31,533 nucleotides of DNA from NCBI GenBank assembly GCA_040256005.1, contig JBDZWC010000015.1, positions 2,950 to 34,482 on the forward strand. Reading direction: 5' to 3'. The number at the start of each line of letters is the position of its first letter. The first letter of the stretch is position 1. The position numbers and the translations under genes were made by a program. The stretch comes from Deinococcaceae bacterium. GTDB taxonomy: Bacteria > Deinococcota > Deinococci > Deinococcales > Trueperaceae. This document shows positions 1 through 31,533 of the stretch, piece by piece. The notes below the pieces were generated by a model. That model was not told the origin of the DNA. It worked only from the letters and a program-made list of their open reading frames with translations, and ran no database searches.

Positions 1-2
1 GC

Positions 3-734
3 AACCGCAACCTCTACTGGCGCCTCAGCGTCATGGAGAACCTGGTGTACTTCGCAGGCAACCGCGGCCGGTCCCGTGCCTCGGTGAAGCGCCGGGCTGA
101 GGAGCTGCTGGAACGGTTCGGCCTCGAGGCCAAGTCGGGCGAGATCGTCGCGAAGCTCTCCAGGGGCATGCAGCAGAAGCTGGCCATCGCCACCTGCCTG
201 CTGGCCGACACCGAGGTCGTCGTGCTCGACGAGCCCACCCTTGGCCTGGACGTGGAGACCGGGTTCGAGGTCAGGGCGCTGCTCAAGGAGATCGCCGCCG
301 AGGGCAGGACCGTCGTGCTCAGCTCTCATGACATGCCCGTCGTCGAGGACCTCTGCCGCCGAGTCGTCGTCGTTTCGGGCGGCAAGGTCGTCACCGACGC
401 TCGCGTGGCCGACCTCCTGAGGCTGTTCCAGTCGCGCGCTTTCATGGTCACCCTCGCCGCGCCGCTGGCGCCCGACGAGCGCGCTCGCCTCGAGCGGTCG
501 TTCACGGTCAGCGCCGCGGAGGACGCCACCTTCGAGGTGGAGCTCGACCGCTCGGGCGAGCTGTTCAGGCTCATGGACTTCCTCAGGGACGCCGGCGTGG
601 AGGTCGAGTCGATCGAGCGCACGACGGTGCGCTTCGAGCAGGTGTTCAGGCGACTGGTCAAGGACGGTGGGGTGCCCAAGCAGCCCCCCTCTGCCGCCGC
701 AGGTGTTCTCAAGGGGGCCAACGTTGCTGTCTAG
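3..734 (+). CDS. ABC transporter ATP-binding protein (5'-truncated by window edge)
   Basis: The frame is open from the window start (NRNLYWRLSVMENL). It has the ABC signature LSRGMQQK, Walker B VVVLDEPTLGLD and H-loop SSHD. Walker A lies upstream of the window. Confidence 0.93.
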   Translation, partial: NRNLYWRLSVMENLVYFAGNRGRSRASVKRRAEELLERFGLEAKSGEIVAKLSRGMQQKLAIATCLLADTEVVVLDEPTLGLDVETGFEVRALLKEIAAEGRTVVLSSHDMPVVEDLCRRVVVVSGGKVVTDARVADLLRLFQSRAFMVTLAAPLAPDERARLERSFTVSAAEDATFEVELDRSGELFRLMDFLRDAGVEVESIERTTVRFEQVFRRLVKDGGVPKQPPSAAAGVLKGANVAV

Positions 735-1506
735 CGGCTACCATCACGCCTTCAGGGCGAACCTCGTCAAGAACGTCATCGAGCTGAGGCGCTACCTGCC
801 CAACACGCTCAGCATGATCGTCACGTTCTACGCGATCTTCGTCTTCCTGCTGCTGGGCGTGCGGCTCATCGGCGACCCAGCCAACGCCGATGCCAACGTG
901 CGCAACCTGCTGGTCGCGAACGGCTTCTGGTTCCTGCTGATGCTGGGCGTCAACTCGATGGGATGGGAGCTCACGAACGAAGCCCTGCGCGGGACGCTCG
1001 AGCAGCTCTACCTGGGTACGGTGCCAACGTGGCTGATCCTGTTGTTCAGGATGATCGCCACCCTGCTGATCCAGCTCGCGATCCTCGTCGTGCTGATGTT
1101 CCTGAGCATGCTGACGGCGCGGACGTGGCTGACGGTCGACGTGGGAGCGCTGGCGGCCATCCTGCCCCCCACCTTCCTCGGCGTCATGGGACTGGCGTAC
1201 CTGGTGGCAGGCATAACGATCGTCTTCAAACAGGTGAACTCCGTGCTGCAACTCATGCAGTTCGTGCTCATGGCGTTCGCGTACGTCCCCCTGGCCACGG
1301 TCCCCCTGCTGGAGCTGGCGCCCACGGCCAAAGGCATCGACATGGTCAGGTCCGTCATGGCCGAGGGCCTGCCGCTCTCGTCGTTCACGTCGGCCGACTG
1401 GCTCTCGGTGTGGGTGTCGGGCGTCGCCTACTTCGCGCTGGGCCTGCTCGCGTTCAAGCTCTTCGAGCGGCGCGCCATGCGCAGAGGACTGCTCGGACAC
1501 TACTGA
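724..1506 (+). CDS. ABC-2 type transporter permease
   Basis: About 260 aa with roughly 6 hydrophobic segments and an E..RGTLEQL motif typical of ABC-2 permeases. TTG start at 724 follows AAGGGGG and overlaps the ATPase 3' end. Confidence 0.88.
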   Translation: MLSSGYHHAFRANLVKNVIELRRYLPNTLSMIVTFYAIFVFLLLGVRLIGDPANADANVRNLLVANGFWFLLMLGVNSMGWELTNEALRGTLEQLYLGTVPTWLILLFRMIATLLIQLAILVVLMFLSMLTARTWLTVDVGALAAILPPTFLGVMGLAYLVAGITIVFKQVNSVLQLMQFVLMAFAYVPLATVPLLELAPTAKGIDMVRSVMAEGLPLSSFTSADWLSVWVSGVAYFALGLLAFKLFERRAMRRGLLGHY

Positions 1507-1537
1507 GCGGAAGCCGGGCAGGTCCCAACGGACGCGT

Positions 1538-2398
1538 TCAGCCGGTAGCGAGGAGCACGACCCCGGCCACCATGCCCACCGCGCCCAGCAGGCGCCGGCC
1601 CGAGAAGCCCTCGCGGAGCAGCACGGCACCGAACACCGACCCCACCAGGATGCTCAACTCGCGGGCGGGCGCCACCAGGCTCACGGGCGTGAACGTCATC
1701 GCGCTCAGCACCATCAGGTAGGCGAGCGGGCTCAGCGCCGCCACCCCGATGACCTCCCAGCGGTGCTCGCGCCAGGCGGTCCGCGTCTCGCTGGGCTGCA
1801 CGCGCGCCAGCATCAGGGGGGCCAGCAGCACCAGCCTGCCCACCTCGCCGAGGTAGTTGTACAGGAGCGGCTGCGCACCCAAGGTCCTCACCGCGTAACC
1901 GTCCCAGACGGTGTAGACGCCGATGAACGCGCCGGTGGCCAGGCCGAACAGTACCGCCTTCGTGGCGCCAGCCCCGGCGCGCCCGGAGGAGGTCAGCACC
2001 AGCACGCTGAGGACGATGAGCGCGGCTCCTGCCAGGGCGACCCCCGACGGACGCTCTCCCAGCAGCGCGATCGCCAGCACCGTGGCCAGCGCCGGGCCCG
2101 AGCCCCGCGCCAGAGGGTAGACGAGCGACATGTCACCGGCCCGGTAGCCGGCCTGCAGGCACAGGAAGTAGCCGACGTGGATCGCGGAGGAGACCAGGGC
2201 GGCCCCTGCTTGCGCCACGGTCAGCGTCGGGTGGGCGAGCCAGACGTAGACGGCCGCGACCGGTGCGTATAGCGCGGCCGTGAGAACCGTCAACAACCAG
2301 AGGAACGCCAGCCCACCCCGGGAGCGCTTGGCCAACAGGTTCCACGTCGCGTGGACCAGGGCCGACCCGAGGACGAGGGCGAGGGCCGCGGCGGTCAA
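1538..2398 (-). CDS. EamA/DMT family transporter
   Basis: 286 aa, about 10 TM segments in two repeats; HATWNLLAK, GDMSLVYPLARG and VAPARELS motifs. Confidence 0.9.
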   Translation of the reverse strand: MTAAALALVLGSALVHATWNLLAKRSRGGLAFLWLLTVLTAALYAPVAAVYVWLAHPTLTVAQAGAALVSSAIHVGYFLCLQAGYRAGDMSLVYPLARGSGPALATVLAIALLGERPSGVALAGAALIVLSVLVLTSSGRAGAGATKAVLFGLATGAFIGVYTVWDGYAVRTLGAQPLLYNYLGEVGRLVLLAPLMLARVQPSETRTAWREHRWEVIGVAALSPLAYLMVLSAMTFTPVSLVAPARELSILVGSVFGAVLLREGFSGRRLLGAVGMVAGVVLLATG

Positions 2399-2409
2399 GC
2401 GGCCCTAGA

Positions 2410-3366
2410 TCAGTCGTTCACGTACGTCAGCCAGTGCTGGAACTCGGGCACCTTGCCGGCCGTCACGTCGAGGTACGTCTTCCGCATGGCCAGCGAGAAC
2501 TCGCCGGCCACGCCGGCGCCGATGGGCCGGCGGTCGATCGACGCGATGGGCGTGACCTCGGCAGCCGTGCCGACCATGAACACCTCGTCCGCGATGTACA
2601 GCTCGTCCCGCGTCGCCATGGTGGGCACGACCTTGGTGCCCTGGTGCTCGGCGATCTTGACCACCGAGTCGCGGGTGATCCCCCGCAGGTTGACGGAGTG
2701 GGCGATGGGGTACAGCACGCCGTCCTTAACGAAGAAGACGTTCTCGCCCGAGCCCTCGGCGACGAAGCCGCTGTGGTCGAGGAGGAGCGCCTCGTCGAAC
2801 CCGAGGTCGCGCGCCTCCTGGTTCGCCAGTACGGAGTTCACGTAGTTGCCGCCGGCCTTCGACTTGGTCGGCATGATGTCAGGCGCCGAGCGCCGCCAGG
2901 AGCTGGTCATCAGGTTCGCTCCCTTGCGGACGGCGTCCTCACCCAGGTAGACGCCCCACGGCAGCGTGGCCACCATGAAGTGGAGTCGGTTGCGGCCGGG
3001 GTTCACGCCCAGCGACTCGGCGCCGTACCAGATGAGCGGCCTGATGTAGCACGAGGGCATCCCGTTCGCCCTGACGGTCTCGACGATCGCCTCGTCGATG
3101 TCATCGACGGTCCACTCCGGACGCATGCCGATGATCTTCGCGGAGTCGAGGAGGCGCTGGGAGTGCTCGTGAAGGCGGAAGATCGCCGGGCCGCGCTCCG
3201 TGGCGTAGGCCCTGATGCCCTCGAAGACGCTCGTGCCGTAGTGGAGCGCGTGCGTGAGCACGCTGACCTTCGCCTCGGCCGCAGGCACGAGCTCGCCGTC
3301 GAAGTAGATGCGGCCGGCCTCCACCGCCGGCGTGCTCGGCGGAGCGGACTTCTGCTGGACTGTCAT
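2410..3366 (-). CDS. ilvE: branched-chain amino acid aminotransferase (fold type IV PLP)
   Basis: HALHYGTSVFEGIRAY, K in KAGGNYVNS, EGSGENVFF, GITR and GTAAEVTP motifs. ATG at 3366 follows AGGAGG. Confidence 0.95.
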   Translation of the reverse strand: MTVQQKSAPPSTPAVEAGRIYFDGELVPAAEAKVSVLTHALHYGTSVFEGIRAYATERGPAIFRLHEHSQRLLDSAKIIGMRPEWTVDDIDEAIVETVRANGMPSCYIRPLIWYGAESLGVNPGRNRLHFMVATLPWGVYLGEDAVRKGANLMTSSWRRSAPDIMPTKSKAGGNYVNSVLANQEARDLGFDEALLLDHSGFVAEGSGENVFFVKDGVLYPIAHSVNLRGITRDSVVKIAEHQGTKVVPTMATRDELYIADEVFMVGTAAEVTPIASIDRRPIGAGVAGEFSLAMRKTYLDVTAGKVPEFQHWLTYVND

Positions 3367-3474
3367 GCTCGTCCTCCTGTCGTACCTCGTAAGCATGCCA
3401 CGCCGGGGTGGGTACTTTCAGGCGACAGGCGCACCAAGGGCCCAGCGCTCCGTCGCGGGGTACGCTTCCACAGC

Positions 3475-4455
3475 GTGAGAGTCCTCGTCACCGGCGGCGC
3501 CGGCTACATCGGCAGCGTCACGGCCCAGGCCCTCTTGGACGCCGGTCACGCGGTCGTCGTCGTCGACGACCTGTCGACCGGCCACGCCGCCGCCGTGCCG
3601 GATGGGGCGCGCCTCGTCGCCCACGACCTCGCCGACCCGCTGTTCATGACCGACCTGCTGCGCGCGGAGAACGTGGACGCGGTGGTGCACTTCGCCGCGC
3701 TGTCACTGGTGGGCGAGTCCATGCGCGAGCCGCTGCGCTACTACCGCCACAACGTGGGCGGTGCCATCGCCCTGCTGGAAGCATGCGTGTCCGCGGGCGT
3801 GGAGCGCTTCGTGCTGTCGTCGACCGCAGCCGTCTACGGTCATCCGAAGGCGGTCCCCATCGCGGAGTCGGCCGCGCCGGCCCCGGAGAGCGTGTACGGC
3901 GAGACCAAGCTGGCGATCGAGCGCCTGCTCCACTGGCTGTCCGCCACGAAGGGCCTCGGCTACGCGGCGCTGCGCTACTTCAACGCCGCCGGCGCCGTGC
4001 CGGGCCGCGGCGAGGACCACGACCCGGAGACGCATCTGATCCCACTGGTGCTGCAGGCCGCCTTGGGACGGCGCCGCGCGGTGAGGCTCTTCGGCACCGA
4101 CTACCCCACCCCGGACGGTACGGCCATCCGCGACTACGTGCACGTGGCGGACCTCGCCGACGCTCACGTGCTGGCTCTCGAGGCCGTGCGGCCCGGCTCG
4201 GGCGCCGCCTTCAACCTCGGCAGCGGCGAGGGTTTCTCCGTCAGGCAGGTGATCGACGTGTGCCGCGTGGTGACGGGCGTGGACTTCGAGGTGGAGGAGA
4301 CCGCCAGGCGCGCCGGAGACCCGCCCGTGCTGGTGGCGGACGCGGGGAAGGCCGCTGCCCAGCTGGGCTGGAGGCCGCGCAGAACGGACCTGACCGAGAT
4401 CGTGGGGTCCGCCTGGGAGTGGCACAGCACCCACCCGGAAGGCTACGGCGCGTGA
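3475..4455 (+). CDS. galE: UDP-glucose 4-epimerase
   Basis: VLVTGGAGYIGS, HFAA, SSTAAVYG, YGETK, LRYFNAAGA, RDYVHV. GTG start at 3475; the ORF-track start at 2434 is a spurious extension. Confidence 0.95.
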   Translation: MRVLVTGGAGYIGSVTAQALLDAGHAVVVVDDLSTGHAAAVPDGARLVAHDLADPLFMTDLLRAENVDAVVHFAALSLVGESMREPLRYYRHNVGGAIALLEACVSAGVERFVLSSTAAVYGHPKAVPIAESAAPAPESVYGETKLAIERLLHWLSATKGLGYAALRYFNAAGAVPGRGEDHDPETHLIPLVLQAALGRRRAVRLFGTDYPTPDGTAIRDYVHVADLADAHVLALEAVRPGSGAAFNLGSGEGFSVRQVIDVCRVVTGVDFEVEETARRAGDPPVLVADAGKAAAQLGWRPRRTDLTEIVGSAWEWHSTHPEGYGA

Positions 4456-4648
4456 AGGTGCTCGTCGCGCGGGTGAGGAGCGCACATGCTCGGCTCACGA
4501 CCCGTCTGCTAGCATCGCTCGGAGCCGCTCACGCTGACCAGGCGGGCGCCAGCGCACCGCGAGGCCGGAGTAGGTGAAGGTTCCCTTAGGAGCGCGAATA
4601 TCGTACAGGAAAGGGCTCGTGATACCCTTGCCTGACTTGGAGACTGCC

Positions 4649-5236
4649 ATGAGACGAGTCTTGCTAGCCGTGGCGCTGGCCTTCGCCGGTGCCGCTGCTG
4701 CCCAGTCGACAGCCCCCCTCTCAGGCATCGTGATGAGCGAAGAGCCGCTCGCCGAAGGCACGCGCGTGGCGATCCACGTGGTGGACGCCGACAACGTCTG
4801 GGGCCTCGAGGTCGCCAGCGTCGAGCCGGTCGGCGGCACCTTCACGGTGACCCCCGAAGAGGTTCCCGCTGCTGAGATGCGTCCCTTCAGGAGCGGTGGG
4901 ATCATCCTCCCTGGCCTGCAGAACGAGTACCGCGTGTCGCCGGAGGGCGTGAACGTCGCCGTGGGCCGCTTCAACATGTACCTGGACGAGAACGACAACG
5001 GCGTCTTCGACCGCGTGCAGGACAAGTGGTTCATCGGCGTAGCCCAGCTCGAGGACCCCGTCGGCTTCTTCACCCTCCTGTACGTGGACCAGGCCGCCAC
5101 GCTCAGCGGCAGCGGGGTGGAGCTGCAGCTCGAGCCCGGCTGGAACGTGTTCACCGTCAGGTTCCCTCAGGAACGCGCCGAGTACGCCATCGTCAGAAGC
5201 GTCGAAGACATCGTGCTCGACGTGATCCTGCCCTAG
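4649..5236 (+). CDS. secreted hypothetical protein with a possible Ca-binding DxNDNG loop
   Basis: ATG 4649 follows GGAG. Signal peptide MRRVLLAVALAFAGAAAAQ, a YLDENDNGVFD motif and a C-terminal LEPGWN motif. Codon usage matches its neighbours. Confidence 0.75.
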   Translation: MRRVLLAVALAFAGAAAAQSTAPLSGIVMSEEPLAEGTRVAIHVVDADNVWGLEVASVEPVGGTFTVTPEEVPAAEMRPFRSGGIILPGLQNEYRVSPEGVNVAVGRFNMYLDENDNGVFDRVQDKWFIGVAQLEDPVGFFTLLYVDQAATLSGSGVELQLEPGWNVFTVRFPQERAEYAIVRSVEDIVLDVILP

Positions 5237-5245
5237 GGCACCCGG

Positions 5246-5725
5246 ATGCCGAAGTTCGTCGGAGAGGTGACGGGCGCTGCCACGCGCTTCGCCGTCGTCG
5301 TCTCGCGCTTCAACTCACTGGTCACCGAGCGCCTGCTGTCGGGTGCACTGGACGCTTTCGCCCGCCACGGGGTACTAGAGGACGCCGTGGACGTCGCCTG
5401 GGTCCCGGGCGCCGTGGAGATCCCGGTCGTGGCTCAGCGACTCGCCGCCACGGGCACCTACGGCGCCGTGGTAGCGCTCGGAGCGGTGGTCAGGGGTGAG
5501 ACCTCCCACTACGACCACGTCTGCCAGGCGGTGACCAGCGGCGTCACCAGGGCGGCCCTCGATACCGGGGTGCCCGTGATCTTCGGCGTATTGACCACGG
5601 ACACCATGGAGCAGGCCCTCGACCGCGTGGGCGGCAAGGCCGGCCACAAGGGCGCCGAGGCCGCCGTGGCGGCCCTGGAGATGGCCAGCCTGATGGGGAA
5701 GCTGGGCGGTCAGGCTCCCAACTGA
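5246..5725 (+). CDS. ribH: 6,7-dimethyl-8-ribityllumazine synthase
   Basis: SRFN, VPGAVEIP, LGAVVRGETSHYD, PVIFGVLT and G.KG.EAA motifs. Confidence 0.96.
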   Translation: MPKFVGEVTGAATRFAVVVSRFNSLVTERLLSGALDAFARHGVLEDAVDVAWVPGAVEIPVVAQRLAATGTYGAVVALGAVVRGETSHYDHVCQAVTSGVTRAALDTGVPVIFGVLTTDTMEQALDRVGGKAGHKGAEAAVAALEMASLMGKLGGQAPN

Positions 5726-7056
5726 GCCCTGGTGGGCCAGCCGTTGGCCGCCGCGTAGCGCCGCAGCAGGTCCTCGGCACCCTCGCGGTCGCGCACGTCC
5801 CCCACAGCCCGCGCCTCCGCCACCAGCCTCAGGGCCTCCCCGACGAGCGGACCCTCGTCCAGACCCAGCAGGTCCATCACGTCCTCCCCCGTGAGCAGCG
5901 GAGCCGGGGGCGGTTCCTCGTCCAGCACGGCGAGCACGCGGCTCACGGCGAGCCGGTAACGCGTGCGGCCGGCCGGGCCGGCGGCCCTACCGCGCGCGGC
6001 CTCGCGATCGGCGATCATCAGGCGCAGTAGGTCCGGCAACAGGTCGCCGTAGCGGTGCGCGAAGCGCCTGGCAGCGCGGTCGTCCTGTGGCAGCGGCAAC
6101 ATATGGCGCCGCACCAGCGCGCTGGCGGTCTTGACGGTGTGGGCGTCGAACCGTAAGCGCCGAAGCGCCCGCGCCGTCAGCTCCGCCCCCACGGCGTCGT
6201 GCCCGTGGAAGGTGGGTCGTCCGAACGGGCCACGCGCCAACGTGGCGGCCTTGCCGACGTCATGTAGCAGCGTCGCGAGCCTGAGCGCCGCGCCGCTGTC
6301 CGGGAAGGTCTCCACCAGCACCCGGAGGGCCTCGACCGAGTGATCGAAGACGTCGAGGTGATGCAGCGGGCCCTGGTTCACTCCCACGCAGGCGGCCAGC
6401 TCGGGCAGGAAGGTCTCGAGCAACCCCAGGTCCCGGGCGAGCGCGAGCGCCGCGGCCGGCCGGTCGAAGAGGAGGCGTGCCAGCTCGTCCCGCACGCGCT
6501 CTGGCGCGGGCAGCCGCGCGCTGCCGGCGCGTTGCTCGGCGGCCACCTCGCGCACGACCGTCGCGGTATCCGGGTCCAGCCGGAAGCCGAGACCGGCGGC
6601 GAACCTCACGGCGCGCAGGGGCCGGATCGGGTCCGCCCTGAACGCGGCCTCCGAGGTCATCGCCACCACCCGACCGCTCAGGTCGGCGGCGCCGCCGGTC
6701 GGGTCGAGCAGCTCGCCCTCCGACGTGAGGCCCATGGCGTTGATCGTGAGGTCGCGCCGCTTCAGGTCGTCATCCACCGTGCCTCTCAGCGGCACGAAGT
6801 CGTGTGTCCTACCGGCTGGGCCGCCGACGGCTCGCCAGTGCCCGCGTTCCTCGTCGAGCGGGAAGCAGGAGGCCCCCTCGGCGGCTGCGGCGGCCTCGCA
6901 CGCCGCCTGCGGGTCGCGCACGAGCCAGTCGAGGTCGGCAGCCTCGCGTCCCAGCAAGGCGTCGCGCACGGCACCGCCTACCAGGACGCCACCTTCGGGC
7001 CAGGGCGCGAACCGTTCGGGGGCGAGCCGCGGCGTTCGCGAGCGCAACCAAGGCAC
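5710..7056 (-). CDS. class II tRNA nucleotidyltransferase with HD domain (probably CC-adding)
   Basis: VGGAVRD..LG...DLD, DL.RRDLTINAM, DPIR.LRAVRF and HD motif LLHDVGK. Confidence 0.88.
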   Translation of the reverse strand: MPWLRSRTPRLAPERFAPWPEGGVLVGGAVRDALLGREAADLDWLVRDPQAACEAAAAAEGASCFPLDEERGHWRAVGGPAGRTHDFVPLRGTVDDDLKRRDLTINAMGLTSEGELLDPTGGAADLSGRVVAMTSEAAFRADPIRPLRAVRFAAGLGFRLDPDTATVVREVAAEQRAGSARLPAPERVRDELARLLFDRPAAALALARDLGLLETFLPELAACVGVNQGPLHHLDVFDHSVEALRVLVETFPDSGAALRLATLLHDVGKAATLARGPFGRPTFHGHDAVGAELTARALRRLRFDAHTVKTASALVRRHMLPLPQDDRAARRFAHRYGDLLPDLLRLMIADREAARGRAAGPAGRTRYRLAVSRVLAVLDEEPPPAPLLTGEDVMDLLGLDEGPLVGEALRLVAEARAVGDVRDREGAEDLLRRYAAANGWPTRAQLGA

Positions 7057-7062
7057 CCCTCG

Positions 7063-7068
7063 AGCCTA
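7063..7068 (-). promoter_or_regulatory. -10 box (TAGGCT) of leaderless nucleotidyltransferase gene
   Basis: TAGGCT-cgaggg-GTG, 6-nt spacer to the start codon. Confidence 0.65.
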
Positions 7069-7095
7069 CTAGTCGGGGTGGGCGATGATGATGCC

Positions 7096-7728
7096 GTGAC
7101 GAGGGGCCGCGCCGAGAGAGGCCCGCTGCGTGTGGGCCTCACGGGCAGCATCGGGTCGGGGAAGTCTACGGTGGCGCGTCTGCTGCGCCGACACGGAGCC
7201 GCGGTGGTGGACGCCGACGTGCTGGCGCGCGAGGCGACCGCAGATCCCGCCGTGCTGGAGCGGATCGCCGCGGAGCTCGGTGAGGGACTGGTCCTGACGG
7301 GACCGGACGGACCCGAACTGGACCGGGCGGCCACCGCCGCGCGCGTGTTCGGCGACGATGCCGCGCTGGAGAAGCTCAACGCCGTCATCCACCCCTGGGT
7401 GCGACGCCGGTCGGCCGAGATCACGCGCGTCCTTCAGGAGAGTCACGAGCCGCCCCCTGTGATCGTCTACGACGTGCCACTGCTGTACGAGAGCGGGCTG
7501 GAACGCGACTACGACGTCGTCGTGGTCGTCGATGCGCCGCTGGCGACCCGCCTCGAGCGACTGGCAGCTCGTTCCGGCCTGAGCCCGGCAGAGGTGGCGC
7601 GACGGGAGGCGGCCCAGCTACCGCCGGAAGAGAAGGCCGCCCGCGCCGACCATGTGCTGGTCAACGCGGGCGGTGAGGATGAGCTGGCTGCTCAGGTGGA
7701 CCGGTTGTGGTCCAGGCTCATCGGCTGA
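7096..7728 (+). CDS. coaE: dephospho-CoA kinase
   Basis: VGLTGSIGSGKSTV P-loop, DAD.LAR, HP.V, DVPLLYE and ADHVLVN. GTG start at 7096. Confidence 0.95.
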   Translation: MTRGRAERGPLRVGLTGSIGSGKSTVARLLRRHGAAVVDADVLAREATADPAVLERIAAELGEGLVLTGPDGPELDRAATAARVFGDDAALEKLNAVIHPWVRRRSAEITRVLQESHEPPPVIVYDVPLLYESGLERDYDVVVVVDAPLATRLERLAARSGLSPAEVARREAAQLPPEEKAARADHVLVNAGGEDELAAQVDRLWSRLIG

Positions 7729-7758
7729 CGCTCGAGCGCTCCAAGCGCCCCCTACCGG

Positions 7759-7781
7759 CCGGCCGGGATGACCCCGGTCGG
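7759..7781. terminator. GC hairpin between convergent coaE and the secreted protein gene
   Basis: CCGGCCGGG-atgac-CCCGGTCGG inverted repeat, no U-tract. Confidence 0.4.
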
Positions 7782-7783
7782 GC

Positions 7784-9508
7784 TCACCAGTCGACGGCGG
7801 AGAACGACTGGCCGCGAACGACCTGGCCGTCCACGACGCTGTAACCGACCGTGCTGCCGAACCGCTCGGTGACGAACTCCATGAACTCGGCCAGCGCGCT
7901 GGTGGCAGCCTCGACGGCGTCGAAGTCGATGTCGCCGCCCATCATGCCGCTCATCATGCCGAACTGGTCCACGAGCGTCTCGCTCGTGAACCCCAGGATC
8001 GCCTGGTCGTCCGACAGCGAGAACGAACGCACGCCTGACGGCACTCGCTGCGCGAGCGGGGACAGGGCGTTCGAGAGCCCAGCGTTGCCAGCCCGGGCCG
8101 CCAGCACGGCGTCCATCGCCTCCGGCGTCGTGGCGAAGAGGGCGTAACCGCCGGTCACAGCGGTGCTGAGGGTGAAGCCTTCCGCGAGGCTCCAATCGGT
8201 GACAGTCACGCCGCTCGCCTCCCGCTGGGCCGGTGCGGTAGGCGTGCCCTGCCCGGTGGGGTCCATGAACGAACTGGCGAAGCCGGTGACGAGCGTGAAG
8301 AACTGGGTGAGGCCGGCCTCGGCCGCCGCCGGGTCATCGGTCTCGATGAGGTACACGGAGTCGCCGAGTGGGTTCTCGAGCTGGGTCGGCATGGCCGACG
8401 TCGAGCCGTAGCCCAGCGTCACCGTGGCGAACTCGTCTCCCATCCAGTCGAAGAGGGTGGCGGCGGGGTCGAGGCCCAGCGACATCTCCACCATATCGTC
8501 GAGGTCGTCTATACCGATCTGGGGCTCGGAGGCGATCACGTCGCCCAGCCACTGCCACCACGTGCCGATGTCGGTCGACACGGCCGACACGCCCAGTGCC
8601 GTGGGTGGGGTGAACGAGAGCACCGTGTCGCTGACCGGGGCCGAACTGGCGAGGGCGTCGAACAGGAGGGGGTCCGCCGAGCGGTCGCCCAGCACCCTGG
8701 TCGACTCGCTCGCGATGCCGTCGTCCTGGATACGGGTCACTACCCCGTACACGCCGGCCGTGCCGGCCGCCGCGGTGAGGCGGGAGACGAGCGCGTCGAA
8801 GCCCATGCCGGCGGCGAAGGGCGCGGCCACACCCGAGGCGGCCGGCAGGTCCAGGTAGAAGTAGCTGTTGCCGGGCCGGAGCGTGCTGACCGTGGCCTGG
8901 TAGCCGCTGTTCGTCGCCAGGCTGGCCTCGTTCGCACCCTGGTAGCGGCGCAGGACGCTACGGGCGACGTCGGGGTTGCTCGAGGCCACCACGACGTCAT
9001 CGACGGTGGCGTAGGCGACCGCGGGCAGGAAGGCGTCGTCGCCTTCGAGGGTCACCACCGTGATCTCGACGTTGCCCTCGGTCACGGTCGTCACCGACCC
9101 CTCCGAGGAGAGGGAATCGAGCATGCCCGTGAGGGCGGCCATGCCGTCAGGGGTCACCCGCGCCATGAGCGTGACGGCAGGCAACGGATTGAACGAGCTG
9201 GCGGACAGGACGAGCCACGCCTCGCGGCCCAGCAGGTCGAGGATGCCGACGTCCAGGTCCAGCTCCGGCATGTCGGGAAGCTCTTCCTCGGCCTCCTCGG
9301 CGAACGCCGTCTCCATCAGTTGGGTGAGGTTCAGGCGGGCCCACTCGTCGATGAACGGTCGCGCCTTGTCCTCGTGGTCAGCCAGGCCCTCGACGCCCAC
9401 GGCGACGATGGCCTCGGACGGGAGGAAGGCAGGCAGGTCGGCGGCGAACGCGCCGGCCGCGAACGTGGCGACCAGCGTCAGTGCTACGGCTCTGAGGGTA
9501 GTTCTCAT
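7784..9508 (-). CDS. secreted acidic protein, DUF3352-like with two internal repeats
   Basis: ATG 9508 follows CAGGAGG. Signal peptide MRTTLRAVALTLVATFAAGAFA, 574 aa, duplicated motifs. The family call is from resemblance only. Confidence 0.7.
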   Translation of the reverse strand: MRTTLRAVALTLVATFAAGAFAADLPAFLPSEAIVAVGVEGLADHEDKARPFIDEWARLNLTQLMETAFAEEAEEELPDMPELDLDVGILDLLGREAWLVLSASSFNPLPAVTLMARVTPDGMAALTGMLDSLSSEGSVTTVTEGNVEITVVTLEGDDAFLPAVAYATVDDVVVASSNPDVARSVLRRYQGANEASLATNSGYQATVSTLRPGNSYFYLDLPAASGVAAPFAAGMGFDALVSRLTAAAGTAGVYGVVTRIQDDGIASESTRVLGDRSADPLLFDALASSAPVSDTVLSFTPPTALGVSAVSTDIGTWWQWLGDVIASEPQIGIDDLDDMVEMSLGLDPAATLFDWMGDEFATVTLGYGSTSAMPTQLENPLGDSVYLIETDDPAAAEAGLTQFFTLVTGFASSFMDPTGQGTPTAPAQREASGVTVTDWSLAEGFTLSTAVTGGYALFATTPEAMDAVLAARAGNAGLSNALSPLAQRVPSGVRSFSLSDDQAILGFTSETLVDQFGMMSGMMGGDIDFDAVEAATSALAEFMEFVTERFGSTVGYSVVDGQVVRGQSFSAVDW

Positions 9509-9548
9509 CAGACCTCCTGGGAGAAAGGGATGTGAAGCCAAGCGAGTC

Positions 9549-9554
9549 ATCATA
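9549..9554 (-). promoter_or_regulatory. -10 box (TATGAT) overlapping the tkt stop codon, for the downstream secreted-protein gene
   Basis: TATGAT lies about 40 nt upstream of ATG 9508. Confidence 0.45.
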
Positions 9555-11559
9555 GTCCGGCGAGAGCCCTCCTGGCTGAGGCGAGCACGGCCTCGGCCGT
9601 GAAGCCCAGCTCGCGCATGACGACGTCGCCCGGGGCTGAAGCGCCGAAACGGTCTAGACCGATGATCACACCCCGGTCGCCGGCGTACCGCTCCCAGCCC
9701 AAGGTCGCGCCGGCCTCCACGGTGACCCGCGCGGTCACCGCCGGGGGCAGCACCGACTCTCGGTAGGCGACGTCCTGCGCCTCGAACAGCTCGAACGACG
9801 GCAGGCTGACGACGCGCGTGCGCGTGCCCTCGGCCTCCAGCCTCGCGCGCGCCTCCAGGCAGAGCGCGACCTCGGACCCGGTCCCGATGAGGATGAGGTC
9901 GGGGTCGCCCGCGCCGGTCGCCTCGGCGATCACGTAGCCGCCCTGGGCGACGGCACCCTCGGGCACGCTGAGGTTGACCACGTTCTGCCGCGTCAGGGCC
10001 AGGACGGTGGGGCCGTCGCGGCGCTCCGCCGCCAGTCGCCACGCCTGGGCGGTCTCGTTGCCGTCCGCCGGCCGGATCACCACGACGTTCGGGACGGCGC
10101 GCAGCGCCATGAGGTGCTCGACCGGCTGGTGGGTGGGGCCGTCGCCGCCCAGGCCTATCGAGTCGTGCGTCAGCACGTAGACGACGCCCTGGTTCATCAG
10201 CGCCGCCAGTCTGAGGGCCGGTTTGAGGTAGTCGGAGAAGACCAGGAAGGTCGCCACGAACGGGCTCAGGCCATGTAGGGACAGGCCGTTGGCGATGGCG
10301 GCCATGCCGTGCTCACGCACGCCGAAGTGGATGATCCTGCCGCCGAAGTCACCGGGCAGCATGGGCTTCTCGCCCTCGAGGTCGGTGTAGTTCGAGCCGG
10401 CCAGGTCAGCGGAGCCGCCCACCATGCCGGGCACGACCGCCGCCACGGCGTTGAGCGCCGCGGCCGAGGCCTTGCGGGTAGCCACCTTGCCGCCCGGCTC
10501 GAACGTGGGCAGGTCCAATCCCGACAGCTCGGGCGCCGCGCGGTCGAACATGGCCGTCAGCTCCGCGGCCTCGCGCGGGTACTCACGGCCATAGGCGGCG
10601 AACAGCGCTTCCCACTTCTCCCGCGCCTCGGCCCCCCGCTCGCCCACGGCGCGCGTGCGCGCCAGGACGTCGTCCGGCACGGTGAACTCGGGCCAGTCGA
10701 TGCCGAGGTTCGCCTTCGTGGCAGCAGCTTCCTCCGCCCCCAGAGGCGAGCCGTGGACCTTAGAGGTCCCGGCCAATTGTGGAGCACCGAAGCCGATGAC
10801 GGTCCGCACGGCGATCAGGCTCGGGCGTGCGGTCTCCGCCTCGGCGGCGTGTACGGCGCGCCTGATCGCAGCGACGTCTTCACCGTCCGCCACGCGCTGG
10901 ACGTGCCAGCCGTAGGCCGCGTAGCGGGCGAGAACGTCCTCGCTGAACGTGATCTCGGTCTTGCCGTCGATGGAGATCCCGTTGTCGTCGTAGAGGACGA
11001 TCAGCTTGCCGAGGCCCAGGTGCCCTGCGAACGACGATGCCTCGCCGCTCACGCCCTCCATGAGGTCACCGTCCGAGGCGATGACGTACGTGCGGTGGTC
11101 TATGACCTCGAAGCCGGGCCGGTTGTAGCGCGCGGCCAGGTGCGCCTCGGCGAGGGCCATGCCGACGGCGCTAGAGATGCCCTGGCCGAGCGGCCCCGTG
11201 GTCGTCTCTACGCCCACCGTATGGCCGTACTCCGGATGCCCTGGTGTGCGGCTGTCCCACTGTCGGTAGCGCTTCAGCTCCTCCATGGGCAGGTCGTAGC
11301 CCGTGAGGTAGAGCAGCGAGTACTGCAGCATCGAGCCGTGCCCGGCGGACTGGACGTAGCGGTCGCGGTTCGGCCACCGCGGCTGCGCCGGGTCGTGGCG
11401 CATGGCGTCGACGTAGAGGACGTAGCCCATGGGGGCCGAGCCCATCGGCATGCCGGGGTGACCGTCGCCGGCTGCCTGCGTGGCGTCGATCGTGAGCGCG
11501 CGTACGGCGTTGATGGCCCTGGTGGTGACGGTGTCGCGAGCGGCGTGCGTGTCGGACAT
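9550..11559 (-). CDS. tkt: transketolase
   Basis: [39 protein letters not shown] motif [16 protein letters not shown] and DGPTHQPVE. Confidence 0.97.
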
Positions 11560-11605
11560 GCTCCCTCCGGCACGCGTCAGGGAGTGCCCCGTCGCGGCCC
11601 TGGCA

Positions 11606-11614
11606 AGGATAACA
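11606..11614 (-). promoter_or_regulatory. extended -10 (TGTTATCCT) for tkt
   Basis: TGn-TATCCT about 46 nt upstream of the ATG, followed by a GGAGGG RBS. Confidence 0.55.
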
Positions 11615-11671
11615 GGCTCTCCGTGAGGTTCTCAGAGCGCTGGTCAGGGACGGCGCAGAGGACCGGACCGC

Positions 11672-11707
11672 CGAGGGGCGGGCGCTAGGTGTCGCGCCCG
11701 CCCCTCG
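11672..11707 (-). terminator. perfect 14-bp GC hairpin after the VWA gene
   Basis: CGAGGGGCGGGCGC-8 nt-GCGCCCGCCCCTCG, 32 nt past the stop codon, no U-tract. Confidence 0.6.
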
Positions 11708-11739
11708 CTGAGGGTCCGTGCCGTCCGGCCTGGCCGTCT

Positions 11740-13983
11740 CTACCGCACGGTGACGGACACGCTGGCCAGCGTGTGGCTGCTGCGACCGGCCACGTACCTG
11801 ACCTCGTAGTTCCCTGGTTCGTCGGGGGCCGTGAGCGTGACCGCGGCGCCGTCCCGCGCGTAGGCGTAGCCGAGGTAGGTGCCTTCCGCCGCCCCGGCCG
11901 GCACGATCGTGATGTAGTCGCTCGGGCCGCCCGGACCCTGCCACGTGACCTCGAAGCGCTCGCCGGCCGCCACCTCGGTGGGAGCCGTGAGAGATGCCGT
12001 CGCGGCCGTGACCGTGACAGAGGCGCTGGCCAGCGTCGCGTCGCTCTGGCCCGTCACGTAACGGACCTCGTAGTCGCCCACCTGCTCAGGGGCCTCGATC
12101 ATCACCGGCGAGCCGCTGGTGGCGTACTCGTAGTCCAGGTAGGTGCCTTCCGGCGAGCCGGCAGGAGCGACCGTGATGTAGTCGCCGCTGTTGCCGGGCC
12201 CGGTCCACGTCACCTCGAACTCGGCGCCTCCCATGACCTCGGCGGGCGCGCTCACCGACGCCGTGGTGGCGGTGACCGAGACGGGGGTAGAGGCCAGCGT
12301 CGACCCGGCCTGGGTGACGTACCTGACCTCGTAGTCCCCGGCCTGGTCGGGCGCCCTGATGGAGACTGGCGAGCCGCTGGTGGCGTACTCGTAGTCGAGG
12401 TAGGTGCCCTCCGGCGAGCCGGCCGGCACGATCGTGATGTAGTCGCCGTCGTTACCCGGACCGGTCCAGTCCACCTCGAGGTCGCTGCCGGCTCCCACTT
12501 CGGACGGCGCGCTCACGGTGGCCGTGGCCTCCGTGACCGTGATCGGGGCGGTGGCCAGGGTGCTGCCGCTCTGCCCGGTGACGTACCTGACCTCGTAGTC
12601 GCCCGGCTCCTCCGGCGCCCTGATGTTCGCGGGGCTGCCGTTGCTGGTGTACTCGTAGTCGCGGTACACGCCCTGGGAGGCGCCCGCGGGGACCACCGTG
12701 ACGTAGTCGCCCGTGTTGTCCGGGCCGGTCCAGGTGACGTCGAACTCACCGCCGGCGACCACCTCGCCTGGCGCGCTCACGGTGGCCGTGACGGGCTGCA
12801 CGTCCACGCTGGTGGAACCGATCTCCTTGGTGCCGCCCTCGGGCAGCTCCACGTGGTAGACGACCCGGTACGTGCCGGGCTCGTCTGCCATGCGCAGCTC
12901 CACCTCGCCGGCCGGTCCGGTCACGTACTCCCAGTCGAGCGCGACGTCGGCGCCCTCCGGCGACACCCACACCTGGCCGCGTCCCTCGGGCGCCCCCTCG
13001 AACGACACGGTCACGTCGGAGCCGGCCGGTGGCGTGGGGTTGGAGACCGAGAGGGTTACGGCCACCGGTGGGGCCAGCTCGAAGGTGAACTCGTTGACGC
13101 CCTCGGTGACCGTCAGGCCGGTGACGGTCGTCGGTTCCGCGCTGAACGCGTCCCGTACGACGGCCGAGTACGCCCCGGCCGGCAGCTGAGAGGTGAACAC
13201 GCCGGCGGGGCTCGCTGGGAAGGAGTAGGTCTGCTGGTCGACGGAGCCGACGAACTCCACGAGCCCGCCCTCGGTGGCGGGAGCACCCTCGCGCGTGAGC
13301 CTGACGGTGACCGTGTGGAGAACCTCGGCCGGAGCGACCTCGACGGCGCGGTTGAGGGCTGCCAGCAGCTCGGTAGCGCTGGTCGCGTTCTCGAACGTGC
13401 CGAGGCCCTCGAAAGCGGCGCGGGCGAAGTCGTCGAGGTCGATGCCGATGATGCGCAGGTCGACGTCGATGCCTTGTGACCTGAGGCGCTCGGCGACCTC
13501 CCGCAGGTCCGTGCGGCACGACTCGATGCCGTCGGTGATCAGGACGATCACCTTGCGACCCTCGGCCGGGAAGTCCTGTGCCGCCAGCTCCAGCGACAAC
13601 GCTATGGGCGTGGCGCCCTGGGCCTGCGTGTCGCGGACGGTCTGCAGCAGCGACCCGCGGTCGACGCCCTCCATGGGGACCAGCAGGTGCGTGTCCTCGC
13701 AGGCGTCCGGGTCGCTGGCCCAACGCTGAGCGCCGTAGACCCGCAGGCCTACGTTGAGGCCCTGGTCCTCCGGCAGGGCGGAGATCAGTTGGGTGAGTAC
13801 GTCCTTGGCCGCCACGATCCGGTAGCGGCCGTCCTCGAGCTTGTTGAACATGGAGCCCGAGGCGTCGAGGATCAGCTGGATGTACGTGGGCTGTCCACCC
13901 GCGGCGCCCTGACCGAGCGCCGACGGTGCGCTGAGGGAGGCGATGACCAGGAGAGGGAGCAGGAGTCTGGAAGGTCGGATCAT
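11740..13983 (-). CDS. secreted VWA-domain protein with tandem Ig-like repeats
   Basis: Signal peptide, intact MIDAS (DASGS...T in GATPIA...ITDG), then about 88-aa beta-rich repeats. Confidence 0.88.
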   Translation of the reverse strand: MIRPSRLLLPLLVIASLSAPSALGQGAAGGQPTYIQLILDASGSMFNKLEDGRYRIVAAKDVLTQLISALPEDQGLNVGLRVYGAQRWASDPDACEDTHLLVPMEGVDRGSLLQTVRDTQAQGATPIALSLELAAQDFPAEGRKVIVLITDGIESCRTDLREVAERLRSQGIDVDLRIIGIDLDDFARAAFEGLGTFENATSATELLAALNRAVEVAPAEVLHTVTVRLTREGAPATEGGLVEFVGSVDQQTYSFPASPAGVFTSQLPAGAYSAVVRDAFSAEPTTVTGLTVTEGVNEFTFELAPPVAVTLSVSNPTPPAGSDVTVSFEGAPEGRGQVWVSPEGADVALDWEYVTGPAGEVELRMADEPGTYRVVYHVELPEGGTKEIGSTSVDVQPVTATVSAPGEVVAGGEFDVTWTGPDNTGDYVTVVPAGASQGVYRDYEYTSNGSPANIRAPEEPGDYEVRYVTGQSGSTLATAPITVTEATATVSAPSEVGAGSDLEVDWTGPGNDGDYITIVPAGSPEGTYLDYEYATSGSPVSIRAPDQAGDYEVRYVTQAGSTLASTPVSVTATTASVSAPAEVMGGAEFEVTWTGPGNSGDYITVAPAGSPEGTYLDYEYATSGSPVMIEAPEQVGDYEVRYVTGQSDATLASASVTVTAATASLTAPTEVAAGERFEVTWQGPGGPSDYITIVPAGAAEGTYLGYAYARDGAAVTLTAPDEPGNYEVRYVAGRSSHTLASVSVTVR
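11743..12789 (-). repeat. four tandem 261-264 bp coding repeats (plus one diverged copy upstream)
   Basis: The A.V/LS/TAP.EV..G...VTW.GP...GDYIT.VPAG..EG.Y..Y.Y...GSP..I.AP...GDYEVRYV unit starts near 12789, 12525, 12264 and 12000. A 29-nt block is identical at 12107 and 12368. Confidence 0.9.
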
Positions 13984-14083
13984 GGGCCACCTCGCAGGCG
14001 GGACGCTCGGGCTCGATGGCCCTGCGCGCTCGTGCCAGAGGCGACTCTACGCCTTCGGTGTCGGCGCTGCCAGGCAGCCGTCG

Positions 14084-14578
14084 CTACGACGGCTGGTACG
14101 CGCGTCGCTGTCTCCGCCTGTCGATGTCCTCCCTGACCTTCTCACCGGTCGCCCAGTGACGCTTCTCGAGCTCCGTCTCCACGCGCAGCCTCGGCACCGG
14201 GGTGGGCTTGCCGTCCTCGGCCAGCGCCACGAAGTTCAGGTGGCCGATCGTGCACAGCCTTCGCTCGCCGGTCAGCGGGTTCTCGCCGTGGACCTCGCAT
14301 CTGACGATCATGCTGGTGCGGCCGGTCCAGGCGACGCGGCTCTTGACCTCCACGATCTCGCCGACGTGGATGGGAGCGCGGAAGTCGATGGGCTCGGTGG
14401 AAGCGGTCACGACGACCTTCCGGCAGAAGCGGGCGCAGGCGACGGCGGCGTTCACGTCCATCAGTTGCAGCAGCCGCCCGCCGAACACCGATCCGACGGG
14501 GTTGGTCTGGTTCGGGAAGATGGTGTCGACGGTGACGACCCAGTCGGACACCCGCGGTTCGTCGAGGGGTAGGTCCAC
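14084..14578 (-). CDS. acyl-CoA thioesterase (hotdog, YciA-like)
   Basis: IFPNQTNPVGSVFGG.LL.LMD, VVTAS, IDF.API.VG and GRTSM. GTG 14578 is 6 nt after TATACT. Confidence 0.92.
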   Translation of the reverse strand: MDLPLDEPRVSDWVVTVDTIFPNQTNPVGSVFGGRLLQLMDVNAAVACARFCRKVVVTASTEPIDFRAPIHVGEIVEVKSRVAWTGRTSMIVRCEVHGENPLTGERRLCTIGHLNFVALAEDGKPTPVPRLRVETELEKRHWATGEKVREDIDRRRQRRAYQPS

Positions 14579-14584
14579 GTAGGG

Positions 14585-14616
14585 AGTATAGGAAGAGCCG
14601 CCGAGACCGTTAACAT
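14585..14616. promoter_or_regulatory. back-to-back -10 boxes for the divergent thioesterase (TATACT, minus) and bioY (TAACAT, plus) genes
   Basis: TATACT is 6 nt from GTG 14578; TAACAT (14611-14616) is 7 nt from ATG 14624. Confidence 0.65.
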
Positions 14617-14623
14617 GCGCAGC

Positions 14624-15220
14624 ATGACGCAGAGAACCGCAGCTCTCCTCGACCACATCGCGCCCGTCCGCAGCGCTCCGGTGGTTTTCTCCGCGCTCAG
14701 GGCGGGGCTGTGCGTGGCCGCCGGCGTGCTGCTGCTCGCCGCGCTCTCGCAGCTGCGCGTGCCGATAGGGCCCGTGCCCTTCACGGGCCAGACGCTGGGC
14801 GTGCTGCTCGTGGGTGCCGCCTTCGGCGCGCCGCTCGGGCTGCTGACGGTGGCGGCCTACCTGCTCCTCGGCGCTGTAGGGCTGCCCGTGTTCGCAGGCG
14901 CCGAGTCCGGCGTCACCTACGCTCTGGGGCCCACCGGCGGGTACCTGCTCGGCTTCGCGCTGGCGGCCGCCGCGCTCGGCTACCTGGTGCGGCGCGGCTG
15001 GGACCGGAACGTGCTCACATGCGCCGCAGCGATGCTGCTGGCCAACGCGCTGGTCTACGTGCCAGGCCTCCTCTGGCTACGTACGAGCCTGGGCCTGTCC
15101 TGGCAAGCGACGCTCGCGGCGGGCCTCACCCCGTTCCTCCTCGGAGACCTGATCAAGCTCCTCATCGCCGCCGCCGCGTTGCCCGCTGCCTGGCGGGCGG
15201 TCGGCCGACAGCACGCCTAG
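14624..15220 (+). CDS. bioY: biotin transporter BioY
   Basis: PVPFTGQTLGVLLVG, YLLLGAVGLPVFAG, GPTGGYLLGF and PFL.GDLIK. An alternative start exists at 14615. Confidence 0.93.
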   Translation: MTQRTAALLDHIAPVRSAPVVFSALRAGLCVAAGVLLLAALSQLRVPIGPVPFTGQTLGVLLVGAAFGAPLGLLTVAAYLLLGAVGLPVFAGAESGVTYALGPTGGYLLGFALAAAALGYLVRRGWDRNVLTCAAAMLLANALVYVPGLLWLRTSLGLSWQATLAAGLTPFLLGDLIKLLIAAAALPAAWRAVGRQHA

Positions 15221-15241
15221 CTGAGCCGGAGCGGAAGCCAT

Positions 15242-15281
15242 ACGAGAACTCGCCCCGCGAGCGCTTGCGCTGCGGGGCGAG
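15242..15281 (-). terminator. intrinsic terminator hairpin (may also serve bioY)
   Basis: On the minus strand, CTCGCCCCGC-AGCGCAAGCGCTC-GCGGGGCGAG followed by TTCTCGT. Confidence 0.7.
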
Positions 15282-15416
15282 CCGGTGACCGCCTGGATTG
15301 AGGGGAAACTAGTTTCCGACCTCTAAAACAGGAGGTAGTCCTGAGTTACCCTCGACGGGCACCTCCACTGGTCGTACAGTCACTATTACTGATATGGACC
15401 ACCTCCTTTCCGTGGT
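15242..15416 (-). ncRNA. candidate structured small RNA with extended complementarity to the 16S rRNA 3' end
   Basis: Has its own -10 (TAGAAT), a 12-bp stem that needs a G-U pair on the minus strand (A-C mismatch on plus), internal hairpins and a terminator. About 51% GC over 15301-15430 versus about 70% in the flanks. Confidence 0.6.
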
Positions 15417-15422
15417 GACTGG

Positions 15423-15453
15423 ATTCTAACGCCACGGCGGTGGCCGCTGTCAT
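15423..15453 (-). promoter_or_regulatory. sigma70-type promoter of the candidate sRNA
   Basis: TAGAAT at 15428-15423 and ATGACA at 15453-15448 (19-nt spacer, longer than ideal). Confidence 0.55.
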
Positions 15454-15536
15454 GAACCGGGTCACAGTAGAGTTGGTCAACGCACGTCGAACGCCGTCCA
15501 GGTCGGCTAGGCGACGCCCTCAGGAGGGTTGGCACA

Positions 15537-17630
15537 GTGCTCAGCGTCCCCGAGAAGATCCTCTTCGTGATCCTGGCAGCGGCCTCCGCCTACTTCGCCT
15601 ACCGCGGTTTCGCCAGGGTCGTGAAGGTGATCCGCAGGGGCCAGCCAGGCCCGCTGCCACGGACCAACCAGTTGCTGCGGCGCGCGGTCGAGGGCGTGCT
15701 CAAGACGCTCTCACAGCGCACCGTGTTCCGGGCGCGGCCGGTCGCGAGCACGTTCCACGCCTTCATCTTCTACGGCTTCGTCCTCTACCTGTTCGTCAAC
15801 GTGATCGACGGGCTGAGGGGTTTCCTGCCTACCGGCTGGACCGCCGGTCTCGGCTTCGGCGCCGTGGGCGACGTGTACAGGTTGGTGGCCGACGTCCTGA
15901 CCGTCCTGATCCTCGTGGGGATGGTCTTCTTCCTCGTGCGCCGCTTCGCGGTGCGTCCGACCACGCTGCAGCAGAACGAGCGCACGCTCCTCCACGAGCG
16001 GGTGCAGCAGGGCTCCGTGCGGCGCGACTCGCTGATCGTGGGTGCGTTCATCATCCTGCACGTGGGTTTCCGGTTCACGGCCGAGTCGTTCCTCCTGGCG
16101 GCCGAGGGCCACACCGATCCCTTCCAGCCCTTCGCCTCGACGCTGGCCTCGCTCGTCGGGTTCGGAGAGGGCCGCATGGTCGGATGGCACGTGGGCTGGT
16201 GGGGAGCCCTCGGCCTGATCCTCGCGTTCCTGCCCTACTTCCCGCGGTCCAAGCACATCCACCTGTTCGCGACACCGGCGAAGTTCACGCTCGAGCGCCG
16301 CGAAGAGGACCTGCAGCCGGTGCCCACCGGCGTGCTCGAGCCCGTCGACCTAGAGGACGAGACCGCGGAGCAGTTCGGCGCCGCGCGGCTCGAGCACTTG
16401 AGGTTCCCGCAGCTGCTAGACGCCTACGCGTGCATCCAGTGCAACCGCTGCTCGAACGTCTGCCCCGCGAACCAGACCGGCAAGGCCCTCAGCCCGGCTG
16501 CCCTGGAGATCAACAAGCGTTACGAGCTGAACCTGATCGGCGACGCGTTCGCCGCAGGCGAGGAGAGCCCGCGCCCGCTCGTCGACTTCGCCATCTCGCC
16601 AGAGGCCGTGTGGGCCTGCACGACCTGCGGCGCCTGCATGGAGGTCTGCCCGGTCGGCTGCGAGCAGATGATCGACATCGTCGACATCAGGCGCGACCTG
16701 GTGATGATGCAGGGCGAGTTCCCCGCCGAGCTGCAGAACGCCTTCCGCGGCATGGAGCGCACCGGCAACCCGTGGGGCATCGCTCAGGACAAGCGTATGG
16801 AGTGGGCCGATGGGCTTGCCGTGCCCACCGTGGAGGAGAACCCGGGGTTCGAGGTGCTGTTCTTCGTCGGCTGTGCCGGCTCCTACGACCCAGCGGCCCA
16901 GCGCACCACGAAAGCGATGGTGCGCATCCTCGAGCACGCCAAGGTCAACTACGCGGTGCTCGGCAAGGCCGAGCGCTGCACCGGCGACCCCGCGAGGCGC
17001 GCCGGCAACGAGTACCTCTACTACCAGCTGGCGACCGAGAACGTGGAGACGCTCAACGCCACGCTCATCGGCGAGAACCTGGACGAGAGCAAGAGCAAGC
17101 TCGTGCTGACCACGTGCCCTCACTGCTTCAACGCGCTCGTCAACGACTACCCGCAGCTGGGCGGTCACTACGAGGTGGTGCATCACACGCAGTTGATCGA
17201 GCGGCTGACATCCGAGGGTCGCCTGCCGCCGCTGGCCGAGTCCCGCAGCGTCACGTTCCACGACCCCTGCTACCTGGGCCGGCACAACGGCGAGTACGAC
17301 GCGCCGCGCGCGGTCCTCAGCGGGGGCGGCACGAACCTGCTCGAGATGGAGAAGAGCCGCAACGACTCCTTCTGCTGCGGCGCCGGTGGCGCGCAGTTCT
17401 GGAAGGAGGAGGAGCCCGGTGACAGGCGGGTCTCGGAGGAGCGCTTCGCGCAGGCGGTGGAGACCGGCGCCGAGGTCGTCGCCACGGGCTGCCCGTTCTG
17501 CAAGGTCATGCTCGGCTCGAGCGAGGGATCGCAGGCCGAAGGGGCCCCCGAGGTGCTGGACGTCGCCCAGCTCGTCGCCGCCCGGCTGGACGGCATCCAG
17601 TCGCTTCTGGACTCCGTCGCCAGCGACTAG
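15537..17630 (+). CDS. membrane-anchored Fe-S oxidoreductase (FadF / heterodisulfide-reductase-like)
   Basis: N-terminal TM region, two 4Fe-4S motifs (CIQCNRCSNVCP, CTTCGACMEVCP) and two CCG domains (CTGD..CPHC; HDPCYLGR, CCGAGG, CPFC). GTG follows AGGAGG. Confidence 0.9.
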   Translation: MLSVPEKILFVILAAASAYFAYRGFARVVKVIRRGQPGPLPRTNQLLRRAVEGVLKTLSQRTVFRARPVASTFHAFIFYGFVLYLFVNVIDGLRGFLPTGWTAGLGFGAVGDVYRLVADVLTVLILVGMVFFLVRRFAVRPTTLQQNERTLLHERVQQGSVRRDSLIVGAFIILHVGFRFTAESFLLAAEGHTDPFQPFASTLASLVGFGEGRMVGWHVGWWGALGLILAFLPYFPRSKHIHLFATPAKFTLERREEDLQPVPTGVLEPVDLEDETAEQFGAARLEHLRFPQLLDAYACIQCNRCSNVCPANQTGKALSPAALEINKRYELNLIGDAFAAGEESPRPLVDFAISPEAVWACTTCGACMEVCPVGCEQMIDIVDIRRDLVMMQGEFPAELQNAFRGMERTGNPWGIAQDKRMEWADGLAVPTVEENPGFEVLFFVGCAGSYDPAAQRTTKAMVRILEHAKVNYAVLGKAERCTGDPARRAGNEYLYYQLATENVETLNATLIGENLDESKSKLVLTTCPHCFNALVNDYPQLGGHYEVVHHTQLIERLTSEGRLPPLAESRSVTFHDPCYLGRHNGEYDAPRAVLSGGGTNLLEMEKSRNDSFCCGAGGAQFWKEEEPGDRRVSEERFAQAVETGAEVVATGCPFCKVMLGSSEGSQAEGAPEVLDVAQLVAARLDGIQSLLDSVASD

Positions 17631-17812
17631 GGCGCCCGCTGCCGCGGGCAGGGAGCCCGTTCCCAGCGGGGTGAGTGGCAAGTTCGTCAGCATCGCGAGG
17701 GCCGCGGAACGTATCCTCGACCGGTGACCTGCGTCGCGTTGGCGGCCGTACAAGACGTTGGCGGACGCGGCGCGGCTCCCGCGCTGAGCGCCTCGTCGTG
17801 CGAGGTGTGCCC

Positions 17813-20098
17813 GTGAGCGCGAAAGGCATCGCCCCCGACATGGCCACCGAGTCCGTCAGCGCGGCCAGCCGGGCCGTGCGCCTGCTCGAGGAGCTGCTCG
17901 AGCACACCAGCGAGGTCGTCCTCGTCCTCGACAGGGACGACCGGGTGGTGGACTGCAACCCGCGCGCCGAGATCACGCTGGGGGCGCGCCGCGGTGAGCT
18001 CATCGGCCTACGGCTCGAGGAGCTGGTGCCCATGGGCTCGCCCCTCCTGGCGCTGCTGCAGGTGCAAGACGCGGACGAACCGCTGCGCCTCGAGGTCGAG
18101 CTGGAGCGCCGCGACGGGGGTTTCGTGCCGGTCGAGATCCTCGCGCGTAGGTTGGGCGGCGGTTCCACCCTGTTGCTGTGTCGCGACACGACGTTGGCGC
18201 GCAGCGCCGAGCAGGCGCTCGAGCGCAGCGAGCGGCGCTTCATGGCGCTCGTCAAGCACTCCTCGGACGTCACCGTGGTGCTCGACGGCAACGGCGGCGT
18301 CAGCTACGTCTCGCCCTCGATAGCCCGCCTCGGCGTCCACCAGCTCATCACCACGGAGAACCAGTTGTGGCGGGTGGTGCACCCGCGTGACCGCGCCCGG
18401 TTGGAGGGCGAGATGCGCGAGCTCAAGACGGTGCGCGCCGGGTCGGCGCCCAGCCTCCCGCCGCGGGTCTCGCGCTTCCGCTACCGGGTGCGCGGCGAGT
18501 GGCGTTGGGTGGAGGCGGTAGCCGCCGACCTGCGCGACGACCCGGACGTGCGCGGCATCGTCCTCAACGTTCGCGACGTCACCGAGCGCGAGGAGTCAGC
18601 CGCGCGCCTGCGCCTCAGCGAGGCCTACTACCGCGCGATCTTCGAGAAGAGCCTCGAGGGCGTCGTGCTCCTGGGCAGGGACAAGCGCGTCCGGACGGCC
18701 AGCGGTGCGGTCGTCAGGATGCTGGGCCACCCCATCGAGTTCTACGCCGGCGAGCTGCGCGATCAGCTCATCCACCCCGACGACCTCGACGCCTTCGCCG
18801 ACGCGCTGGACATGGCCGAGGCGGTGCCCGGCGCCTCCGAGAGCGTCCGCTACCGGTTCAAGGACGCGCGCGGCGAGTGGCGTTGGCTCGAGGGCACGAT
18901 CACGAACCTGCTCGAGGACCCTGACGTGCGGGCGTTCGTCGTGAACTTCCGCGACATCAGCGACCGCGTCAGGGCGATGGAGAAGATCCAGAACCTCAAC
19001 GACGAGCTCAAGCGCCGCCTCGACCACGTCCAGTCGCTCAGGCGCATAGACATGGCGATCACGAACTCGGTCGACGTGAGGTTGGTGCTCGACATCTTCA
19101 TGGACCAGCTCGTGCAGGACCTGGGTGTCGATGCCGTCGCCGTGCTGCTGTACGAGCCGGCCGGGCAGGTCCTCAGGCCGTCGGTCGGCCGCGGTTTCAC
19201 GGCGGAGCTCAGGCAGCGGCTGCGGCTCGCCCTGGGGGACGGGCCCGCCGGTCGGGCGGCCCTGGAGCAGCGCTCGATCTTCCTGCCCGACCTCAACGCC
19301 GAGCCCCAGCGTGGCGCCGCCATCGCGGAGGCACACCAGGAGGGCTTCAAGAGCTACATGGCCGTCCCCATGTTCGCCAAGGGTCAGCTGCAGGGCGTCA
19401 TCGAGCTCTACACCCGCCGGGTGCTGGAGCCGTCGGACGAGTGGCTCGAGTTCCTCGAGACGTACGCCGACCAGGGCGCCATCGCGATCGAGAACGCGCA
19501 ACTGCTGCGCTCGCTGGAGCGTTCCAACGTGGAGCTGCAGCGCGCCTACGACCGTACGATCGCGGGCTGGGCCAACGCGCTCGATCTCAAGGACGAGGAC
19601 ACCGCCGGCCACAGCAAGCGCGTCACCGACATGACCGTTCGCCTGGCGCGCCGTCTGGGCATGGCGGCGGAGGAGCTGGTCCACGTCCAGCGCGGCGCTC
19701 TGCTGCATGACATCGGCAAGATGGGCATCCCGGACTCCATCCTCCTCAAGCGCGGGCCCCTCACCGACCAAGAGTTCGCCGTCATGAAGCAGCATCCCGT
19801 CTACGCCTACGAGCTGCTCGGTCCCATCGAGTTCCTGCGGCCCGCCCTGGACATCCCGTATAGCCACCACGAACGGTGGGACGGCACTGGCTACCCGCGC
19901 GGCCTCAAGGGCGAGGAGATCCCGCTCTCGGCGCGCATATTCGCGATCGTCGACGTCTTCGACGCGCTCACCTCCGACCGCCCCTACCGCAAGGCGTGGA
20001 CGCGCGAGGAGGCGCTGGAGCACATCAAGCAAGGCATCGGCACCCACTTCGACCCGCGCGTCGCCGAGGCCTTCTTCGAGCTGATCGACAACGAGTAG
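17813..20098 (+). CDS. PAS-PAS-PAS-GAF-HD-GYP cyclic-dinucleotide phosphodiesterase
   Basis: PAS/PAC motifs (VHPRD, GEWRW, RDVTER, IHPDD, RDISDR), a GAF domain, T.GHS.RV, LHDIGK, HHERWDGTGYP and DALTSDRPYRK. GTG 17813 follows GAGGTG; the start is uncertain. Confidence 0.92.
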   Translation: MSAKGIAPDMATESVSAASRAVRLLEELLEHTSEVVLVLDRDDRVVDCNPRAEITLGARRGELIGLRLEELVPMGSPLLALLQVQDADEPLRLEVELERRDGGFVPVEILARRLGGGSTLLLCRDTTLARSAEQALERSERRFMALVKHSSDVTVVLDGNGGVSYVSPSIARLGVHQLITTENQLWRVVHPRDRARLEGEMRELKTVRAGSAPSLPPRVSRFRYRVRGEWRWVEAVAADLRDDPDVRGIVLNVRDVTEREESAARLRLSEAYYRAIFEKSLEGVVLLGRDKRVRTASGAVVRMLGHPIEFYAGELRDQLIHPDDLDAFADALDMAEAVPGASESVRYRFKDARGEWRWLEGTITNLLEDPDVRAFVVNFRDISDRVRAMEKIQNLNDELKRRLDHVQSLRRIDMAITNSVDVRLVLDIFMDQLVQDLGVDAVAVLLYEPAGQVLRPSVGRGFTAELRQRLRLALGDGPAGRAALEQRSIFLPDLNAEPQRGAAIAEAHQEGFKSYMAVPMFAKGQLQGVIELYTRRVLEPSDEWLEFLETYADQGAIAIENAQLLRSLERSNVELQRAYDRTIAGWANALDLKDEDTAGHSKRVTDMTVRLARRLGMAAEELVHVQRGALLHDIGKMGIPDSILLKRGPLTDQEFAVMKQHPVYAYELLGPIEFLRPALDIPYSHHERWDGTGYPRGLKGEEIPLSARIFAIVDVFDALTSDRPYRKAWTREEALEHIKQGIGTHFDPRVAEAFFELIDNE

Positions 20099-20127
20099 GC
20101 CCGTCGGCCGAGGCTATGCTGGCCGGC

Positions 20128-20718
20128 GTGCCTCGTCCCGCCAGGTTCGCATTCTTCCTCGTCCTGTTCGTGATCGCCGGTGTGGCCGCGTACTGGCTGG
20201 GTACCCGCCTGCGCCCCGCGCCCGAACCGGCCGGCACCGCCCTCTCCGACCCTGTCCCGATCTCGGGGCTACAGCTCGTCGACCAGGACGGCCAACCGTT
20301 CGACATGGCGGCCGACCTGAGCGGCGACGTCGCGCTGGTCTTCTTCGGTTTCACGCGCTGCCCTGACGTCTGCCCGTTCACGATGGCGCAGCTCTCCAGC
20401 GTGTACGCCGAGGTGGGCGAGCCGGGCGACCTCAAGGTGGTCATGGTCACCGTGGACCCCGAGTTCGACACGCCCGAGGTTGTGGGCGAGTACGTGAAGC
20501 GGTTCGACCCCTCGTTCATCGGCCTGACCGGCTCGAACTCTCAGGTGGCCGCGGCCGCCAAGGCGTTCTTCGTGGGCTACGGCGGCGCCGGCGTGGACAC
20601 CGTGCACACCGAGTACGTGGCCGTGCTGGACCGCCAGGGGCGCATGCGCTACGTGTACGGCTCCGACGTGGTCAGGACCCTGGCCAGGGACGTGCCCCGG
20701 TTGCTTCAGGAGCTGTGA
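20128..20718 (+). CDS. SCO1/SenC copper chaperone
   Basis: N-terminal TM anchor, FGFTRCPDVCP, TVDPEFDTP and conserved His (VHT). GTG 20128 is 7 nt after TATGCT; an alternative ATG is at 20116. Confidence 0.92.
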   Translation: MPRPARFAFFLVLFVIAGVAAYWLGTRLRPAPEPAGTALSDPVPISGLQLVDQDGQPFDMAADLSGDVALVFFGFTRCPDVCPFTMAQLSSVYAEVGEPGDLKVVMVTVDPEFDTPEVVGEYVKRFDPSFIGLTGSNSQVAAAAKAFFVGYGGAGVDTVHTEYVAVLDRQGRMRYVYGSDVVRTLARDVPRLLQEL

Positions 20719-20789
20719 GCGGCGGCCCGGCCCTGCGGTAACGGACGCCGTTGACAAGCATGGTCGCCCGCGACCGCTGAGCTAGACCT

Positions 20790-21503
20790 TCAGTTGACCG
20801 CGCTGTCCTCGGCGAACCTCTGCAGCGCCAGCGGCAACACGAGGTAACGCCCACGCGTGCCGGCGAGGAGGCCCTGGCCGCGGAGCTGCTGCACCGCGGA
20901 GCTGGTGGTCTCACGGGCGGCGCCCACCAGGCCGGCGAGCGTGTCGTGGGTGAGCGGCAACGTGAGCCTGACCATGCCGCCCTGCACCTCCTGCCCGAAG
21001 CGCTGGGCCAGCCGGAGGAAGACCTTCGCCACACGCACCGCGACCGGGACGTCTACGTCCTGCAGCTGTTCCGTGAGCCGTTCCAAACGGACCGCAGCGG
21101 CGTGCCCCAGCACGCTGTCGTACGTTCCGCCGTCATGCACGTCCTGCGGGAGCGCGACGATCCTGACGTCCGGACCCAGTGCGGAGGCCGTGTCCAGGTA
21201 GCGTTCCTGGTCAGGGCTGAGGGCGCCCACGACGTCGCCGGGGCCCGCCAGGTCGATGAGCCGCCCGCGACCGCCGGCGCCGTCGAGCGACACCGCCAGC
21301 AGGCCAGAGGTGACGAGGTACGAGTGCCGCGCGGCGTCGCCCTGGTGGTAAAGGGTCTCACCGGCCTCCAGGGTCATGCCCGCGCCGTGCTCCGCCTGGG
21401 GCAGGGCGAACTCCTGACCAGGCCGCACGCTGGTCATCCGGAGGCTGGGCAGCGGCGCCGCCGAGTCCACCGGCAGGTGCGAGCCGTCGTACGCGGGCGT
21501 CAT
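20790..21503 (-). CDS. Crp/Fnr family transcriptional regulator
   Basis: cNMP-like domain (GETLYHQGD..YLV.SG) and HTH LTHDTLAGLVGAARETTS. ATG is 7 nt after TAGAAT. Confidence 0.9.
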   Translation of the reverse strand: MTPAYDGSHLPVDSAAPLPSLRMTSVRPGQEFALPQAEHGAGMTLEAGETLYHQGDAARHSYLVTSGLLAVSLDGAGGRGRLIDLAGPGDVVGALSPDQERYLDTASALGPDVRIVALPQDVHDGGTYDSVLGHAAAVRLERLTEQLQDVDVPVAVRVAKVFLRLAQRFGQEVQGGMVRLTLPLTHDTLAGLVGAARETTSSAVQQLRGQGLLAGTRGRYLVLPLALQRFAEDSAVN

Positions 21504-21565
21504 GGCACCGATTCTAAAGCCTCACACCGGGATGTCGCGTACGGATGGTCTCAAGCCCGGCTGCG

Positions 21566-22842
21566 CTAGGCCGCTGCCTCGACCCGCCTGTAGGCCACCT
21601 CGCCGCGGACGAGCGTCGCGACGGGCCAGCCGGTGAACGCCTCACCCTCCCACGGGGAGTGCTTCGCCTTGCTTAGGAACCGGGAACCGACGACGGCCGT
21701 CGCGGTCTTCAGGTCGAGCACCGTGACGTCAGCCGGCGCCCCTGGTGTCAGGCGGGGCGCCGGCCAACCCATGACCGCGGCGGGCCCGTCCTGGAGGTGC
21801 CACAGCAGGCGCTCGAGGGGCAACAGCCCGGCCGCCACGAGCCGTGTATGCAGCAAGGGGAAGCTGACCTCGAGGTTGGCGATGCCGAACGGCGCGCTCA
21901 GCATGTCCTGCTGCTTCTCGGCGAGCGTGTGCGGCGCGTGGTCGGTGCCGATCGCGTCCACGCTCCCGTCCAGCAACCCGGCCCTGAGCGCCTCTACGTC
22001 CGCTTGCCGCCTGAGCGGCGGGGCTACCTTGAACAGCGGGTCGTAGCCGGCCAACGCCTCGTCCGTGAGGGTGAGGTGGTGAGGCGTGACCTCCAGGGTG
22101 ACGGGCGCGCCGGACGCCTTGAGCCAACGGCCCACCCCTAGCCCGCGCGCCGAGCTCACGTGCGCCAGGTGGACCCGCGCCCCCGTCATGCGGGCGATCT
22201 CGCCGTCGCGGAAGAGCATGACGGCCTCGGCCTCCACGGGGTTGCCCGGCAGGCCCAGGCGCTGGCTCACCTCGCCCTCGTTCATGACGCCGTCGTCCCG
22301 CAGGCTGGGGTCCTCGGAGTGCGTCTGCACCACCAGACCGAGCTCGGCGGCGTAGTGGCAGGCGCTGCGGAACAGCCTCGCGTCGGCTACCGGCACCCCA
22401 TCGTCGGTCACCATCACCGCTCCCGCCGCCGCCAGGGCGGCCATGTCCGTCAACTCCTCGCCACGCAGGCCCTTGCTGAGGGCCGCGGCGGGCCTCAACC
22501 TGGCGCCGGGAACGCGGGCGGCGCGAGCCACGAGGTCGGCCACCAAGCCGGGGTCGTCGACGACGGGGACCGTGTTGGCCATGCTCACTACCGTGCCGAA
22601 GCCGCCGGCGGCCGCGGCGGCCAGCCCACTGGCCAGGTCTTCCTTGGTCTCCTGCCCCGGGTCCCGCAGGTGAGCGTGCAGGTCCAGGAACGCGGGCGTG
22701 ACCGTCATGCCGTCGGCGTCCACCTCTTGGTCCACAGCGCCGCCCAGGTCGGTTCCCTCGATCACGCCGTCCTTGACGTACAGGTCGTGGGCACCGCGGT
22801 CACCGGATCCGTCCAGGAGGAGGCCGCCTCGCAGCGCCAGCC

Positions 22843-22846
<4 letters not shown>
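21566..22846 (-). CDS. pyrC: dihydroorotase (type I)
   Basis: DLHAHLRDPG, MANT.PV.D, TDDG, HSED, HVS, EVTPHHL, K..PPLR and TDHAPH; metal ligands are intact. Confidence 0.95.
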
Positions 22847-24445
<1,599 letters not shown>

Positions 24446-24572
24446 TGCGAACAGCATAACGCCTGACCCCGGCTGGTTGGACCCGCCGACCCGGGTAGAC
24501 AGGGAACGCGCCGGTCCCGACGGACGTTTCACGCTTCGGGAGCTCGAGCGACCCGGTGTTATCGTGCCAGGC

Positions 24573-26171
24573 ATGACGGACACAGCCACCAAGGCGCCGG
24601 AGACGGGCGTCACGCGGAGCTTCGGCAACCTGATCGGCGGCCGCGAGGTGCCGAGCGAGACGAGCTTCGCCTCACGCAACTCCAGCCGGCTCGAGGACAT
24701 GCTCGGCCGTTTCCCCGAGGCCACCAAGGAGCAGGTGCGTGAGGCCTGCCAGGTCGCCCGCGAAGCGTTCGGTAGATGGTCGCGCACGCCCGCGCCCATC
24801 CGCGGTCAGCTCATAGGCCAGGTCGGGAAGGCGCTCGAGCGCGAGAAGGAGTCTCTCTCTCGCCTCGTCACACGCGAGATGGGGAAGACGCTCAAGGAGG
24901 CGCGGGGCAGCGTCCAGGAGGCCATCGACACCTGCCACTTCTTCCAGTCGGAGGGGCGACGCCTGTACGGCCAGACGGTCCCCTCCGAGATGCCGCGCAA
25001 GGACCTCAACACCTACCGTCGGCCGCTCGGTGTCGTGGGCATCGTCACGGCCGGCAACTTCCCGATCGCCGTGCCGTCGTGGAAGATCATCCCCGCGCTT
25101 GTCACGGGCAACACGATCGTCTGGAAGCCCAGCGAGGACGCCCCTGCGGTCGCGTACGCCTTCGCCAAGATCATCGAGGAGGCGGGCGTTCCCGCCGGGG
25201 TGCTCAACGTCGTCTTCGGCGGGGGCAAGGGGGCGGCCGGCGAGTTCCTCGTCGACATGATGGACGAGGGCCGCCTGGACAAGTTCGCCTTCACGGGCAG
25301 CACGGCCGTAGGGCGCCATATCGGCGAGGTCGCCGGTCGCAACCTCTTGCATCCCACGCTGGAGCTGGGAGGCAAGAACCCCCTCATCATCATGCGGGAC
25401 GCCGACCTGGCCAACGCCGTCGAGGGCGCCATCTTTTCAGCCTTCGGCACCGGCGGCCAGCGCTGTACCTCGGCCGGCAACGTCATCGTCGACGCGCCCA
25501 TCTACGACGAGTTCAAGCGGCGGTTCCTGGAGCGCGTCCAGCAGATCCGCATCGGTGATCCCAACCAGCACGACGACGTCCTCTACGGCCCGTTCATCAA
25601 CCAGCGCTTCTTCGAGAACTGGCAGCAGCACTACCGGTGGGGCGAGGAGGACGGCGCCACGCTGCTGCACGGACAGGGTCGCATCGAGGAGGGCAAGGCC
25701 CCCAGCGGCTTCGTCGGGGACCCGAGCGCGGCGTACTACGGCTGGCCCACCGTGTGGGAGGGCGTCAGGCCGGGCATGCGGCTGTTCCAGACCGAGGTCT
25801 TCGGTCCCACCATCAACCTGGTCAAGGTCGACGGCATCGAGGAGGCCGTCGATACCGCCAACTCCGTCGACTACGGCCTGTCCAGCGCGATCTACACCAA
25901 CGACCGCGAGTGGGCGCATCACTTCAAGGAGAACATCCAGGCCGGCATGTCCTCGATCAACAACACGACGGTGGGCGCGGAGGCCCACATGCCGTTCGGC
26001 GGCGTCAAGGGCTCCGGCAACGGCACGCGCGAGTCCGGCATCTGGGTCATCGAGAGCTACACCTACTGGCACGCCGTCAACGACGACGTGTCCGGCAAGC
26101 TGCAGCTGGCGCAGATGGACACCGAGTACGTCGAGCCCAAGGGGGCGGTGGACGTCAGCGCGCTGTTCTGA
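24573..26171 (+). CDS. aldehyde dehydrogenase family protein
   Basis: AGNFPIA, WKPSE, FTGST, LELGGKNP, catalytic Cys in GQRCTS, EVFGP and PFGGVKGSG. ATG 24573 is 7 nt after the extended -10 TGTTATCGT. Confidence 0.94.
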   Translation: MTDTATKAPETGVTRSFGNLIGGREVPSETSFASRNSSRLEDMLGRFPEATKEQVREACQVAREAFGRWSRTPAPIRGQLIGQVGKALEREKESLSRLVTREMGKTLKEARGSVQEAIDTCHFFQSEGRRLYGQTVPSEMPRKDLNTYRRPLGVVGIVTAGNFPIAVPSWKIIPALVTGNTIVWKPSEDAPAVAYAFAKIIEEAGVPAGVLNVVFGGGKGAAGEFLVDMMDEGRLDKFAFTGSTAVGRHIGEVAGRNLLHPTLELGGKNPLIIMRDADLANAVEGAIFSAFGTGGQRCTSAGNVIVDAPIYDEFKRRFLERVQQIRIGDPNQHDDVLYGPFINQRFFENWQQHYRWGEEDGATLLHGQGRIEEGKAPSGFVGDPSAAYYGWPTVWEGVRPGMRLFQTEVFGPTINLVKVDGIEEAVDTANSVDYGLSSAIYTNDREWAHHFKENIQAGMSSINNTTVGAEAHMPFGGVKGSGNGTRESGIWVIESYTYWHAVNDDVSGKLQLAQMDTEYVEPKGAVDVSALF

Positions 26172-26210
26172 CCCTCGGTTCTGAGAGCTAGGTCCGCCCG
26201 TGAACGCCGC

Positions 26211-27359
26211 TCAGCGCTTGCGGGCGGGCTCCTGTAGCAGCTCCGACAGGCGTTCGTCGGCCAACAGCGTCTTGATCTCCTGCACGCGGTCCTTGTGCAC
26301 CAACAGCAGGGCATGGCCGCGTTTGACGATGACGAGGTCGTTGACGCCGAGCGTCACGACGACGTCGCCCTCGTCCTCTGTGTAGACGATGTTCCCAGAC
26401 GCGTCGTGCCCGATGTGTCGCCCTACGACTGTGTTGGAGCCGTCGTGGGCGACGAGCCTCTCCAGGGCGCCCCAGTCGCCGATGTCGTCCCACTCGAAAC
26501 GGCCCGGCACGACGTGGGCGCGGTCCGTGCGCTCCATGAGCGCGTAGTCGATGCTGATCCGTGGCAGCTCCCCGAACCTCTCGGCCACCGCGCCGGCCTC
26601 GAACGCCGAGCGCAGCGGCAACATGAGGTCGGGCGCGCGCCGGTCCAGCTCGGTGAGGACGTCCCGGGTGCGCCACACGAATATGCCGGCGTTCCACAGG
26701 TAACCGCCGGTGGCCAGGTACGTCTCGGCGGTGCGGGCGCTGGGCTTCTCGACGAAGCGCTTGACCGTGTAGCCCGCCCCGGCCGGCTCACCCACCTCGA
26801 TGTAGCCGTAGCCGGTGGCCGGACGCGTGGGCGTGATGCCGACGGTCACCAGCCCGCCGCGGTCCTGGGCGACGCCGGCCGCGGCCCTTATCGCCTCGTG
26901 GAAGCCGGGGCCTATCCGGTGGTCCGACGAGAAGAAGCCGGTCACCGCTTCGCCGTGCCGCTTAGCGATCGTCAGGCAGGCGAGGGCGATCGCCGGCGCC
27001 GAGTCGCGTGGCGTCGGCTCCACCAGCAGGTTCTCGAGCGGGACGTCGGGCAGCTGCTCGCAGACGAGCCCCACGTAGCGCCTGGCCGTGGCGACGTACA
27101 CGTGCGCCGGGTCACCGGCCAGCGGCAGGACGCGGTCGTAGGTGGACTGGATCAGCGTGCGCCCGCTGCGCCCCAGGTCCAGGAACTGCTTGGGCCTGTC
27201 TGCGGTGGAGAGGGGCCAGAAGCGCTGACCCTGACCGCCCGCCATGATCACGGCGCGGAAGCCCGGGATCGGGCCCAGGTCGGCCAGGTTGTCCTCGGAG
27301 GGCGCCGCGGCGGCCGCGTCCGTCGCCTGCGGAAGCGAGTTGGTGCTGGGTTCGCTCAC
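26211..27359 (-). CDS. manC: mannose-1-phosphate guanylyltransferase
   Basis: VIMAGGQGQRFWPLS..RPKQF, EP.PRDSAPAI, TGYGYIE, FVEKP, WNAGIF, ISIDYALME and WDDIGDW. No PMI domain. Confidence 0.93.
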   Translation of the reverse strand: MSEPSTNSLPQATDAAAAAPSEDNLADLGPIPGFRAVIMAGGQGQRFWPLSTADRPKQFLDLGRSGRTLIQSTYDRVLPLAGDPAHVYVATARRYVGLVCEQLPDVPLENLLVEPTPRDSAPAIALACLTIAKRHGEAVTGFFSSDHRIGPGFHEAIRAAAGVAQDRGGLVTVGITPTRPATGYGYIEVGEPAGAGYTVKRFVEKPSARTAETYLATGGYLWNAGIFVWRTRDVLTELDRRAPDLMLPLRSAFEAGAVAERFGELPRISIDYALMERTDRAHVVPGRFEWDDIGDWGALERLVAHDGSNTVVGRHIGHDASGNIVYTEDEGDVVVTLGVNDLVIVKRGHALLLVHKDRVQEIKTLLADERLSELLQEPARKR

Positions 27360-28315
27360 CGTCCGTACCTCCTCTCGCGCGCCTGGAAGTCGCGTACGGC
27401 GCGGAGGAAGTCCACCTTCCGGAACTCCGGCCAGTTGGCGTCGCAGAAGTAGAACTCACTGTAGGCCGTCTGCCACAGCATGAAGCCCGAAAGGCGCACT
27501 TCGCCCGAGGTGCGGATCACGAAGTCAGGGTCCGGCAGCCCGGCCGTGTAGACGTGCCTGGTGATCTCGTCGGCCTGTACCCGACCGGCGACGGTGGCCA
27601 GGTCCTCGCCGGCGTCGAGCCTGGCGCGCAGCAGGGCGTTGACCGCGTCGACGATCTCCTCCCGCCCGCCGTACCCCAGAGCGACGTTCACGAAGAGGTT
27701 GTCGTAGCTCTCGGTCGCCGCCTCCATGGCGCTGAGCGCCTGCCGGGCCGACACGGGGAAGTCCGAGATGTCGCCTATCACCTTCACACGCACGCGGTTG
27801 GCATGGAGCTTCTCGTCGGTGAGGAGCTCTCGCGCCTGTTGCGCGAAGAGGCCGTGCAGGTGCGAGACCTCGTCGGGGGCGCGGCCGCGGTTGTCGGTCG
27901 AGAAGCCCCACAGCGTCACGTGCTTGATGCCCAGCTCGAGGCACCAGTCGAGGACCTCCCTGGCCTTGCCGGCGCCGTGGTCGTGCCCGGCCTTGACGTC
28001 TAGCCCAACGGCTCTGGCGAACCGGCGGTTGCCGTCCATGATGATGCCGATGTGCTTGGGCAGGAAGCCGGCCGCCTTGATCTCGCTCAGCAGCCGCCGC
28101 TCGTACAGCCAATAGAGGGGCCGGGTCACCGCGTTGACGACGTCCAGCGTGCCCTTGGCGGCAGCTGCGCGCCGCCCGGGATTAGGCCGCTCTTCGGTAG
28201 CTGTGCTCGTGGGAGACGCGCCGACCCCGCGGGTGGCGAGCGCCCCGGGCGCCGCCGAGCCCTCCGCGTCCGTGGCTGCGGCTTCCGACCCTCGGTCGGT
28301 GGTGTCGACTGGCAC
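27356..28315 (-). CDS. uppS: cis-prenyltransferase (UppS family; Rv1086-like N-terminus)
   Basis: PKHIGIIMDGNRR, FSTDN, YGGREEI, PDPDFVIRTSGEVRLSGFMLWQ and R.RRYG. GTG is 6 nt after TAAACT. Confidence 0.88.
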   Translation of the reverse strand: MPVDTTDRGSEAAATDAEGSAAPGALATRGVGASPTSTATEERPNPGRRAAAAKGTLDVVNAVTRPLYWLYERRLLSEIKAAGFLPKHIGIIMDGNRRFARAVGLDVKAGHDHGAGKAREVLDWCLELGIKHVTLWGFSTDNRGRAPDEVSHLHGLFAQQARELLTDEKLHANRVRVKVIGDISDFPVSARQALSAMEAATESYDNLFVNVALGYGGREEIVDAVNALLRARLDAGEDLATVAGRVQADEITRHVYTAGLPDPDFVIRTSGEVRLSGFMLWQTAYSEFYFCDANWPEFRKVDFLRAVRDFQARERRYGR

Positions 28316-28358
28316 CTTCAGAGTTTAGCTGTCGGGTCCGCCGCTACAGGGAGCCAGC

Positions 28359-31300
28359 TCACTTCCCCCGCGGCGCGAGCATCGCCACCGGGGTCCTGAT
28401 CAGGATCTCGATGTCCCACCACACCGACCAGTTGCGGACGTAGTTCGCCTCCATGGACTGGCGCTCCTCGAAGGTGGCCTCGTTGCGCTCCTCCACCTGC
28501 CAGTAGCCCGTGATGCCGGGCCTGGCGAGGAAGATGATGTCGCGCTCCTCGTTCATGTCCCGCAGCTCGGAGACCAGGTAGGGGCGCGGACCCACCAGGC
28601 TCATCTGGCCCATGAGGACGTTGAAGAGCTGTGGCAGCTCGTCCAGCGACAGCCTCCTAAGGACCCTGCCGACGCGCGTCACCCGTGGGTCGTCGGTGAG
28701 CTTGCGGAACCGCAGGTACTCCTCCCGGGCCTGCGGGTCCTCCGCCATCAGCCTCTCAAGCCGTTCCTCCGCGTCCGCGAACATCGTCCTGAACTTCAGG
28801 CAGTCGAACGGCTTGCCGCCTCTGCCCACCCGCGGGGAGCGGTGCACCGGCGCGCCGGGCGAGTCGAGGCGCACGAGAAGCGCGATGAGCGCGAGGGGGA
28901 CGGCGAGGAGCACGAGCAGCACGGCCGACAGGAAGACGTCCATCGTCCGCTTGATGAAGCGGTTCGTCGGCGACGCCAGCTCGTTGCGCACCTCCAGGGC
29001 CAGCGAGGTGCCGAGCGGGGTCGCCGAGACCGAGCTGGTGGGCAGCCCACCGACGTCGGGCAGGTACTGCACGTACCGCAGCTGCCGGTCGGCGCGCCTG
29101 AGGACCTCGTCGAACTCCAGCACGCGGGCGGCTTCCGGGGTGACGACCGCGTGCCTGACGTTGTTGTCGGCGATGTAGCGCCAGGCGTGCTCGAGGTCGC
29201 CCGTGATGGGGGGGTTCTGGAGGTCCCAGGAGCCCGCTCCGAACGCGGCCACAGGGTGCAGACCGAGGCCGCGGTGGGTCGCGAGGTGCTTGGTGGTCCG
29301 CGCCGCCGCGGGGCCCGTGCCGAGCACGACGACAGCCCTGCCCCACAGGTGGAGGCCCCGCAGGACGAGCTTCACGAGCTCGCGCACGGTCGGTGCCAGC
29401 ACGACGCTGGCGACGAGGGTCACCGCCAAGGTGCTGGGCGCGAGCTCCAGCGAGCGCAGCAGGACCGACACGCTGGCGACTAGCAGCGACCCGCCGGTCG
29501 CGACCGTCACGGAGCCCGCGAGCTCCTGGTGGCTGGGGCGCCCGTACGCCGGGTAGTGCCTGGCGAGCAGCCCGACCAACGGCCAGGCGAGCACGGCGTA
29601 CACGAGCCCGGGCGCGAACGCCGCCGAGCCGTTGGCAGCGAGCAGGCCGAGCGCCAGCGCCAGCGCCCCGGCCGCGGCGTCACCGGCCGCCAGCGATAAC
29701 CTCACCGCCAGGCCGCTCAGGACGCCGGTCTCGGCCTCCGCCAGCGTCCTGTGGCCCACAGCCCTCCAGCCGAGCACCGCCGCCAACGGGTAGAGCACCG
29801 CGCCGGACAGCAGCGTGGAGTCGAACGAGTTGAGGACGATGACGCCCAGCAGCACGACCGCCGCTGCCCTGTCCCGCTGCTGCACGGCCCGCAGCGCCAG
29901 CGCCAGGAACAGGAGCACCAGCCCGCCGAACCCGACGACGCCACGCTCCACCCAGGCGGACAGCGCGGCGTTGTGGGCGTGCGAGGCGACGGGGCGCAGC
30001 CGCGGCTGCTCGTCCCCGAGCACCGCTATGGACCGAGGCAGGCCCTGCGGGCCCCAGCCGAGGAGCGGCCGGGCGGCGATCGCGTTCAGCGCGTCGTTCC
30101 AGATCGGGAAACGCGAGGCTCGCAGGGAGGCGACGCCGCGCTCGGCGCGGCCGGGGACGTAGGGCACGGGGGCGTCTGTAGCCGTGAGCTGCAGCCCTGC
30201 GAACGTGGTGCTGACGCCCGTGAGGTTGGAGCGATCCGGGACGACCCCCACGTGCCACACCAGCGGCTGGTCGCCCGTGTACCTGAAGGTCACCTGGGCG
30301 CGGACCAGGTCGTCCTCCAGCTCGAGGGCAGAGCTGCTCATGACCTCCACCGGACCCGTGCCGCGCGCCTCGTGGGCTCCTCTCACCATGGTGGTCCCGA
30401 GGTTCATCTGGACGGTCTGCCCGTCGATGGTCGTCTCGCCCCAGCCGTCGAGGCCGGGCCGGGCGTCGCCCTGCACCCGCAGGACGACGCTCATCGTGTA
30501 CGTCTGCTGGGGCTCCAGCGTCACGATCTGCTGGAGGCGCGACCACGGGTCGGCGGAGCGCTTGGTGACCGTGAACGCGGTACGTTCCACGCCGTCCACG
30601 GCGACCTTGCCGTCGACGAACGTCACGCCGAGGGGGAACCACCAGTCGCCGTCGGCCACCTCTGTGCCCCTGAAGACGTTGGCGTCGGGTTGCGCCGGCT
30701 GGAACGCCGTCAGGAAGCCCGTGCGGCCCACGCCGAGCGGAGCCAGCAGGCCGGACGCCAGCAGGAACATGATGCCGATGAGGACCCACTCGGCGCCGTG
30801 CGTGCCGGGCGTGCCGCGCCGCTTCACGAGCCTCAGGCCCAGCGATACGAGGAGCCAGGCGAACATCGCCTCGCGGGCGCCCGAGAGGATCACGCCGGCG
30901 GCGCCCAAGGCCAGCGCCACGACCCTCAGCCGCGGCGAGGGCACCACGATCGCGAGCAGCGCCGCCAGCACGAGCATCATGTGCCCGAACGTCGCGGGAT
31001 GCGTCTGCCAGGTGATGGCGTCGAGCGGTGTGCGGGCCGTGGCCCACTGGAAGCCGTCGAGCTGCCGCAAGCCGACGAGGAACGCGATCAGCAGGCCGAC
31101 CACCAGGCCGGCGCCGACCGCGTTGCCGACGTCCCTCTGCGCCAGGGAGTGCCTGAGGGCCGTAGACGACCGATAGATGAGCCAGGCGGCGAGGACCTGT
31201 GCCCCTGTGCCGAGCCCCTCGGTCACGTGCCCGGTGACCACGAACGGAGCACTGAGCAGCAGGGCCGCCGCCCACCACAGCCGATCGGCGCGCTGGATCT

Positions 31301-31427
31301 CCAGCCGGTGGTTGAGCCAGGTGAGGAGCGCCAGGAACGGACCCGCCGCCGGGACGGCTGCGAAGCCCACGCCCGCGAGGAAGGCGGCGCCGTTGAGCAG
31401 CCTCGGCCGAGCAGACTCGTGTGCCAC
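28359..31427 (-). CDS. fusion of an O-antigen-ligase (Wzy_C/WaaL-like) domain with a WbaP/WcaJ-type polyprenol phosphoglycosyl transferase
   Basis: N half has SG.R, R..IW..A...I..RPLLGWG and HAHN...E.G.VG. C half has a TM bundle, VVVLGTG, KR.MD, KFRTM, DPRVTRVG..LR..SLDELPQL.NVL.G.MSLVGPRP, PGITG.WQV and YVRNWS.W.D. One uninterrupted 1022-aa ORF; GTG is 6 nt after TAGACT. Confidence 0.88.
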   Translation of the reverse strand: MAHESARPRLLNGAAFLAGVGFAAVPAAGPFLALLTWLNHRLEIQRADRLWWAAALLLSAPFVVTGHVTEGLGTGAQVLAAWLIYRSSTALRHSLAQRDVGNAVGAGLVVGLLIAFLVGLRQLDGFQWATARTPLDAITWQTHPATFGHMMLVLAALLAIVVPSPRLRVVALALGAAGVILSGAREAMFAWLLVSLGLRLVKRRGTPGTHGAEWVLIGIMFLLASGLLAPLGVGRTGFLTAFQPAQPDANVFRGTEVADGDWWFPLGVTFVDGKVAVDGVERTAFTVTKRSADPWSRLQQIVTLEPQQTYTMSVVLRVQGDARPGLDGWGETTIDGQTVQMNLGTTMVRGAHEARGTGPVEVMSSSALELEDDLVRAQVTFRYTGDQPLVWHVGVVPDRSNLTGVSTTFAGLQLTATDAPVPYVPGRAERGVASLRASRFPIWNDALNAIAARPLLGWGPQGLPRSIAVLGDEQPRLRPVASHAHNAALSAWVERGVVGFGGLVLLFLALALRAVQQRDRAAAVVLLGVIVLNSFDSTLLSGAVLYPLAAVLGWRAVGHRTLAEAETGVLSGLAVRLSLAAGDAAAGALALALGLLAANGSAAFAPGLVYAVLAWPLVGLLARHYPAYGRPSHQELAGSVTVATGGSLLVASVSVLLRSLELAPSTLAVTLVASVVLAPTVRELVKLVLRGLHLWGRAVVVLGTGPAAARTTKHLATHRGLGLHPVAAFGAGSWDLQNPPITGDLEHAWRYIADNNVRHAVVTPEAARVLEFDEVLRRADRQLRYVQYLPDVGGLPTSSVSATPLGTSLALEVRNELASPTNRFIKRTMDVFLSAVLLVLLAVPLALIALLVRLDSPGAPVHRSPRVGRGGKPFDCLKFRTMFADAEERLERLMAEDPQAREEYLRFRKLTDDPRVTRVGRVLRRLSLDELPQLFNVLMGQMSLVGPRPYLVSELRDMNEERDIIFLARPGITGYWQVEERNEATFEERQSMEANYVRNWSVWWDIEILIRTPVAMLAPRGK

Positions 31428-31533
31428 GGAGCAAGTCTATGTGGTCTGCATGTTGCCTCTATGACGTCTCGTTAGCGTCACCGTAAGGTTCGGGCAGAAC
31501 GGGCCGTGATCAGCTACCGCGACGGTGGTCCCC

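Follow-up and report, generated by a model that had tools for sequence, protein, structure and literature searches.

The minus strand between bioY and a membrane Fe–S gene in the window (the whole 31,533-nt stretch of DNA analyzed here, from a Trueperaceae genome of the Deinococcota) carries a real, conserved, apparently free-standing RNA gene of ~170 bases, whose sequence places it very probably in the class of rre-type small mRNAs. Comparison of homologs reveals a −10 box and a terminator-like stem of its own, a 17-nt match to the 3′ tail of 16S rRNA, a small ORF (sORF) that opens with an isoleucine codon (AUH), a second Shine–Dalgarno (SD) element before the stop codon, and a long-range helix. 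The rre class rests on one paper (Hahn et al., RNA Biol, PMC5711450), which reports such genes from Alphaproteobacteria only and calls their function elusive. We file the RNA described here as an rre-like variant, not as rreB or rreR. Its features and neighbors are as follows.

15423–15428, minus strand: −10 promoter box TAGAAT, a TAnnnT box upstream of the conserved ACCAC 5′ end
15243–15416, minus strand: predicted RNA of ~170 to 175 nt, both ends predicted
15395–15411, minus strand: extended SD, complementary to the 16S 3′ tail over 17 nt, two of the pairs being G–U
15346–15393, minus strand: predicted sORF ISNSDCTTSGGARRG, AUC start, 15 codons, UAA stop
15360–15366, minus strand: GGAGGUG, a second SD-like element located 10 nt ahead of the final sense codon
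15354–15363, minus strand: 5′ arm of the predicted long-range helix P2, overlapping the second SD and a small CCC/GGG hairpin (15359–15349)
15325–15341, minus strand: anti-SD segment behind the stop codon, partner of the extended SD in helix P1 of the minimum-energy fold
15300–15323, minus strand: variable stem-loop, from the predicted fold and homolog comparison
15284–15293, minus strand: 3′ arm of P2, directly before the terminator
15243–15283, minus strand: terminator-like G+C-rich stem (15283–15247) with compensatory changes, and a weak U tail
15537–17630, plus strand: divergent neighbor, membrane Fe–S/CCG oxidoreductase (Pfam CCG and Fer4; context only)
14624–15220, plus strand: convergent neighbor bioY (Pfam BioY; start at 14624 predicted from a leaderless-type −10 box; context only)

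A conserved, probably free-standing RNA gene

The initial annotation had proposed a −10 box TAGAAT at 15428–15423 on the minus strand and a transcription start near 15416, spaced as in the leaderless genes of this genome; the box lies at these coordinates, and conservation begins at 15416. A TAnnnT box precedes the conserved ACCAC 5′ end by 6 nt in 65 of 70 loci and by 7 to 8 nt in four, with none in the remaining locus, and the genome-wide distribution of TAnnnT–ATG spacings peaks at 6 to 7 nt, the same spacing as that before the 5′ end of the RNA. The low-GC island described earlier is also borne out, with a G+C fraction of 0.51 at 15300–15399 versus ~0.7 in the surroundings. The terminator, placed by the initial annotation at 15281–15242, stands in part: a G+C-rich stem is present, but its U tail is poor, and a consensus scan returned neither a σ70 promoter nor a terminator with a U-tract; many homologs have clear U tails.

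The element was recovered by DNA search (E ≤ 1e-6) in 107 of 127 family genomes; at E ≤ 0.01 matches rise to 116 of the 127 relatives, nine of them weaker than 1e-6. These tallies, drawn from 128 family genomes, include the unpublished G089, for which no separate claim is made. Nearly all family genomes carry a single copy, and no paralog beyond chance was found in the RNA's own genome. For detailed comparison, we used 70 loci from 31 genera, consisting of the 30 best (this genome included) and 40 picked from the rest. Across 301 sampled genomes of the phylum, a pattern with both SD elements is found in 80 of 102 genomes of the same family and in 6 of 10 genomes belonging to family f5. The start codon is CUG or UUG in the genuine copies from f5 and from three small genera of family f2. 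No genuine copy turned up in the largest genus as sampled (none among five weak matches in 37 genomes) or in families f3 and f4; judging by size, these are probably Deinococcus and the Thermus group. Eight loci inspected among the weak model matches in f2 (its largest genus), f3, and f4 (E 0.003–0.05) proved not to be the element, and a second pattern gave only coding matches there, which means that the element was not found in the genomes searched, not that it is absent.

The Fe–S gene is the divergent partner in 28 of 30 loci and bioY is present in 17 of 30, while the downstream neighbor varies from homolog to homolog. An alternative reading as a leader peptide or attenuator was discarded, with no co-oriented gene downstream, bioY convergent, and the neighbor variable among homologs. 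The plus strand offers an SD-like run at 15325–15341 followed by a 25-codon CTG frame, which is the mirror of the SD/anti-SD helix; this reading is rejected because the −10 box and the U tails of homologs indicate the minus strand.

Four RNA runs from four studies were compared as contigs over 14600–16100, and these contigs give neither strand nor ends. In run X17, an adapter-bounded contig covers 15293–15399 at a depth of 83 with no mismatch; in X11, a contig of depth 28 covers 15281–15472 and extends 56 nt upstream of the predicted start. In these two of the four runs, the flanking genes have no contigs apart from short foreign matches. Run X16 contains a relative's contig (depth 2.4) with 23 differences, all outside the element, and X8 has contigs over the flanks only, the lack of one over the element proving nothing. 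The contigs fit an abundant separate RNA, and could also derive from DNA.

Several further observations concern the surroundings. For two proteins encoded in the window, close relatives carry the NCBI label Trueperaceae. A near-palindromic TGTGA-N-TTCAT box at 15452–15466 (minus strand) lies between the −10 box of the RNA and the Fe–S gene, and 15 of 30 loci have it 48 to 50 nt upstream of the RNA start, among them every one of the 12 loci from the same genus. It resembles a Rex or CRP operator; a Rex-type DNA-binding domain is encoded in the genome, and the box could control the Fe–S gene, the RNA, or both. bioY and a thioesterase gene diverge (14601–14626, plus strand, and 14563–14590, minus strand) and both look leaderless. 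Since a TAnnnT lies 6 to 7 nt ahead of each, they probably start at 14624 and near 14563, respectively, both shorter than the listed ORFs. Finally, a 1022-codon frame at 28359–31427 (minus strand) joins an O-antigen-ligase-like region, a weak spike-fiber-like domain, and a WbaP-type sugar transferase; it could be a genuine fusion or an ORF called too long.

An extended Shine–Dalgarno complementary to the 16S rRNA tail

The minus strand reads GAAAGGAGGTGGTCCA at 15410–15395, as annotated initially, where up to 16 nt of pairing with a single G–U had been predicted from the general bacterial 16S 3′ end. The pairing holds, and this genome's own 16S 3′ end (G000:C194) extends it to 17 contiguous pairs over 15411–15395, with two G–U pairs and −30.0 kcal/mol; the complementarity spans the whole single-stranded tail. 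Throughout the 3.1 Mb genome, at least 16 contiguous in-register pairs to the tail are found only here and on the antisense strand of the 16S gene. A site with 15 contiguous pairs (G000:C192 near 9022, plus strand) lacks the other parts of the element and is probably due to chance.

The 16S-complementary segment, whose conservation in relatives the initial annotation had named as a point to check, is kept in the 70 loci analyzed. At positions 1 to 16, 163 of 165 departures from Watson–Crick pairing with the 16S tail still pair as G–U, which supports the earlier view of a self-contained small RNA that pairs with this tail and indicates that selection maintains the pairing as far as the last nucleotide. 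We consider the RNA probably bound to the 30S subunit, because the 16S pairing is kept in homologs and the analogous rreB cosediments with 30S.

A small ORF with an isoleucine start codon

Behind GGAGG, the window RNA has AUA at 6 nt and AUC at 8 nt, with no AUG, GUG, or UUG at SD spacing. The initial annotation concluded from this that there is no start codon; that conclusion does not survive comparison, which reveals a conserved in-frame AUH that opens a 15-codon frame. Anchoring the reading frame on the conserved block leaves one in-frame position among spacings of 7 to 9 nt, and this position is occupied by ATT in 37, ATC in 19, ATA in 14, and ATG in none of the 70 loci from 31 genera. The spacing is 8 nt in 60 of 70 loci and 7 or 9 nt in the other 10; the frame runs for 12 to 15 codons and ends at one position with TAA (58 loci), TAG (11), or TGA (1). 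In this frame, all 61 distinct spacers are free of stops, whereas 16 and 36 of them contain one in the other two frames; shuffled spacers give a mean of 21.7 with an in-frame stop and a minimum of 10 in 2000 shuffles, and with one spacer per genus, in-frame stops number 0 of 31 versus 11.3 expected. The alternative frame of 28 codons from the AUA at 6 nt was set aside, the frames other than that of the AUC being interrupted in 16 and 36 of the 61 spacers. The comparison thus identifies AUC at 8 nt as the conserved start codon of the window RNA.

The first five to seven codons are free to vary, and the C-terminal TSGGARRG hardly changes across the family. Within this block, there is almost no synonymous change and there are several amino acid changes, so that most changes alter the residue; three glycine codons show no third-base change at all (GGA, GGT, and GGG, each in 70 of 70 loci). 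This pattern indicates that the constraint on the sORF is at the level of RNA, not of peptide.

An isoleucine start codon has a precedent in infC, which uses an AUU or AUA start under feedback by its product IF3, a factor that discriminates against isoleucine start codons. The infC gene of this genome starts with AUA 8 nt behind GGAGG (G000:C90 near 24386–24400), and its start is ATH in all 27 parsable loci among 30 family loci (in two, ATC at 10 nt, assigned by eye). The infC codon is one also used by the small RNA in genera g18, g22, g23, and g33 and is not in g9, g10, and g15, in a comparison without control for kinship. In S. aureus, one study reports that AUU and AUA starts behind extended SDs give ~10% of the output of AUG and that infC starts with AUA (PMC13009471).

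A second Shine–Dalgarno-like element and predicted long-range structure

The predicted fold of the minus strand over 15420–15236 is unusually stable (z = −4.68; none of 200 shuffles as stable). Toward the end of the sORF, the GGAGGT of the second SD is invariant in 59 of 59 aligned rows, with −15.0 kcal/mol for pairing with the 16S tail.

Helix P2, whose 5′ arm overlaps this second SD, is able to form in 70 of 70 loci with a median of −16.75 kcal/mol. In the 59-row alignment, paired cells account for 93.5%, and none of 500 shuffles attains the covariation score, which kinship may inflate, as related sequences can beat shuffles without structure; two-sided change is confined to one of nine counted pairs within the family. 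Over 153 loci from several phyla, each RNA's own 5′ P2 arm pairs with its downstream region at a median of −16.7 kcal/mol versus −13.2 for foreign arms, and in 101 of the 153 fewer than 10% of foreign arms pair as well as the own arm. In the window RNA itself, P2 carries a C–U mismatch and has near-zero predicted probability, and it is not predicted to form there even when the first 41 nt are kept unpaired.

Helix P1, between the extended SD and the anti-SD segment, has −24.4 kcal/mol in the window RNA and is weaker or absent in some homologs. Its covariation is not significant, with 87 of 500 shuffles reaching the score. Most of the SD core is engaged in cis pairing in 52 of 70 loci, and most of it is free in three.

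Occurrence in other phyla and Rfam

The initial annotation recognized no named Rfam family. That stands insofar as the window has no match at gathering thresholds, the element lying below the cut-off of every family, but a full-length subthreshold match exists: RF02471, Ms_IGR-5, aligns over positions 1 to 184 with 24.1 bits against a cut-off of 45 (E 0.002), and the element is the only match to this model in the genome at E ≤ 0.1. The model has no match in T. thermophilus or D. radiodurans, used as named controls. RF01867, CC2171, scores 14.4 bits against the window (E 0.65, cut-off 75); this model has no genome-wide match in this genome and none above cut-off in 21 genomes. One family homolog scores 29 bits over its full length with CC2171, and rreB-type loci score 42 to 52 bits.

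A pattern scan of genome contigs retrieved at least 120 loci from other phyla, which share the order of parts and in which the conserved block is read as Glu-Val, i.e., in a different frame. Of 80 titled loci, 74 are from Actinomycetota; the other six titled loci among the matches listed are from Ignavibacteria, Terriglobales, Polarisedimenticolia, Syntrophobacter, Eisenbacteria, and one unclassified source. The stop lies 15 nt behind GAGGUG in 115 of 120 listed loci, where the pattern allowed +10 to +16. First start candidates among these listed loci are AUH in 4 of 120 and mostly AUG or UUG at 10 to 12 nt. At E ≤ 0.01, a sequence model of the family recovers 25 of 30 cross-phylum loci versus 1 of 33 SD-bearing viral decoys, although the 30 had been chosen by shared motifs, so that the score is no independent proof of homology; it recovers 1 of 9 GUG-start loci, a weak link to rreB. 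The predicted architecture of a super-SD, a weak start, a second SD before the stop, a long-range helix, and a terminator recurs in Actinomycetota and several other phyla.

Viral contigs were scanned as well. A loose pattern gave 117 stretches, the distinct ones listed among them looking like chance or ordinary genes, and a stricter pattern gave no matches. A GUG pattern gave nine matches, at least six of them rre-like, which are probably host DNA beside proviruses. The rreB-type genes L359 and L363 adjoin a tRNA gene on such contigs, probably host DNA at the attachment site of a provirus. A family of phage contigs (L124, L126, L136, L145, L147, L156, and others) has two strong SDs in tandem ahead of a gene, spaced by 17 nt and separated by a short frame.

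Proposed mechanism and alternatives

We lean toward a mechanism in which this stand-alone rre-type mini-mRNA docks on the 30S subunit and rare, IF3-sensitive translation refolds it and turns it over, so that translation, and not the peptide, would be the conserved function. Contact between the 5′ purines and the 16S tail would nucleate the duplex, which would take the place of the cis anti-SD helix at a cost of ~17 kcal/mol for opening and a gain of 30. The over-long duplex, together with an isoleucine start disfavored by IF3, would make initiation slow, and as a consequence most molecules would sit on 30S subunits. Once initiation passes, the ribosome would read the 15 codons and unwind the helices, and a ribosome at the stop codon could re-pair the anti-SD with the second SD. 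The RNA would then be turned over by analogy with the start-codon-dependent decay of rreB, whose half-life rises from 10 min to 37 min when its start codon is changed to stop (PMC5711450). The fold and half-life of the RNA would report the state of initiation, either IF3 or free 30S. IF3 sensing cannot be the general function, because AUH is rare in other phyla (4 of the 120 listed); rather, impaired initiation behind a maximal SD would be the general theme, since other lineages use other weak starts (CUG or UUG in other Deinococcota families, GUG in rreB), and IF3 sensing may be a family-level feature. Against this explanation stand the failure of P2 to be predicted in the window RNA, the nonsignificant covariation of P1 and its weakness in some homologs, the X11 contig reaching 56 nt upstream of the start, the X8 contigs over the flanks only, and the weak link to rreB (1 of 9).

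That the 15-residue product is itself functional, with the odd ribosome-binding site serving only to keep its level low, we regard as unlikely. Conservation of the frame with its start and stop, the nearly invariant TSGGARRG of the family, and the conservation of RreB and RreR within their clades (PMC5711450) would fit it. Yet the first codons vary freely, the fixed part is constrained at the nucleotide and not the amino acid level, and other phyla use a different frame for that nucleotide block; furthermore, the same source describes synthetic RreB and RreR as unstructured and their overproduction as without effect.

The function first proposed for this locus, a noncoding anti-SD decoy that parks 30S subunits in bulk and thereby favors leaderless mRNAs or hibernation, is quite unlikely. 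It accommodates the selection on 16S pairing out to the last nucleotide, the enrichment of leaderless-type TAnnnT–ATG spacing in the genome (a rough heuristic counts 179 of 2170 long ORFs), the apparent abundance of the RNA in two libraries, and the finding that rreB stays ribosome-bound without its start codon (PMC5711450). A decoy, however, has no need for a conserved start and open frame, and the cis pairing of its SD core in most loci (52 of 70) and its lack of a copy in sampled genomes of the phylum's largest genus speak against bulk sequestration. In the same paper, moreover, 20-fold overexpression of rreB is without effect on growth, and the authors note that ribosomes far outnumber rreB.

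Equally hard to credit is a role in quality control, by which the RNA would bind only subunits with a mature free 16S tail, or idle or stalled ones, to mark or rescue them, with the second SD holding the posttermination ribosome. Coverage of the whole single-stranded tail, the stop at a fixed distance behind the second SD (+15 in 115 of 120 listed loci), and presence as one copy in almost every family genome, in the manner of a housekeeping RNA, would suit it; against it, the neighborhood in the window and the compared loci shows no link to ribosome-biogenesis genes, and searches of sampled genomes from several sister families did not find the element. Finally, it is very improbable that the RNA acts as a base-pairing sRNA or cis element on the Fe–S or bioY genes: despite divergent linkage to the Fe–S gene (28 of 30 family loci), it appears to be equipped with a promoter and a terminator of its own, faces away from that gene, has a variable downstream neighbor, and its invariant bases match rRNA, not mRNA.

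Comparison with known systems

Both Rfam models that approach the element are annotated as sRNAs. Ms_IGR-5 is an Actinobacteria sRNA, and one preprint calls IGR-5 of M. smegmatis validated but uncharacterized (bioRxiv 10.1101/2021.12.14.472595); CC2171 is a Caulobacter sRNA, described as Northern-validated in Methylorubrum in another (bioRxiv 10.1101/2022.01.24.477521). CC2171 has the same 5′ extended SD as the window RNA. Ms_IGR-5 shares the SD, the GAGGUG before the stop, and a ...UCACC arm ahead of the terminator, but it is annotated as noncoding, and its actinobacterial copies mostly have AUG or UUG at 10 to 12 nt, read the block as Glu-Val, and carry an extra hairpin in the terminator loop that is absent from Trueperaceae copies. 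In the actinobacterial copies (L239 to L358), this hairpin has a loop with conserved GUCC, and their sORF contains a GGAC with the potential to pair with either GUCC, features likewise lacking in Trueperaceae.

A published account of a copy in Deinococcota or of a cross-phylum link was not found in the literature searched, which took in few subscription journals and excluded bioRxiv supplements. We put forward only tentatively, as a doubtful proposal, that rreB/rreR, CC2171, Ms_IGR-5, and the window element form a single ancient family of ribosome-docking RNAs, spread across phyla, with two SD modules, before a weak start and before the stop, and a closing long-range helix, and that the AUH start has made the Trueperaceae member a free-standing IF3 sensor that mirrors infC and signals in trans through its fold, its decay products, or the retained 30S. 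If the Deinococcota, actinobacterial, and other copies were one family, a ribosome-binding RNA would be spread over many phyla, two Rfam sRNA families would be misread mini-mRNAs, and function could be tested in tractable hosts such as Streptomyces and M. smegmatis.

The likeness to infC lies in the AUH codon 7 to 8 nt behind GGAGG, in this genome and in the family; the SD of infC, however, is ordinary and its product is the regulator, whereas the window RNA has no long downstream frame.

The closest parallels are rreB and rreR. Hahn et al. (PMC5711450) describe rreB as a 165-nt RNA with a 17-nt SD and a 14-codon frame with a GUG start, 30S-bound and weakly translated. As there, the window RNA appears to be a stand-alone RNA of ~165 to 175 nt with 16 to 17 nt of 16S complementarity, an sORF in the range of 14 to 18 codons, a weak start codon, an SD largely paired in cis, and a terminator. 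Where rre genes have at least 16 nt of complementarity upstream of the sORF, it has 17 contiguous pairs with two G–U, and its frame of 15 codons (12 to 15 in the 70 loci) corresponds to their ~14 to 18; for the stand-alone character at ~165 nt, the −10 box and terminator stem are conserved, and the RNA contigs cover the element but give neither strand nor ends. The rreB-type L359 frame ends in GAGGUC-GCCCGC-UAG, close to the actinobacterial form. By eye, the peptide shares no common motif with the rreB-type peptides L359, L360, and L363, RreR not being part of this comparison.

The RNA is not assigned to rreB or rreR proper because its peptide is unlike the rreB-type ones and because a GUG overlapping the last complementary base is replaced by AUH in all 70 loci. 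In the published description, rreB and rreR have a GUG that overlaps the duplex, perfect 16S complementarity, a cis anti-SD inside the frame, and alphaproteobacterial hosts; in contrast, the Deinococcota RNA has an AUH one base past the duplex, two G–U pairs within it, and an anti-SD behind the stop codon. The fixed AUH start provides a sharp handle, in IF3 dependence, that the published rre members lack.
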